From positions 36,539-100,538 of the forward strand of contig CATWBO010000002.1 in NCBI GenBank assembly GCA_958349055.1: a stretch of DNA of 64,000 nt. The letters are read 5' to 3'. Of this stretch, positions 1 to 64,000 are shown piece after piece. This DNA comes from an uncultured bacterium. GTDB lineage: Bacteria; Actinomycetota; Coriobacteriia; Coriobacteriales; Coriobacteriaceae. The position numbers and the translations under genes were made by a program. Every line of letters begins with the position of its first letter. Position 1 is the first letter of the stretch. The notes below the pieces were generated by a model. That model ran no database searches, was not told where the DNA came from, and saw only the letters and a program-made list of their open reading frames with translations.

Positions 1-107
1 ATTTTTCTCCGGCGGATCTGTTCCGTTCAACCAAGACCGGCTCTCGCAGCAGCCTGGACCGCGTCAACAAGCAACTTTCGGCCTCGCGCGGCACGTTTCG
101 CCAAAAG

Positions 108-1223
108 GTGCATATCGGTGTGCTCGTGGCTACAGTGGCGCTCGTCGCCTACGGTGCCATCATTATCTGGTCGGCTTCGCAGTTTAAGGCCGATGCCTCG
201 TTCTCACGCCATCTGCTGGGAATTGGTATCGGGGCGGTGCTGGCGGTGCTGGTTTGGCGTACCGACCTGCGCGGTATTTCCAATTTCTCGACGGCGCTGC
301 TCGTTATCGACCTGATCGTGATCTTCTCGCCCAAGATTCCGGGCCTGTCCTATACGGGTGGTCTGGGCATGACGGGCTGGATCAAGATTCCCGGTATCGG
401 CTTGACATTCCAGCCCGTTGAGCTTGCCAAGCTTATCACCATCTTCTTTATCGCCACGCTTGGCTCGCAATACAACGGCCGCATCGATACCGTTCGCGAC
501 TACGTCAAGCTTTGCGGTTTGCTGTCCATCCCGTTTTTGGCCGTCGTCGCCATGGGCGACCTGGGCTCGGGCCTGGTCGTGCTGGTCTCGGGTGCCATCG
601 TCATCTGCATGAGCGGCGCACGCCGCGAATGGGTGCTGTCGACCTTGGCCCTGCTCGTGGGCTTGGTGGCCCTCGTCCTGGCGCTCGACTCGGTCTTCGA
701 TTCGCTGCTCGGCCACGACGTGCTCATCAAGCAGTACCAGATGAATCGTCTGACGGTCTTTATCGACCCCGATAATGCCGATTCGGACGATGCCTACAAC
801 CTGCAGCAGTCGCTTATCGCCGTTGGCTCGGGCGGCTTCTTTGGTAAGGGCTTGGGCCATGCGACGCAGTCTGCCGGCGGCTTTCTGCCCGAGTTCCACA
901 CCGACTTCGTCTTTGCCTTCCTGTCCGAGACCTTCGGCTTCTGTGGGTCCTTTTTGCTCCTGTGCCTGTATGTGCTGCTTATGTTCTCGACGATTCGCGT
1001 CGCCTTTAAGTGCGAGTCGCTGTTCCTGCGCCTGTCGTGCGTGGGTATCGTCGGCATGTGGGCATTTCAGACCTTCGAGAACATCGGCATGTGCATTGGC
1101 ATGATGCCGATTACCGGTATTCCGCTACCGTTCATTAGCTTTGGTTCGTCGTCGATGATGATTCAGTTGCTGACGGTGGGTATCGTACAATCCATATGGC
1201 GGCATCGTTCGGGCGCCGCGTAA
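108..1223 (+). CDS. rodA: SEDS-family peptidoglycan glycosyltransferase (RodA/FtsW)
   Basis: 371-aa polytopic ORF with SEDS signatures (QQSLIAVGSGGFFGKGLG, PEFHTDFVFAF, PITGIPLPFISFGSSSM). GTG108 is only the first listed start. The frame stays open back to nt 3, so the N-terminus may lie upstream of the window. rodA rather than ftsW is a context guess. Confidence 0.8.
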   Translation: MHIGVLVATVALVAYGAIIIWSASQFKADASFSRHLLGIGIGAVLAVLVWRTDLRGISNFSTALLVIDLIVIFSPKIPGLSYTGGLGMTGWIKIPGIGLTFQPVELAKLITIFFIATLGSQYNGRIDTVRDYVKLCGLLSIPFLAVVAMGDLGSGLVVLVSGAIVICMSGARREWVLSTLALLVGLVALVLALDSVFDSLLGHDVLIKQYQMNRLTVFIDPDNADSDDAYNLQQSLIAVGSGGFFGKGLGHATQSAGGFLPEFHTDFVFAFLSETFGFCGSFLLLCLYVLLMFSTIRVAFKCESLFLRLSCVGIVGMWAFQTFENIGMCIGMMPITGIPLPFISFGSSSMMIQLLTVGIVQSIWRHRSGAA

Positions 1224-1241
1224 CCGCTGGAGGGGTTTGCT

Positions 1242-2171
1242 ATGAAGATTCCCGTGGATAAGCTTACCCGCGCTTTTAAGATGGGCGCGTCTGTTAAGAA
1301 GGACTCCGATACGCCGGTACGCGTCTCGGTGTACTTGGATTCGTCTGCCTCGCGCTTTTTGGTCGAGACGGTCCGCGATGCCTTTGTGCCGCAGACGACG
1401 TCGGGCATTGTGCGCGTCGAGCGTCTGGGGGAGGAGCGAATTGCTCCAAAGACCGATACCGATGTGGTACTGGTACTTTCGTGTGGTTCCGACCGCTTGG
1501 AGAGTGCCGTGCAGGAGCTCGTGATCGCCGGCGCGCCCGTGTGCGTGCTTGCTGAGTCTGCTGTGGAGGTGCCGTTTATCGAGGAGTCCACGCCCATGCT
1601 CGGCGTGGTGGCTGCGACCGATAAAACGTATCTGCTCGAGACGCTTGCCCGCTGGATTCTCGATCGCACCGACAAGGAAACTGCTTTTGCGGCGAACTTT
1701 GCCTTCATGCGCATCGCGGCGGCCAATCGTATCATCACCTCGTGTGCGCTCACCAACATGGCGACCGGGGCTTTGGTGTTCTTGCCGGGTGCCGACTATC
1801 CCGTTATGGCGTTGGCGCAGGTGGGCATGCTCTTTGAGCTCGCTGCCGTCTTTGGACGCGGCATTAAGCCTGAGCGCGGCTACGAGGTCGCGGGCGTGCT
1901 TGCCGGCGGTCTTGTGATCCGCGCGGTCACCCGCGCGCTCGTCAAGCAGACGCCACATATTGGGTTTGCCGTCAAGGCGCTTACTGCTGCCGCGGGCACC
2001 TATGGCATGGGCCGTGCGCTCGTTTCGCTCTACGAGCGCGATGTTGACTACAGCCGTGCCAACGAGGTGGTCACTGCCACGTTCTCCCGCGTTCGCGATC
2101 TGGTGACCACGGTCGCGGGCGCTACCCGTCCTATGGCGTCCTACGAGGACGCATCCGATCTCGCTGCTTAG
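1242..2171 (+). CDS. Conserved hypothetical protein; C-terminal half resembles a DUF697-type domain, N-terminal half alpha/beta-like without a P-loop
   Basis: 309-aa ORF. ATG lies 6 nt after GGAGGGG (1229-1235) and codon usage matches the neighbours. The segment FLPGADYPVMALAQVGMLFELAAVFG...TPHIGFAVKALTAAAGTYGMGRAL matches my recollection of the DUF697 pattern. No Walker A motif seen. Family call is inference. Confidence 0.6.
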   Translation: MKIPVDKLTRAFKMGASVKKDSDTPVRVSVYLDSSASRFLVETVRDAFVPQTTSGIVRVERLGEERIAPKTDTDVVLVLSCGSDRLESAVQELVIAGAPVCVLAESAVEVPFIEESTPMLGVVAATDKTYLLETLARWILDRTDKETAFAANFAFMRIAAANRIITSCALTNMATGALVFLPGADYPVMALAQVGMLFELAAVFGRGIKPERGYEVAGVLAGGLVIRAVTRALVKQTPHIGFAVKALTAAAGTYGMGRALVSLYERDVDYSRANEVVTATFSRVRDLVTTVAGATRPMASYEDASDLAA

Positions 2172-2181
2172 GGGTTTTCCG

Positions 2182-4059
2182 TTGCGCGTTCCGTATCAAG
2201 ACTGTTTTCATTTAATTGAGCCGCTGCTCGCCAAGGTCGAAAAGCCGAGTCGCTATATCGATCACGAGTGGGGCACGCTTTCAAAGGCCGATGCCGACTA
2301 CCGTTGCTGCCTGATCTACCCGGATGTGTACGAGGTCGGTCTGCCCAACCAGGGTATCGCCATCCTCTACAACATCCTTAACCAGGCCGAGGGCATCTCC
2401 TGCGAGCGTGGCTATGTGCCGTGGCCCGATATGGGTGACGCCATGCGCGAGGCGGGTATTCCGCTTCTGTCGCTCGAAGGTGCTGCCCCCGTCGCTTCGT
2501 TTGATATCGTCGGTCTGCATGTGCCGCACGAGATGGCGGTGACGAACTTCCTCGAGGCACTCGATCTCGCTGGCATTCCGCTGTTAGCGGCCGACCGAGG
2601 TGAAGACGACCCCATCATCATCGCCGGCGGTCCCTCGGTGTACAACCCCGAGCCGTACGCGGCCTTCTTCGATGCCATCCTCATCGGCGAGGGCGAGGAA
2701 TCGCTGCTCGAGACCTGCCAGCTGCATCGCCGCCTGCGCGACGAAGGAGTCCCGCGCGAGCAGATTGTTGAGCAGCTTGCATCCATTGCCGGCAACTACG
2801 TGCCGTCGCTCTATGAGGTTCGTCACGACGAGCCCTGCTCGCCGCATGGCTACACCGTGCCGCGTGAGGGCAAGGATGCGCCGACCGTGGTCTACAAGCG
2901 CGTGGTCGAGGACTTTGGTGCCACGAATCCGCTGTCGCAGTCGTGCGTGCCCTATGCGCAGCTGGTTCACGACCGCCTGTCTATCGAGATCCTGCGTGGC
3001 TGCGCCCGCGGCTGTCGTTTTTGCCAGGCCGGCATGACGTATCGCCCGGTGCGCGAGCGCTCGGCCGACCAGATCGTCTCGTCGGTGATTCAGGGTCTGG
3101 AAAAGACCGGCTATGACGAGGTGTCGCTGACCTCGCTCTCTACGACCGACCACTCCTGCATTCGCGACGTTCTCGGCAGGCTCAACCGTCGCCTGGAGGA
3201 TACGGGTATTCGCGTGTCTATTCCGTCGCAGCGCCTGGATTCGTTTGGCGTGGATATGGCCGAGTCGGTCGCCGGCGAAAAGAAGGGCGGCCTGACGTTT
3301 GCGCCCGAGGCCGGCAGCCAGCGCATGCGCGACATCATTAACAAGAACGTGACCGAGGAGGATCTGGACCGTGCGGCCAAGGCGGCCTTCGAGGCCGGCT
3401 GGAACCGCATGAAGCTCTACTTTATGATGGGCCTTCCCGGCGAGCGCGACGAGGATATCGTAGCCATCGCCAATCTGGCCGATCACGTGCTGGAGCTCGG
3501 TCGTTCCGTGGTGCCCAAGGCTCGTCGCGGCTCGATCTCGGTGTCCATCTCGGTTTCGGTCTTTATCCCCAAGGCTGCTACGCCGTTCCAGTGGTGCCCG
3601 CAGCTCGACTACGACGACGTCAAGCGTCGCCAGAAGCTGCTTATCACGAGCGTTCGCAACCGTGCCGTCCGCGTGCATTACCACGATGCCGAGACCTCGC
3701 TCATCGAGGCCGCGCTGTCCCGCGCCGGTCGTGACATGACGCCCGTCATCATCGATGCTTGGCGCGCGGGCTCTCGCTTTGACGCCTGGGTAGAGCATTT
3801 CTCGCTCGATAACTGGAAGGAGGCTGCTGCCAAAAACGGCATCGACCTCAATGAGCTCGTGCACCTGCCCTACGAGTTGGACTGGCGCCTGCCGTGGGAG
3901 CACGTGAGCCCCGGCTGCACGCGCGGCTTCCTCGAGCGCGAGTACCGTCGCTCGCTCGAGGGTGTCACGACTCCCGACTGCACCCGCACGTCGTGCACCG
4001 GCTGCGGAATCTGCCCCACGCTCCACGCCAAGAATGTATTGATGGGTGATCGCGCATGA
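2182..4059 (+). CDS. Radical SAM protein, uncharacterised TIGR03960-like family with N-terminal B12-binding-like domain
   Basis: 625-aa ORF with a CxxxCxxC cluster motif in ILRGCARGCRFCQAGMTYRP. Size and architecture match the rSAM family that pairs with DUF2344. Its stop overlaps the next start (ATGA at 4056-4059). Confidence 0.85.
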   Translation: MRVPYQDCFHLIEPLLAKVEKPSRYIDHEWGTLSKADADYRCCLIYPDVYEVGLPNQGIAILYNILNQAEGISCERGYVPWPDMGDAMREAGIPLLSLEGAAPVASFDIVGLHVPHEMAVTNFLEALDLAGIPLLAADRGEDDPIIIAGGPSVYNPEPYAAFFDAILIGEGEESLLETCQLHRRLRDEGVPREQIVEQLASIAGNYVPSLYEVRHDEPCSPHGYTVPREGKDAPTVVYKRVVEDFGATNPLSQSCVPYAQLVHDRLSIEILRGCARGCRFCQAGMTYRPVRERSADQIVSSVIQGLEKTGYDEVSLTSLSTTDHSCIRDVLGRLNRRLEDTGIRVSIPSQRLDSFGVDMAESVAGEKKGGLTFAPEAGSQRMRDIINKNVTEEDLDRAAKAAFEAGWNRMKLYFMMGLPGERDEDIVAIANLADHVLELGRSVVPKARRGSISVSISVSVFIPKAATPFQWCPQLDYDDVKRRQKLLITSVRNRAVRVHYHDAETSLIEAALSRAGRDMTPVIIDAWRAGSRFDAWVEHFSLDNWKEAAAKNGIDLNELVHLPYELDWRLPWEHVSPGCTRGFLEREYRRSLEGVTTPDCTRTSCTGCGICPTLHAKNVLMGDRA

Positions 4060-4868
4060 GTGAGCGCCTGACCGACAACCCCACGCTCTTTAGGCTTCGT
4101 GTTCGCTATGGCAAGCGCGATCGCCTTAAGTACCTGGGCCATCTCGAAGTAATCCATACCATTGAGCGCATCGTGCGCCGTGCGGGACTTCCCTATGCCG
4201 TCACGCAGGGTTTCTCTCCTCACATGCGCGTGGGCTTCTCTTCGGCGCTACCGGTGGGTACGTCGTCGACCTGCGAGTGGTATGACCTGTTTATGACCGA
4301 GTTCGTGGCGCTCGACGAGGCGTTTGGGCGCCTGGCTGCGGCGTCTCCGGCCGATCTGGCGCCCATCGAGGCGGCGTACATCGACGTGCGCACGCCGGCG
4401 TTGACGGCGCAGCTCACGCGCCTGTCGTATCGCATCGACCTGCACTTGGATCCCGAGGCGCCCGTAAGCGCCGACGAGGTGCGTCGTGCGATCGACACGT
4501 TGCGCGCGGACCATGGCATCGACTACGCGCGCGGCAAAAAGAGCAAGCGCTTGGATTTGGATCACACGCTCGTGGGCTATGAGCTCACGGCGGGGGAGCG
4601 CCCGGACCATTTGGTGCTCACGCTCGACACCCATGCCGATAACGAGGGCTCCATGCGTCCGGAAATTTTGCTTTCCGCTGCTGATGTTTTGTTGCAGGGC
4701 TTGACCCCGGGCGTGGATGCACCTATTGTTTCCACCGGTATGCAAGACCTCGTGACCATCTGCTCCTACGATGTCGAGCGTCAGAATCAAGCATGCGAGG
4801 ACGACGAGGGCCGACTCGTCAGCCCCATACCTGTGCGAACTTGTGGATTTGCTCCACATACTCGTTGA
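4056..4868 (+). CDS. Radical SAM-linked protein (DUF2344 / TIGR03936-like)
   Basis: 270-aa ORF translationally coupled to the rSAM gene. N-terminus RVRYGKRDRLKYLGHLEVIHTIERIVRRAGLPYAVTQGFSPHMRV is typical of DUF2344. It sits in the conserved position upstream of rplU-rpmA-obg. Confidence 0.75.
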   Translation: MSERLTDNPTLFRLRVRYGKRDRLKYLGHLEVIHTIERIVRRAGLPYAVTQGFSPHMRVGFSSALPVGTSSTCEWYDLFMTEFVALDEAFGRLAAASPADLAPIEAAYIDVRTPALTAQLTRLSYRIDLHLDPEAPVSADEVRRAIDTLRADHGIDYARGKKSKRLDLDHTLVGYELTAGERPDHLVLTLDTHADNEGSMRPEILLSAADVLLQGLTPGVDAPIVSTGMQDLVTICSYDVERQNQACEDDEGRLVSPIPVRTCGFAPHTR

Positions 4869-4893
4869 CGGGGGTATTATCGCCTGCTACTAT
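4865..4893 (+). promoter_or_regulatory. Sigma-70-type promoter for rplU-rpmA(-obg)
   Basis: TTGACG (4865-4870), a 17-nt spacer, then TACTAT (4888-4893), about 40 nt upstream of the rplU ATG. The -35 overlaps the stop codon of the preceding ORF. Confidence 0.45.
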
Positions 4894-4935
4894 ATTCGGC
4901 TGTTGCACTAACTGATGCATGAAGGGCAAGTAAAC

Positions 4936-5310
4936 ATGTACGCAATCGTTAACACGGGCGGCAAGCAGTACAAGGTCGCCACCGACGATGTCATCACCGT
5001 CGAGAAGATCGAGGGCAATGAGGGCGACAAGGTCACCCTGCCGGTCATCTTCCTCAACGATGGTAAGAAGATCGTCACCGATCCCGACAAGCTGGCCAAG
5101 GCCAAGGTTACCGCTCAGATCGTTGAGCAGTTCAAGGGCGAGAAGCAGCTGGTCTTCAAGTTCCACAAGCGTAAGCGCTATCGTCGTCTGAAGGGTCACC
5201 GTCAGCAGCTCACCAAGCTGAAGATCGTGAAGGTCCAGGCTACGTCCCGCGCCAAGAAGGCTGTCAAGGCAGAGGCCGAGGCTGTTGCCGAGGCTCCCGT
5301 CGCCGAGTAG
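4936..5310 (+). CDS. rplU: 50S ribosomal protein L21
   Basis: Canonical N-terminus MYAIVNTGGKQYKV from ATG4936, RBS GAAGGG at 4921-4926. The ORF-track start at 4915 adds 7 non-homologous residues. Has an Ala/Glu/Lys-rich C-terminal tail. Confidence 0.95.
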   Translation: MYAIVNTGGKQYKVATDDVITVEKIEGNEGDKVTLPVIFLNDGKKIVTDPDKLAKAKVTAQIVEQFKGEKQLVFKFHKRKRYRRLKGHRQQLTKLKIVKVQATSRAKKAVKAEAEAVAEAPVAE

Positions 5311-5343
5311 ATTACACTCGTAACGAAAGAGTAGGTATACACA

Positions 5344-5601
5344 ATGGCACACAAAAAAGGACTCGGTTCCTCCCGTAATGGCCGTGACTCCCGCGGTCAG
5401 CGCCTTGGCACGAAGCGCTATGCCGGCCAGACGGTAACCACGGGCACGATTCTCGTCCGTCAGCACGGCACTCACATCCACCCGGGTGAGAACGTTGGCC
5501 GTGGCAAGGACGACACGCTGTTCGCGCTGGTCGACGGTACCGTTGAGTTCCACAAGGGTATCAAGCACAGGGTCAGCGTACGCCCGCTCGCGAACGCGTA
5601 A
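5344..5601 (+). CDS. rpmA: 50S ribosomal protein L27
   Basis: [29 protein letters not shown] is a textbook L27 N-terminus without a Prp-cleaved propeptide. This fits the absence of a prp/ysxB gene between rplU and rpmA. Confidence 0.95.
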
Positions 5602-5626
5602 TTCACCCTTCATAGAGCACATATGT

Positions 5627-5669
5627 GGGAGGCACTTGAGTTTTAGGATTCAAGGGTCTCCCTCTTTTT
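5627..5669 (+). terminator. Weak hairpin plus T-tract between rpmA and obg (possible partial terminator)
   Basis: GGGAG..TTGA (5627-5639) pairs with TCAA..CTCCC (5650-5662) around an internal loop, followed by TCTTTTTG. The stem is imperfect, so this is tentative. Confidence 0.3.
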
Positions 5670-5673
5670 GTAG

Positions 5674-7152
<1,479 letters not shown>

Positions 7153-7155
7153 GTC

Positions 7156-7833
7156 ATGTCTCTGCGCGGTGGAATCGGTTTGCCCGAGCTGCCCATAAAA
7201 GAGGGCAAAGAGTTTCGGCTTGGCATTATGGGCGGTACCTTCGACCCGATTCATTACGGGCACCTGGTGACTGCCGAGCAGGCGCGCGAGTCGCTCGACT
7301 TGGACGCTGTGCTCTTTATGCCGGCCGGCTCTCCTGCCTTTAAACTCGACAAACCGGTGACGCCTGCTGAGGACCGTTATGCCATGACGGTCCTCGCCAC
7401 CGCCGCGAATCCGGCTTTTTTGGCGAGCCGTTTCGAGATCGACCGTCCGGGCGTGACCTATACGGCCGATACGCTTCATGCCCTTCGCGACTTTTACCCG
7501 CCGCAGGTAAAGCTCTACTTTATTACGGGCGCCGACGCGATTATCGATATTGTGACCTGGCATGATGCCGAGCGAATCGCTGAGCTTGCTACCTTTATTG
7601 CGGCGACGCGACCGGGTTTTGATATCGATACGGCGCGTGCCCGAATCAAAGAGTCGGGGCTGCCGTTCGATGTACGCTATATTCAGATTCCGGCGCTGGC
7701 GATCAGCTCGACGAACATTCGTAAGCGAGTTGCCCGCGGCATGAGCGTGCGCTATCTTACGAGCGAGTCTGTGCTCGGTTACATTCGCAAGCGCAGTCTG
7801 TATGTCGATCTGGGTCAAGAAGATTTTGAGTGA
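7156..7833 (+). CDS. nadD: Nicotinate-nucleotide adenylyltransferase
   Basis: GIMGGTFDPIHYGHL (HxGH nucleotidyltransferase motif) and ISSTNIRKR near the C-terminus. ATG7156 lies 3 nt after the obg stop. An internal TTG at 7180 is an alternative start. Confidence 0.9.
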   Translation: MSLRGGIGLPELPIKEGKEFRLGIMGGTFDPIHYGHLVTAEQARESLDLDAVLFMPAGSPAFKLDKPVTPAEDRYAMTVLATAANPAFLASRFEIDRPGVTYTADTLHALRDFYPPQVKLYFITGADAIIDIVTWHDAERIAELATFIAATRPGFDIDTARARIKESGLPFDVRYIQIPALAISSTNIRKRVARGMSVRYLTSESVLGYIRKRSLYVDLGQEDFE

Positions 7834-8453
7834 TGGGGGCTACGTTGTCGGTAGAGGATCAGTTTGAGGGCGATGAGCGCGCGCTGCTCAAGCGCATTCA
7901 AGAGCTGCTCGATGTGCGTATGAAGGATAAGCGCAAGCGCTATGTGCATTCGCTGGGTGTTGCCGAGACCGCACTTCATCTGGCCGAGGTCTACGGCGTT
8001 GACCGCTTTGATGCCGCTGCCGCCGGCTTAATTCACGACTGGGACAAGGTGCTTTCCGATGACGAGCTCGTGGCCCGCGCGCTTCACTATGGCATCAAGG
8101 TTGCCGGCTCTCCTTCCGCAGCGACGCCGCTTTTGCATGGCCCCGTTGCCGCCTATGAGCTTCCGCAGCTTTTTCCCGAGCTGTCGCCGACGGTCTTTCA
8201 GGCTGTCGACCGTCACACCGTGGGCGCCTGCGACATGACGCCGCTCGATATGGTGGTCTTTGTGGCCGATGCCATCGAACCCAACCGCCACGGAGATTAT
8301 GCCCATGCGCTGCGCAAGATGGTGGGGAAGTCCTCGCTCGACGAGTTGTTCTTCTCCTGTTTTGCGCAGGGTCTGGTCTATGTGATCCAGTCCGGGCGTT
8401 ATCTTTATCCCACGGCTATTACGATTTACAACCATTACGCCCAGCTGCGCTAG
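7833..8453 (+). CDS. yqeK: HD-domain bis(5'-nucleosyl)-tetraphosphatase YqeK
   Basis: RYVHSLGVAETALHLA...GLIHDWDK is the YqeK HD motif. ATG7833 overlaps the nadD stop (TGATG). GTG7830 is an alternative start. nadD-yqeK-rsfS order is conserved. Confidence 0.85.
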   Translation: MGATLSVEDQFEGDERALLKRIQELLDVRMKDKRKRYVHSLGVAETALHLAEVYGVDRFDAAAAGLIHDWDKVLSDDELVARALHYGIKVAGSPSAATPLLHGPVAAYELPQLFPELSPTVFQAVDRHTVGACDMTPLDMVVFVADAIEPNRHGDYAHALRKMVGKSSLDELFFSCFAQGLVYVIQSGRYLYPTAITIYNHYAQLR

Positions 8454-8480
8454 CTCGGGCTGTCTAGAAAGAGGTATTCC

Positions 8481-8936
8481 ATGGCCGACGAGACCATGAC
8501 CGACGAGCAGATTCTTGAAGGTGTGGCGCACAAGAGTTTCGTTGCCACGTCCGACCGCACTGCCGCCTCGCTGTCCGCGAGCGGTGTTGCCGCCGAGGAT
8601 GTCGCCCGCGCCGCCGCGCAGGCCGCCTACGACAAGAAAGGCGAGGACGTTCAGGTGCTCGATCTGACCGAGCTCTCCGACGTGTGCGACTACTTTGTGC
8701 TCGCCACCGGTACCAATAACCGTCAGGTCGATTCGATCGTTGACGAGATCGAGGAGAAGGTCGCCGAGGCTTGCAGCGAGCACCCGTTTTCCATCGAGGG
8801 CCGTGAGCAGAAGACCTGGATTCTCATGGACTACGGCTCGGTTGTCGTCCACGTCTTCACTCCCGAAGCCCGCGACTTCTACCGCCTAGAAAAGCTCTGG
8901 GGTGACGCTCCTCAGCTTCCCCTCGACCTCCTCTAG
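8481..8936 (+). CDS. rsfS: Ribosomal silencing factor RsfS
   Basis: DVQVLDLTELSDVCDYFVLATGTNNRQV...WILMDYGSVVVHVFTPEARDFYRLEKLW is the conserved RsfS/IojAP core, preceded by a roughly 45-aa N-terminal extension. Confidence 0.9.
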   Translation: MADETMTDEQILEGVAHKSFVATSDRTAASLSASGVAAEDVARAAAQAAYDKKGEDVQVLDLTELSDVCDYFVLATGTNNRQVDSIVDEIEEKVAEACSEHPFSIEGREQKTWILMDYGSVVVHVFTPEARDFYRLEKLWGDAPQLPLDLL

Positions 8937-8980
8937 TAGCTCATTTGGGACGGGCTTTTTTAGCTAGCTTCGCGCATTTC

Positions 8981-9023
8981 GCCGGGCAGTTGCGGTTTTC
9001 CGTACCTGCCCGGCTTTCTTTTT
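8981..9023 (+). terminator. Rho-independent terminator of rsfS
   Basis: GCCGGGCAG (8981-8989) pairs with CTGCCCGGC (9006-9014) and is followed by TTTCTTTTT. The 16-nt loop is large. Confidence 0.4.
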
Positions 9024-9035
9024 GCCCAAAGGCGG

Positions 9036-10289
9036 TTAATCGTTGAAACGGGATTGGCGGCCGAAGGATAGGGCGGTGTCGCCGAATTTGTCACGGACGG
9101 CGTCGATGGCGACGGAGAGGTCGCGTCGGTTGCTGGATTGGGCTCCGCGGTCGTCGACTTCGCAGAACAGGTCGGTCTGGATGCCGCCCTGATGGTCAAA
9201 GTCGCTCATGCCGATGCCTGCTAAGCGAACATGCATGCCTTCCTGCCAAATGTTGTCGAGCAGCTCGAGCGCCACTGCAACAAAGATATTCTCGTCGTCG
9301 GTAGGGTGCGGAAGTCGACGCTGCGCCGTACGTCCGCTGCCATACGAATACTTGAGCTTGAGTGTCACCGTGGCGCCCGTTAGTCCCTGACGGCGCAGGC
9401 GGCGTCCCACTGACTCGCCCAACAGCGCAATCGCCGCTTCGATGTCCCCGCGCTCAGTCAAATCTTTCGCAAAGGTGCGTTCATTGCTGACCGACTTGAC
9501 CTCGCGCTCTTCATCGAGACTCGTGACTTCGGAGATTTCGAGTCCCAGCGCACGCTGGCGCATGCGTTCGCCGTTGACGCCAAAAATAGAGGCCAAGGTG
9601 GATTCCGGTGCACGTGATAGCTCGCCGAGGGTGTAGATGCGCATACGGCGCAGTCGCTCCTCGGCCGAGCGCCCGATGCCGCTCATGGCAGATACGTGCA
9701 GCGCGGCCAAAAAGCGCTGCTCGGTTCCGGGTCGCACGATGGTCAGCCCAAACGGCTTATCCCGCTCACTTGCGATCTTTGCGACCGTCTTGTTGCAGCC
9801 CACGCCAATGGAGCACGTTACTCCCAGCGCTGCCACACGGTCGCTTATACGCCGTGCAACCAGCAGCGGGTCCTCGGGCGCAAAGCGACCCGGTGTGATA
9901 TCGATAAAGGCTTCGTCGATGGATACGCGCTCCACGCGCGGCGTCTCCTCGGCAAGAATCGCCATGACCTGCGCGCTGACCTCGCGGTAGCGATCGAAAT
10001 GCCCGTGCGTCCAAATGGCCTGCGGACACAGGCGCCGCGCCTCGGCTGAGGGCATGGCGGAGTGTACGCCAAAGCGACGCGCCTCATACGAACATGTGGA
10101 CACGACGCCACGAGAATCGGCGTCCCCGCCCACGATGAGCGGCTTTCCGCGCCATTCGGGATGATCGAGCATCTCCACGCTCGCAAAAAACGCATCGAGG
10201 TCCATGAGGCCCACCGCCGGACCCGTCCAGGGAGGCGGCGTGACGCCAATGGCATCCTCATAACCGTATGTATGTTCGCGTCTTTCCAT
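9036..10289 (-). CDS. dinB: DNA polymerase IV (Y-family)
   Basis: 417-aa ORF with MDLDAFFASVE, SIDEAFIDIT and the little-finger region. One of only four minus-strand genes in the window. Confidence 0.92.
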   Translation of the reverse strand: MERREHTYGYEDAIGVTPPPWTGPAVGLMDLDAFFASVEMLDHPEWRGKPLIVGGDADSRGVVSTCSYEARRFGVHSAMPSAEARRLCPQAIWTHGHFDRYREVSAQVMAILAEETPRVERVSIDEAFIDITPGRFAPEDPLLVARRISDRVAALGVTCSIGVGCNKTVAKIASERDKPFGLTIVRPGTEQRFLAALHVSAMSGIGRSAEERLRRMRIYTLGELSRAPESTLASIFGVNGERMRQRALGLEISEVTSLDEEREVKSVSNERTFAKDLTERGDIEAAIALLGESVGRRLRRQGLTGATVTLKLKYSYGSGRTAQRRLPHPTDDENIFVAVALELLDNIWQEGMHVRLAGIGMSDFDHQGGIQTDLFCEVDDRGAQSSNRRDLSVAIDAVRDKFGDTALSFGRQSRFND

Positions 10290-10405
10290 GTCATCAGTAT
10301 ACCGCGCAGCTCATGTGAGGTGCGTGTATGTGCTTGCAAATCCCGAATTCTTGTCTAAGATATGGATTTGCCCTCGACTACACCGAAGAAGTTGGTCTCA
10401 CGGAC

Positions 10406-10434
10406 TTCACCTGCCCGCGTCGATGGCGTATTAT
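10406..10434 (+). promoter_or_regulatory. Candidate promoter of the rpsP operon
   Basis: TTCACC (10406-10411), a 17-nt spacer, then TATTAT (10429-10434), about 57 nt upstream of the rpsP start. Confidence 0.35.
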
Positions 10435-10490
10435 GTTCAACTGTTTGTTTGTAGTTGCAGCCTAAAGCTGCTTGGTTGGAGGAGTTTCCT

Positions 10491-10832
10491 TTGGCAGTCA
10501 AGATTCGCCTTGCTCGTCACGGCGCTAAGAAGCGTCCGTACTACCGTGTCGTCGTCGCCGATTCCCGCGCCCCGCGTGACGGTCGTATCATCGAGGAGGT
10601 TGGCCGCTACAACCCGATGACCGCCCCCAAGACCATCAACCTCGACCTCGAGAAGATCGCCGACTGGCAGTCCAAGGGCGCTCAGCTCACCGACGCCGTC
10701 GCCGCTCTGGTCAAGGCCGCCAACGAGGGCGAGAAGACCGAGACCGTCGTCAAGAAGTCCAAGAAGCAGCTCGCCAAAGAGGCCGAGGCCGCTAAGGCTG
10801 CCGCTGAGGCCGCTGAGGGCGCCGAGGAGTAA
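10491..10832 (+). CDS. rpsP: 30S ribosomal protein S16
   Basis: Homology starts at (M)[28 protein letters not shown]10491 lies 6 nt after GGAGGAG (10478-10484). The ORF-track start at 10455 adds non-homologous residues. Lys/Ala/Glu-rich C-terminal tail. Confidence 0.93.
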
Positions 10833-10835
10833 ATC

Positions 10836-11120
10836 GTGCCTGAGGTTGACGCTGCACAGCTCGAGGGTGAGGCAATGCTCTCAGATCGCATCGCCGATCT
10901 CGTCGAATATCTCGTTGTTCAGATCGTCGACGACCCGGATTCCGTGAGCCTTGAGGTCATCGATGGTGACGACGCCTCTACGATTGAGGTTTCGGTTGCC
11001 GAGGATGACGTCGCTAAGCTCATCGGCCGTCGTGGCCGTACCATCAAGGCCATTCGCACGCTCGCCCGTGCGCTGGCCGCTCGCCTCGACACTGCTGTCG
11101 AGGTAGAGGTTCTGGGCTAG
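10836..11120 (+). CDS. KH-domain RNA-binding protein (YlqC-like)
   Basis: VEYLVVQIVDDPDSVSLEV...LIGRRGRTIKAIRTLARA carries the GxxG KH motif. Sits in the conserved rpsP-KH-rimM-trmD position. An internal ATG at 10875 is an alternative start. Confidence 0.85.
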   Translation: MPEVDAAQLEGEAMLSDRIADLVEYLVVQIVDDPDSVSLEVIDGDDASTIEVSVAEDDVAKLIGRRGRTIKAIRTLARALAARLDTAVEVEVLG

Positions 11121-11124
11121 GACC

Positions 11125-11646
11125 TTGAGGTCCCAGTACAAAAACATCGCCCGTGTGGTCAAACCGCACGGAAGGAAGGGGGAGGTCCTCGCGCAGCCGC
11201 TGCGGGGGCTTCCTTCTGTATTGGAGCCGGGTATGCGCGTCGCCTTGACGCCGCCGGCGCTCAAACGCGACCGTTTTTGCACGGTCGCTTCCGTCACCGA
11301 TACGGGCGATGGCGATCTGGTCTCGTTTGAGGGCATTGACGACTTGACGGCCGCCGAGGGCATCACGGGATGCTACGTGCTGGCTAACCGTGACGACTTT
11401 GAGCTCGATTCGCTCGATGCCGCCTATACCGACCTCATGGGTCGCGAGGTGGTCGATGAGCGTTTCGGTTCGCTCGGAACGATCGTCGAGATCATGTCGA
11501 CGCCTGCCAACGATGTTTGGGTTGTCGAGGGCGATCGGTACGGCGAGGTGCTGATTCCCGTGATCGAGCAGGTTGTGCTCGATCTTCCCGATCAGGGGGC
11601 AATTTCCGTCCACGTTATGGACGGCCTGATCGATATGGACAAGTAG
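11125..11646 (+). CDS. rimM: 16S rRNA processing protein RimM
   Basis: IARVVKPHGRKGEVL N-terminal beta-barrel and a PRC-barrel-like C-terminus (NDVWVVEG..EVLIPVIEQVVLDLP). TTG start. Confidence 0.88.
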   Translation: MRSQYKNIARVVKPHGRKGEVLAQPLRGLPSVLEPGMRVALTPPALKRDRFCTVASVTDTGDGDLVSFEGIDDLTAAEGITGCYVLANRDDFELDSLDAAYTDLMGREVVDERFGSLGTIVEIMSTPANDVWVVEGDRYGEVLIPVIEQVVLDLPDQGAISVHVMDGLIDMDK

Positions 11647-11656
11647 GGAGGACAAC

Positions 11657-12415
11657 ATGCTGATCGAGACCCTTTCGGTCTTTCCCGAGATGTTTGAGCC
11701 CGTCATGTCCACATCGATTTTGGGCCGTGCCCGCAAGGCCGGCCTTTTTGATTTTAAGGCGTATAACCTGCGCGACTGGACGCACGACCGTCATCGCACC
11801 GTCGATGACGAGCCGTATGGCGGCGGGCAGGGCATGCTCATGAAGGTCGAGCCCATTGCCGAAGCTATCGAGGGCATTGCCGCCGAGGGTCCCAAGCCGA
11901 CGGTGGTGTTCTTCACCCCCTGCGGCGAGCCCTTTACGCAGCATGTGGCCGAGCGCCTGCTCAAAAGCGAGCGCCTGCTCTTTGTGTGCAGCCGCTACGA
12001 GGGTGTCGACGAGCGGGCGTATGCGTATGCCGACGAGCGCCTGTCGATTGGCGACTACGTGCTCACGGGCGGCGAGCTTCCCGCTATGGTCGTTGCCGAC
12101 GCCGTCGTGCGTCTGATTCCCGGCGCCCTGGGCGACGAGATGAGCAACGTCGATGAGTCGTTCTCGACCGCCGAGGACGGCGGCCTGCTCGAGTACGCAC
12201 AGTACACCCGACCCGCCGAGTTCAACGGCGAGAGCGTGCCTCCGGTGCTCGTGAGCGGCGATCATGCCAAGGTCGATGCGTGGCGCCGCAAGAATGCCAT
12301 CGAGCGCACCTGTCGCTGGCGTCCCGACCTGATCGAGACGGCACGACTTACGCCCGAGGAGCGCGCATATGCGCAAGAGATCCTGGACGCGTCGTATTCG
12401 CAGAGCGAGGAGTGA
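11657..12415 (+). CDS. trmD: tRNA (guanine37-N1)-methyltransferase
   Basis: LSVFPEMFEPV, DDEPYGGGQGMLMKVEP and SIGDYVLTGGELPAMVVADAV are TrmD signatures. Confidence 0.95.
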   Translation: MLIETLSVFPEMFEPVMSTSILGRARKAGLFDFKAYNLRDWTHDRHRTVDDEPYGGGQGMLMKVEPIAEAIEGIAAEGPKPTVVFFTPCGEPFTQHVAERLLKSERLLFVCSRYEGVDERAYAYADERLSIGDYVLTGGELPAMVVADAVVRLIPGALGDEMSNVDESFSTAEDGGLLEYAQYTRPAEFNGESVPPVLVSGDHAKVDAWRRKNAIERTCRWRPDLIETARLTPEERAYAQEILDASYSQSEE

Positions 12416-12417
12416 GA

Positions 12418-12981
12418 ATGGTTCCGTCGCAGCATTCCGTGCTAAAGGGTGCGTTTGAGTGGATCGTGGTCGTCGCGATCGCGCTCGTAGCCACCTTTTT
12501 GATTCGCTCGTTTGTGGTTGAGCCCTTTGTGGTGCCTACCGGTTCCATGGAGTCCACGATCGAGATTGGCGACCAGATCCTGGCGCAAAAGGTGAGCCTT
12601 GAGCTCGGTCAACCTGTTAAACAGGGCGACATCGTGGTGTTCCACAACCCCGACGGCACCTCCGAGCACGATGTGCTCGTCAAGCGCGTCATTGCCACCG
12701 CCGGCCAGACGGTCGATCTGCAGGACGGCAAGGTGGTCGTTGACGGCCGGGCGCTCGACGAGGACTACACGACCGGCATGAGCTGGCCGTTGTCCGTCCA
12801 GGCTCCCGGCGCTCAGGTGAGTTATCCCTACACCGTTCCCGACGATTGTGTGTGGGTGATGGGCGACAACCGCGAAAACTCTGCCGACTCGCGCTACTTT
12901 GGTCCCGTCGATCGTTCCGATCTGATTGCCGTGGCGCTCGTGCGCTACTGGCCGCTCAGCCGCATCGGCGCCATCGACTAA
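12418..12981 (+). CDS. lepB: Signal peptidase I
   Basis: TM anchor, then VVPTGSMESTI (catalytic Ser box), VKRVIATAGQ (Lys box) and VMGDNRENSADSRYFGPV. ATG12418 lies 2 nt after the trmD stop. The ORF-track start at 12280 lies inside trmD. Confidence 0.92.
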   Translation: MVPSQHSVLKGAFEWIVVVAIALVATFLIRSFVVEPFVVPTGSMESTIEIGDQILAQKVSLELGQPVKQGDIVVFHNPDGTSEHDVLVKRVIATAGQTVDLQDGKVVVDGRALDEDYTTGMSWPLSVQAPGAQVSYPYTVPDDCVWVMGDNRENSADSRYFGPVDRSDLIAVALVRYWPLSRIGAID

Positions 12982-13040
12982 AAACCGCTATAGTACAGTA
13001 CCTAACCGTGTAATCGTTTCGACGAGGGGATATTAGAGGC

Positions 13041-13952
13041 ATGAACGCTTCATCGCTTTCCTTCCAAGACATCATCCTGCGTCTCCAGCAGTACTGGGGC
13101 GAGCAGGGCTGCGTCATTATGCAGCCCTATGACTCCGAGGTCGGTGCCGGTACCTTCCACACCGCGACCACGCTGCGCTCGCTCGGTCCCGCCGAGTGGC
13201 GCACCTGCTATGCGCAGCCCTGCCGCCGTCCTGCCGACGGCCGCTACGGCGAGAACCCCAACCGCATGCAGCACTATTATCAGTTCCAGGTGCTCATCAA
13301 GCCCTCGCCGGTCAATGCCCAGGAGCTCTACCTGGGTTCGCTGGCCGCCATTGGCCTGGACCCCAACGACCATGACGTCCGCTTTGTTGAGGACGACTGG
13401 GAGAGCCCGACCCTTGGCGCCTGGGGCCTTGGCTGGGAGGTCTGGCTCAATGGCATGGAGGTCACGCAGTTTACGTACTTCCAGCAGGTGGGCGGCATCG
13501 AGGTCGACCCTGTGCCCGTCGAGATCACCTATGGTCTGGAGCGTATCGCCATGTACGCGCAGGGCGTCAACTCCGTCTACGACCTGGTGTGGAGCTACCT
13601 GCCCGACGGCACGCCCATGACCTACGGTGACGTGTTCCTGGAGAACGAGCGCGAGTTCAGCGCTTACAACTTTGAGGTCGCCAATGTCGAGATGATGCGT
13701 CAGAAGTTTGACGACTACGAGGCGGAGTGCCACTCCTGCTTGGAGCGCAAGCTGCCGCTGCCGGCCTACGACTGCGTCATGAAGTGCAGTCACGCCTTCA
13801 ACCTGCTCGATGCCCGCGGCGCGCTGTCCGCGGTCGAGCGTGCCAACTACATCCTGCGCGTTCGCGCCGTCGCCAAGGCGTGCTGCGAGGCCTATATGGC
13901 CGAGGTCGCCGGAGTCAACGAGAATGCCGACCAGGAAGGCGAGGTGGCGTAA
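13041..13952 (+). CDS. glyQ: Glycine--tRNA ligase alpha subunit
   Basis: [33 protein letters not shown] and the rest of the 303-aa protein are nearly invariant GlyQ sequence. Confidence 0.97.
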
Positions 13953-13955
13953 GCC

Positions 13956-16052
13956 ATGGCAGACGCTAAGGATTTCCTGTTTGAGATCGGTACGGAGGAA
14001 ATGCCCTCCGCGCCGCTGAACAATGCCGTCAAGCAGCTCGGTACCATGATTGCCAAGGGTCTCGACGAGGCCGGCCTTGCCCATGGCGAGGTCCGCGTTA
14101 TCTCGAGCCCGCGCCGCCTGACCGCACTTGTTGCCGACGTCGCCACCGCGACCGATGAGGTCCACGAGGTCAAGCGCGGTCCCGCGGCAAACATCGCCTT
14201 CGACGCCGACGGTAACGCCACCAAGGCCGCCCAGGGCTTTGCCCGAAAGTGCGGCGTGGCTGCCGAGGACCTGGTGCGCCGCGAGGACACCGACGGTCGC
14301 GAGTACGTCTTTGCCGAGAAGAACATTCCTTCCGCTCCGGCTATCCCGATCCTGACGGCCCTGTGCGAGAAGACCATCGCCGGCCTGCAGTGGCCCAACT
14401 ATCGCAGCCAGCGCTGGGGCCACGAGCACGCCACGTTCGTGCGTCCGGTTCGTTGGATCTGCTGCCTTCTGGGCGAGGACGTCGTGCCCGTGTCGTTTGC
14501 CGACGTGACGAGCGGCAACACCACGCGCGGCCATCGTGTGCTTGGCCCCGGTGACCACGTGGTCGCCAGCCCTGCCGTCTACGAGCAGGTGCTCGAGGAC
14601 GCCGGCGTGCTTTCTGCCGAGCGTCGTCGCGAGGCCATCCTCGCCGGTATCGCCGAGGTCGAGGCCGCCCGTCCCGGCTGCCATGTCGACACGCCCAAGA
14701 AGGTCTTTGAGGAGGTCATCAACCTCTGCGAGTGGCCGACAGTGCTCGTCGGTACCTTCGACGAGGAGTTCCTCAAGGTCCCGCACGAGATCATCTGCGA
14801 GTCCATGCTCACCAACCAGCGCTACTTCCCGATCTATGATGGCGAGGGCAAACTCACGCGTGAGTTCGTGGTCGTCTCGAACAGCAAGCCCGAGAACGCC
14901 GAGCGCGTGATCGACGGCAACGAGCGCGTCGTGCGCGCCCGCCTGGACGACGCCAAGTTCTTCTACGAGGAGGACCTGAAGATCTCCCTCGACGAGTTCC
15001 GTGAGCGTCTGGCCAAGGTCGCCTTCCAGGAGAAGCTCGGCAGCGTGCTCGCCAAGTCCGAGCGTATCGAGCAGCTCGCGCTCGCCATTGCCCGCGAGGC
15101 TCACCTGGGCGCCCACCTGGCCGCCGACGCCGCTCGCGCCGCGCACCTGTGCAAGGCCGACCTGGTTTCCAACGCCGTCGTCGAGTTCACGAGCCAGCAG
15201 GGTGTGATGGGCGGCTACTACGCCACCGCGATGGGGGAGAACGACGAGGTCGCCCATGCCATTCGCGATCACTATCGTCCCCGTTTTGCCGGCGATGAGC
15301 TGCCCGAGGGTACTGCTGGCTGCATCGTGGCTTGCGCCGACAAGCTCGATACCATCGCCGGTATCTTTGCCATCGGCGAGCCCCCGACCGGCTCCTCTGA
15401 CCCGTATGCGCTGCGTCGTGCCGCCATCGGCATCATCAACATCCTGCGCGACCGTCTGCCGATCGATCCCACGTCGCTCATCGACTTCGCGCTCGAGCTC
15501 TATACCGAGCAGGGTATTGAGTTTGATGCCGCCGAGGTCGCCCAGCAGGTCCGTGACTTCTTCCACGGCCGCCTGGTGAGTATGGCCCGCGACGAGGAGA
15601 TCCCGGCCGATACCGTTGCCGCCGTCTCCGCGGTGCACATCATCGCCCCGTCGGTCTTCTTTGCGCGCTGTGCTGCCCTCGATGAGGCCCGCAAGAACGA
15701 TGCCGAGACCTTCGACAACCTGGCCACCGCCTATGCCCGTGCCGCGCACATCTCCAAGCCCGAGCTGGGTGCGGAGTGCGACCGCAACCTGATGGGCGAG
15801 GCTGAGCTTGCGCTGGCCGACGCCTCCGAGGCTGCTCAGACCGCCGTCGACGCCGCCCTTGCTGCCGAGGATTACCCGGCCGCGTTTGCCGCCCTCGCCG
15901 CCCTGCGCGCGCCCATCGACCGTTTCTTCGACGAGGTTATGGTCATGGACAAGGACGAGCAGCTTCGCGATAATCGCCTTAAGCTGCTCAACCGCTTTGA
16001 GGCCGTGTTCTCCGGCATCGCCAACATCGGTGAGCTTGCCCGCAAAAAGTAA
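13956..16052 (+). CDS. glyS: Glycine--tRNA ligase beta subunit
   Basis: 698-aa ORF beginning DFLFEIGTEEMPS with LTNQRYFP, 3 nt after glyQ. Confidence 0.95.
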   Translation: MADAKDFLFEIGTEEMPSAPLNNAVKQLGTMIAKGLDEAGLAHGEVRVISSPRRLTALVADVATATDEVHEVKRGPAANIAFDADGNATKAAQGFARKCGVAAEDLVRREDTDGREYVFAEKNIPSAPAIPILTALCEKTIAGLQWPNYRSQRWGHEHATFVRPVRWICCLLGEDVVPVSFADVTSGNTTRGHRVLGPGDHVVASPAVYEQVLEDAGVLSAERRREAILAGIAEVEAARPGCHVDTPKKVFEEVINLCEWPTVLVGTFDEEFLKVPHEIICESMLTNQRYFPIYDGEGKLTREFVVVSNSKPENAERVIDGNERVVRARLDDAKFFYEEDLKISLDEFRERLAKVAFQEKLGSVLAKSERIEQLALAIAREAHLGAHLAADAARAAHLCKADLVSNAVVEFTSQQGVMGGYYATAMGENDEVAHAIRDHYRPRFAGDELPEGTAGCIVACADKLDTIAGIFAIGEPPTGSSDPYALRRAAIGIINILRDRLPIDPTSLIDFALELYTEQGIEFDAAEVAQQVRDFFHGRLVSMARDEEIPADTVAAVSAVHIIAPSVFFARCAALDEARKNDAETFDNLATAYARAAHISKPELGAECDRNLMGEAELALADASEAAQTAVDAALAAEDYPAAFAALAALRAPIDRFFDEVMVMDKDEQLRDNRLKLLNRFEAVFSGIANIGELARKK

Positions 16053-16059
16053 GCTAGCC

Positions 16060-16073
16060 TGCGCGTAAGCGCA
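16060..16073 (+). promoter_or_regulatory. GNRA mini-hairpin TGCGC-GUAA-GCGCA abutting the RBS of the PPDK-regulator gene (copy 1 of 2)
   Basis: TGCGCGTAAGCGCA is followed directly by AAAGGAG and ATG16087. An identical 14-mer precedes the ppdK RBS at 17279-17292. Confidence 0.4.
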
Positions 16074-16086
16074 AAAGGAGCCCCGC

Positions 16087-16962
16087 ATGGATTGCCCGGT
16101 CACCGCTCGTCCCACCGTTATCGTTATCTCCGACTCGCTCGGTGATACCGCTTGTGAGGTGGTGCTTGCGGCGTCCGGGCAATTTGATGAAGGGGCTTTT
16201 CGCGTTTTGCGCCTGCCTAAGGTGACCTCTGTGGAGCAGGTCAAGTCATTTGTGGGGCCGCGCGTCGATGCGGACCATCGCGATATTGCCGTGTTCCACA
16301 CCATCGTCGATCCGGCGCTTCGCGCCCGCGTGCTCGATTACCTGGGTATGCTGCATATCCGTTCGGTCGACCTGATCGGCCCGACGCTTGCCGTGCTGTC
16401 GTCGCTCATCGGTGTGCCGCCCAAGGGCGTTGCGGGCGTGATTCACAAGACCGATGACCGCTATTTCCATCGTATCGAGGCCATGGAGTATTTCGTTGAG
16501 CACGATGACGGTCGTGGTTGCGACGATCTGGCGGGTGCCGATATCGTGCTGCTGGGTGTGTCGCGTACATCCAAGACGCCGCTGTCGATGTATTTAGCCT
16601 ATCAGGGCTACAAGGTCGCCAATGTCCCACTGGCGCATGGCATGGAGCCGCCCAAGTCGATTTACGAGGTCGACCCGATGCGCCTGTTCGGCCTGATTTC
16701 GACCGTCGATGTGATTTCTGAGATCCGCGATAGCCGCTTGGGGGATGATTACGCCCGTGCCGTTGCCGGCTCCTATGCTGAGCCCGAGAGCGTACGCAGC
16801 GAGCTCGAGGAGGCCCGTGCCCTCATGAAGCGCCTGGGCTGCTTTGTGGTGCGTACCGACGGCAAAGCCATCGAGGAAAGCGCTGCCGAGATCATTGCTC
16901 ATCTCGAAGAGATTCAAGAGGCAAGAGCCCGCCGTGCCGCCCGCCGCGCTCAACAGCAGTAG
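16087..16962 (+). CDS. Pyruvate, phosphate dikinase regulatory protein (DUF299 kinase/pyrophosphorylase)
   Basis: 291-aa ORF with the P-loop-like LLGVSRTSKTPLSMYLAYQGYKVANVPL typical of PDRP/PpsR. Lies immediately upstream of ppdK. Confidence 0.88.
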   Translation: MDCPVTARPTVIVISDSLGDTACEVVLAASGQFDEGAFRVLRLPKVTSVEQVKSFVGPRVDADHRDIAVFHTIVDPALRARVLDYLGMLHIRSVDLIGPTLAVLSSLIGVPPKGVAGVIHKTDDRYFHRIEAMEYFVEHDDGRGCDDLAGADIVLLGVSRTSKTPLSMYLAYQGYKVANVPLAHGMEPPKSIYEVDPMRLFGLISTVDVISEIRDSRLGDDYARAVAGSYAEPESVRSELEEARALMKRLGCFVVRTDGKAIEESAAEIIAHLEEIQEARARRAARRAQQQ

Positions 16963-16972
16963 TCCTTTCTGT

Positions 16973-17050
16973 GATGATTTTTCTGGGACGGGGATTTAAA
17001 AATCATTGAGTACCTAATGATTTTTTAATCCCCGTCCCAGAAAAATCATC
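16973..17050. repeat. 78-nt near-perfect inverted repeat (35-nt arms, 1 mismatch, 8-nt loop), AT-rich
   Basis: Left arm GATGATTTTTCTGGGACGGGGATTTAAAAATCATT (16973-17007), loop gagtacct, right arm AATGATTTTTTAATCCCCGTCCCAGAAAAATCATC (17016-17050). Starts 10 nt after the stop of the preceding gene. Could act as a bidirectional terminator or be a miniature inserted element. Confidence 0.85.
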
Positions 17051-17137
17051 GGAGTGGCTAAATTGCCTGAATTGGTAAAGCGATTTAGCAAAAACATCGC
17101 ATCCTACCTGCATTTTCCTTGTAGTGGTATCTTCATA

Positions 17138-17186
17138 AGGTAACCACCTTTACCTACCGTTTACCGCCGGTTTTAGCACGTTTACC
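17138..17186 (+). promoter_or_regulatory. Cluster of helically phased TTTACC repeats upstream of ppdK
   Basis: TTTACC at 17149, 17160 and 17181 (spacings 11 and 21 nt). AGGTAA (17138-17143) forms an inverted pair with TTACCT (17150-17155). More GGTAA/GTTACC copies at 17074 and 17266. Confidence 0.3.
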
Positions 17187-17278
17187 AAACCGCGCACCCT
17201 CTGCTCAAGCCTGTCCAAAACCCGCCGTATAGTTCCCTCACGGCCCGCATCCGGCGGGTCGATTCGTTACCACGGTCG

Positions 17279-17292
17279 TGCGCGTAAGCGCA
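17279..17292 (+). promoter_or_regulatory. GNRA mini-hairpin TGCGC-GUAA-GCGCA abutting the ppdK RBS (copy 2 of 2)
   Basis: TGCGCGTAAGCGCA is followed by TGGAAGGGGA and GTG17309. Identical to 16060-16073. Confidence 0.4.
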
Positions 17293-17308
17293 TGGAAGGG
17301 GAAGTATC

Positions 17309-20059
17309 GTGAGCGATTGCAAGAGGGTTTACCGTTTTGGAACCGACGCCCAGGGCACCTGTGTCACTGAGGGCGACAAATCCATGAACTTCGTGCTTGG
17401 CGGCAAAGGCGCAAACCTTGCCGAGATGAGCCGCATCGGTCTGCCGGTTCCTGGTGGCTTTACCATTACCTGCCAGACCTGTGTCGAGTACTCCGGTGCC
17501 GGCAACGTGTGGCCCGAGGGCGCACTCGACGAGATCGTTGCCGCCGAGGCCGACCTCGAGGCGCGCTGCGGCAAGAAGCTCGGTGACGCCTCCGACCCAC
17601 TGCTCGTGTCGGTTCGCTCGGGCGCTCCGTTCTCCATGCCCGGCATGATGGACACGGTCCTCAACCTGGGCCTCAATGACGATTCCGTCCAGGGCCTTAT
17701 CGCCCAGACGCAAAACCCGCGCTTTGCCTGGGATAGCTATCGCCGCTTTATCCAGATGTTCTCCAACGTCGTCATGGGCGTCGATGCGGATCTGTTCGAG
17801 AACGCCCTGACCCAGGCCCGCCTGGTCGCCGGCGTCCGCGTCGACTCCGAGCTTTCGGCCGAGGACCTGCAGGAACTCGTTGAGACCTTTAAGGGCATCT
17901 TCTCCGAGAACGTCGAGGCCGCCCTGTACCCCGAGCTCGAGGTTGTCGATGGCAAGCCTGTCTTCCCGCACGACCCGGAGCTCCAGTTGCGCCTTGCCAT
18001 CCAAGCCGTCTTTGGCAGCTGGATGAATGAGCGCGCCTGCATCTACCGCAAGCAGCATGGCATTTCCGATGAGCTCGGCACCGCCGTCAACGTCCAGGCC
18101 ATGGCCTTTGGCAACAAGGGCGAAACCTCCGCGACCGGCGTCGCCTTTACGCGCAACCCGGCCGATGGCACTAAGGAGTTCTACGGCGACTTTCTGGTCA
18201 ACGCCCAGGGCGAGGACGTCGTCGCCGGCATCCGCAACACCGAGCCCATCGCCGACCTCAAGACCACCCCGGGCCTCGAGTCTGCAGGTGAGGAGCTCGA
18301 GCGCGTGTTCCTGACGCTCGAGGATCACTATCGCGATATGTGCGATATCGAGTTCACCATCGAGCAGGGTAAGCTCTGGATGCTCCAGACTCGCGTGGGC
18401 AAGCGCACCGCTACCGCCGCCCTGCGTATCGCCATCGAGATGGTCGAGGAGGGCCTGATCACCCGTGAGGAGGCCGTGAGCCGCATCGACCCCGCACAGC
18501 TCGACCAGCTCCTGCACCCGCAGTTCGACGCCTCCAAGAAGTACGAGGCGCTCGCGACCGGTCTGAACGCCAGCCCCGGTGCCGCCGTGGGCGAGGTCGT
18601 GTTCTCGAGCGATGACGCCGTTGCACGTTCCGCCGAGGGGCATAAAGTCATTTTGGTTCGCTGGGAGACCAACCCCGACGACCTGAAAGGCATGGTCGCC
18701 GCCGAGGGCATCCTGACCAGCCACGGTGGCAAGACGAGCCATGCCGCCGTTATCGCCCGCGGCATGGGTACGCCCTGCGTTTGCGGCGTTGAGCGCTTCC
18801 ACATTGACGCGGCAGAGAAGGTCGTGCGCATCGAGGGCAGCGACCGCGTGCTGCGCGAGGGCGATGTCATCTCCATCGACGGCACCCAGGGTATCGTCGT
18901 CGACGGCGCGGTCGACCTGGTCTCTGCAGAGCTCACCGGCGACCTGGACACCATCCTGTCTTGGGCCGATGAGATCCGTTTGGACGAGACCGACGGTCAC
19001 GCCAACCACGTGCGCGTCAACGCCGACAACCCCGAGGATGCTGCGCTCGCGCTCGAGTTTGGCGCCGAGGCCATCGGTCTGTGCCGCACCGAGCACATGT
19101 TCCTGGGCGATCGCAAGAACATCATCCAGAGCTTTGTCCTGTCTGACGATGAGGCCGTGAAGCAGCAGGCCCTGGCCGACCTGCTCAAGGTTCAGACCGA
19201 GGACTTCTTGGCGATGTTCAAGACCATGTCCGGCCGCGATGTGGTCGTTCGCCTGCTCGATCCGCCGTTGCATGAGTTCCTGGATGATCCTCGCGAGCTT
19301 GAGGTCGCCATCACCAAGAAGGAGGCTGCCGGCGCTCCCGAGGAGGAGCTCGCCGCCCTGCGTGCCCGCCTGCGTCGCATCGACGGCATGGTTGAGTCCA
19401 ACCCCATGCTCGGCCTGCGTGGCGTGCGTCTGTCCGTCGTCTTTGGGGACCTGCCGCTCATGCAGGTCCGTGCCGTGGCAACGGCTGCTGCTCGACTCAT
19501 CAAGGAAGGCGTCGATCCGCGCCCCGAGATTATGGTCCCGCTCGTCTCCATCACGGCAGAGCATGTCCAGACCCGCGAGGTCATCGAGCGCGTCATCGCC
19601 GAGGTTTCCGTCGAGGAGGGTGTCGAGCTCAACATTCCCGTGGGTACGATGCTCGAGCTGCCGCGCGCCTGCATGGTCGCCGACGAGATCGCCCAGCACG
19701 CCGATTTCTTCTGCTTTGGCACCAACGACCTCACGCAGACGACCTTCGGCTTCTCCCGCGACGATGCCGAGGCCAAGTTCATCCCGCTGTACCTGCACAA
19801 GAAGATCTTGAAGGAGAACCCTTTCGAGACCATCGACACGGCGGTGCTCGAGCTGGTGCGCATGGCAGTCGAGAAGGGCCGTGCCACCAATCCCGGTATG
19901 CACTTTGGCGTATGCGGCGAGCACGGCGGCGACCCCAAGTCCATCAAGGGCCTGTTTAACGTGGCCGACGTGGACTACGTGTCCTGCTCTCCCTATCGCG
20001 TGCCCCTCGCACGCCTGGCTGCCGCTCAGGCCAAGCTCGAGGCCAACCGCAACGCCTAG
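17309..20059 (+). CDS. ppdK: Pyruvate, phosphate dikinase
   Basis: 916-aa ORF with LGGKGANLAEM, the phospho-histidine region GGKTSHAAVIARGMG and the C-terminal PEP-utilising motif FFCFGTNDLTQ. GTG start. Confidence 0.96.
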   Translation: MSDCKRVYRFGTDAQGTCVTEGDKSMNFVLGGKGANLAEMSRIGLPVPGGFTITCQTCVEYSGAGNVWPEGALDEIVAAEADLEARCGKKLGDASDPLLVSVRSGAPFSMPGMMDTVLNLGLNDDSVQGLIAQTQNPRFAWDSYRRFIQMFSNVVMGVDADLFENALTQARLVAGVRVDSELSAEDLQELVETFKGIFSENVEAALYPELEVVDGKPVFPHDPELQLRLAIQAVFGSWMNERACIYRKQHGISDELGTAVNVQAMAFGNKGETSATGVAFTRNPADGTKEFYGDFLVNAQGEDVVAGIRNTEPIADLKTTPGLESAGEELERVFLTLEDHYRDMCDIEFTIEQGKLWMLQTRVGKRTATAALRIAIEMVEEGLITREEAVSRIDPAQLDQLLHPQFDASKKYEALATGLNASPGAAVGEVVFSSDDAVARSAEGHKVILVRWETNPDDLKGMVAAEGILTSHGGKTSHAAVIARGMGTPCVCGVERFHIDAAEKVVRIEGSDRVLREGDVISIDGTQGIVVDGAVDLVSAELTGDLDTILSWADEIRLDETDGHANHVRVNADNPEDAALALEFGAEAIGLCRTEHMFLGDRKNIIQSFVLSDDEAVKQQALADLLKVQTEDFLAMFKTMSGRDVVVRLLDPPLHEFLDDPRELEVAITKKEAAGAPEEELAALRARLRRIDGMVESNPMLGLRGVRLSVVFGDLPLMQVRAVATAAARLIKEGVDPRPEIMVPLVSITAEHVQTREVIERVIAEVSVEEGVELNIPVGTMLELPRACMVADEIAQHADFFCFGTNDLTQTTFGFSRDDAEAKFIPLYLHKKILKENPFETIDTAVLELVRMAVEKGRATNPGMHFGVCGEHGGDPKSIKGLFNVADVDYVSCSPYRVPLARLAAAQAKLEANRNA

Positions 20060-20098
20060 CGCCCCGCACATCGACGTCTAGTGTAGCCCCCCTTCATG

Positions 20099-20130
20099 CC
20101 GCCCGTCTCATTCGTGAGGCGGGCGGTTAT
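20099..20130 (+). terminator. Terminator of ppdK
   Basis: CCGCCCGTCTCA (20099-20110), loop ttcg, TGAGGCGGGCGG (20115-20126) with one G-U pair. Followed by TTAT and a T-rich stretch. Confidence 0.5.
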
Positions 20131-20269
20131 CATGTGCGGGTTTTGTCTTTTTGTCTGCGTAAAAAATTGTTCTTGCAGCAGAAACCCGCGCGTGTATACT
20201 CGAATACGTTTGTTCAACTACGTGCCGGCCAAGACGGTACGGCACCTCTAGAAGAGTAAGGAATTGCAC

Positions 20270-20611
20270 ATGGATTACATCCGCGCAATCGAGCGTCAGC
20301 AGATCCGCGAGGACATTCCTCAGGTTCGCGTCGCCGACAACGTCAAGGTTCACTACCGCATTAAGGAAGGCGACCGCGAGCGCATCCAGGTCTTCCAGGG
20401 CGACGTCATCCGCATGGCCGGCGCCGGTGCCCGCGAGACCTTCACCGTCCGCAAGATGTCCTTTGGTGTCGGTGTTGAGCGTACCTTCCCGCTTCACAGC
20501 CCCAAGATCGCCAAGCTCGAGGTCGTTCGCCATGGTCGCGTCCGTCGCGCCAAGCTGTACTACCTCCGCGACAAGGTGGGCAAGGCTGCTCGCATCCCCG
20601 AGAAGCGCTAA
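20270..20611 (+). CDS. rplS: 50S ribosomal protein L19
   Basis: [50 protein letters not shown]20270 lies 6 nt after TAAGGAA. The ORF-track TTG20264 adds 2 residues. Confidence 0.95.
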
Positions 20612-20645
20612 GAAGATCGCAGCGTCTGTCCACTCGTTTGGACAC

Positions 20646-20676
20646 AAGGGTCACCTTCGGGTGGCCCTTCTTTTTA
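20646..20676 (+). terminator. Terminator of rplS
   Basis: AAGGGTCACC, loop ttcg, GGTGGCCCTT, followed by CTTTTTAT. Confidence 0.7.
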
Positions 20677-20704
20677 TCTGATTTGCATGCAAGGAGGGCC
20701 TGGT

Positions 20705-21493
20705 ATGGCCAACATGACGAGCTCGGTTTCGGCATCGCAGGTTGCCGGTGAGTTGGCGAGCGCTACGTTTGAGGAGATTCCCGCCCTCGTGGAGCATTAT
20801 CGAGAGGACCCGCGCCAGCAGGTGATCAAGGCTTGTGAACGCGCCCTCAAACGCCATGCCAAAGAGCTTGCCGAGCGCGAGCGCGTCAATGACATGTACG
20901 AGCTTATGCACGAGCTTGGCGGCGATGGGGTGGTCGTTGGTGTCGACGAGGTGGGTCGCGGATCGGTGGCCGGTCCTTTGACGGTATGCGCCGTCTGTCT
21001 TCCTATGGAGCCGCGCGTCTGGGGCATCAATGATTCCAAAAAGCTCACGCCCGCGCGCCGCGAGTTGCTCTCAGTGAAGATTGCCGAGGTGGCGACGGCG
21101 ATCGGTTTTTGCCATATCGCGCCGAAGGATATCGATGAGATGGGCATGGCCCGTGCTATCCGTACCGCCGTCGCGGGCGCCGTGGCCGATACAGGACTCG
21201 AGCCCGACTGCGTCCTCATGGATGGCAATCCCTTGGGCGCCGTTCCTAACGAGCGCGATGTGGTGAAGGGCGATGCCAAAATCGCCTGCATCGCCGCGGC
21301 GTCTATCATGGCCAAGGTCACGCGTGACGAGATGATGGTCGAGTACGACGCCGAGTATCCCGAGTACCATCTGGCCGAGTCGAAGGGCTATGCAAGCCCC
21401 GAGCATATCGAGGCCATTCGCAAACATGGACTTTGTCCGCTGCACCGCGTGAGCTTTTGCGGAAACTTTCTGCAGACTGAGCGCCTTTTCTAG
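20705..21493 (+). CDS. rnhB: Ribonuclease HII
   Basis: VGVDEVGRGSVAGPLTVCAV (DEDD site), DSKKL and the C-terminal SFCG region. ATG20705 lies 7 nt after AAGGAGG. ATG20687 is an alternative start. Unusually long (about 60 aa) N-terminal extension. Confidence 0.9.
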   Translation: MANMTSSVSASQVAGELASATFEEIPALVEHYREDPRQQVIKACERALKRHAKELAERERVNDMYELMHELGGDGVVVGVDEVGRGSVAGPLTVCAVCLPMEPRVWGINDSKKLTPARRELLSVKIAEVATAIGFCHIAPKDIDEMGMARAIRTAVAGAVADTGLEPDCVLMDGNPLGAVPNERDVVKGDAKIACIAAASIMAKVTRDEMMVEYDAEYPEYHLAESKGYASPEHIEAIRKHGLCPLHRVSFCGNFLQTERLF

Positions 21494-21542
21494 GTCAATT
21501 GTGGAGACAGGGACCTCTGGGGTTTTATAAACCTGCTGGTAG

Positions 21543-21584
21543 CGGGCCGTATGCAACACCATTGCTGCGTACGGCCCGTTTTTT
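21543..21584 (+). terminator. Terminator of rnhB
   Basis: CGGGCCGTA (21543-21551) pairs with TACGGCCCG (21570-21578) and is followed by TTTTTT. Confidence 0.7.
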
Positions 21585-21591
21585 GACGGCA

Positions 21592-21611
21592 TTTGGTCAG
21601 CTTTTGGTTTG
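21592..21611 (+). promoter_or_regulatory. 20-nt box TTTGGTCAGCTTTTGGTTTG upstream of yraN-comM-dprA (copy 1 of 2)
   Basis: Exact copy of 50993-51012. Lies 72 nt upstream of the yraN ATG, directly after the rnhB terminator. Contains TTTGGT twice, 11 nt apart. Confidence 0.55.
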
Positions 21612-21682
21612 CTTCCGGTACTTACCCGCATGAAAGGTGCCCTCATCATCGGGGCAATGCAGCGTGCGGGAAAGGAGACCCC

Positions 21683-22168
21683 ATGAGTGCCGCAAGCAAA
21701 AAGAGCAAGACGCAGCAACTCAAGGAGCGTTGGGAAAACGGCGAGCTCGACTGCGGGGCGATGACGCCCGAGTTTATCAAGGGACTCAGTCCCCGCGAGC
21801 TGGGCATGCTGGGCGAGCTGATCACTATCGACTACTTTAACGAGCGCGGCTACACCTTGCTGGAGCAGGGTTATCGTTGCACCGAGGGCGAGGCTGATCT
21901 GGTGCTGCTAGATGAGCTCGACGATGTCGTGGTGATGGCCGAGGTCAAGACCAGACGCGTCGCACCGGATTGCAACACGCGGGTCTTTCCCGAGGAGGCC
22001 GTGGACGCCCAAAAGCAACGCCGTTACCGCCGCATCGCAAGTTGCTATCTCATGGAGCATTATCCGCTCAAGGCGATTCGCTTCGATGCCGTGGGTGTCA
22101 CCATTCGCGGCGGGCATATCGCCGAGATCGAGCATCAGTACAACGCATTCGATTGGCAGGTGTCGTGA
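21683..22168 (+). CDS. yraN: YraN-family (UPF0102) endonuclease-like protein
   Basis: Core GELITIDYFNERGYTLLEQGYRCTEGEADLVLLD..VVMAEVKTRR is the YraN/restriction-endonuclease-like fold. ATG21683 lies 4 nt after AAAGGAGA. The ORF-track start at 21593 has no RBS. Confidence 0.8.
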   Translation: MSAASKKSKTQQLKERWENGELDCGAMTPEFIKGLSPRELGMLGELITIDYFNERGYTLLEQGYRCTEGEADLVLLDELDDVVVMAEVKTRRVAPDCNTRVFPEEAVDAQKQRRYRRIASCYLMEHYPLKAIRFDAVGVTIRGGHIAEIEHQYNAFDWQVS

Positions 22169-23691
22169 TGGCGTTCGAGACGTTTGCCGTTCACGCGGCC
22201 TGCATCCGCGGCGTCGAGGCGATTCCCGTCACGGTCGAGGTCTCGCTTGCCGGCGGCGTTCCGGGTATTCAGATGCTCGGCATTCCGAGTATGGAGGTGA
22301 TGGAGTCACGCGGTCGTATTCGCTGTGCGATGCGCTCCGCCGGGTTCGAGATCCCGCGCTCGGGCATTACGGTCAATCTGGCGCCCGGCGATATTCGCAA
22401 GACCGGTAGCGGCTTTGATCTGCCCATCGCCATCGCGGTGCTGGCGGCGGATGGGCAGATTCCCCGCGACAACCTTGATCGTTGCCTTATCGCGGGCGAA
22501 CTTGGTCTGGACGGTACGGTGTTGCCCGTCAAGGGTGAGGTGGCGTTCCAGCTGCTCGCGCGCGATATGGGGCTTTCCTTTATCGCGGGCAGGTCAGATC
22601 AGCATGTGCCGCTCGCGGGCGTGGACTGTGGCTTTATTGATCATCTCTCGCAACTTGCCCACGGTATGGGCGATGCCGCGCGGCACTACTTGGATTCTGA
22701 GGGCGTCGAGGCGACCTTTGAGCCCGAACTCGACTATGCGGACGTGCTGGGGCAGGAAGTCGCTAAACGCGGCATGGCGCTTGCGGCGGCAGGTGAGCTC
22801 GGTTTGCTTATGATCGGGTCCCCGGGATCGGGCAAGACGATGCTCGCCCGTCGTATGACCGGCATCCTGCCCGAGCTTTCCGTTGAGGACCAGCAGGAGG
22901 CGCTGTGCATCCATTCGGTCTTGGGCGAGAACATCGATGGATTATTGGCAGGTCATCGGCCCTTCCGCAGTCCCCACCACAGTATTTCGACCGCAGGCCT
23001 TATCGGCGGCGGGCGCCCGGTGCACCCGGGTGAGATCAGCCTTGCTCATGGCGGCGTGCTCTTTTTGGACGAGCTTGCCGAGTTTCCCACGGGTGTGCTG
23101 CAGACGCTGCGTCAGCCTATCGAACGCGGTTATGTGAGGATCGTACGCGTCGACGGGGCCTTTACCTTCCCGTCGCGCTTTCAGCTGCTGGCTGCGAGCA
23201 ATCCCTGCCCCTGCGGCTTTTTGGGCGATCGTGAGGTGCCGTGTCGCTGCTCGGCGGCGATGGTCGAGCGTTATCGGTCTAAACTGCGCGGTCCTTTGGC
23301 CGACCGTATCGACATGATGATCGATGTGACCCGTCCCGACCCCCAAGTGATTATCGAGGGTGCGGAGGGTATGTCGTCTGCCGAGTTGCGTGACTACGTT
23401 GTGCGCGGTCGCGCTTTTCGCGCTTGGCGCGAATCCCGTATGGACGATGCGGATGCCGAGGCCGAGGATGATGAGACGCGGTCCATTGACGGCGTCGTTT
23501 CGACCTTTGAGCTCGATGATGCGGCGGAGAAGTGTGTGCTCGGCCTGTCGAAGCGCACGCATCTCACGGGCCGCGGCATCGTGCGCCTGGTGCGTATCGC
23601 GCGCACGATCGCAGATGTCGCCGAGAGCGAGCAAGTGACGCAGGACCACGTGCTCGAGGCGGCGATGTACCAGGGAAGGAGGGACCAATGA
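22168..23691 (+). CDS. comM: ComM/YifB Mg-chelatase-like AAA+ protein
   Basis: MAFETFAVHAACIRGVEAIPVTVEV, Walker A GSPGSGKTM, Walker B GVLFLDELAEF and a C-terminal HTH. The ATG overlaps the yraN stop (TGATG). Confidence 0.9.
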   Translation: MAFETFAVHAACIRGVEAIPVTVEVSLAGGVPGIQMLGIPSMEVMESRGRIRCAMRSAGFEIPRSGITVNLAPGDIRKTGSGFDLPIAIAVLAADGQIPRDNLDRCLIAGELGLDGTVLPVKGEVAFQLLARDMGLSFIAGRSDQHVPLAGVDCGFIDHLSQLAHGMGDAARHYLDSEGVEATFEPELDYADVLGQEVAKRGMALAAAGELGLLMIGSPGSGKTMLARRMTGILPELSVEDQQEALCIHSVLGENIDGLLAGHRPFRSPHHSISTAGLIGGGRPVHPGEISLAHGGVLFLDELAEFPTGVLQTLRQPIERGYVRIVRVDGAFTFPSRFQLLAASNPCPCGFLGDREVPCRCSAAMVERYRSKLRGPLADRIDMMIDVTRPDPQVIIEGAEGMSSAELRDYVVRGRAFRAWRESRMDDADAEAEDDETRSIDGVVSTFELDDAAEKCVLGLSKRTHLTGRGIVRLVRIARTIADVAESEQVTQDHVLEAAMYQGRRDQ

Positions 23692-24623
23692 TGGCAGAGG
23701 GGATCTTCGAGTTCCATCCCGGGGACGCTCTGTATCCAGCAACTGTTCTGGAGCTTTCCGATGTGCCCCAGACGCTCTATGTGCGTGGTGACCCTGATGT
23801 GTTATCGACGCCTGCGCTCTCCATCATCGGCGCGCGCAAGGCGTCGCCGTACGGTCTCGCTGTGGCAGAACTTGCTGCCAAGGTCGCGGTTGAGGCGGGC
23901 GTCACGGTGGTCTCGGGTGGCGCGGTCGGTTGCGACCAGGCGTCGGGTTGGGCCGCGGTCAATGCCGGCGGCAAACACGTTGTGGTGCTGGGGACGGGCG
24001 CCGACGTGGTCTATCCGCGCTCGAGCGCGGGGCTTATTACGCGCACGCTCGATACGGGTGGCGCGGTCGTGTCGATCTCCCCGTGGGGCATGGGCCCTCG
24101 CAAGTTTGCCTTTCCGCGGCGTAACCGGGTGATTGCCGCGCTTTCGCAGGCGCTTTTCGTGTCGGAGGCCGGCATGCCCTCGGGCACGTTCTCGACGGCG
24201 GAGGCCGCCATGGACCTGGGGCGAGAACTGCTTGCGGTACCGGGTTCCATTTTGTCACCCGAGTCGCGCGGGACCAACTACCTCATCGCCAACGGGGCCT
24301 GCTGCATTATTGACGAGGAGTCTATTGAGATGGCCATCTCGCGAATCTACGGCACCCTGCGCTACTCGCGCCCCGATGCTCCCGGCATTGCCGACCTGGA
24401 TCAAACGCAGCAGACCGTGATGCATGCGCTCATCGCCTCTCCGCTCAAAGTCGACGACATCGCGGCGCTCGTCTCGCTCGATGCCGTCGGCGTACTCAAA
24501 CTCCTGGGTTCGCTTGAACTCGAGGGCCTTATCGAGCGCATGATGGATGGAAGGTATGCGCCCTCCAAGTTTGCCCTTCACGCCCAGACACCCTTCGGTC
24601 ACAATGGAAAACGTGTCAATTAG
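23688..24623 (+). CDS. dprA: DNA processing protein DprA (Smf)
   Basis: LSIIGARKASPYG...VVSGGAVGCDQASGWAAV...VLGTGADVVYP...FPRRNRVIA is the DprA Rossmann core, with a C-terminal winged-helix-like tail. ATGA overlap with the comM stop. Confidence 0.92.
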   Translation: MMAEGIFEFHPGDALYPATVLELSDVPQTLYVRGDPDVLSTPALSIIGARKASPYGLAVAELAAKVAVEAGVTVVSGGAVGCDQASGWAAVNAGGKHVVVLGTGADVVYPRSSAGLITRTLDTGGAVVSISPWGMGPRKFAFPRRNRVIAALSQALFVSEAGMPSGTFSTAEAAMDLGRELLAVPGSILSPESRGTNYLIANGACCIIDEESIEMAISRIYGTLRYSRPDAPGIADLDQTQQTVMHALIASPLKVDDIAALVSLDAVGVLKLLGSLELEGLIERMMDGRYAPSKFALHAQTPFGHNGKRVN

Positions 24624-24637
24624 AAAGGTGTTTGCAG

Positions 24638-25975
24638 ATGCTGTTTGATCAGGTGACGGTTATCGGTGGCGGTCTGGCGGGTTCGGAATGTGCGATCCAG
24701 CTGGCAGACCGCGGGTTTGCCGTAAAGCTGTGCGAGATGCGCCCCCAGGTGAGCTCCCCGGCCCACCATACCGATCACCTGGCAGAGCTCGTCTGTTCCA
24801 ATTCGTTTAAGTCGACCCGTCCGGATTCCGCGGCTGGTTTGCTGAAGGCCGAGCTTGAGCGCATGGGTTCAGTCCTGCTCGATTGCGCCCATCGCGCGGC
24901 TGTTCCCGCCGGTGGCGCCTTGGCAGTCGACCGCGTCAAGTTTTCCGAGCTTGTCGAGGCCGAGGTTGCCGCCCGTCCTAATATCGAGATCGTTCGCGGC
25001 GAGGTCACGCAGATTCCCGAAGGCCATGTGGTCATTGCCGCCGGCCCTCTGTGCTCGCCGGCGCTGAGCGAAGAGGTCATGAAGCTCGTCGGTGGCGACG
25101 CCCTTGCGTTCTTCGATGCCGCGGCGCCGATCGTCGATGCCTCCACGCTCGATATGGACGTGCTGTTCTCGCAGTCGCGCTACGAGGAGCAGGGGAGCGG
25201 CGACTATCTCAACGCTCCGCTCAACAAGGAAGAGTACGAGGCCTTTATCGAGGCGCTTACCACGGCCGACCGCGTGGTGCTCAAGGACTTTGAGGGCGGC
25301 GATCTGTTCCAGGCCTGCCAGCCCGCCGAGGAGGTCGCGCGCACGGGCAAGGATGCCATCCGCTTTGGTGCCATGAAGCCCGTCGGCCTCACCGACCCGC
25401 GTACCGGACGTCGCCCCTGGGCGGCGATTCAGCTGCGTGCCGAGAACAAGGAGAAGACCGCCTATAACCTGGTGGGCTTCCAGACCAACCTGACCTTTGG
25501 CGAGCAGAAGCGCGTCTTCCATATGGTGCCGGGCCTGGAGAACGCTGAGTTCTTCCGCTACGGTGTCATGCACCGCAATACTTTTGTCGACGCCCCGCAC
25601 GTGCTCGATGGCACCTTTGCCGTGCCCGGTACCGGTGTGCGCCTGGCCGGTCAGATCACCGGCACCGAGGGGTACATGGAAGCCGTGGCGACAGGTCTGC
25701 TCGCGGCGCTCAACACCTATGCCGATGCTATCGGTGCCGCGGGCGTCGAGTTGCCGCGTGTGGGTGCCCTGGGTGCGCTCGTGGGCTATGCGACCGATCC
25801 TGCCACCGTGGGCTATCAGCCCATGCATGTCAACTTTGGCCTGGTGCCGCCACTCGAGGATGGTAAGCGCCGCAGCAAGCGCGACCGCTACCAGGCCTAT
25901 GCGGACCGTGCGCTCGAGGCCCTTGACGCCTATCTGTCTACTCGCCCCGATCTGTTTGGAGGCGACCGGTCATAG
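24638..25975 (+). CDS. trmFO: Methylenetetrahydrofolate--tRNA-(uracil54-C5)-methyltransferase TrmFO
   Basis: VTVIGGGLAGSECAIQLA (FAD fold), LVCSNSFKS, VGFQTNL and RYGVMHRNTF. ATG24638 lies 7 nt after GAAAGGTG. Confidence 0.92.
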   Translation: MLFDQVTVIGGGLAGSECAIQLADRGFAVKLCEMRPQVSSPAHHTDHLAELVCSNSFKSTRPDSAAGLLKAELERMGSVLLDCAHRAAVPAGGALAVDRVKFSELVEAEVAARPNIEIVRGEVTQIPEGHVVIAAGPLCSPALSEEVMKLVGGDALAFFDAAAPIVDASTLDMDVLFSQSRYEEQGSGDYLNAPLNKEEYEAFIEALTTADRVVLKDFEGGDLFQACQPAEEVARTGKDAIRFGAMKPVGLTDPRTGRRPWAAIQLRAENKEKTAYNLVGFQTNLTFGEQKRVFHMVPGLENAEFFRYGVMHRNTFVDAPHVLDGTFAVPGTGVRLAGQITGTEGYMEAVATGLLAALNTYADAIGAAGVELPRVGALGALVGYATDPATVGYQPMHVNFGLVPPLEDGKRRSKRDRYQAYADRALEALDAYLSTRPDLFGGDRS

Positions 25976-26892
25976 CCTTTGACCTGTACGACACCGTCGA
26001 CTCGTTTATCGCCTATATCGCACGCGTCGAGGGACTTTCTCCCAACACGGTGACGGCCTATGGCTCGAGGCTGGAGCGCTTCGCTGCCTGGTGCGAGCGC
26101 GAGGATATCGATGCATTCGCTGCCGACGTGCGCACCATTCGTCGCTATCTTGCCGAGCTTTCGCGTGAGCAGGTGGCTCCCCGAACGCTTGCGGCGCACC
26201 TGTCGGCTATCCGATCGCTCTATCGTTGGATGGCTGCCGAGGGGATTGTCGAGGGCGATGCGGTCTCGGCGATCGCATCGCCCAAGCTGCCGCGTGACCT
26301 GCCGGGCGTCCTTACGACCCTGCAGGTCGAGGCGCTGCTCAAGACGCCTGATACATCGACGCCTGCGGGACTGCGCGATGCGGCGATGCTCGAGCTGCTC
26401 TATGCATCTGGCGCCCGTATCTCTGAGCTCGCAGCACTCAATGTGGAGTCCATCGCTTGGTCCGAACGCACGTTGCGCCTGTGGGGCAAGGGGGGCAAGG
26501 AACGTATCGTCCCCCTGTATCGTCGTGCGATCGAGGTGACGCGTCTCTATATTGAGGAGGGGAGGCCGGAGTTGCTTGCTCAGGCAAAGCGCCGTGACCT
26601 CGCTACCGGGCCGCATCCGCTGCTTATATCGGCGCGCGGCAATCGCATGAGCGCCGCCATCCTCCGGCGGCGGTTCCATACGCTGGCGACGCTCGCCGGC
26701 ATTCCGGCCGACATCGCCCCGCATGCGATGCGCCATACCTTTGCGACCGACTTGCTCGAGGGCGGTGCGGACCTGCGCTCGGTTCAAGAGCTGCTGGGCC
26801 ATGCGAGCCTGTCCACGACGCAGATCTACACGCATCTCACACCCGATCGGCTTAAGCGGGCTGTGGCTCAAGCCCATCCCCGCGGCGAATAG
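25972..26892 (+). CDS. xerC: Tyrosine recombinase XerC
   Basis: Catalytic residues in ARISEL, WGKGGKER, HAMRHTFATDLL and LLGHASLSTTQIYTH. The first ATG/GTG/TTG in frame is GTG26050. Clear XerC N-terminal homology (FDLYDTVDSFIAYIARVEGLSPNTV) continues upstream to about 25975. I place the start at ATA25972, 9 nt after GGAGG and overlapping the trmFO stop. CTG25984 and GTG26050 are alternatives. Confidence 0.85.
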   Translation: MAFDLYDTVDSFIAYIARVEGLSPNTVTAYGSRLERFAAWCEREDIDAFAADVRTIRRYLAELSREQVAPRTLAAHLSAIRSLYRWMAAEGIVEGDAVSAIASPKLPRDLPGVLTTLQVEALLKTPDTSTPAGLRDAAMLELLYASGARISELAALNVESIAWSERTLRLWGKGGKERIVPLYRRAIEVTRLYIEEGRPELLAQAKRRDLATGPHPLLISARGNRMSAAILRRRFHTLATLAGIPADIAPHAMRHTFATDLLEGGADLRSVQELLGHASLSTTQIYTHLTPDRLKRAVAQAHPRGE

Positions 26893-27111
26893 TGGCTGGG
26901 ACGTCCCGCACCGCGCTCAGGTGTGTGGTTTTGATTGCGGGTTGGCAGGAAGATGCATTCCTGCTATCATTCATCGGGTTGCTTCACGGCAACAGGTTTT
27001 TATCACGCACGCGCGGCTACTTCATGCCGTGGTGCCCGGGCTTTGGTAGCACATGTCCGGGTTGGTTTTGGAGGATGACCCCGCGCGGAGGCAAACCACA
27101 GGAGGTTTAAC

Positions 27112-27840
27112 ATGGCTACCAAGATTAATATCCGCACCCTGCTCGAGGCCGGCTGCCACTTCGGTCACCAGACCCGTCGCTGGAACCCCAAGATGAAGCC
27201 GTTCATCTTCGGTGAGCGCAACGGCATCTACATCCTCGACCTCAAGCAGACCATCCTCGACGCCGACCAGGCCTACACCTTCGTCAGGAACGTCGCCAAG
27301 GGCGGCAACGTGCTGTTCGTCGGCACCAAGAAGCAGGCTCAGGAGGCCGTCAAGAACGCTGCTGAGCGCGCCAACATGCCTTACATCAACCAGCGTTGGC
27401 TCGGCGGCATGCTGACCAACTTCGTCACCATCCGCTCCCGCATCAACCGCATGGAGGAGCTCGAGGCCATGGTCGAGGACGGCCGCATGGCAGTGCTCCC
27501 CAAGAAGGAGCAGGCTGTGCTCGGCAAGGAGCTCACCAAGCTCCAGACCAACCTCGGTGGCGCCCGCGACATGAAGGGTCTGCCCCAGGCTCTCTTCGTC
27601 ATCGACACCAAGCGCGAGGAGAACGCCATCAAGGAGGCTCAGCGCCTGAACATCCCCGTCGTCGCTCTGATCGACACCAACTCCGATCCCGACGAGGTCG
27701 AGTACGGCATCCCCTGCAACGATGACGCTATCTCTGCTGTCACCCTTATGTGCGAGCTCATGGCTGACGCCTGCCTCGCTGGCTCCGGCAAGGAGCAGGT
27801 CTCCGAGGCCGAGATGGCCGCTGAGCCCAAGGCCGAGTAA
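27112..27840 (+). CDS. rpsB: 30S ribosomal protein S2
   Basis: [44 protein letters not shown] is 8 nt upstream. Confidence 0.96.
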
Positions 27841-27885
27841 ATCAGTCTTAGTTAATTCTTTTTCATCTCTTTGAAAGGAACCACA

Positions 27886-28755
27886 ATGGCCCAGATTACC
27901 GCCGCTATGGTCAAGCAGCTCCGCGAGATGACCGACTCCCCGATGATGGAGTGCAAGAAGGCTCTCGTCGAGGCTGACGGCGACATGGACGCCGCTGTCG
28001 ACGTTCTGCGTAAGAACGGCCTTGCCAAGGCTGCCAAGAAGGCTGGCCGTGAGACCAACGAGGGCGCTGTCGCCGCGTTCGTCTCCGAGGATGGCAAGAC
28101 CGGCGCTCTGCTCGAGCTCTCCTGCGAGACCGACTTCGTTGGCTCCAACGCCAAGTTTACCGGCTTTGCTTCTAAGGTCGCTGAGGTTGTCGCTACCACC
28201 GAGCCTGCTGACGTCGACGCTTTGCTCGAGAAGCCGATGGGCGAGGAGACCGTTTCCTCCGAGCTCACCGAGATGATTCACATCATGGGCGAGAACATGA
28301 AGATTTCCCGCTTCGCCGCCCGCAAGGCCGAGAACGGCGCGCTCGCTTCTTACATCCACATGGGTGGTAAGATCGGCGTCCTCGTCGAGTTCGCCTTCGA
28401 GAAGGCCGAAACCGCTCAGGCTGAGTCCTTCAAGACCTTCGCTCACGACGTTGCCCTTCAGGTTGCCGCCGTCGCACCGATCTGCGCTACCCGCGATCAG
28501 GTTCCGGCCGAGACCGTCGAGCACGAGAAGCAGATCTACATGGCCCAGGCTGCCGAGTCCGGCAAGCCCGAGGCTATCCAGGAGAAGATGGCTGTTGGCC
28601 GTCTGGAGAAGTTCTACAAGCAGTCCGTGCTCACCGAGCAGGAGTTCATCAAGGACAGCTCCCTCACCATCAAGAAGTACGCTGAGCAGGTCTCCAAGGA
28701 GCTCGGCGACACCATTACCGTCGTTGCCTTTGACCGTCTGGTCCGTGGCGAGTAA
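27886..28755 (+). CDS. tsf: Elongation factor Ts
   Basis: MAQITAAMVKQLREMTDSPMMECKKALVEADGDMDAAVDVLRKNG (UBA-like domain). ATG27886 follows GAAAGGAA. Confidence 0.95.
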   Translation: MAQITAAMVKQLREMTDSPMMECKKALVEADGDMDAAVDVLRKNGLAKAAKKAGRETNEGAVAAFVSEDGKTGALLELSCETDFVGSNAKFTGFASKVAEVVATTEPADVDALLEKPMGEETVSSELTEMIHIMGENMKISRFAARKAENGALASYIHMGGKIGVLVEFAFEKAETAQAESFKTFAHDVALQVAAVAPICATRDQVPAETVEHEKQIYMAQAAESGKPEAIQEKMAVGRLEKFYKQSVLTEQEFIKDSSLTIKKYAEQVSKELGDTITVVAFDRLVRGE

Positions 28756-28778
28756 ATAAGCTCTTGTAGCTGGTAATG

Positions 28779-28813
28779 AGCAGGCTGTGGGTTTTACTCA
28801 CAGCCTGCTTTTT
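28779..28813 (+). terminator. Terminator of rpsB-tsf
   Basis: AGCAGGCTGTG (28779-28789) pairs with CACAGCCTGCT (28799-28809), followed by TTTT. Confidence 0.75.
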
Positions 28814-28872
28814 CATGGCTCCCCGTTAAGCCTTTGTTATCATATTGAGAGTCTAATTAAAGGAGGATCGTT

Positions 28873-29595
28873 TTGTCCGACATCCGATACAAACGCGTGC
28901 TTCTGAAGCTTTCCGGCGAAGCGCTGATGGGCGACGGCCACTACGGCATCGACCCCAAGGTTACCGACCATCTTGCCAAGCAGGTCAAGGAGCTGCTCGC
29001 CGTAGGCCATGAGGTCGGCGTTGTTGTCGGCGGCGGCAACATTTTCCGCGGCATGGCCGGCGCTGCCGGTGGCATGGAGCGTGCTCAGGCCGACTACATG
29101 GGCATGCTTGCGACCGTCATGAACGCGCTTGCCCTGCAGGATGCCTTCGAGCATAACGACGTTCCCTGCCGTGTGATGAGCGCTATCCAGATGAACGAGA
29201 TCTGCGAGCCCTATATTCGACGTCGCGCCATCAACCACCTTTCCAAGGGCAACGTCGTTATTTTTGCCGCCGGTTCGGGCAATCCGTACTTTACGACCGA
29301 CACCGCCGCGGCTCTTCGTGCGTGCGAGATCGGCGCCGAGATTCTGATTAAAGCCACCAAGGTTGACGGCATCTACGACAAGGATCCCGTCAAGTGCGCC
29401 GATGCCGTCCGTTTTGACAAGATTACCTATCACGAGGTTCTCGTTCGCGGCCTGCAGGTTATGGATTCCACGGCTACGGCCCTGTGCCAGGATAACCGTA
29501 TGCCTATTTTGGTCCTCAACATCGATGGCGAGGACACCGTCAAACGCGCGCTCGCGGGTGAGCCCGTCGGCACGCTCGTCTATCAGGAGGATTAA
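28873..29595 (+). CDS. pyrH: UMP kinase
   Basis: [23 protein letters not shown] and [18 protein letters not shown] start 4 nt after AAAGGAGGA. Confidence 0.95.
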
Positions 29596-29597
29596 GC

Positions 29598-30134
29598 ATG
29601 GCAGAGAACATCACCGCCCATATGGACAAGTCGCTCGAGTCCCTCAAGCATAACTTCTCCAAGGTTCGTACCGGCCGCGCCAACGCCAACATTCTGTCCG
29701 ACATCACCGTTGATTATTACGGTGTCCCCACGCCGGTCACGCAGGTTGCCGCCGTCAAGACCCCCGAGGCTCACATGCTGCTCATCGAGCCGTGGGACAA
29801 GGCGCTCATCAACGCTATCGTCAAGGCCATCGGCGCTTCCGATCTGGGCATTACCCCCAACTCCGATGGCACCGTCGTTCGTCTGCCGTTCCCGGCCCCC
29901 ACTGAGGAGCGCCGTCGCGAACTCGTCAAGGAGTGCCGCGAGTACGCCGAGCAGGCCAAGGTGTCTATCCGTAACATCCGTCGCGACTTCAACAACAAGC
30001 TCGAGCGCGATGAGGAGCTCACCGAGGACGATGTCCGTCGCGAACAGGCCAAGGTCCAGAAGCACACCGATGAGTATGTCGCCAAGGTCGAGGAGCTTCT
30101 GAAGGAAAAAGAAGCCGAGGTCATGGAGATCTAA
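29598..30134 (+). CDS. frr: Ribosome recycling factor
   Basis: FSKVRTGRANANILSDITVDYYG and IRNIRRD. 178 aa. Confidence 0.95.
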   Translation: MAENITAHMDKSLESLKHNFSKVRTGRANANILSDITVDYYGVPTPVTQVAAVKTPEAHMLLIEPWDKALINAIVKAIGASDLGITPNSDGTVVRLPFPAPTEERRRELVKECREYAEQAKVSIRNIRRDFNNKLERDEELTEDDVRREQAKVQKHTDEYVAKVEELLKEKEAEVMEI

Positions 30135-30135
30135 G

Positions 30136-30930
30136 GTGCAATACGACGAGCATAAACTGGTCGAGTACTTTGCCGACGCCCCTGCGGGCGTCGGTTTTTC
30201 CGACCTTGACCTCAATAACATTCCGCACCATATCTCGTGCATCATGGACGGCAACGGTCGTTGGGCCACGTCGCGCGGTCTTGCACGCACCGAGGGTCAT
30301 AAGGCAGGTATCGTCTCGCTGCGCGAGATCATTACCGCCTGCGTGCGCCTGGGCGTCGACGTGCTTTCTGCCTATGCGTTTTCTACCGAAAACTGGAACC
30401 GTCCGCAGCATGAGGTCAACGTCTTGATGCATCTGTTTGCCAAGACGTTTATCGACGAGCTGCCGCTTCTGAAGCGCGAAAACGTGCGTGTTGTCTTTTT
30501 GGGTGACATTTCCGCGCTGCCCAAGAAGACCCGCGACGTTTTTGAACGCGGTCTAGCCGAGTGCGCCGATCACACCGGTATGACGCTGGCGCTTGCCGTC
30601 AACTACGGCGCGCGTGCCGAGATTACCCGCGCTGTCCGTCAGATCGTACTCGACGCTGCCGCCGGTAAGATCGATCCCGCTGCAATTGATGACGATATGG
30701 TGGCTTCCCACCTCTATACCGCCGGTCTTCCCGATCCTGAGCTTGTGATTCGCACCTCTGGTGAGCTGCGCCTTTCGAACTATCTGCTGTGGCAGGTGGC
30801 TTATTCCGAGTTCTACGTCACCGATACCTATTGGCCCGACTTTGATCGTTGGGGCCTTGTCGACGCCATTTTGGCCTATCAGGGCCGTGACCGTAGGTTT
30901 GGTGGACTGAGCAAGTCCGAGGAGGCTTAA
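30136..30930 (+). CDS. uppS: Isoprenyl transferase (undecaprenyl diphosphate synthase family)
   Basis: HISCIMDGNGRWA, AFSTENWNRP, RTSGELRLSNYLLWQ. GTG start 1 nt after the frr stop. Confidence 0.93.
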   Translation: MQYDEHKLVEYFADAPAGVGFSDLDLNNIPHHISCIMDGNGRWATSRGLARTEGHKAGIVSLREIITACVRLGVDVLSAYAFSTENWNRPQHEVNVLMHLFAKTFIDELPLLKRENVRVVFLGDISALPKKTRDVFERGLAECADHTGMTLALAVNYGARAEITRAVRQIVLDAAAGKIDPAAIDDDMVASHLYTAGLPDPELVIRTSGELRLSNYLLWQVAYSEFYVTDTYWPDFDRWGLVDAILAYQGRDRRFGGLSKSEEA

Positions 30931-30932
30931 TC

Positions 30933-31832
30933 GTGTCCGATCGTCCCAAGGCAACTGCTCCCAAGATGCCTGAGCGTAAGGCTGCCACTGCGGGAGCGCC
31001 TGCAGCGAAGAGCGGCACCGGTTCGTGGCTGGCGGGCTTTATTACCCGTGCCGCCGCCGGTATCATCTACGCCGTTGTCTTTATCCTGTGCCTGGTTTTG
31101 GGCATTGTGCCCACGGCCATCTTCGTGTCCGTCATGAGCGGTCTGTGCTGCTATGAGTTCTTCCGCATGACGAGGCTCGATGGCAAGGTTGCCAATGAGC
31201 GCTTGGGTATCGCTGCTGCCGTGCTCTTTCCGCTCTCGGCGCTGGGCGATTCGATGCTGCTGAATGCCCTGCTTTTTGCCCTGATGCTCGCGGTGGGTAT
31301 CTGGTATGTTTGGTCGCCGCGCACCCGTATCTCGGATGTCGCCGTGACGCTTATGGGTCCTATCTACACCGGCTTTATGCTGTCGGCCATCGTGCTGCTG
31401 CGAGACGCCGTGCCCGGCTTTGCCGGCGCCCTGCTTTCAGTGGGCGTGTGCGCGTCCCTCTGGGTCTCTGATTCGTTTGCCTACATCGTGGGCAGCCGTA
31501 TCGGCAAGCATAAGATGGTTCCCAAGATTTCTCCCAAAAAGAGCTGGGAAGGCTTTGTCGGCGGTATCCTGGGCTCGGTTTTGATCTGGCTTATCCTGTG
31601 GGCCACGCATTTCTATAAGCTGAGCCTGCCCTATGCGTTACTGTGCGGCGTGGTCGTCTCCATCTTGGGTGTTATCGGCGACCTCATTGAGTCGCGCATC
31701 AAGCGTGGCGTGGGCGTCAAGGATTCCGGCAACCTTATCCCGGGTCATGGCGGCATGCTCGACCGTAGCGATTCGCTCATCTTTGGCTGCATCACCGCGC
31801 AGCTGCTCCTGATGATCGGAGGCGTGCTGTAA
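30933..31832 (+). CDS. cdsA: Phosphatidate cytidylyltransferase
   Basis: Polytopic protein with the CdsA signature SWEGFVGG...GDLIESRIKRGVGVKDSGNLIPGHGGMLDRSDS. Confidence 0.92.
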   Translation: MSDRPKATAPKMPERKAATAGAPAAKSGTGSWLAGFITRAAAGIIYAVVFILCLVLGIVPTAIFVSVMSGLCCYEFFRMTRLDGKVANERLGIAAAVLFPLSALGDSMLLNALLFALMLAVGIWYVWSPRTRISDVAVTLMGPIYTGFMLSAIVLLRDAVPGFAGALLSVGVCASLWVSDSFAYIVGSRIGKHKMVPKISPKKSWEGFVGGILGSVLIWLILWATHFYKLSLPYALLCGVVVSILGVIGDLIESRIKRGVGVKDSGNLIPGHGGMLDRSDSLIFGCITAQLLLMIGGVL

Positions 31833-33019
31833 TGGCTCATCAGACGACGTATGGCCCCGATGGGCGTCTCCGCGTTGCCATTCTGGGCTGCACGGGTTCT
31901 ATCGGCACCCAGGCGCTCGATGTATGCCGTCAGCATGCCGATCGCCTTCAGGTGACGGCGCTGTCCGTCAACTCCAGCACTTCCGAGCTTGTTGCGGCTG
32001 CCCGTGAGTTCTCGGTTCCGGCGGTTGCCGTGGCCGATGCCGCTCATGGTGAAGACGCCGTGCTGCAGGAGTTGCCCGCGGGCACCGAGCTCGGCGTTGG
32101 TGCGCAGGCGGTCTGCGAGCTTGCATGTCGCGATGATGTCGACTGCGTGCTTGTTGCCATTGTGGGGGCGGCGGGTCTCGAGGCGAGCCATGCGGCCCTG
32201 ACTTCGAACAAGCGCCTTGCTCTGGCCAACAAAGAGTCGCTCGTCGTTGGCGGCGATCTGCTTATGCCGTTGGCGCAGCCAGGTCAGCTTATTCCGGTCG
32301 ACTCTGAGCATTCCGCCATCTACCAGTGCTATCTGGGGGAGAACCCGCGCGAGGCCCACTGCATTTGGCTCACCTGCTCGGGCGGTCCGTTCTTTGGCCG
32401 CACGCGCGACGAGCTCGATTGCGTGACGCGGGCCGATGCCCTCGCGCATCCCACGTGGGCCATGGGTGCCAAGATCACCATTGACTCCGCCACCCTCATG
32501 AACAAGGGCCTGGAGCGCATTGAGGCCATGCATCTGTTTAACTGCGACCTCGATTTCATTAACGTGGTCGTGCAGCGTCAGTCCAAGATTCACTCTATGG
32601 TCGAGTTCGCCGACGGCTCCGTGATGGCGCATCTCGGTGCATCCGACATGCGTATTCCCATCCAGTTCGCGTTCTCGTATCCCGAGCGTTGGGATACCCC
32701 GGCGCCTCGTATCGATTTCCGCGAGCTGGGGCAGCTCACGTTTGATGCTGCCGACATGGATACCTTCCGCTGTCTGGCACTGGCTGAGCGTGCCGGCAAG
32801 ACGGGTGGCACCATGCCGTGCGTGCTCAATGCCGCCAACGAGGTCGCCGTTGATGCCTTCCTGCACGATGGCTGCAGCTTTACCGATATCGATCGCATTG
32901 TGGAATCCTGCATGGACGCCCACGATATGCAGGCGGTCGATTCGTTTGAGCAGCTTCGCGACATCGATGCGTGGGCGCGTGAAAAGGCTGCGCAGGTGCT
33001 CGCCGCAACCCGTTCCTAA
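31832..33019 (+). CDS. dxr: 1-deoxy-D-xylulose 5-phosphate reductoisomerase
   Basis: VAILGCTGSIGTQALDV, LANKESLV, DSEHSAIYQC and HPTWAMGAKITIDSATLMNKGLE. The start overlaps the cdsA stop (TAATG). Confidence 0.95.
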   Translation: MAHQTTYGPDGRLRVAILGCTGSIGTQALDVCRQHADRLQVTALSVNSSTSELVAAAREFSVPAVAVADAAHGEDAVLQELPAGTELGVGAQAVCELACRDDVDCVLVAIVGAAGLEASHAALTSNKRLALANKESLVVGGDLLMPLAQPGQLIPVDSEHSAIYQCYLGENPREAHCIWLTCSGGPFFGRTRDELDCVTRADALAHPTWAMGAKITIDSATLMNKGLERIEAMHLFNCDLDFINVVVQRQSKIHSMVEFADGSVMAHLGASDMRIPIQFAFSYPERWDTPAPRIDFRELGQLTFDAADMDTFRCLALAERAGKTGGTMPCVLNAANEVAVDAFLHDGCSFTDIDRIVESCMDAHDMQAVDSFEQLRDIDAWAREKAAQVLAATRS

Positions 33020-33044
33020 CCCATAAGGATTGCTTTTTCGTTTT

Positions 33045-34406
33045 ATGGATACTGTTCTGAGCGTTCTCTCATCGGTCTTTTGGGGCCTTCTGATGCTTTC
33101 CGTCCTCGTGTTTTTGCACGAGGGCGGCCACTTTTTGGCGGCGCGTGCCTGCGGCGTCCGCGTGACCGAGTTCTTTTTGGGCCTGCCGTGTCGCTTTGAC
33201 ATCCATTACACGTCGCGTCGCATTGGAACCAAGTTTGGCGTGACCCCGCTGCTGCTGGGTGGCTATGCTGCCATTTGTGGCATGGATCCGACCGACGTCT
33301 CGTGTGCCGACCGCGTGCTTGCTGCCATCTATCGTCACGGCCGTGTGACGGTGGCCGACCTTGCTGTCGAGCTCGAGCTTTCCGAGGAGGATGTGCTCGA
33401 GGCATGCGCCCTTTTGCTGGGCTGGGGCTCCATCGCACCCTGGTATGAGGAAGGGGAGAAGCCCTCGCCGAGCTACTATCCCACCAAATATCAGACGTTG
33501 CCGCGAGACACGGCAGGCTATACCACCTTTGATGGTCGCCGTTTCGATCGCGAACATGCGACTGCCGAGGGCGATGTGTGGGAGCTGCCGTGCGGCGAGG
33601 CCGAGTTCCTTGCGCAAGAGCGCTCGCGCACCTATCTTGGCCAAGGCTTTCTCAAGCGTGCCTTTATGCTGCTCGCGGGCATTATCGTCAATATCTTGAC
33701 GGGTTTTTTGCTCCTTATGAGCATCTATTCCATTGCGGGTGTCACCGTGCCGATGGATACCAACGTGATCGGTCAGGTTGACGAGGGGTCTATTGCCGCC
33801 AAGGCGGGTATCGAGGCCGGTGATGCGATCCTTTCGGTTGACGGTGTCTCATGTTCCACTTGGATGGATGTCTACGATGCCATCGGCAAGGCCGCCGGTA
33901 AGGACGATATTGCTATTGAGTATGAGCGCGATGGCAAGCAGTACTCGACCTCGGTCGCACTCAAAGAGAACGAACGCCTGGGCGTTTATGCCTCTACGCA
34001 GGTGGTTCGTTTGGACCCCATCACCTCGGCGCGCCTCTCCTTCTCCTATGTTGCGCAGACGGCGGAGGGTGTGCTACGCCTGCTCCAGCCACAGCATACG
34101 ATGGAGATCCTCGATCAGTCCTCCTCGATCGTGGGTATTAGCGTCATGTCTTCGCAGGCAGCTGCTGCCGGCCCCATCACGTTCTTGTCGTTTGCCGCGC
34201 TCATCTCGTTCTCGCTGGGCTTTATGAACTTGCTGCCTATTCCGCCGCTCGACGGCGGCAAGTTGGTCATCGAGATCATTCAAAAGATTGCTGGCCGCGA
34301 GCTGCCGCTCAAGGTCCAGACGATTGTGAGCTATGTGGGCATCGCACTCTTCGCACTGCTGTTTGTCTATATGCTTCGTTCCGACATCCTTCGATTTATC
34401 CTGTAG
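33045..34406 (+). CDS. rseP: RIP metalloprotease RseP (site-2 protease) with PDZ domain
   Basis: HEGGHFLAAR (HExxH) in TM1, a PDZ domain (GSIAAKAGIEAGDAILSVDG), and C-terminal NLLPIPPLDGG. ATG33045 preferred; TTG33030 is an alternative. Confidence 0.88.
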   Translation: MDTVLSVLSSVFWGLLMLSVLVFLHEGGHFLAARACGVRVTEFFLGLPCRFDIHYTSRRIGTKFGVTPLLLGGYAAICGMDPTDVSCADRVLAAIYRHGRVTVADLAVELELSEEDVLEACALLLGWGSIAPWYEEGEKPSPSYYPTKYQTLPRDTAGYTTFDGRRFDREHATAEGDVWELPCGEAEFLAQERSRTYLGQGFLKRAFMLLAGIIVNILTGFLLLMSIYSIAGVTVPMDTNVIGQVDEGSIAAKAGIEAGDAILSVDGVSCSTWMDVYDAIGKAAGKDDIAIEYERDGKQYSTSVALKENERLGVYASTQVVRLDPITSARLSFSYVAQTAEGVLRLLQPQHTMEILDQSSSIVGISVMSSQAAAAGPITFLSFAALISFSLGFMNLLPIPPLDGGKLVIEIIQKIAGRELPLKVQTIVSYVGIALFALLFVYMLRSDILRFIL

Positions 34407-34419
34407 GGGAGTGTTTGGA

Positions 34420-35502
34420 TTGTCTCTATCCCATTCTTTGCCGCGCGAGCTGACGCGCCCCGTGCATGTGGGCGGCGTGCAGATCGGCGGCGGCGCGCCG
34501 GTCGTGGTTCAGTCTATGACCTGCACCGATACCACCGATGCTCAGGCAACGCTTGGGCAGGTTCGCGCGTTGGCGCGGGCGGGCTGCGATATCGTGCGCG
34601 TGAGCGTGCCCACCGAGGCCGCGCTCGAGGGCTTCCGTACCATCTGTGCTGAGTCCCCGGTGCCGATTGTCGCCGATATTCACTTTAACCATAAGCTCGC
34701 CATCGGCGCCGTCGAGGCTGGTGCCGCCAAGCTGCGCATCAATCCCGGTAATATCGGCGATTGGGCTAAGGTCGATGCCGTCATCGACGCTGCCGGCGCT
34801 GCGGGCTGTGCGATTCGCATCGGTGTCAACGCCGGCTCGCTCGAGCAGGATATCGCCGAGCGCGATGACCTTACGCAGCCCGAAAAGCTTGTAATGTCGA
34901 GCGAGCGCTTTGTGCGGCACTTTGAGCACCGTGGGTTTACCAACATCGTGCTTTCTGCCAAGGCCCATAGCGTACAGACGACGCTTGATACCTATCGCGC
35001 CCTGTCGCGCGAGATACCGCATGTTCCGCTCCACCTGGGCGTGACGGAGGCGGGGACCAAGCTTCAGGGCACCATCAAGAGCTCTGTAGGCTTGGGTATC
35101 TTGCTTTCCGAAGGCATCGGCGACACCATGCGTGTGTCGCTCACGGCCGATCCGGTTGAGGAGCCGCCGGTCGCCTGGGGAATTCTGCAGTCACTGGGCC
35201 TGCGTCGCCGTGGTCCCGAGATTGTCTCTTGCCCCACGTGCGCCCGCTGCCAGGTTAACCTGATTCCCATCGCCGAGGAAGTAACCGAGCGGCTTAAGAA
35301 CTATGCCGCGCCGCTTTCGATTGCCGTCATGGGATGTGCCGTTAATGGCCCCGGTGAGGCTTCTGATGCCGACCTGGGCGTTGCTTGCGGACGTGGTCAG
35401 GCCTTGCTCTTTTCGCATGGCCAGATCATTGGTAAAGTAGCTGAGGACCAAATTGTCGACGCGCTTATGGCCGAGGTCGACAAGCTTATTGAGGAGAAGT
35501 AA
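34420..35502 (+). CDS. ispG: 4-hydroxy-3-methylbut-2-enyl diphosphate synthase
   Basis: TRPVHVGGVQIGGGAPVVVQSMT, RINPGNIG, and the Cys ligands SCPTCARC...GCAVNGPGE. Start is TTG34420 or GTG34411. The ORF-track start at 34333 lies inside rseP. Confidence 0.92.
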   Translation: MSLSHSLPRELTRPVHVGGVQIGGGAPVVVQSMTCTDTTDAQATLGQVRALARAGCDIVRVSVPTEAALEGFRTICAESPVPIVADIHFNHKLAIGAVEAGAAKLRINPGNIGDWAKVDAVIDAAGAAGCAIRIGVNAGSLEQDIAERDDLTQPEKLVMSSERFVRHFEHRGFTNIVLSAKAHSVQTTLDTYRALSREIPHVPLHLGVTEAGTKLQGTIKSSVGLGILLSEGIGDTMRVSLTADPVEEPPVAWGILQSLGLRRRGPEIVSCPTCARCQVNLIPIAEEVTERLKNYAAPLSIAVMGCAVNGPGEASDADLGVACGRGQALLFSHGQIIGKVAEDQIVDALMAEVDKLIEEK

Positions 35503-37224
<1,722 letters not shown>

Positions 37225-37326
37225 TCGACGGCATCGCCGATAGCTGTATTTCGGGGCGGTCCCGCATTTCTCCAAACAGGGGAGATACGGGACTGTTCTT
37301 TTGCTCATCAATATATTCGAATCCTA

Positions 37327-37370
37327 AAAGGAAAACCCCACAGCCCAAACGAGCTGCGGGGTTTTCCTTT
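37327..37370. terminator. Bidirectional terminator between proS (+) and the kinase-fold gene (-)
   Basis: AAAGGAAAACCCCACAGC (37327-37344) pairs with GCTGCGGGGTTTTCCTTT (37353-37370). One mismatch. A/T tracts on both sides. Confidence 0.75.
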
Positions 37371-37401
37371 GTGCCTCCGATGCGAATAAATCGCTCAGAT
37401 A

Positions 37402-38166
37402 TTACTGATAATCGACGACGTCGATCCAGTTCTTAAGGAACTCATCGTTCACGTTGCGCTTACGAGCGAGCTCGGAAGCGGCAACGATGCTCGTCCACTG
37501 ACGCACGACCTGCATGGGCATGTCGGCGCGGTCGCAGTAGAGCTCCAGGTAGGCCTCGGCCTGGTCCTTGCTGTTGAGGGCAAAGAGCAGGTAGGTGGTT
37601 GCAACGTCGGCGGCAGGGGAGCCCTGGGTGGCGTGTGCCCAGTCGCACACGTAGAGCTGGCCGTCGTCGCCAACGATGACGTTGGAGGGGTTGAAGTCGC
37701 CGTGGCAGACCTTAAACTCCTTGGTCATACCGTCCAGGCGCTCCTGAAGGTTGTAGCGCGTGGTGGCATTGAGCTGATCCAGGCTGTCGATCATGCGGGC
37801 GAACTTGTCGCGCTGACGGTTGAGCAGCGGGGAGGTGTAGCCGTGGATCTCGATCTGGAGGTCGACGAACATCTCGAGGTACTCACCGAAGCGCTGGGGC
37901 TCAGCAGTCATCTTCTCGGCAAGGGTGGTGCCCGGGACCTTCTCGGTCACAAGCGCCCAGCCGTTGGCGTTCTCGAGCTGGGAAACCTCGAGAGCCTTGG
38001 GGCTGCGGATGCCGCACTCATTGATGCGGGCAAGATTCAAAGCCTCGTTGAACACGTCGGAGACAGGCTTGGTCTCGTTGAAGACCTTGACGATCTTGTC
38101 GCCCAGGTCGTAAACGACCTTGTTGCCACGGCGGACGAGCTCGGTCTTGGAATCGGGTAGCAGCAT
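37402..38166 (-). CDS. Small kinase-fold protein, aminoglycoside/choline phosphotransferase (APH) family
   Basis: 254-aa ORF with the Brenner motif VCHGDFNPSNVIV and the downstream YVCDWAHATQG (DxD-type metal site). Substrate cannot be inferred. Confidence 0.75.
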   Translation of the reverse strand: MLLPDSKTELVRRGNKVVYDLGDKIVKVFNETKPVSDVFNEALNLARINECGIRSPKALEVSQLENANGWALVTEKVPGTTLAEKMTAEPQRFGEYLEMFVDLQIEIHGYTSPLLNRQRDKFARMIDSLDQLNATTRYNLQERLDGMTKEFKVCHGDFNPSNVIVGDDGQLYVCDWAHATQGSPAADVATTYLLFALNSKDQAEAYLELYCDRADMPMQVVRQWTSIVAASELARKRNVNDEFLKNWIDVVDYQ

Positions 38167-38198
38167 GGTTGCATCCTTTCAACGATGCGATAGAAGCG

Positions 38199-38237
38199 AC
38201 GGCGGGGGTGTGTGAAACACCCGTGCACCCCCGCCGT
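38199..38237 (-). terminator. GC-rich hairpin after adhE (minus strand)
   Basis: ACGGCGGGGGTG (38199-38210) pairs with CACCCCCGCCGT (38226-38237), 18 nt after the adhE stop. The downstream U-tract on the minus strand is poor. Confidence 0.45.
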
Positions 38238-38254
38238 TAAAAACCGTGCTAAAA

Positions 38255-40903
38255 CTAGCAGACGGCGTAGTCCTGGGGCTCGCGGCCGTAGTAGGCGTCC
38301 AGGTAGAGCTCCTTGATCTCGCTCATGAGCGGGTAGCGCGGGTTAGCGCCGGTGCACTGGTCGTTGAATGCCTGCTCGGTCATCTCGTCGAGCGTGTCGA
38401 GGAAGTACTGCTCGTCGACACCGTAGTCGGCGATGGTCTTCTTGACGCCGATGAAGTCCTTGAGCTCCTCGAGCTTCGTGATGAAGTTCTCGAAGGTCTC
38501 CTTGTCGTCCTTGCTCTCGATGCCGCAGTACTTGGCCATCTCGGCGTAGTTGTGCAGCGCGTTGGGGTAAGGATACTGGGAGAAGGTGCCCATCTTGACG
38601 GGGGCCTCGGCGGCGTTATAGCGCATGACGCGGGTCAGGATGACGGCGTTGGCGATGCCGTGGGGCAGGTGATGGAAAGCGCCGAGCTTGTGAGCCATGG
38701 AGTGGTTGAGGCCCAGGAAGGCGTTGGCGAAGGCCATACCGGCCATGCAGGAGGCGTTGTGCATCTCCTCGCGGGCGTGCGGGTCCTTGGCGCCGTTCTC
38801 GAAGCTGGAGGGCAGGTTCTCAAAGACGAGCTTGGCAGCACGCTCGGAGAGGCCCTTGGTGTAGTCGGAAGCCATGATGGAGACGTAGGACTCGATGGCG
38901 TGGGTCATGACGTCGATGCCGGAGGCAGCGGTCAGGCCGCGCGGGGCGGTCATGCAGTTGTCGGCGTCGACGATAGCCATGTTGGGGAGCAGCGCGTAGT
39001 CGGCGAGCGGCCACTTGATGCCGGTCTCCTTGTCGGTGATGATGGCGAACGGCGTGCACTCGGAGCCGGTACCCGAGGAGGTCGGGACGGCGACGAAGTA
39101 GGCCTTCTTGCCCATCTCGGGGAAGGTGAAGATACGCTTGCGGATGTCCATGAAGTCCATGGCCATGTCCTCAAACTTGCACTCGGGATGCTCGTACATC
39201 ATCCACATGATCTTGCCGGCGTCCATAGCGGAGCCACCGCCGACGGCGATGATGACGTCCGGCTCAAAGAGAGCCATCTGCTTGGCGCCGCGACGTGCGC
39301 ACTGCAGCGACGGATCGGGCTCAACGTCGTAGAAGCAGTCGTGGGCGATGCCCATCTCGTCGAGCTTGGCCTCGATGGCGCGGGTGTTGCCATTCTTGAA
39401 GAGGAACTGGTCGGTGACGATGAAGGCGCGCTTCTTGCCCATGACGGTGCCGAGCTCGTCGAGAGCGACGGGCGTGGAACCCTTCTTGAAGTAGACCTTC
39501 TCGGGAGCGCGGAACCACAGCATGTTCTCACGGCGCTCGGCCACAGTCTTAACGTTGATCAAGTGCTTCACCCCAACGTTCTCGGAGACGGAGTTGCCGC
39601 CCCAGGAGCCGCAGCCCAGGGTCAGAGACGGCTTCATGCCAAAGTTGTACAGGTCACCGATGCCGCCGTGCGAGGACGGGGTGTTGATGACGATACGGCA
39701 GGCCTTCATGACGTGCTCGAACAGGCTGATCTTCTCGGCCTGGGCGGGGTGCACGTAGAGAGAGGCGGTGTGGCCCGGGCCACCGGCGAGCACCAGGTGC
39801 TCGGCCTTGTCGACGGCCTCCTGGAAGTCCTTGGCGTGATACATGGCTAGGACCGGGGAGAGCTTCTCGTGGGAGAACTCTTCCTTGGCGGGGTCGGTGG
39901 AGGTGACCTCGGCGATCAGGATCTTGGTCTTGGCGGGAACCTCAATGCCGGCGAGCTCGGCGATCTTGGCGGCAGCCATGCCGGGGATGCGGTGATCGAG
40001 GGCGCCGTTCTTGAACATTGCGGCACGCAGGGCCTCCATCTCGGCACCCTGCTTGACGAAGTAGCAGCCGCGCTTCTGGAACTCGGCCTTAACCTGGTCA
40101 TAGATGGTGTCGATGACGGTCACGGACTGCTCGGAAGCGCAGATCATGCCGTTGTCGAAGGTCTTGGAGTGGATGATGGAGTTGACGGCGAGCAGCACGT
40201 CGGCGGTGTCGTCGATGATGACCGGGGTGTTACCGGCGCCGACGCCCAGGGCAGGCTTGCCCGAGGAGTAAGCGGCCTTGACCATGCCCGGGCCACCGGT
40301 GGCGAGGATGATGTCGACGTCACGCATGACCATGTTGGTCAGCTCGATGGAGGGGACATCGACCCAGCCGATGATGCCCTCGGGGGCGCCAGCCTTGACG
40401 GCGGCGTCAAGCACGAGCTTGGCGGCGGCGATAGTGCACTTGGCGGCTGCCGGGTGCGGGGAGATGATGATGCCGTTGCGGGTCTTCAGGCTGATCAGCG
40501 TCTTGAAGATCGCGGTGGAGGTGGGGTTGGTCGTCGGGATGACGGCGCCCACGATACCGATGGGCTCGGCGATCTTGGTGATGCCGTAGGCCTCGTCGCG
40601 CTCCAGGACACCACAGGTCTTGGTGTTCTTGTAAGCGTTGTAGATGTACTCTGCGGCGTAGTGGTTCTTGATGACCTTGTCCTCAAGAACGCCGCGGCCG
40701 GTCTCCTCGATGGCCATCTTCGCCAACGGGATACGAGCCTTGTTGGCGGCCATGGCGGCCTCGTAGAAGATCTTGTCGACCTGCTCCTGCGTGTACGTAG
40801 CAAAAAGCGCCTGGGCCTCTCGCATCTGAGCGAGCTTAGCCTCAAGCGCCTCTACGTTGTCCACAATTGCGGGAGTAGTGTTTTCCGGTGACTTTTTCAC
40901 CAT
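38255..40903 (-). CDS. adhE: Bifunctional acetaldehyde-CoA/alcohol dehydrogenase
   Basis: 882-aa ORF with an N-terminal ALDH domain (catalytic region FDNGMICASEQS) and a C-terminal Fe-ADH domain (GGGSAMDAGK; HSMAHKLGAFHHLPHG). RBS AGGAGA. Confidence 0.97.
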   Translation of the reverse strand: MVKKSPENTTPAIVDNVEALEAKLAQMREAQALFATYTQEQVDKIFYEAAMAANKARIPLAKMAIEETGRGVLEDKVIKNHYAAEYIYNAYKNTKTCGVLERDEAYGITKIAEPIGIVGAVIPTTNPTSTAIFKTLISLKTRNGIIISPHPAAAKCTIAAAKLVLDAAVKAGAPEGIIGWVDVPSIELTNMVMRDVDIILATGGPGMVKAAYSSGKPALGVGAGNTPVIIDDTADVLLAVNSIIHSKTFDNGMICASEQSVTVIDTIYDQVKAEFQKRGCYFVKQGAEMEALRAAMFKNGALDHRIPGMAAAKIAELAGIEVPAKTKILIAEVTSTDPAKEEFSHEKLSPVLAMYHAKDFQEAVDKAEHLVLAGGPGHTASLYVHPAQAEKISLFEHVMKACRIVINTPSSHGGIGDLYNFGMKPSLTLGCGSWGGNSVSENVGVKHLINVKTVAERRENMLWFRAPEKVYFKKGSTPVALDELGTVMGKKRAFIVTDQFLFKNGNTRAIEAKLDEMGIAHDCFYDVEPDPSLQCARRGAKQMALFEPDVIIAVGGGSAMDAGKIMWMMYEHPECKFEDMAMDFMDIRKRIFTFPEMGKKAYFVAVPTSSGTGSECTPFAIITDKETGIKWPLADYALLPNMAIVDADNCMTAPRGLTAASGIDVMTHAIESYVSIMASDYTKGLSERAAKLVFENLPSSFENGAKDPHAREEMHNASCMAGMAFANAFLGLNHSMAHKLGAFHHLPHGIANAVILTRVMRYNAAEAPVKMGTFSQYPYPNALHNYAEMAKYCGIESKDDKETFENFITKLEELKDFIGVKKTIADYGVDEQYFLDTLDEMTEQAFNDQCTGANPRYPLMSEIKELYLDAYYGREPQDYAVC

Positions 40904-40995
40904 TTGTGTCTCCTTGCGATCGGAGATTTACCCTACGCCTTGCATGATAGCAAGAAATTATTCGGCGAACGGTCAGATTCCTCTAAAAGGCACAC

Positions 40996-41025
40996 TAAAA
41001 CGCTTCAATAAACTGAAGCGTTTTA
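40996..41025. promoter_or_regulatory. Perfect 12-bp-arm palindrome upstream of adhE
   Basis: TAAAACGCTTCA, spacer ataaac, TGAAGCGTTTTA. About 95-120 nt upstream of the adhE start, in an AT-rich region. Could be an operator or a small bidirectional hairpin terminator insulating adhE from the adjacent element. Confidence 0.4.
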
Positions 41026-41116
41026 ACCATTTAACTAAAAGCCGAACGTCTTCTCCGGGCGAATTCCTAGTTTCCCCATGGCTATGGTGTGGAGTTTGTT
41101 CATTGTTTGTTCATTA

Positions 41117-42158
41117 CACTCATTGGGGACAGACTTATATGTGTGCTTTCACTCATTTGGGACAGACATCGATTTGTCATTTTGTCGTTTTGGGCATGTT
41201 TTTGTCGTTCATTGTATATAAATAGGTCACAGGCTCAGCATTTCGCGTTCCTTCTCTCCTTTTAGGTGTTGCCTGTACGGCTTTGAAAGGAGAGACCATG
41301 CCCCGTTGCGCCCGCGAAATTTCGCTCACCGGCTATTACCACGTCTTTGACCGTGGCAACTCCAAACAGATCATTTTTGAAGATGACTCTGACCGATATC
41401 GTTTCTTATCGGACATCTCGGACAGGTTTGCTTGCCATGACGTGGCGGTGTTGGCCTGGTGCCTTATGGACAACCACTTCCATTTGATGGTTGATGACCC
41501 ATTTGACAACCTTTCAAAGGCAATGCAGTGCGCGCTGACGGCCTATGCCAAGTATTTCAATGGGAAAACCGGAAGAACGGGCCACCTGTTTGATAATCGC
41601 TATTCGCGGGTCGCGGTCGAGTCGGACACGCAGGCGGTGCAGTTGCTCGATTATATCCATCTCAATCCCGTGAAAGGTGCGCTCGACTCGCTTGATGCCT
41701 ACCGCTGGTCAAGCTACAAGGCATACCAGCTGGGATACGATCCCTTTGATATCTGCGATGCGGCCCCCATGCTCGATATTGTCGGGGGTTCCCGTCGCTA
41801 TTGCGAGCATCTTAAGGAAGTTGCCGAGCGGATCTGGTCAGTTGAGATTCTTCCGCGTCGACGGATTCCAGACGAGGATGCCCTTACCGTCGCACACGAG
41901 GCCCTGCCGAGCATTGATCCTGCGCTGCTCAAGGCCCTGCCACGCCCCGAACGCGATGCCTGTCTGCTAAGGCTCAGGCGGGCCCATCTCACGGTCAAGC
42001 AAATTGCCCGTATCACCGGTATCGGCGCTACAAGCGTAACCAAGGCCACCACAGGCTGGAACGAGGCGGCCTGAGGCAGGGGCCGAACCGCTGCCGGCAT
42101 GCGTTACGTCTGTCCCCAATGCATGAAAACACTCATGTAAGTCTGTCCCCAATGAGTG
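41117..42158 (+). mobile_element. RAYT/IS200-like element: HUH-Y1 transposase gene bracketed by doubled inverted REP-like repeats
   Basis: The 21-nt ends are identical: CACTCATTGGGGACAGACTTA at 41117-41137 equals the reverse complement of 42138-42158. Each end has a second core copy 33 nt inward: ACTCATTTGGGACAGAC at 41151, GTCTGTCCCCAATGCAT at 42108. Interior GC content is visibly lower than the flanks. Confidence 0.8.
41298..42074 (+). CDS. REP-associated tyrosine transposase-like protein (IS200/Y1 HUH family) with C-terminal HTH
   Basis: HUH motif in CLMDNHFHLMV. Also GHLFDNRYSRV and LLDYIHLNPVKGAL...YRWSSY, typical of the COG1943/RayT group. C-terminal LTVKQIARITGIGATSVTKA is an HTH. ATG41298 follows AAAGGAGAG. 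Confidence 0.8.
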   Translation: MPRCAREISLTGYYHVFDRGNSKQIIFEDDSDRYRFLSDISDRFACHDVAVLAWCLMDNHFHLMVDDPFDNLSKAMQCALTAYAKYFNGKTGRTGHLFDNRYSRVAVESDTQAVQLLDYIHLNPVKGALDSLDAYRWSSYKAYQLGYDPFDICDAAPMLDIVGGSRRYCEHLKEVAERIWSVEILPRRRIPDEDALTVAHEALPSIDPALLKALPRPERDACLLRLRRAHLTVKQIARITGIGATSVTKATTGWNEAA

Positions 42159-42159
42159 C

Positions 42160-42192
42160 AAAAAGGCGCCCTCCGTGGGGGAGGACGCCTTT
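42160..42192 (-). terminator. Terminator of rpmB (minus strand)
   Basis: On the minus strand, AAAGGCGTCCTCCC..GGAGGGCGCC is followed by TTTTT. It abuts the right end of the RAYT element. Confidence 0.7.
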
Positions 42193-42260
42193 GGTAAGTT
42201 CTATGTGAACGCGAGGTCTTTGACCCGGAGAGTCCGAGGTACTTGTTGGTAAGACCTTAT

Positions 42261-42449
42261 TTAGGAGCGCGCAACCTTGCCGGACTTGAGGCAGGTGGAG
42301 CAAACGTTCATCTTGCGACGGTGACCATCGACGACGACGTAGACGCGCTGGATGTTGGGGCGGAACTTACGGTTGGTGACGCGGTGAGAGTGGCTGATGG
42401 AGCGACCGGCAACGGGGTGCTTACCGCAAACTTCGCAAACTTTGGACAT
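42261..42449 (-). CDS. rpmB: 50S ribosomal protein L28
   Basis: MSKVCEVCGKHPVAGRSISHSHRVTNRKFRPNIQRV. ATG at 42449 with a GGAGGG RBS. The ORF-track start at 42497 adds 16 non-homologous residues. Confidence 0.93.
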   Translation of the reverse strand: MSKVCEVCGKHPVAGRSISHSHRVTNRKFRPNIQRVYVVVDGHRRKMNVCSTCLKSGKVARS

Positions 42450-42503
42450 AACTGACCCTCCTTGGGCGACAAACGAACATGTCGCGTTAACAAACAAGCC
42501 TGA

Positions 42504-42513
42504 ACTATAGCAC
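42504..42513 (-). promoter_or_regulatory. Extended -10 (GTGCTATAGT) for rpmB
   Basis: The minus strand reads GTGCTATAGT 55 nt upstream of the rpmB ATG. The same 10-mer lies upstream of rpsT at 55189-55198. Confidence 0.35.
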
Positions 42514-42889
42514 AGAAGCAGCTCCCTGTGCGTAATCTACACAGAGATATTCCTCTTTTGGCGATAGTGCCCACGCCACGGCCCTGGACGTAGATCCGAT
42601 TTGCGTGCAGCAGAGGGGATTATGCCAGCTCGTGCGTGCGTTTTCAAGCTCGTCCCACAAATATATATAGGTTTATGGAGCATTGGACTCCGTTTACGGA
42701 TTGCTCTGTATTTATACTCGCAATTACGCTCTAGGTTGGCTACACTATCCCTTGACCATTAAAGGGGTACGAGATACCCACATGGAATTACATAGCTGCC
42801 AAAGAGTAGCCTTTCCTGTGGGTGTCTGGTCCGCTTTGAGCGGTCGGGCATCTATTTTTTTTGACTGTGTCAGCAGCCAAGACATGTGA

Positions 42890-43486
<597 letters not shown>

Positions 43487-43490
43487 TACC

Positions 43491-44435
43491 GTGGCGTTCA
43501 ACCATAAGCACCTGATCGACATTACCGAGTACTCCGAAGAGGACATCAAGCTCATCCTCGAGACCGCCAAGGCGTTCTCCGAGGTTAACGAGCGTGCCAT
43601 CAAGAAGGTCCCCACGCTCAAGGGTAAGACCATCGTCAACATGTTCAACGAGCCCTCGACGCGTACCCGCAGCTCCTTCGAGCTCGCCGAGAAGCGCCTT
43701 TCGGCCGACAGCCTTAACTTCGGCGGCTCCTCGACCTCCACGGTCAAGGGCGAGAGCCTCGTCGACACCGTCGAGACCCTCAACGCCTACAAGATCGACT
43801 GCATCGTCGTGCGCGACAAGCACGCCGGCGCCCCCTATATCGTCACGCAGAACTCGCCCGCGAGCGTCATCTGCGCCGGTGACGGCAAACACAACCACCC
43901 CACGCAGGCCCTGCTGGACCTGTACACCATCTGGGAGCACAAGGGTGACTTCCACGGTCTGAAGGTCGCCGTCGTCGGCGACATCGCCCACTCCCGCGTC
44001 TGCGGCTCGCTGATCCCCGCCCTTAAGATCATGGGCTGCGAGACCTACGCCGTCGCTCCCGGCACGCTGCTTCCGCCGGCGCCCGAGGTCCTGGGCTGCG
44101 ACCACGTGACGAGCGACCTCGATTCCGTCCTGCCCGAGCTGGACGTCGTCTACATGCTGCGCGTGCAGCAGGAGCGCCTCGAGGGTGCCCCGTTCCCGAC
44201 CATTCGTGAGTACCACAAGCTCTTCGGCCTGACCAAGGACCGCGAGAAGCTCATGAAGCCCGATGCGATCATCTGCCACCCGGGCCCCATCAACCGCGGC
44301 GTCGAGTTCGACTCCTATATGGCCGACCACCCGCAACGCTCCGTCATCCTGGAGCAGGTCTACGCCGGTATCTGCGTGCGTATGGCTATCCTGTATCTGC
44401 TGCTTGGAGGTGCCGATAATGGCCTTGCTTCTTAA
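43491..44435 (+). CDS. pyrB: Aspartate carbamoyltransferase catalytic subunit
   Basis: NMFNEPSTRTRSSFE, HPTQALLD and HPGPINRGVE. GTG43491 lies 8 nt after GGGAGGTGAG. GTG43479 is an alternative start. Confidence 0.95.
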   Translation: MAFNHKHLIDITEYSEEDIKLILETAKAFSEVNERAIKKVPTLKGKTIVNMFNEPSTRTRSSFELAEKRLSADSLNFGGSSTSTVKGESLVDTVETLNAYKIDCIVVRDKHAGAPYIVTQNSPASVICAGDGKHNHPTQALLDLYTIWEHKGDFHGLKVAVVGDIAHSRVCGSLIPALKIMGCETYAVAPGTLLPPAPEVLGCDHVTSDLDSVLPELDVVYMLRVQQERLEGAPFPTIREYHKLFGLTKDREKLMKPDAIICHPGPINRGVEFDSYMADHPQRSVILEQVYAGICVRMAILYLLLGGADNGLAS

Positions 44436-45708
44436 GAATGCCCACGTCGTCGACCCGTCCGTCGAGCTTGACGGTGTCGTTGACGTCCTGATTGACGGCG
44501 ACAAGATCGCCGAGGTCGGCGAGAATCTCGCCGTCGAGGGAGCCGAGGTCCGCGACCTTTCCGGCAAGTACCTCGTCCCCGGTCTGGTGGATATGCACGT
44601 TCACCTTCGCGAGCCCGGCTACGAGGTCAAAGAGGACATCGAGAGCGGCACCCGTGCAGCTGCCAAGGGCGGCTTCACCGGCGTGTGCGCCATGCCCAAC
44701 ACCGATCCCGTCACCGATAACGGCACCGTCGTGGAGTTCGTCAAGTCCCGCGCTGCCGAGGTCGGTCACTGCCGCGTCTATCCGTCGGGCGCCATGACCC
44801 GCGGCCTTAAGGGCGAGGCCATGTCCGAGATGGGCGATATGGTCGCCCGCGGCGTCGTCGCCTTCACCGACGACGGTCGCGGCGTACAGGGCGCGGGCAT
44901 GCTCCGTCGCTGCATGGACTACGGCAAGATGTTCGGCAAGGTCTTTATGAGCCACTGCCAGGACGAGGACCTGGTCGGCCACGGCCAGATCAACGAGGGC
45001 AAGGTCTCGACCCGTCTGGCTCTCGAGGGCTGGCCGGCTGCCGGCGAGGAGCTCCAGATCGCCCGCGACATCGAGATCGCCAAGCTGACCGGTGCCAAGC
45101 TGCACATCCAGCACATCTCCACCGCCCATGGCCTGGAGATCGTGCGTGCCGGTAAGGCCGCTGGCGTTCAGGTTACCTGCGAGGCCACCCCGCACCACAT
45201 GTTCCTGACCGAGAACGACCTGGACGAGACCTACAACACCTCGCTCAAGGTTAATCCGCCGCTGCGTACCGAGGAGGATGCCGAGGCCATCCGCCAGGGC
45301 GTCATCGACGGCACCGTCGACGTTATCGTCACCGATCACGCTCCCCACACCCCGTGGGAGAAGGCCCGCGAGTTCGAGCTTGCGCCCTTCGGCATGATCG
45401 GCCTCGAGACCTCGCTGTCGCTTGTGCTCACCGAGCTGGTCAACACGGGCAAGATGAGCATGGGCCGCATGGTCGAGCTCATGGCCATCAAGCCGCGTGA
45501 GATCCTGGGCCTCGACCAGGTTCAGGTCAAGGCGGGCTCCGTTGCCGACCTGACCGTCTTCGACGCGTCTGCCACCTGGACGGTCGGCGAGGACGGCTAC
45601 GAGTCGCGCGCCGAGAACTCCGGTTTTGCCGGCCGCACGCTCACCGGTCGTGCCACCGATGTGTTTGTCGGCGGCAAGCAGACGCTCGCCGACGGCTGCA
45701 TCTGCTAG
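44419..45708 (+). CDS. pyrC: Dihydroorotase
   Basis: LVPGLVDMHVHLREPG, plus HISTAHG and TDHAPH metal ligands. ATG44419 follows GGAGGTG and overlaps the pyrB 3' end by 17 nt. Confidence 0.94.
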   Translation: MALLLKNAHVVDPSVELDGVVDVLIDGDKIAEVGENLAVEGAEVRDLSGKYLVPGLVDMHVHLREPGYEVKEDIESGTRAAAKGGFTGVCAMPNTDPVTDNGTVVEFVKSRAAEVGHCRVYPSGAMTRGLKGEAMSEMGDMVARGVVAFTDDGRGVQGAGMLRRCMDYGKMFGKVFMSHCQDEDLVGHGQINEGKVSTRLALEGWPAAGEELQIARDIEIAKLTGAKLHIQHISTAHGLEIVRAGKAAGVQVTCEATPHHMFLTENDLDETYNTSLKVNPPLRTEEDAEAIRQGVIDGTVDVIVTDHAPHTPWEKAREFELAPFGMIGLETSLSLVLTELVNTGKMSMGRMVELMAIKPREILGLDQVQVKAGSVADLTVFDASATWTVGEDGYESRAENSGFAGRTLTGRATDVFVGGKQTLADGCIC

Positions 45709-45728
45709 CATAGCCTTATCGCTTTTGT

Positions 45729-45761
45729 GCGCGGTGCCCTTGCGGTGCCGCGCTTTCTGTT
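45729..45761 (+). terminator. Hairpin plus T-tract between pyrC and pyrK (possible internal attenuator)
   Basis: GCGCGGTGCC..GGTGCCGCGC forms about a 10-bp stem including two G-U pairs, followed by TTTCTGTT. A second small hairpin CCATGC/GCATGG (45770-45785) abuts the pyrK RBS. Confidence 0.35.
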
Positions 45762-45800
45762 CGCCTGAACCATGCAACCGCATGGGGGATTGGAGCGTCT

Positions 45801-46592
45801 ATGCCCACACCTTCCACTGCACGCATGCACGACTTCGAGGTCGTCTCGAACCAGGAGATCGCCGACGGCATCTTCTCGCTCGTTATCTCGGCCCCCAAGC
45901 TTGCAAGTGCGCTCAAGCCCGGCCAGTTTGTGAACATTGCCGTGCCCGGCGATGCGTCCTCGCTGCTTCGCGTGCCCCTGAGCTTCTATCGCGCCGACGC
46001 CCAGGCCGGCACCGTCGAGCTGTGGTACGCCGTCGTGGGCGACGACACCCGTCGTCTGTCGCAGATGGCCCCCGGCTCCAAGTCCAACCTGTTGGGCCCT
46101 GGCGGCCGCGGCTGGCTTGTTCCCGAGGGCACCAGGAAGGCGCTGCTCGTGGCGGGCGGCATCGGCGTTCCGCCCGTGCTGTGCCTTGCCGACAAGCTTG
46201 CCGAGCAGGGCGTGGATGTCGACGTTTGCCTGGGCTTTGGCACCGCTTCCAAGGCCGTGGGAGTCGATGAGTTCCGCGCGCTGGGCGCCACGGTTAACGT
46301 GTGCACCGATGATGGCACGCTGGGCACGCACGGTTTTTGCACCGACCCGGCAGCCGAGCTGCTCGGCGAGGGCGGCTACGACTATGTGGCCAGCTGCGGC
46401 CCCGCTGTCATGATGAAGAAAGTCGCCGCCGCTGCCGCCGAGGCCGGTGCGTACTGCGAGGTGTCGCTTGAGCGCATGATGAGCTGTGGCTTTGGCGCCT
46501 GCAACACCTGCAATGTCGAGACGGTCGACGGTATGAAGGGTGCTTGCATGTGCGGCCCCGTGTTCGATGCTTCCAAGGTGGTGGTCTTCTAG
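45801..46592 (+). CDS. pyrK: Dihydroorotate dehydrogenase B electron-transfer subunit
   Basis: FNR-like fold (RVPLSF, LLVAGGIGVPP) and a C-terminal 2Fe-2S motif CGFGACNTC...CMCGPVF. Confidence 0.9.
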   Translation: MPTPSTARMHDFEVVSNQEIADGIFSLVISAPKLASALKPGQFVNIAVPGDASSLLRVPLSFYRADAQAGTVELWYAVVGDDTRRLSQMAPGSKSNLLGPGGRGWLVPEGTRKALLVAGGIGVPPVLCLADKLAEQGVDVDVCLGFGTASKAVGVDEFRALGATVNVCTDDGTLGTHGFCTDPAAELLGEGGYDYVASCGPAVMMKKVAAAAAEAGAYCEVSLERMMSCGFGACNTCNVETVDGMKGACMCGPVFDASKVVVF

Positions 46593-46606
46593 TGGGTACC
46601 GTGAAC

Positions 46607-47515
46607 ATGGCCGTCGATTTTGGCGGCGTCAAGATGCAGAACCCCATCAACACCGCAGCCGGTACCTTTGGCTACGGTTGGCAGTTCCAGAACTTCTTTG
46701 ATGTTTCCCAACTGGGCGCCATCACCACCAAGGGTTGCGCTGCCGAGCCCTGGCCCGGCAACCCCGCGCCCCGCATGGCCGAGATTCCCGGCGGTATGAT
46801 CAACTCCGTGGGCCTTCAGAACCCCGGCGTGGCCGCCTTTGCCCGCGAGTCCGGTCCGTGGCTTGAACAGCTGTCCAAGGACGGCTGCCAGGTCATCTGT
46901 CAGGTTGCCGGCCACTCCGTTGACGAGTTTGTCCGCGCACTCGAGATGTATGTCGAGCTGTGCCCCTGGGCTGCCGGCTACGAGATCAACGTGAGCTGCC
47001 CTAATATCGCCGCCGGCGGTGCCGCCATGGGCTCCACGCCCGAGGGCGCCTCTTCCGTTATGGCTGCCTGCCGCAAGGTGACCGATAAGCCGCTGTTCGT
47101 AAAGATGGCGCCGGTCAACGTCGCCGAGATCGCCAAGGCCCTCGAGGCTGCCGGTGCCGACGGCCTTTCAGTCATCAACTCCATCCAGGGCATGGCCATC
47201 GACGTCCATACCCGCAAGTCCCGCGTGGCCAAGCCCAAGGGCGGCCTCTCGGGCCCGCTGTGCCACCACATCGCCGTGCGCATGGTCTGGGAGGTCGCCC
47301 AGGCCGTCGATATCCCCATCAATGGTGTCGGCGGTGTCATGACCGGCGAGGATGCGGCTGAGTTTATCCTGGCCGGCGCCACCTGCGTGTCGGTCGGCAT
47401 GGCCAACTTCGTCGATCCGTGTGCTTCGCTTAAGATCGCGCATGAGCTCGAGGCCTGGGCCGAGTCCCAGGGCGTAAAGGACATCAACGAGCTGGTGGGT
47501 GCTTTCGAATGCTAG
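46607..47515 (+). CDS. pyrD: Dihydroorotate dehydrogenase B catalytic subunit
   Basis: VKMQNPINTAAGTFGYG, INSVGLQNPG, NVSCPN and GGLSGP. Start is ATG46607, or GTG46592 overlapping the pyrK stop. Confidence 0.93.
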   Translation: MAVDFGGVKMQNPINTAAGTFGYGWQFQNFFDVSQLGAITTKGCAAEPWPGNPAPRMAEIPGGMINSVGLQNPGVAAFARESGPWLEQLSKDGCQVICQVAGHSVDEFVRALEMYVELCPWAAGYEINVSCPNIAAGGAAMGSTPEGASSVMAACRKVTDKPLFVKMAPVNVAEIAKALEAAGADGLSVINSIQGMAIDVHTRKSRVAKPKGGLSGPLCHHIAVRMVWEVAQAVDIPINGVGGVMTGEDAAEFILAGATCVSVGMANFVDPCASLKIAHELEAWAESQGVKDINELVGAFEC

Positions 47516-48225
47516 AGAATGATGCCCGCGACCGTGTTATCGTCGCCCTCGACTGCGACCGTGAGCGCGCGCTCGAGCTCGCCCACGAGCTTTCGGGCCA
47601 TGCCGCCTGGCTCAAGGTTGGCATGACGCTCTATTACGCTGAGGGTCCCCAGATCGTCAAGACCTTTAAGGACCTTGGCTTTAAGGTCTTCCTCGACCTT
47701 AAGTTCCATGACATTCCGCATCAGGTGCGCGGCGCTGCCCGCTCGGCCTCGCTTGCCGGTGCCGACCTGCTTTCGGTCCACGGCCTGGGCTCGGGCGCTA
47801 TGCTCGCTGCCTGCCGTGAGGGTGCCGAGGAGGCGCGCGAGGACCGCGCCAAGCTCGTCGCCATCACCGTGCTCACGAGCATGAATCAGGATGCCTTGAG
47901 CGAGATCGGCGTCGAGTCGCCCGTGGCCGAGGAGGCCGCCCGCTTGGCAAAGCTCGCTCAGGCCAACGGCATCGATGGCATCGTGTGCTCGCCGATGGAG
48001 GCTCACGACATGCGTGAACTGCTGGGTCCTGATGCCCTGATCGTGACTCCGGGTGTGCGTCCGGTGGGTGCCGCCCTTGGTGACCAGTCCCGCGTGGCGA
48101 CGCCTTCTCAGGCTATCGAGCGTGGCGCAAGCCACATTGTGGTGGGCCGTCCCATCACCGGTGCCGACGATCCGGTTGCTGCCTTTGACGCCATCGTCGC
48201 CGAGCTGGTCGAAAACGTCGCGTAA
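47509..48225 (+). CDS. pyrF: Orotidine 5'-phosphate decarboxylase
   Basis: VIVALD, FLDLKFHDIPHQV and IVVGRPIT. Overlaps the pyrD 3' end by 7 nt. Confidence 0.94.
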   Translation: MLENDARDRVIVALDCDRERALELAHELSGHAAWLKVGMTLYYAEGPQIVKTFKDLGFKVFLDLKFHDIPHQVRGAARSASLAGADLLSVHGLGSGAMLAACREGAEEAREDRAKLVAITVLTSMNQDALSEIGVESPVAEEAARLAKLAQANGIDGIVCSPMEAHDMRELLGPDALIVTPGVRPVGAALGDQSRVATPSQAIERGASHIVVGRPITGADDPVAAFDAIVAELVENVA

Positions 48226-48270
48226 AAGATTCCCCTAAGTCACCACTTTTGGGTCTCATTAGCACAAAAT

Positions 48271-48328
48271 AGCCCCTGTGCCTGCGTAAACTTTCCCATC
48301 CTTTGTGTGGAATCGCAGGTCAGGGGCT
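48271..48328 (+). terminator. Long imperfect hairpin after pyrF (terminator-like, no clear U-tract)
   Basis: AGCCCCTGTGCCTGCG (48271-48286) pairs with CGCAGGTCAGGGGCT (48314-48328) around a 27-nt loop. Lies 46 nt after the pyrF stop. Confidence 0.3.
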
Positions 48329-48464
48329 TAACTTTGGGCGCAGTATATTGCACTTTTTGCGGGTATCGTCTAACCTATGGAGCCGCGATTAGGCATTTTG
48401 TACGTTCTACGTGCTAAAATGCCAATTATTGAATCAGATATAACCCAACTATTTGGAGGTACGA

Positions 48465-48773
48465 ATGGCACTCCCTCAGCTTACCGACGAGCAGCGCAAG
48501 CAGGCTCTTGAGAAGGCTGCTGCCGCACGTCACGCCCGCGCTGAGCTTCGCGAGCAGATCAAGAAGGGCGAGAAGTCCCTCGAGTCCGTGCTCAACTCCG
48601 ATGACCCCATCGCTTCCCGCATGAAGGTTTCCACTCTCATCGAGTCTCTCCCCGGTTATGGCAAGGCCAAGGCCGCCAAGATCATGGAGGAGCTCGGTAT
48701 CTCCGCTACTCGTCGCGTCCAGGGCCTCGGCGTCCGTCAGCGCGAGCAGCTCCTCGAGCAGCTGACCAAATAA
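48465..48773 (+). CDS. mihF: Actinobacterial integration host factor mIHF
   Basis: MALPQLTDEQRKQALEKAAAARHARAELREQIK...MKVSTLIESLPGYGKAKAAKIMEELGI closely parallels mycobacterial mIHF. ATG48465 follows GGAGGT. Confidence 0.9.
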   Translation: MALPQLTDEQRKQALEKAAAARHARAELREQIKKGEKSLESVLNSDDPIASRMKVSTLIESLPGYGKAKAAKIMEELGISATRRVQGLGVRQREQLLEQLTK

Positions 48774-49343
48774 GTGAGCGCTCAGGATTCCAAGCTCTTT
48801 GTGATTTCTGGACCGTCAGGCGCAGGCAAGGGTACGCTCGTCACTCGTGTGCGCGAGCGCCGCTCGAACCTGGGCCTGACGGTTTCGGCTACCACGCGAG
48901 CACCACGCAAAGGTGAGGTCGACGGCGTCAACTACTTTTTTCTGACGCGCGAGGAGTTCGACCGCCGCGTGGCAAACGGTGAGTTTGTTGAGTGGGCCGA
49001 GGTCCACGGTAACTGCTACGGCACGTTGGTGAGCGAGGTCACATCCAAGCTCGCCTCGGGCGCGTCTCTGATTTTGGAGATCGATGTCCAGGGCGCTCTG
49101 CAGGTGAAGGAGCGTTTCCCCGAGGCCGTGCTGATCTTTATCAAGCCGCCTTCGCTTGAGGTGCTCCGCGAGCGTCTAGTCGGTCGCGGTACCGAGACGC
49201 CTGAGACGATTGAGCTGCGTATGGCAAACGCCGCCGATGAGCTTGCCCTTGCCGACCGCTACGACGACGTCGTGGTGAATGACGATCTCGACCGCGCGAC
49301 CGATGAGCTCGTTCGCGTTCTCGATATGCATGAAAGGATCTGA
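48774..49343 (+). CDS. gmk: Guanylate kinase
   Basis: P-loop ISGPSGAGKGTL, TTRAPRKGEVDGVNYFF. GTG start directly after the mihF stop. Confidence 0.94.
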   Translation: MSAQDSKLFVISGPSGAGKGTLVTRVRERRSNLGLTVSATTRAPRKGEVDGVNYFFLTREEFDRRVANGEFVEWAEVHGNCYGTLVSEVTSKLASGASLILEIDVQGALQVKERFPEAVLIFIKPPSLEVLRERLVGRGTETPETIELRMANAADELALADRYDDVVVNDDLDRATDELVRVLDMHERI

Positions 49344-49348
49344 GGTCC

Positions 49349-49630
49349 GTGTCCGTTGTAAAGCCTTGCATTGACGATCTTCTGGAGAAGACCGATCACA
49401 ACCGCTTCCTGCTCGCTTCGCTTGCCTCCAAGCGCGCCTGCGACATCAATAGCATGCTGCGTGGCCAGCACAACCGCGTGCTTGCCGTCCAGGATGTCGA
49501 TGACATCACCATCGGGCTTTCCGGTGCCGATACCATCTCGATGGCTATGGACGAGATTGTCGACGGCGACATCTCTTACGACGAGGCCCGTTACGAGAAG
49601 GCGCTCGGCCACAAGGTTGCTGAAGCCTAA
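49349..49630 (+). CDS. rpoZ: DNA-directed RNA polymerase omega subunit
   Basis: IDDLLEKTDHNRFLLASLASKRACDIN matches the RpoZ N-terminal helix. mihF-gmk-rpoZ order is conserved in Actinomycetota. Confidence 0.85.
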   Translation: MSVVKPCIDDLLEKTDHNRFLLASLASKRACDINSMLRGQHNRVLAVQDVDDITIGLSGADTISMAMDEIVDGDISYDEARYEKALGHKVAEA

Positions 49631-50875
49631 ATGGCAGCTCGCGTCTGCCTGGTCCACTATCACGAGGTTGGACTGAAGGGCAAGAACCGCGCACATTTTG
49701 AGCATATCCTCATGGATAACATCAAGGCGGCCTTGGCCGCCTTTTCCGTGAACGCCGTGTCTCGAATTTCCGGTTATATCCTCGTGACCTTTAACGAGCA
49801 TCAGGCTGACGAGGCGGCGCGTGTCATTCGCACCGTTCCCGGCGTCGCCCGTGTGTCCCTGGCATACCACACCAACCGCGACCCGCAGGAGTACTGCGCC
49901 GCCGCCGTCAAGGCGCTGCGCGAGTTCGGTCCCTTCGATTCGTTTAAGGTGCATGCTAAGCGCTCCAACACCGACTATGAGCTTACCTCCATCGATATCA
50001 ACCGTCAGGTTGGCGAGGTGCTGTGCGAGGCGTTTCCCGATAAAAAGGTCCAGATGTACGACCCCGACGCGATGGTGCATGTGCTGGTGGTCCAGGGCAG
50101 CGTCTATGTGTATGCGCGCTCCGAGCGCGGCGTGGGCGGCCTGCCGGTGGGTTCTGCCGGCAAGGTTGTGACGCTGCTGTCTTCGGGTATCGATTCGCCC
50201 GTGTCGACGTGGATGCTCGCCCGCCGCGGCGCCGTGTGCGTACCGGTGCATTTCTCCGGTCGTCCGCAGACGCCCGATACGAGTGAGTATCTGGTGCAGG
50301 ACATCATCCGTGCCCTTGCGCCGGGAGTCCAGATCGGCCGTCTGTACGTGGTTCCGTTTGGCGACTGCCAGCGCGAGATTTCGGTCACCTGCCCCAGCAA
50401 CCTGCGCGTGATCATGTATCGCCGCATCATGTATTCGGTTGCCGAGCGCATCGCGCATATCGAGGGCGCCAAGGCTATCGTGACCGGTGAGTCGCTTGGC
50501 CAGGTCGCCTCTCAGACGCTCGAGAACATCATGGCTGTCAACGAGGCTGTGAAGATTCCCGTGTTCCGTCCGCTCATCGGCTCGGACAAGCAGGAGATCA
50601 TTGCGCGTGCCGAGGAAATCGGTACATTCGACATCTCGACCGAGGCCGCGCCCGACTGTTGCACGCTCTTTATGCCGCGCCGTCCCGAGACGCACGCCAA
50701 GCTCGATGCCGTTCATGAGGCCTGGGAGCTGTTCGATCACGAGGAGATGATTGAGCGCTTGCTCAAGCAGACCGAGTACATCGACTTTGAGAGCAACACG
50801 TATAAGGCTCCTAAGACCTTAAAACGCAAACATTCGGAGCTCGCTCCGCGTGAGATTTATCAAGATCACGACTAG
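49631..50875 (+). CDS. thiI: tRNA 4-thiouridine(8) synthase ThiI (THUMP + PP-loop, no rhodanese domain)
   Basis: YHEVGLKGKNR, THUMP region, PP-loop LLSSGIDSPV and CCTLF. Confidence 0.9.
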   Translation: MAARVCLVHYHEVGLKGKNRAHFEHILMDNIKAALAAFSVNAVSRISGYILVTFNEHQADEAARVIRTVPGVARVSLAYHTNRDPQEYCAAAVKALREFGPFDSFKVHAKRSNTDYELTSIDINRQVGEVLCEAFPDKKVQMYDPDAMVHVLVVQGSVYVYARSERGVGGLPVGSAGKVVTLLSSGIDSPVSTWMLARRGAVCVPVHFSGRPQTPDTSEYLVQDIIRALAPGVQIGRLYVVPFGDCQREISVTCPSNLRVIMYRRIMYSVAERIAHIEGAKAIVTGESLGQVASQTLENIMAVNEAVKIPVFRPLIGSDKQEIIARAEEIGTFDISTEAAPDCCTLFMPRRPETHAKLDAVHEAWELFDHEEMIERLLKQTEYIDFESNTYKAPKTLKRKHSELAPREIYQDHD

Positions 50876-50883
50876 TCCCTGCA

Positions 50884-50916
50884 TAAACCGACGATACGTT
50901 TGTATCGTCGGTTTTT
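50884..50916 (+). terminator. Terminator of thiI
   Basis: AAACCGACGATAC, loop gttt, GTATCGTCGGTTT, then TTT. Confidence 0.8.
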
Positions 50917-50992
50917 TGTTATCTGGGTAAACAATGTCAAAATGTTCATTCGCTGACGTGTGACTGAATAAATGGACATGTTTGCGCAAGGT

Positions 50993-51012
50993 TTTGGTCA
51001 GCTTTTGGTTTG
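50993..51012 (+). promoter_or_regulatory. 20-nt box TTTGGTCAGCTTTTGGTTTG upstream of comEA-comEC (copy 2 of 2)
   Basis: Exact copy of 21592-21611. Lies 77 nt upstream of the comEA ATG. Followed by CCGTCAAAA and a third TGGTTTG at 51024-51030. Confidence 0.55.
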
Positions 51013-51088
51013 ACCGTCAAAACTGGTTTGCCCGAGCGGTTCGCTCGGCTGCGATTTCCTGACACGATGGTGTTGGGAGGTTTTTGCT

Positions 51089-51799
51089 ATGGCGCAGCGC
51101 GAACAACACGAACGGGTCAAGCGAATGGACCGCTGGGCGGGCAAGTTGCTCGGGCATAAGGCAGTAGTCGTGGCGATGCTCGTCGTCATTGCGATGGCGA
51201 GCGGCTTGGCGATGGCGAGCTTTGGTGACCGCTCCGGCAATGTTTCGTTTGGGCGCGTTGAGGACTCGGGTCCATCGGCGGAGCCGGGGTCCGGCGATCT
51301 TTCGGACGATGCATCCGATGGGTCTTCGTCTAAGGCGTCTGCCGAAACGGAGGTGTACGTCGATGTAGATGGTGCCGTTGCATCCCCGGGCGTGTACCGG
51401 CTTCAAGATGGAGCGCGGGTATCCCAGGCGATTGATGCTGCCGGAGGGCTAACGGCAGAGGCGGATGTGACGGGGCTTAACCGTGCTTCGAAAGTCACGG
51501 ATGGACAAAAGATCTATGTGCCGACAGTGGGGGAGCAGCAGGCGGCTTTGGCGGCTGGCGGGGCCGATGGCGGCGCCGCTGCGGCATCGGGCAGGGGCGC
51601 TTCGTCGGGGCTTGTGAACATCAATACGGCAAGTGCGGCAGAATTGCAGACGCTTTCGGGCATCGGTCCCTCTATGGCCCAGTCGATTATCGACGAGCGG
51701 ACCCAAAACGGCGCTTTTGCCTCGGTCGACGACCTGATGCGTGTGTCGGGAATCGGCGAGAAGAAACTCGCCAAAATCAAAGATTGCATCTGCGTATGA
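51089..51799 (+). CDS. comEA: DNA receptor ComEA (TM anchor, SLBB-like region, C-terminal helix-hairpin-helix)
   Basis: N-terminal TM segment, KIYVPT, and LVNINTASAAELQTLSGIGPSMAQSIIDERTQNGAFASVDDLMRVSGIGEKKLAKI (HhH x2). Confidence 0.9.
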   Translation: MAQREQHERVKRMDRWAGKLLGHKAVVVAMLVVIAMASGLAMASFGDRSGNVSFGRVEDSGPSAEPGSGDLSDDASDGSSSKASAETEVYVDVDGAVASPGVYRLQDGARVSQAIDAAGGLTAEADVTGLNRASKVTDGQKIYVPTVGEQQAALAAGGADGGAAAASGRGASSGLVNINTASAAELQTLSGIGPSMAQSIIDERTQNGAFASVDDLMRVSGIGEKKLAKIKDCICV

Positions 51800-54099
51800 G
51801 TGCGACCGAGCGTGAGCACGTGATGCCTCCACGGCCATTGTTGCCGTGGACGATGGCCCTTTGTGCCGGCTTGTGTGCGAGTTGCGGCTTGGTGCTTAAC
51901 GTGACGGCTGATGCGCTACTGGGAGAAGGACTGACTTCCGTCACGTTACTCTGGGGCATTCCCGTTGTGGCTGTGGCGTTCGTCGTATTGGCTCGGTCTT
52001 GCATGCGTCTTGTGCGATGGAAGCGATGTCTGTATGCCGCGGCGGTCGGACTCGTGGCGGGAGCGATCGTGTCCGCGGGGTGGGCGATAGGTGCCCTCCG
52101 AGCTTCCAACGCTCTGGATGGACGGGCTGCAAGCAGTCTTGAGTTTGTGGTGCAGGGCGATCCGTCTATCAACGATGATGCGTATTCCTATACCTGTGAC
52201 GCGATCGCGGACGGTTGGCGCGTGGGTGCCGTTCGATTATCGTGCGATCGCGAGCTCAGTGCTGGGTCGCGCGTGCGTGTCATTGGCCGCGTTTCGCGCT
52301 TCGAGAATGATGCGTATGGGCGTTCGCGCGTGCTTCGGGGTGAGCTACGCAAGGTTAAGGCTGTCCGGATTGTGTCGATCGATGGGGGCTCTCCAGGGCC
52401 GTTGCTTCGGCTGCGAAATGAGCTGCTTGCCGCCATTGCTCCCGCGACCGATCCGGCGCGCTCGCTCATTGCCGGCGTTGTCTGCGGACGTTCGTCCGAG
52501 CTGCGCGCCCAGCCGGCGGGCGAATGGTTTTCGGTGACGGGAACGGCGCATCTCATTGCCGTCTCGGGCAGTCATCTTGCCGTCGTAGGGTTTGTGATCG
52601 AGGGCGCCCTGCAAAAGACGCGCTACTCGCGTGGGCTGCAGCGGGCGCTTTTGGCGGTAACGCTTGTGGCCTACGCCGCCTTTACAGGTGCATCACCCTC
52701 GGCTGTTCGTGCGTGCTGCATGGTGTTCGCGACGCTTGTCGCCAACGGTGCCGGGCGTCGTCGGCACGGCCTTTCGGCGCTCTTCGTAACCATGTCCATC
52801 TTTGTGCTACTGCGGCCGACGGTGCTGTTTGAGATGGGCTTTCAGCTTTCATGCGCCAGCGTCTTAGCCATTCTGTGCTTTTGCCCCTATGTGACCTACG
52901 CTTTGGGTGAGCTGGGTGTGCCATCGGGCGTTGCCAGCATGCTTTCCGTCACGCTGTGCTCGCAACTGGCGACACTTCCCATTGCCATTCCTGCCTTCGG
53001 TACGTTCTCGCTCATTGCTCCGCTGGCAAATGCGGTCATCGGTCCGGTGGTGAGCGTACTGCTCGCTGTGTCGATCGTGCTGGCTCCCTTTTCGCTCGTG
53101 GGACCGTTGCGGACTTGGGCGCTCGTTGTGCCCATGATTGCCGCCCGTTGCGCGCTGTTCTTCGAGCAGCTGTTTGCCGCCATGCCGGGTGCATCCGTGA
53201 GCGTGCCGCCCGATAGCATGTGGATTTACCTAGTGCCGTGTTTGCTGGCGGTTCTGCTGGTCTGGTGGCCTCGTCCCCGTGCACGTCCTATGGCGGTGGG
53301 GCTTGCATGTCTGGTGCTCTTGGCTGCGATTCCGTACGTCTATTGGGATCGATTTGCTCCGCCTTCGGTGACGGTGCTCGATGTGGGCCAGGCCGATGCG
53401 ATTCTTATCCGCCAGGGCGGCGCAGTAGCGCTCGTCGACTGTGGGCTCGACGAGCGTGTGGTGGCGGCGTTGGTTCGCAATAACGTGCACCATATCGATG
53501 CCGTCTTTGTGACGCATTGGGATGAGGACCACTGGGGTGGTTTGCCTGCCGTGCTCGAACAGTTTTCGGTCGGAACGATTGGCGTGGCGGCGGATGCGCT
53601 GGAGGATGCCCCTGCCGAGGTACTGAACCGATCTGGCGTGGAGTATCGGCAGGTGCGGCGTGGAGATACCGTTGACATTGGCGCATTTTGCGCCCGCGCG
53701 ATGTGGCCATTCGAGTCCGTGGATGGCGAGGGCAACGAAGACTCGCTTGTCCTGCTGCTCTCCTATGCTCAGGAAGGCAAGGGCCTGCGCATGCTCCTCA
53801 CCGGTGATGCCGAACTCGATCAAGAACGGGAATTCGTGCAGGAGGTGGGGGATATCGATGTCCTTAAGCTTGGGCATCACGGCTCCAAGGTCTCGGTCGA
53901 CGGCGAGCTGCTGGATGTCCTAAGGCCCGAACTCTCCATTGCGAGCGCCGGCGAAGGCAACCGCTATGGTCATCCGTCGGATGCCTGCGTCGATGCCGTG
54001 AGGGAAGCGGGCGGGGCCTTCGCGTGCACGATTGAACACGGCGACATCACTATTACGCCGACCGCGAAGGGCTTTGCCATGCGATGCCAGCGACCATAA
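51796..54099 (+). CDS. comEC: DNA internalisation channel ComEC/Rec2 with metallo-beta-lactamase domain
   Basis: Polytopic competence domain (GTAHLIAVSGSHLAV) plus a C-terminal MBL fold (LDVGQADAILI, VTHWDEDHWGG, KLGHHGS, YGHP). ATG51796 overlaps the comEA stop (ATGA). The ORF-track TTG51784 is an alternative. Confidence 0.92.
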   Translation: MSATEREHVMPPRPLLPWTMALCAGLCASCGLVLNVTADALLGEGLTSVTLLWGIPVVAVAFVVLARSCMRLVRWKRCLYAAAVGLVAGAIVSAGWAIGALRASNALDGRAASSLEFVVQGDPSINDDAYSYTCDAIADGWRVGAVRLSCDRELSAGSRVRVIGRVSRFENDAYGRSRVLRGELRKVKAVRIVSIDGGSPGPLLRLRNELLAAIAPATDPARSLIAGVVCGRSSELRAQPAGEWFSVTGTAHLIAVSGSHLAVVGFVIEGALQKTRYSRGLQRALLAVTLVAYAAFTGASPSAVRACCMVFATLVANGAGRRRHGLSALFVTMSIFVLLRPTVLFEMGFQLSCASVLAILCFCPYVTYALGELGVPSGVASMLSVTLCSQLATLPIAIPAFGTFSLIAPLANAVIGPVVSVLLAVSIVLAPFSLVGPLRTWALVVPMIAARCALFFEQLFAAMPGASVSVPPDSMWIYLVPCLLAVLLVWWPRPRARPMAVGLACLVLLAAIPYVYWDRFAPPSVTVLDVGQADAILIRQGGAVALVDCGLDERVVAALVRNNVHHIDAVFVTHWDEDHWGGLPAVLEQFSVGTIGVAADALEDAPAEVLNRSGVEYRQVRRGDTVDIGAFCARAMWPFESVDGEGNEDSLVLLLSYAQEGKGLRMLLTGDAELDQEREFVQEVGDIDVLKLGHHGSKVSVDGELLDVLRPELSIASAGEGNRYGHPSDACVDAVREAGGAFACTIEHGDITITPTAKGFAMRCQRP

Positions 54100-54177
54100 C
54101 GACGTCGTTGGCGCACCATAGGTCCCTGGGCTAGAATGACACGGTACGAACACGAGGGCCTGTGAGAGGGGAGCGCG

Positions 54178-55140
54178 ATGTCTGAAAACGGTCTGCTGCC
54201 GGCATATCTGATCGTCGGTACCGACGGAGTCAAGCGCGACCACGCCGTCTCGCGTATGAAGGCTCGCTTGGAAAAGTCGGGCATGGTCGAGTTCAACCTC
54301 GACGAGCGCGACATGTCCAAGGACCCCGATATCGAGTCGATCATCGGCTCGCTCAATACTTTTCCCATGGGTAGCGAGTTTCGTCTGGTAATCCTCGACG
54401 GCTGCTCAAAGCTCGCCAAGTCGGTTTCAGAGCCGCTCGTCGAATACCTCGCAAGTCCCAGTCCTACGACGGTCTGCCTCATCATCGCCGACTCACTTGC
54501 CAAGAACACTCGCCTGTATAAGGCGATCGCCAAGATCGACAAGAAGGCCGTCATCGATTGCTCGGGCACCAAGCGCTGGGAGCTGCCGCGCCGCGTGCAG
54601 CAGATGGCGACGCAGCACGGCAAGTCTATCTCCACGGCTGCTGCCGAGGAGCTCGTCTCGCGCTCGGGCGAAAACACCCGTATGCTCGATAACGACCTGG
54701 CAAAGCTCGCCCAGATGGTCGAGGCGCCCCAGATTGAGCTTGCCGATGTGGAGCGTTGGATCGTGCGTACGGCCGAGGTTCAGCCCTGGGACTTCCTCAA
54801 CGCCGTCTCGGCCCGCGACATGCGCCGTTCGCTCGAGCTCTTTAAACTGCTGCCCTCCAAGAGCTACGTGTGGACCTACACGCTGCTGTGCGGGCGCATC
54901 CGCGAGCTGATCGTCGCCAAGGCGCTCGATGCGCGCGGACAGGGGCGTGAGCTTGCCGCAACGCTCAAACTCCAGTCCTGGCAGGTCAAGAACCACCTGA
55001 CCTGGGCGCGCCGGTTTTCGATGGCTGAACTCGTCGCGGCCCTCGAAGGTGCCGTTGATGTGGAGCTCGCGCTCAAGGGCTCGGCCGATTCGGAGACCGC
55101 GCTTTTGCTCTGGATTACGAACATCTTGAGAAAATCGTGA
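54178..55140 (+). CDS. holA: DNA polymerase III delta subunit
   Basis: 320-aa ORF beginning PAYLIVGTDGVKRD, with the expected HolA three-domain length. Sits in the conserved position after comEC. Confidence 0.85.
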   Translation: MSENGLLPAYLIVGTDGVKRDHAVSRMKARLEKSGMVEFNLDERDMSKDPDIESIIGSLNTFPMGSEFRLVILDGCSKLAKSVSEPLVEYLASPSPTTVCLIIADSLAKNTRLYKAIAKIDKKAVIDCSGTKRWELPRRVQQMATQHGKSISTAAAEELVSRSGENTRMLDNDLAKLAQMVEAPQIELADVERWIVRTAEVQPWDFLNAVSARDMRRSLELFKLLPSKSYVWTYTLLCGRIRELIVAKALDARGQGRELAATLKLQSWQVKNHLTWARRFSMAELVAALEGAVDVELALKGSADSETALLLWITNILRKS

Positions 55141-55188
55141 TGATACCTGCCTATTTGACAAATTCGTTCTATCCCTTTGAGGGGGAGC

Positions 55189-55198
55189 GTGCTATAGT
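55189..55198 (+). promoter_or_regulatory. Extended -10 (GTGCTATAGT) for rpsT
   Basis: TGn-TATAGT lies 76 nt upstream of the rpsT GTG. The 10-mer is identical to the one upstream of rpmB. Confidence 0.35.
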
Positions 55199-55208
55199 AG
55201 GCGCTTGC

Positions 55209-55246
55209 ATGACCTCACCGTGTCTCAGAGGTGTCATACATTTTTT
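55209..55246 (+). promoter_or_regulatory. Terminator-like hairpin inside the rpsT 5' leader (candidate attenuator)
   Basis: ATGACCTC (55209-55216) pairs with GAGGTGTCAT (55228-55237, one bulge), followed by ACATTTTTT. Lies between the putative -10 and the RBS AAAGGAA. Confidence 0.35.
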
Positions 55247-55273
55247 GCAAGGAACTCGAAAGGAACTCCAGAA

Positions 55274-55540
55274 GTGGCAAACATCAAGTCTCAGAAGAAG
55301 CGTATCCGCACCAATGAGGCAGCTCGCATGCGTAACAAGGCTGTCAAGTCCGAGCTCAAGACGCTGACCAAGCACGTTCAGTCCGCCGTCGCCGAGGGCG
55401 ACGCCGAGAAGGCCCAGGCTGCCCTCAAGACCGTCACCAAGCGTCTCGACATGGCTGCCGCCAAGCATGTTATCCACAAGAACCAGGCTTCCAACCGCAA
55501 GTCCGGTCTTGCCAAGCTCGTGAACAGCATCAACGCCTAA
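55274..55540 (+). CDS. rpsT: 30S ribosomal protein S20
   Basis: (M)[32 protein letters not shown]55274 follows AAAGGAA. The ORF-track start at 55205 adds non-homologous residues. Confidence 0.93.
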
Positions 55541-55574
55541 GTTGTAAATTTCACACCATACAGATTACGCGCAT

Positions 55575-55611
55575 AAATGGAGCCTGTTTTATGGAACAGG
55601 CTCCATTTTTT
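55575..55611 (+). terminator. Terminator of rpsT
   Basis: AAATGGAGCCTGTT (55575-55588) pairs with AACAGGCTCCATTT (55595-55608), then TTT. Confidence 0.8.
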
Positions 55612-55636
55612 GTACCGCTCGGGTAAGATAGTCCGC

Positions 55637-57448
55637 ATGAATACTTCAATTGACATTTCCCACATCCGCAACTTCTCGATTGTTGCGCACATCGACCATG
55701 GCAAGTCCACGATCAGTGACCGCATCCTCGAGCTCACCCATACCGTCGACGAGCGCGATATGGAGTCGCAGCTACTCGATACGATGGACATCGAGCGCGA
55801 GCGCGGCATTACAATCAAGTCCAATGCCGTCCGCGTCTCCTATGATGCCGACGACGGCGAGACGTATCAGTTCAACCTGATCGATACGCCGGGCCACGTG
55901 GACTTTACCTACGAGGTCTCGCGTTCGCTGGCCGCCTGCGAGGGCGCGGTACTGGTCGTCGACGCCACGCAGGGCGTCGAGGCGCAGACCGTCTCCAACG
56001 CTACGCTCGCCATGAACGCCAATCTGGACATTGTGCCGGCCATCAACAAGATCGACTTGCCCTCGGCCCATCCCGATGAGGTTAAGACCGAGATCGAGGA
56101 TGACCTGGCGATTCCTGCCGATGATGCCGTGTGCGTATCGGGCAAGACTGGCGAAGGTATCCACGATCTGCTGGAGTCCATCGTCTTTTTGATCTCTCCG
56201 CCTAAGGGCGATGCAAACGCTCCGCTCAAAGCGCTCATTCTGGATTCGTACTTTGACGAGTATCGCGGTGTGGTAGCCACGGTGCGCGTCTTCGATGGTT
56301 CCATCAAAAAGGGCGATACGCTGCGTATGATGCAGGCAGAAGGTGACTTTTTGGTCGACGGCGTGGGCGTCAAGCGTCCTGCAGAGACCCCGGTTGATGC
56401 GCTGACGGTTGGCGAGGTCGGTTACGTGGTCACGGGCTTGAAGGACCCCGAGGCCGTTCGCGTGGGCGACACCCTTACCTGGGCGTTGAACCCCTGCCCC
56501 GAGCCGCTTCCGGGCTACCGCGAGGCCAAGCCCATGGTCTATACGGGCCTGTTCCCGATCGACAACAAGGATTACGAGAACCTGCGCGACGCACTCGATA
56601 AGCTCCACGTGAACGATCCGTCGTTGGTGTGGGAGCCCGAGACGTCCGTGGCACTCGGCTTTGGCTTCCGCGTGGGCTTCTTGGGCCTGCTGCACATGGA
56701 GGTCGTCAAGGAGCGCCTGGAGCGCGAGTTCAACCTGGACCTTATTGCCACGAGTCCTTCGGTCGACTATCACGTGTACAAGACCGATGGCGAGATGATC
56801 GATGTCCGCAGTCCGCAGGACCTGCCCGAGGCCACGCGTATCGAGCGCATCGAGGAGCCGTACCTCAAGGCTAAGATCATCTGTCCGCCCGAGTATACGG
56901 GTGCCGTCATGCAGCTCGCCATCGAGCACCGCGGCGTGACGACCGACATGATCCATCTCACGAGCAAATCGGTCGAGATGCGCTTCGATATGCCGCTCGC
57001 CGAGCTTATCTTGGACTTCTTTGACCAGCTCAAGAGCCGCACCAAGGGTTACGCCTCGTTGGACTACGAGTTCAACGAGTACCGTCCATCCGAGCTTGTG
57101 AAGCTCGATATCCTGCTTTCGGGCGACGAGGTGGACGCACTGTCGTTTATCGTCCACAAGGACAAGGCCTACGGTCTTGCCCGCGGCCTGTGCGACAAGC
57201 TCAAGGAGATTATTCCGCGTCAGCTGTTCGAGGTGCCCATCCAGGGTGCTATCGGCAACAAGATCATTGCCCGCTCCACCGTTAAGGCGCGTCGCAAGGA
57301 TGTGCTTGCCAAGTGCTACGGCGGCGATATTTCGCGTAAGCGCAAACTGCTCGAGAAGCAGAAAGAGGGCAAGAAGCGCATGAAGGCCATCGGCTCGGTC
57401 GAGGTTCCTCAGGAGGCGTTTATGGCGATTCTCAAGGTGGACGAGTAG
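55637..57448 (+). CDS. lepA: Elongation factor 4 (LepA)
   Basis: [32 protein letters not shown] and the LepA-specific C-terminal domain ([25 protein letters not shown]). ATG55637. The ORF-track start at 55577 lies inside the rpsT terminator. Confidence 0.96.
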
Positions 57449-57452
57449 GTCT

Positions 57453-58496
57453 ATGGCGCTTTCCGAATATAGTCAGCGGCTGCTGGGCGCCTATGCCGAG
57501 CAGCCGTTCCTTATGGCTCCCATGGCGGGCGTGACCGACCCCGCCTACCGCATCATGTGCCGCCGCCGCGGTGCCAACCTTGCCTACAGCGAGATGGTGA
57601 GCGTGGCGGGCCTTGCCTATGCCAGCAACAAGACCTGGCGCCTGGTGCTACCGGCCGATGAGGAACAGCAGATTTGCGTGCAACTCTTTGGCTCCAAGCC
57701 CGATCAGTTTGCGAGCGCCGTCGCCGCTGTCGAGGAGCGCGTTGGCGATCGCCTGTCGCTCATCGATATCAATATGGCATGCCCCGCCCGCAAGGTCGTT
57801 ACCAAGGCCGAGGGCTCGGCGCTCATGCGCACGCCTGATCTGGCGGAGAAGATCGTCGAGGCCACGGTGGGTGCGGCGCACGTGCCCGTGACCGTCAAGA
57901 TTCGCAAGGGCTTTTATGCCGAGGACCGCAATGCCGCAACATTTGCCCAGATGCTTGAGGGTGCAGGGGCTGCCGCAGTCGCCGTGCATGGACGTTGCGC
58001 CACACAGCTCTACACGGGCCAGGCCGATTGGTCGGTCGTCGATGAGGTCGCAGATGCCGTCGAGATTCCCGTGATCGGTTCGGGCGACGTGTTCTGCGCC
58101 GAGGATGCCGCGGAGCATCTGCGCAACTCGGGTGCCAGCGCGGTGTTCATCGCGCGCGGTATCTACGGTAATCCCTGGGTCTTTGGTGATGCTCGCGCTC
58201 TTGCGCTCGATGGCATACCGGTGCCGCCGCGCAGCTCCGTCGAGCGCCTGGACGCCCTGCGTGAGCACCTAACGCTGACGCATGAGCTCCTGCCGCTCAT
58301 GTCGCGCGCCCGCACGTACGCAAGCTGGTACTTAAAAGGCATGCCCCATGCCGCCGCTTGGCGTGCCCAGGTGGTGCGCTGCTCCACGTATGAGGAGTTC
58401 ATGGCACTGGTCGATGAGATCGAGCGCGATGTGGTGGCCTGCGAGGCTGCCCTTGCTGCCGGAGAATCGGTGCCCCCTCATCCGCTGGAGGCGTAA
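57453..58496 (+). CDS. dus: tRNA dihydrouridine synthase
   Basis: MAPMAGVTDPAYRIMCRRRGA, QLFGS, DINMACP and VTVKIRKG (TIM-barrel FMN Dus signatures). Confidence 0.9.
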   Translation: MALSEYSQRLLGAYAEQPFLMAPMAGVTDPAYRIMCRRRGANLAYSEMVSVAGLAYASNKTWRLVLPADEEQQICVQLFGSKPDQFASAVAAVEERVGDRLSLIDINMACPARKVVTKAEGSALMRTPDLAEKIVEATVGAAHVPVTVKIRKGFYAEDRNAATFAQMLEGAGAAAVAVHGRCATQLYTGQADWSVVDEVADAVEIPVIGSGDVFCAEDAAEHLRNSGASAVFIARGIYGNPWVFGDARALALDGIPVPPRSSVERLDALREHLTLTHELLPLMSRARTYASWYLKGMPHAAAWRAQVVRCSTYEEFMALVDEIERDVVACEAALAAGESVPPHPLEA

Positions 58497-58498
58497 GG

Positions 58499-59731
58499 GT
58501 GGCCGTTACCGCGCTGTATTCGCACGTGCCGTTCTGTGCCCAAAAGTGCCGCTACTGCGACTTTGATTCGCGCAGTTTCGCTCCGTGCGAGCTGGGTGAT
58601 GCGCTCGATGCCTATTTTGAGCAGATGTACGCGCGCCTCGATGCTTTTGGCAAGGCTGGGGCCCTCGACCAGATCCGCACCGTCTATGTTGGCGGCGGCA
58701 CGCCGTCGCTGGCGGGGGAGCGCCTGGTGGAGCTGGCGCGGCGTATTCGTGCGTGGCTCGCCCCCGTTGAGTTTACCTGCGAGGCTAATCCCGAGTCGCT
58801 GACCGCCGAGCTAGCCGTTGCACTTGCCAAGGTTGGTGTCACACGCGTTTCTCTGGGCGTGCAAACGCTCGATAACACCGAACTTACCGCCATCGGCCGT
58901 ATTCATGATGCCGATCGGGCGCTCGCTGCCATCGCGACGGTCAAGAACGCTGGGCTTGACGTGTCGTGCGACCTTATGTGCGGACTTCCTGGGCAGACCG
59001 CAGCGAGTTGGAAGCGTACGCTCGATGGCGTGCTGGCGGCGGCTCCGCATCATGTGTCGGTTTACCCGCTCACGCTCGAGGAGGGGACGCCCCTCTATCG
59101 CATGGCGTGCCGCGACGAGTCGCTCGAGCCCGATGAGGATTTTCAGGCCGCCTGCATGGACGTGGCGCGCGAGCGTATGGGTGCGGCCGGCTATCACCCG
59201 TATGAGGTCGCAAGCTACGCGCTTGACGGCCATGAGTGCGCCCACAACATTGCCTATTGGACCGGACAGGGCTACCTGGGCCTGGGCCGTTCTGCCGCCG
59301 GTATGCTCGATGCCGAGGATTTCGACCGTCTTGCAGGGCTGTTCCCCGGCGTGTCTTCTCGAGGCGATGCGCACCGCGTGCGTCTGGTGCAACGCGACGA
59401 TGCCGCGACGGCGTTCGAGGCCGAATATCTGTCGCAGCGCGAGGCTGCGGCCGAAGACCTGATGCTCGCCTGTCGCATGACACGCGGTGTTGGGCCCGAC
59501 CTGTTGGTTCGCGCGGCTTGCGTCATCCCAACGGATGAGCTGGCGGCTGCCTGCGATCGCGCGCTCGAATTGGGTCTTGCCACGTGGGTGCTCGAGGCGC
59601 CCGGGGTCCATGAGGGCCCCTTCACTTCGGCCGATGTCATCACGGGCCATGTTCGAGCTCGTTTAGCGCCGACACACCTGGGTTGGCTCGATGGAAATGT
59701 TCTGTTCGAGCTGTTTTGGGGTCTAGCTTAG
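58499..59731 (+). CDS. hemW: Radical SAM heme chaperone HemW / oxygen-independent coproporphyrinogen oxidase-like
   Basis: LYSHVPFCAQKCRYCDF (CxxxCxxC), VYVGGGTPS, and the HemN_C-like C-terminus. Position after lepA is conserved. Confidence 0.88.
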   Translation: MAVTALYSHVPFCAQKCRYCDFDSRSFAPCELGDALDAYFEQMYARLDAFGKAGALDQIRTVYVGGGTPSLAGERLVELARRIRAWLAPVEFTCEANPESLTAELAVALAKVGVTRVSLGVQTLDNTELTAIGRIHDADRALAAIATVKNAGLDVSCDLMCGLPGQTAASWKRTLDGVLAAAPHHVSVYPLTLEEGTPLYRMACRDESLEPDEDFQAACMDVARERMGAAGYHPYEVASYALDGHECAHNIAYWTGQGYLGLGRSAAGMLDAEDFDRLAGLFPGVSSRGDAHRVRLVQRDDAATAFEAEYLSQREAAAEDLMLACRMTRGVGPDLLVRAACVIPTDELAAACDRALELGLATWVLEAPGVHEGPFTSADVITGHVRARLAPTHLGWLDGNVLFELFWGLA

Positions 59732-59789
59732 GCCGCTCGGGTAGAATTACCGCAATATATACGCTGCTGTGAGCAGGAGGTTGCCGCGC

Positions 59790-60893
59790 ATGGCGACGAT
59801 GAACGAAAAAGATTACTACGAGATCCTGGGTGTCTCCAAGGACGCCTCCTCGCGTGATATTCAAAAGGCCTTCCAGCAAAAGGCCCGCAAGCTCCATCCG
59901 GACGTCAACAAGGAGCCGGATGCCGAGGAAAAGTTTAAAGAGGTCTCTGAGGCCTATGCCGTGCTTTCGGATGAGCAGAAGCGCGCGCGTTACGACGCCA
60001 TGCGCTCGGGGAATCCCTTTGCCGGTGCGCCGACGGCTTCGCCCTATGGTGGCGGCTATGCTGGCAACACAGGCTATGGCAACCCCTTTGAGGGCGGTTT
60101 TCCCTTCGGTGGCGCTTGGGGCCAGCCGCGTCGCGGTCAGGCTGCCTACAACCCCGAGAACGGCGCCAACGTGGTCGTCGACATTAAGCTCGACGCCAAG
60201 GAGGCAAAGGAAGGCGCCCGTAAGACCGTGCGCTATGCGCATTACGATACTTGCGGTCATTGCGGAGGATCGGGCTCCGTTTCGTCCGAGCATGCCCATA
60301 CCTGTCCGAGCTGCGGCGGTCGAGGCCATATCGATGTCGACCTGTCCTTCCTGTTCGGCGCCGGCACGTTCCAGTCGGTCTGTCCCGAGTGCGGCGGTTC
60401 CGGCAAGGTCGTGGCCGACCCGTGCCCCGATTGCGGTGGCAGCGGCCGTACCCGCGTGACCTCCGAGCAGACGATCGAGTTCCCCGCCGGCACCCACGAC
60501 GGAGACGAAGTGCGTATCCCCAACATGGGCCACGCCGGCACCAACGGCGCTTCGGGCGGTGACTTGGTCGGCCGCGCACATGTTGAGGCCGAGCGCCTGG
60601 AAGGCAAAGCGCGCACCGGCTTTTACCTCATGGGCATCATCGCGCCGTTCTTGGTGCTGTCGGCCATTTCGGGCGTGTTCTCGGCCTTTGCCATGATGTG
60701 CTTCATTCCGTTTGCCATGGGCCTGTTTATGGTGCTCTCGGATGGCGTGCTTCACCGAAGCCTGCTGTGGTGGAAGCGCGGCGCGATGCAGTTTGCCAAC
60801 GGTTTTGCCAACGGCTTCATGTTCGCGCTCGTGTCGGTTTGGTTCGCGAGCTGCTCGCAACGGGCCATGCTTTCGCCGTACCAAATGCAATAA
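59790..60893 (+). CDS. Membrane-anchored DnaJ-like protein (J domain + G/F + Zn finger/CTD-I, with C-terminal TM helices replacing CTD-II)
   Basis: [13 protein letters not shown]...[28 protein letters not shown] (HPD). Four CxxCxGxG repeats ([32 protein letters not shown]). Then hydrophobic stretches [39 protein letters not shown] and [16 protein letters not shown]59790 lies 9 nt after GGAGG. Confidence 0.85.
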
Positions 60894-60974
60894 CATCAAA
60901 CCCTCTGTTTGCGGTCGGCCCAGCTTGGGTATAGGACGCACTGTGACAATAATGAAAGTCGGAAGGATTCGGTC

Positions 60975-62123
60975 GTGTCGGAAAATAGGGATTACTACGA
61001 GGTACTTGGCGTCGACAGGGATGCCGACGCGCGGACGATCAAGCGCGCGTTTCTAAAGAAGGCCCGTACCGTACACCCGGATGTTTCGGACGACCCCGAG
61101 GCCGAGGCCAAGTTCAAGGAGCTCAACGAAGCCTATTCCGTTCTTTCTGACGAACAGAAGCGCGCTAACTATGACCGTTACGGCACCGCCGACGGCCCTG
61201 GTGGCTCTGGCTATGTCGACATCAATGATATCTTTGGCGGCATGGGCATGGACGACCTGTTCTCGTCGTTCTTTGGCGGTGGCGCCGGTGGTGGCGCCCG
61301 TAGCCGTCGTGAGCGTCGTCGCGGTCGCGATATGGCTATCTCGCTATCGGTGACCCTTGAGGAAGCGGCGCTCGGCTGCAAAAAGACGATCAGCTATGAT
61401 CGCCTGGCCCCCTGCGATGACTGCAACGGTACCGGTAGGGCCGAGGGTGCGACCGAAAAGCAGTGCGGCCGCTGCCATGGCACGGGTTATGTCACCACGG
61501 TCCAGCGTTCGTTCCTGGGCCAGGTTCAGTCTTCCTCTCCCTGCCCCGACTGCCATGGTGAGGGCACGGTTATCGACCATCCCTGCGAGACCTGCGACGG
61601 TCAGGGCCGCACGCCTTCGCACGAAAAGATCGACATCGATATTCCCGCCGGCGTTTCGACCGGTCGCCAGCTGCGTGTGAGCGGCTTTGGCGAGGCCGGC
61701 CTTCGCGGCGAGCCTTCGGGCGACCTGATTGTCAACGTGCGCGTTGCCGACCATGAGCGCTTTAAGCGCAACGGTGACGACCTGTACCTCGTGAGCGATA
61801 TCTCGATTGCGCAGGCTGCGCTCGGCTGCGAGATCGAGGTCGAGGGCATTATGCCCGACGAGGTCGTTAAGGTGACGGTTCCCGCCGGCGCCCAGTACGG
61901 CGACACCGTGAGCGTCAATAATTACGGCATGCCGCGCATTGGCGGTGGCGGTTCGCGTGGCCGCCTGATCGTGCAACTGCGCGTGGTCGTTCCCACCAAT
62001 CTTTCCAATAAACAACGCGAGCTGCTCCGTGCTTTTGCCGATGAGATGGGCGATGACGTCGCTTCCGGTAAGAAGTCGGTGACCGACCGTATCAAGAGTG
62101 CCCTCGACGATATCCTCGATTAA
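60975..62123 (+). CDS. dnaJ: Molecular chaperone DnaJ (type I, full length)
   Basis: RDYYEVLGV...VHPDV, G/F region, four CxxCxGxG repeats, and CTD-I/II with dimerisation tail. GTG60975 follows GGAAGGA. The ORF-track start at 60909 is not homologous. Confidence 0.93.
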   Translation: MSENRDYYEVLGVDRDADARTIKRAFLKKARTVHPDVSDDPEAEAKFKELNEAYSVLSDEQKRANYDRYGTADGPGGSGYVDINDIFGGMGMDDLFSSFFGGGAGGGARSRRERRRGRDMAISLSVTLEEAALGCKKTISYDRLAPCDDCNGTGRAEGATEKQCGRCHGTGYVTTVQRSFLGQVQSSSPCPDCHGEGTVIDHPCETCDGQGRTPSHEKIDIDIPAGVSTGRQLRVSGFGEAGLRGEPSGDLIVNVRVADHERFKRNGDDLYLVSDISIAQAALGCEIEVEGIMPDEVVKVTVPAGAQYGDTVSVNNYGMPRIGGGGSRGRLIVQLRVVVPTNLSNKQRELLRAFADEMGDDVASGKKSVTDRIKSALDDILD

Positions 62124-62132
62124 GGAGCCCGC

Positions 62133-63425
62133 GTGCTCGCACCCCATATTTCCGTCGTCAACCTCGGCTGCCGTGTCAACCGGGTTGAGTCTGACCGTAT
62201 CACTGCCGATCTTATGCGCCTGGGCTTTGCTATGGTGGAGCCCCAGGATGCCGATCTGATCGTCATTAACACCTGTGCCGTTACGGGCGAGGCCGAGGCC
62301 AAGACCCGTAAGGCCGTCCGTCATGCGCTGGCCCATCCAAACGAGCCTTATGTGCTCGTGACCGGTTGCGTGGTCAATTTGCATCCCGAGGAGCTGTTGG
62401 AGCTTTCGGATCGCGTGATCGCCGAGCCGTCCAAGATCGATGTCGCCGAACGTGTCTGCGAGGTGCTGGGCGTTGAGTCCGATAGCGTTCCCGCCTGCAG
62501 CGATGGCGAGGTGGTCGATGCGCTCGGTCGTTCGCGGCTGGGCGTGAAGATCCAGGATGGCTGCAACCACCGCTGCACCTATTGCATCGTGTGGAAGGCC
62601 CGCGGCCCCGAGCGCTCCGTGCCCGTCGAGTCCGTGCTCGATCAGGTGCGCGAGGCGCAGGAGGCCGGCGTGCCCGAAGTGGTGCTGACTGGCGTGAACC
62701 TGGGCGCCTATGACGGCAAGAGCAAGACCGACGAGCATGTCGAGATCGATGAGCTGCTCGAGGCCATCATGGAGCGCACGACTATTGCGCATGTGCGCAT
62801 TTCCTCGGTCGAACCCATGGATATCTCTGAGCGCCTGCTTAAGGTTATGGCGCGCTATCCGCAGCGTATCGCCCCGTTTTTGCACCTGCCCGTGCAGTCC
62901 GGCTGTACGGCGACCCTGCATCGCATGGGTCGTCCCTATAGTGCGGAGGCCTTTGAGGACACGGTGCGTATGATTCGCGCCAACTTGCCCCAGGCGTCTC
63001 TTTCGTGCGATGTCATCGTCGGTTTTCCTGGTGAGACGGACGAGGAGTTCGAGGAGTCGCTGTCGCTGTGCCGCCGTGTGGGTTTCTCGCGTATGCACGT
63101 GTTCCGCTACAGCAAGCGTCCCGGTACCCTTGCCGCCGATATGCCCGACCAGGTGCCGCCCGAGGTTATGGCCGAGCGCAGCCGCCGTATGCGATCCGCG
63201 GCGCAGGAGCTCGCCCTTGCCGACGCTCGCCGTCGCGTGGGCACCGTCGAGCGAGCCGTGCTCGAGTATGGCGACAACCTGACGCTCGGCTCGTTCCATC
63301 ATGCCCGTCTTGACGATACCTGTGGACTTACAGCCCCGTGCCTGCTTGATGTTGCTATCATCGGAGTCGATGATTCCGGCTTGGTCCATGCACGCAGGGA
63401 GGTTCATGGAAGCCTCGAAGATTAG
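62133..63425 (+). CDS. mtaB: Radical SAM methylthiotransferase, MtaB-like (MiaB/RimO family)
   Basis: N-terminal UPF0004 domain (NLGCRVNRVESD...INTCAVTGEAE), rSAM motif GCNHRCTYCIV, and a TRAM-like C-terminus. Confidence 0.85.
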   Translation: MLAPHISVVNLGCRVNRVESDRITADLMRLGFAMVEPQDADLIVINTCAVTGEAEAKTRKAVRHALAHPNEPYVLVTGCVVNLHPEELLELSDRVIAEPSKIDVAERVCEVLGVESDSVPACSDGEVVDALGRSRLGVKIQDGCNHRCTYCIVWKARGPERSVPVESVLDQVREAQEAGVPEVVLTGVNLGAYDGKSKTDEHVEIDELLEAIMERTTIAHVRISSVEPMDISERLLKVMARYPQRIAPFLHLPVQSGCTATLHRMGRPYSAEAFEDTVRMIRANLPQASLSCDVIVGFPGETDEEFEESLSLCRRVGFSRMHVFRYSKRPGTLAADMPDQVPPEVMAERSRRMRSAAQELALADARRRVGTVERAVLEYGDNLTLGSFHHARLDDTCGLTAPCLLDVAIIGVDDSGLVHARREVHGSLED

Positions 63426-64000
63426 ACTTACCGTTCCCGAGGGTATTGACCCCTCACGCGTTTTGGGTGCCGGCGACGGCGTCCTACGTGCGCTCGAGAG
63501 CCTGGTTCGCGCCCATGTGGTCGCCCGCGGCGATAGCATCGCCGTGAGCGGTGATGCGGACGAGGTTGAGCTCGTGGCGCGCTTTTTCGAACATGCTTTT
63601 CGCGAGGCGGCCGCCGGGCGCACCCTGTCTGCCGACGATGTCTCGCGCTGCCTGGCCGTCTTGCGCGATGGTGAGCATGATGCGTCGTCGCTGCGTGATG
63701 ACGTACTGCTGTCGTATCGCGGCCGTGTCATCCGCCCCAAGACGCTCGGTCAAAAGCGCTATGTGGATGCCATCCGCTCTCATACCATCACGTTTGGCCT
63801 GGGTCCTGCCGGCACCGGTAAGACCTATCTTGCCATGGCGCTCGCCGTTGCTGCACTCAAGCGCCACGAGGTGGGTCGCCTGGTCCTGACGCGCCCCGTT
63901 GTCGAGGCGGGGGAGAACTTGGGCTTCTTGCCTGGCACCCTCGAGGAAAAGATCGATCCCTACATGCGTCCGCTCTACGATGCCCTCTTTGACATGATGG
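63406..64000 (+). CDS. phoH: PhoH-like ATPase (partial; 3' end beyond the window)
   Basis: Not in the ORF track because no stop lies inside the window. My translation from ATG63406 (after GGGAGG) gives ...RPKTLGQKRYVDAIRSHTITFGLGPAGTGKTYLAMALAV..LTRPVVEAGENLGFLPG. Overlaps the mtaB 3' end by 20 nt. Confidence 0.88.
   Translation, partial: MEASKIRLTVPEGIDPSRVLGAGDGVLRALESLVRAHVVARGDSIAVSGDADEVELVARFFEHAFREAAAGRTLSADDVSRCLAVLRDGEHDASSLRDDVLLSYRGRVIRPKTLGQKRYVDAIRSHTITFGLGPAGTGKTYLAMALAVAALKRHEVGRLVLTRPVVEAGENLGFLPGTLEEKIDPYMRPLYDALFDMM

Follow-up and report, generated by a model that had tools for sequence, protein, structure and literature searches.

Phased direct repeats are documented as operators of winged-helix activators. 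PhoP of Mycobacterium tuberculosis binds 7-bp direct repeats head-to-tail, with a strict 4-bp spacer, and three to four phased motifs are bound more tightly (PMC4832192). The 22-bp boxes bound by SARPs overlap the -35 element and comprise two 11-bp repeats; contacts are confined to the first 8 bp of each repeat, and 8 bp separate the 3' repeat from the -10 element (PMC10936776). Competence regulons are marked by elements of other designs: the cin-box of SigX is a sigma-factor -10 element, ComK boxes are AT-boxes and CRP-S sites are palindromes, rather than 11-bp direct repeats. ComE of Streptococcus pneumoniae is a response regulator of the LytTR type that recognises 9-bp repeats about 21 bp apart and controls early genes. 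Competence regulation in Actinomycetota is essentially undescribed, and for gut Coriobacteriia we found nothing in the literature searched; a study of Micrococcus luteus gave candidate regulators for the com genes and reported no operator.

Here we analyse a 20-nt box that stands before two operons for DNA uptake and DNA processing in a 64-kb stretch of DNA, hereafter the window. We consider it reasonably likely that this box is the operator of an OmpR/PhoB- or SARP-like winged-helix regulator, acting as an activator at promoters without a -35 element, and that it defines a small regulon of DNA-uptake and DNA-processing genes.

The box and its two promoters in the window

The 20-mer, TTTGGTCAGCTTTTGGTTTG, is present exactly twice in the window, at 21592-21611 and 50993-51012, both on the plus strand, as the preliminary description of this DNA had reported; a search of the window allowing up to 3 mismatches found no site beyond these two. 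The pair is the sole exact direct repeat of at least 18 nt in the window, and none of 100 dinucleotide shuffles gave two matches to the 20-mer. Given the base composition of the window, the expected count of any exact 20-mer direct repeat is approximately 5e-3. The box had also been described as AT-rich in GC-rich DNA, and indeed its G+C content is 40%, against 61% for the window. Each copy is built of 11-nt units: copy 1 covers the whole of unit 1, TTTGGTCAGCT (21592-21602), and the greater part of unit 2, TTTGGTTTGCT (21603-21613), and in copy 2 the same unit 1 (50993-51003) is followed by TTTGGTTTGAC as unit 2 (51004-51014).

Gene calls on both sides of each box were confirmed by NCBIfam. 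Box copy 1 lies between rnhB (20687-21493) and a plus-strand operon at 21683-24623 that comprises yraN (21683-22168), comM, also called yifB (approximately 22165-23691), and dprA (approximately 23688-24623), with trmFO 8 nt further on. Box copy 2 lies between thiI (49631-50875) and the plus-strand comEA-comEC operon at 51089-54099 (comEA, 51089-51799; comEC, 51796-54099), which is followed by holA. The gap from box to ATG is 71 nt at yraN and 76 nt at comEA; the values of 72 and 77 nt given earlier differ by counting convention, and the gap itself stands. Both copies had been placed just downstream of the terminator of the preceding unit, and strong hairpin-plus-U terminators are found there on the plus strand. 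That of rnhB (21541-21584) is a long hairpin followed by six U (-28.5 kcal/mol, z -4.5), with box copy 1 starting 8 nt past the U-tract, and that of thiI (50885-50920) has a folding energy of -21.2 kcal/mol (z -6.8). Since rnhB and thiI both end in strong terminators, each of the two operons needs its own promoter.

A scan of both intergenic regions for the sigma-70 -35/-10 consensus gave no match. Hexamers resembling a -10 element, which are putative and most of which lack the usual final T, lie 7-9 nt past unit 2; they differ by promoter class, reading TACTTA at yraN and at a third, vsr-like gene described below, and (T/G/C)A(A/T)AAC at comEA. At yraN, the conserved downstream half of the promoter module (21612-21633, plus strand; CTTCCGGTACTTACCCGCATGA) holds a phased third unit, TCCGGTACTTA, and the -10-like TACTTA (21619-21624); transcription would start near 21630. 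At comEA, the conserved segment 3' of the box (51013-51027, plus strand) reads ACCG..A(A/T)AAC(C/T)GGT and contains an A-rich hexamer (51018-51024) that may act as the -10 element; approximately 25 variable nt come after it. Directly 5' of copy 2 is an essentially invariant plus-strand flank, GCAAGGT (50986-50992), which ends the 5' flank in 55 of the 57 comEA loci discussed below, is shifted by one base in the remaining two, and is preceded by 5 nt that vary. Units of the GCAAGG type, at 11-nt phase, recur 5' of comEA in other lineages.

As RNA, the box itself shows no notable structure, and Rfam covariance models gave no matches in the window at gathering thresholds. The comEA leader carries a conserved plus-strand hairpin (51053-51082), followed by a U-run just before the ATG at 51089. 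The hairpin block is invariant across Collinsella, and the 71-nt stretch that contains it (51030-51100) folds better than its shuffles (z -3.3). Because CCUGACAC pairs with GUGUUGGG in this hairpin, the Shine-Dalgarno sequence of comEA, GGGAGG, is predicted to be sequestered. The hairpin could add a second layer to the box, as a translational or attenuation switch.

Repeats of other kinds are also present in the window. At 41114-42161, in an AT-rich gap beside adhE, 54-nt inverted repeats (87% complementary), each with two CACTCATTGGGGACAGAC-like sequences, flank an open reading frame (41283-42074) with a weak match to IS200/Y1 transposases; the whole resembles an element of the RAYT/REP type. 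At 16973-17050 there is a near-perfect 35-nt inverted repeat (97% complementary, with an 8-nt loop), GATGATTTTTCTGGGACGGGGATTTAAAAATCATT, which could serve as a terminator in both directions or as a palindromic site for a protein.

Conservation and unit structure within and beyond Collinsella

We scanned one genome per species (the species representatives) for the pattern TTTGGTYRGNNTTTGGTTTG and classed the neighbours of each match by tblastn and flanking sequence. The matches listed number at least 120: 54 between rnhB and yraN, 52 between thiI and comEA, three at a third Collinsella promoter, and 11 chance matches in other phyla (Saprospiraceae, Patescibacteria, Rikenellaceae, Mucilaginibacter and others). 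Among the Collinsella matches listed, the box is always on the coding strand of the downstream gene and at a fixed distance from it, with two to three copies per genome in the same orientation before the same genes, and the strict motif occurs nowhere else in the approximately 55 Collinsella genomes. Since the listed Collinsella matches stay at the same loci, in the same orientation and at the same distance, the box is not the dispersed repeat at many unrelated loci that the preliminary description had allowed for. A scan of viral contigs gave four matches, all of them due to chance, in low-G+C phage contigs. The organism is a Collinsella: the ComEA protein is encoded on contigs of human-gut metagenomes, and those of its relatives that are named come from Collinsella; the best 120 ComEA homologues are all from Collinsella and at least 85% identical.

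Because the genome scan had been selected by motif, we also gathered comEA loci from metagenomes by protein similarity; 57 of them extended far enough 5' of the gene. Every one of the 57 (ComEA identity 63-97%) has the box, 94-97 nt before the ATG. Conservation in orthologous upstream regions, on which the preliminary description had made its case depend, is found at comEA as well as at yraN. Positions 1-7, 9 and 12-20 of the box are each at least 95% conserved in the 57 loci, and variation falls at position 8 (A in 36, G in 18), position 10 (C in 38, T in 17) and position 11 (T in 50, A in six). As only positions 8, 10 and 11 vary, the anatomy of the box is that of two conserved units, TTTGGTCAG and TTTGGTTTG, placed 11 nt apart with free spacers. 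In most Collinsella the yraN and comEA sites differ from one another at these three positions, so the match of 20 out of 20 bases between the copies in the window is a special case: among the matches listed, TTTGGTCAGCTTTTGGTTTG is identical at 49 of the 54 yraN sites in Collinsella genomes, and only 17 of the 52 comEA sites equal the yraN 20-mer. In MGYG-HGUT-02732, for example, the yraN and comEA sites differ at two spacer positions. Identity of the 20-mer at the two operons, as first described, thus holds in the window and not as a general rule.

Loci of the third promoter define the unit most clearly as TTTGGTCAG plus two free bases, with an 11-nt period; unit 2 at yraN and comEA, TTTGGTTTG, is a weaker copy of it. 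The array at yraN is longer than the box, having TTTTGACGGCA before it and TCCGGTACTTA after it, both in phase, which makes up to four units; the first of these, a degenerate unit 0 (21581-21591, plus strand) in phase with units 1 and 2, reads TTTTGTCGGCA in many Collinsella. The preliminary description had seen TTTGGT twice with 11-nt spacing and had taken this as a sign of tandem sites. The period of one helical turn is borne out by the pattern of conservation, and the repeated unit proves to be TTTGGTCAG plus two variable nucleotides rather than TTTGGT alone. With up to 2 mismatches, TTTGGT-N5-TTTGGT fits three successive registers at yraN (21581, 21592 and 21603), and it has eight matches in the window against 1.8 expected. 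A further proposal, that TGAC/GTCA-type inverted half-sites flank the two copies, did not hold up. The 9-mers concerned, TTTTGACGG and CCGTCAAAA, are present in the window as described; among the matches listed, TTTTGACGG is found at 32 of the 54 yraN sites and CCGTCAAAA at three of the 52 comEA sites, and the comEA flank type of the window occurs in three of the 57 loci gathered by protein. We regard the half-sites as strain-specific coincidences.

Three odd matches in the genome scan led to a 385-aa protein whose family abounds in Collinsella and forms clusters with thousands of members. One source names it a very-short-patch-repair endonuclease, and we refer to it as vsr-like. Pfam gave sub-threshold matches only (REase_MTES_1575 in 22 of 22 family members and DUF559 in 17 of 22), sequence searches of PDB, NCBIfam and PADLOC found nothing, and the predicted structure has a mean pLDDT of 40.8. 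When vsr-like loci from three identity groups (90, 86 and 70%) were fetched by protein rather than by motif, all of them had TTTGGTCAG-(TG/TA)-TTTGGTCAG followed by CTTCC(G/C)GTACTTACCC(G/A)(C/T)ATGA, 106-109 nt before the ATG. The flanks of these arrays are unrelated between identity groups, and the units vary at positions 10 and 11. Most vsr-like sites escaped the strict scan pattern because their unit 2 has TCAG, not TTTG. The 22 nt after the box (21612-21633) are nearly unchanged between yraN and the vsr-like gene, and the outer flanks differ; these two promoters have a 42-nt module in common, and the comEA promoter shares just the repeats. Thus, the idea that the box marks a DNA-uptake regulon stands insofar as the box is conserved and locus-specific at both operons, but a gene outside the classical uptake set belongs to the same group, and the presumed link to competence comes from gene content.

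A second element is common to the yraN and vsr-like upstream regions. This island, CAATTGTGGAGACAGGGACC, lies directly after the rnhB stop codon (21496-21515, plus strand) and is unique in the window; in loci L225-L235 it is found approximately 87 nt 5' of the box, with non-conserved sequence and a terminator-like hairpin in between. In two loci (L051 and L129), duplicated tRNA-like sequences lie 1.4-2.9 kb 3' of the vsr-like gene, visible as repeated open reading frame translations with GGVAQLGERLTGSQEVRGSIPLVSTR, and variable toxin-antitoxin-like genes (Fic, nucleotidyltransferase, XRE-family HTH and DUF3825) lie 5' of it. With these tRNA-like duplicates and variable neighbours, the vsr-like gene sits at the edge of a variable region.

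One further box promoter was found in Collinsella MGYG-HGUT-00333 (L044, positions 1285-1304), where it reads TTTTCGGTCAAGC-TTTTCGTCAAGTG-TTTGGTCAGCA-TTTGGTTTG. This promoter has two extra TTTTCG(G)TCAAG units on its 5' side and a good TATTTT hexamer on its 3' side. The 235-aa open reading frame behind it has no Pfam or PADLOC match, and a 360-aa open reading frame comes next; homology of the 360-aa protein to the 385-aa vsr-like protein (L051) was considered and rejected.

The yraN operon has the same gene order in four more distant loci, in whose upstream regions units were read by eye: five GTTGG units in L018 (YraN 71% identical); GGTTAG, GGTCAG, TGCCAG, GGTCAG and TGTCAG in L021 (52%); CACAGC, CGCAGG and GACAGC in L023 (50%); and TTCGG, GTCGG, GTCAG and CTCGG in L236 (47%). 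The core common to these distant units is GTC(A/G)G-like. We computed autocorrelation at lag 11 for the two window regions, for L018, L021 and L023, and for 10-11 distant comEA regions (45-55% for several), which came from a search of representatives and a metagenome scan. Lag 11 was the highest of lags 7-16 in the two window regions, L018, L021, L023, L203 (tied with lag 16), L212, L220 and L224, with the best lag-11 windows beginning 100-123 nt before the start codon. In the eight of these regions other than L203, between 0 and 15 of 300 shuffles reached the observed value. Conservation of phased arrays beyond Collinsella is just suggestive, because six of the 10-11 distant comEA regions have no lag-11 signal and the comparisons outside Collinsella span different genomes. 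The arrays of L219 (approximately 95-115 nt 5' of comEA) and L021 (5' of yraN) both open with AATCCTG(G)T(T/C)AG; if these two loci come from one lineage, as they may, a CTGTCAG-type unit is common to its comEA and yraN as well.

Comparison with described systems and alternative explanations

The arrays resemble OmpR/PhoB sites, such as the E. coli Pho box and the PhoP site TCACAGC-N4-TCACAGC, in their 11-bp period, conserved cores, free spacers, extension to three or four units, and probable replacement of the -35 element of an otherwise weak promoter. Direct repeats at this period occur in both window copies (21592/21603 and 50993/51004) and as a perfect TTTGGTCAG-NN-TTTGGTCAG at the third gene, and conserved cores with free spacers are seen both there and across the 57 comEA sites. 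They differ from OmpR/PhoB sites in the unit, TTTGGTCAG, and in their targets, which concern DNA uptake and processing rather than phosphate or virulence. The likeness to SARP boxes, such as the 22-bp afs box of AfsR, lies in two 11-bp direct repeats with approximately the first 8 bases conserved and the last 3 free, and in the presumed overlap with the -35 region and the spacer of a promoter whose hexamers are poor. Both kinds of site belong to one phylum, and 7-9 nt separate the repeats here from the putative -10. By contrast, known SARPs come from antibiotic clusters in Streptomyces and its relatives, and the repeat sequence is unrelated.

Comparison with competence elements concerns logic and role more than sequence. 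As with the ComE box of S. pneumoniae, a response regulator on direct repeats 5' of competence genes is the logic we propose; unlike the ComE box, the repeats here have a period of 11 nt, lie at late rather than early genes, and show no sequence similarity to it. The cin-box, ComK boxes and CRP-S sites are alike in role, in that one short element marks comEA-comEC and dprA as a regulon, but TACGAATA (cin-box), AAAA-N5-TTTT (ComK) and TGCGA-N6-TCGCA (CRP-S) are absent from both strands of both intergenic regions, and LexA boxes are likewise absent from both regions. In Actinomycetota, the RecA-NDp/PafBC promoter motif is tTGTCRgtg-N8-TAnnnT. Its core, TGTC(A/G)G, is similar to the GTC(A/G)G of the units, and it has in common with the box the phylum, targets in DNA metabolism and, probably, the replacement of the -35 element. 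It is, however, a single copy placed 8 nt from TAnnnT, whereas the arrays have two to five phased copies and no TAnnnT at that place; the pattern has no match in the window with up to 1 mismatch.

We propose that the operator consists of 11-bp-phased direct repeats, with two strong units and up to four units at yraN, to which an OmpR/PhoB response regulator or SARP-type winged-helix protein probably binds head-to-tail. Such a regulator is proposed because the phased units, the free spacers and the position at promoters without a -35 element match documented winged-helix activators. The site would occupy the place of the -35 element and spacer, a few bases 5' of a weak -10-like hexamer, and the bound regulator would recruit RNA polymerase to promoters that have no -35 element. 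Activation is the most likely mode of action, since the site seems to take the place of the -35 and spacer next to a weak -10-like hexamer, right after a terminator. In Collinsella, one module would drive at least three units: yraN-comM-dprA, comEA-comEC and the Vsr/DUF559-like gene. Window open reading frames scanned against Pfam or NCBIfam include no candidate gene for the regulator, being housekeeping genes or having no match. Database proteins in which YraN is joined to response-regulator or HPPK sequence (P0181-P0183, P0190-P0201 and P0196) are metagenome chimeras joined at the shared peptide ADLVLLD; the YraN-response-regulator fusions P0181-P0183 and P0196 were considered as a lead to the regulator and rejected as such assembly artefacts.

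The same operator could be the site of a repressor that occludes the promoter, leaving the DNA-uptake genes silent until a signal lifts it. DNA-uptake genes are silent under laboratory conditions in many bacteria, and the site overlaps the region that RNA polymerase must occupy. We nonetheless think repression unlikely, given that there is no recognisable -35 and just a weak -10 to mask, and that phased direct repeats abutting a -10 are a documented activator architecture. Less probable again is that an orthologue of PhoB, PhoP or RegX3 binds the box as a Pho box, with uptake serving phosphate or nucleotide scavenging rather than transformation. The architecture of two 11-bp units, apparently in place of the -35, is the same, and the E. 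coli Pho box heptad, CTGTCAT, is resembled by the CTGTCAG and GGTCAG units of L021 and L219, as the M. tuberculosis PhoP motif TCACAGC is by the CACAGC and GACAGC units of L023. These resemblances span only 4-6 bases, however, and OmpR-family sites look alike in general; moreover, the at least 109 Collinsella strict-motif matches listed, among which degenerate sites would be missed, include no pst, pho or phosphatase gene. If the box were a Pho box, DNA uptake would be tied to phosphate scavenging in a gut anaerobe.

Two further explanations do without a separate DNA-binding regulator, and we give little credence to either. The box might belong to a promoter that an alternative sigma factor similar to ComX or SigH recognises. 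Competence sigma factors exist in Bacillota, the sigma-70 consensus is absent here, and the same 42-nt module occurs at two unrelated genes. This is very unlikely, because the elements duplicate one another at a distance of only 11 nt and so cannot form a -35/-10 pair, and because the -10 regions differ by promoter class. In addition, there is no cin-box, and the sigma-54 pattern (TGGCAC-N5-TTGC) has no match in either intergenic region: the box has its GG dinucleotides at a spacing of 11 nt rather than 12, and the second of them is GG where that pattern has GC. To our knowledge, Actinomycetota lack rpoN. The chances are slimmer still for a generic element, promoter or upstream element, that spread from locus to locus by copying and that possibly consists of intrinsically bent DNA with phased T-tracts. 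T-runs at 11-nt phase can bend DNA, and the 42-nt block and second island common to the yraN and vsr-like promoters suggest copying; yet conservation is base-specific, with GGTC.G kept and the spacers free, which curvature would not need, the comEA promoter has the repeats but lacks the remainder of the module, and among the Collinsella matches listed by the genome scan described above the strict motif stands at these promoters only. That scan also contradicts a dispersed repeat, whether a REP or MITE, a DNA uptake sequence or a recombination site, and we consider this explanation practically dismissed. The box is an exact intergenic repeat and the RAYT-like element has repeats of its own elsewhere in the window, but the box has no inverted-repeat ends and matches neither the RAYT-flanking repeats nor any Rfam family.

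Implications for DNA uptake in Collinsella

The preliminary description held the control element to be undescribed, and we agree as far as the literature searched is concerned: it contains no description of competence control in Collinsella or of the box motif, the motif string retrieved just unrelated primer sequences, and this literature yielded no report of a naturally transformable Collinsella. The kind of element is familiar; what would be new is its use, in this phylum, as a shared mark of late DNA-uptake and DNA-processing genes. A bolder form of our proposal, which we put forward tentatively and hold to be the less probable one, is that natural competence in Coriobacteriia has a dedicated master regulator whose operator is the box, with late genes activated directly through phased repeats by a two-component-type activator, rather than by a competence sigma factor, ComK or CRP-Sxy. 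If so, no earlier cis-element would have been defined for a competence regulon of Actinomycetota, and Collinsella would be naturally transformable under a specific signal.

A specific and conserved box provides a handle on this system, as bait for the regulator, as a reporter for the inducing signal, and as a seed for a search for the rest of the regulon. Collinsella is genetically intractable and medically relevant, and it ranks among the human-gut genera of greatest abundance and strain diversity; if artificial induction of the regulator proves feasible, the genus might become transformable. The finding also bears on the origin of gene flow in a genus whose strain diversity is extreme.
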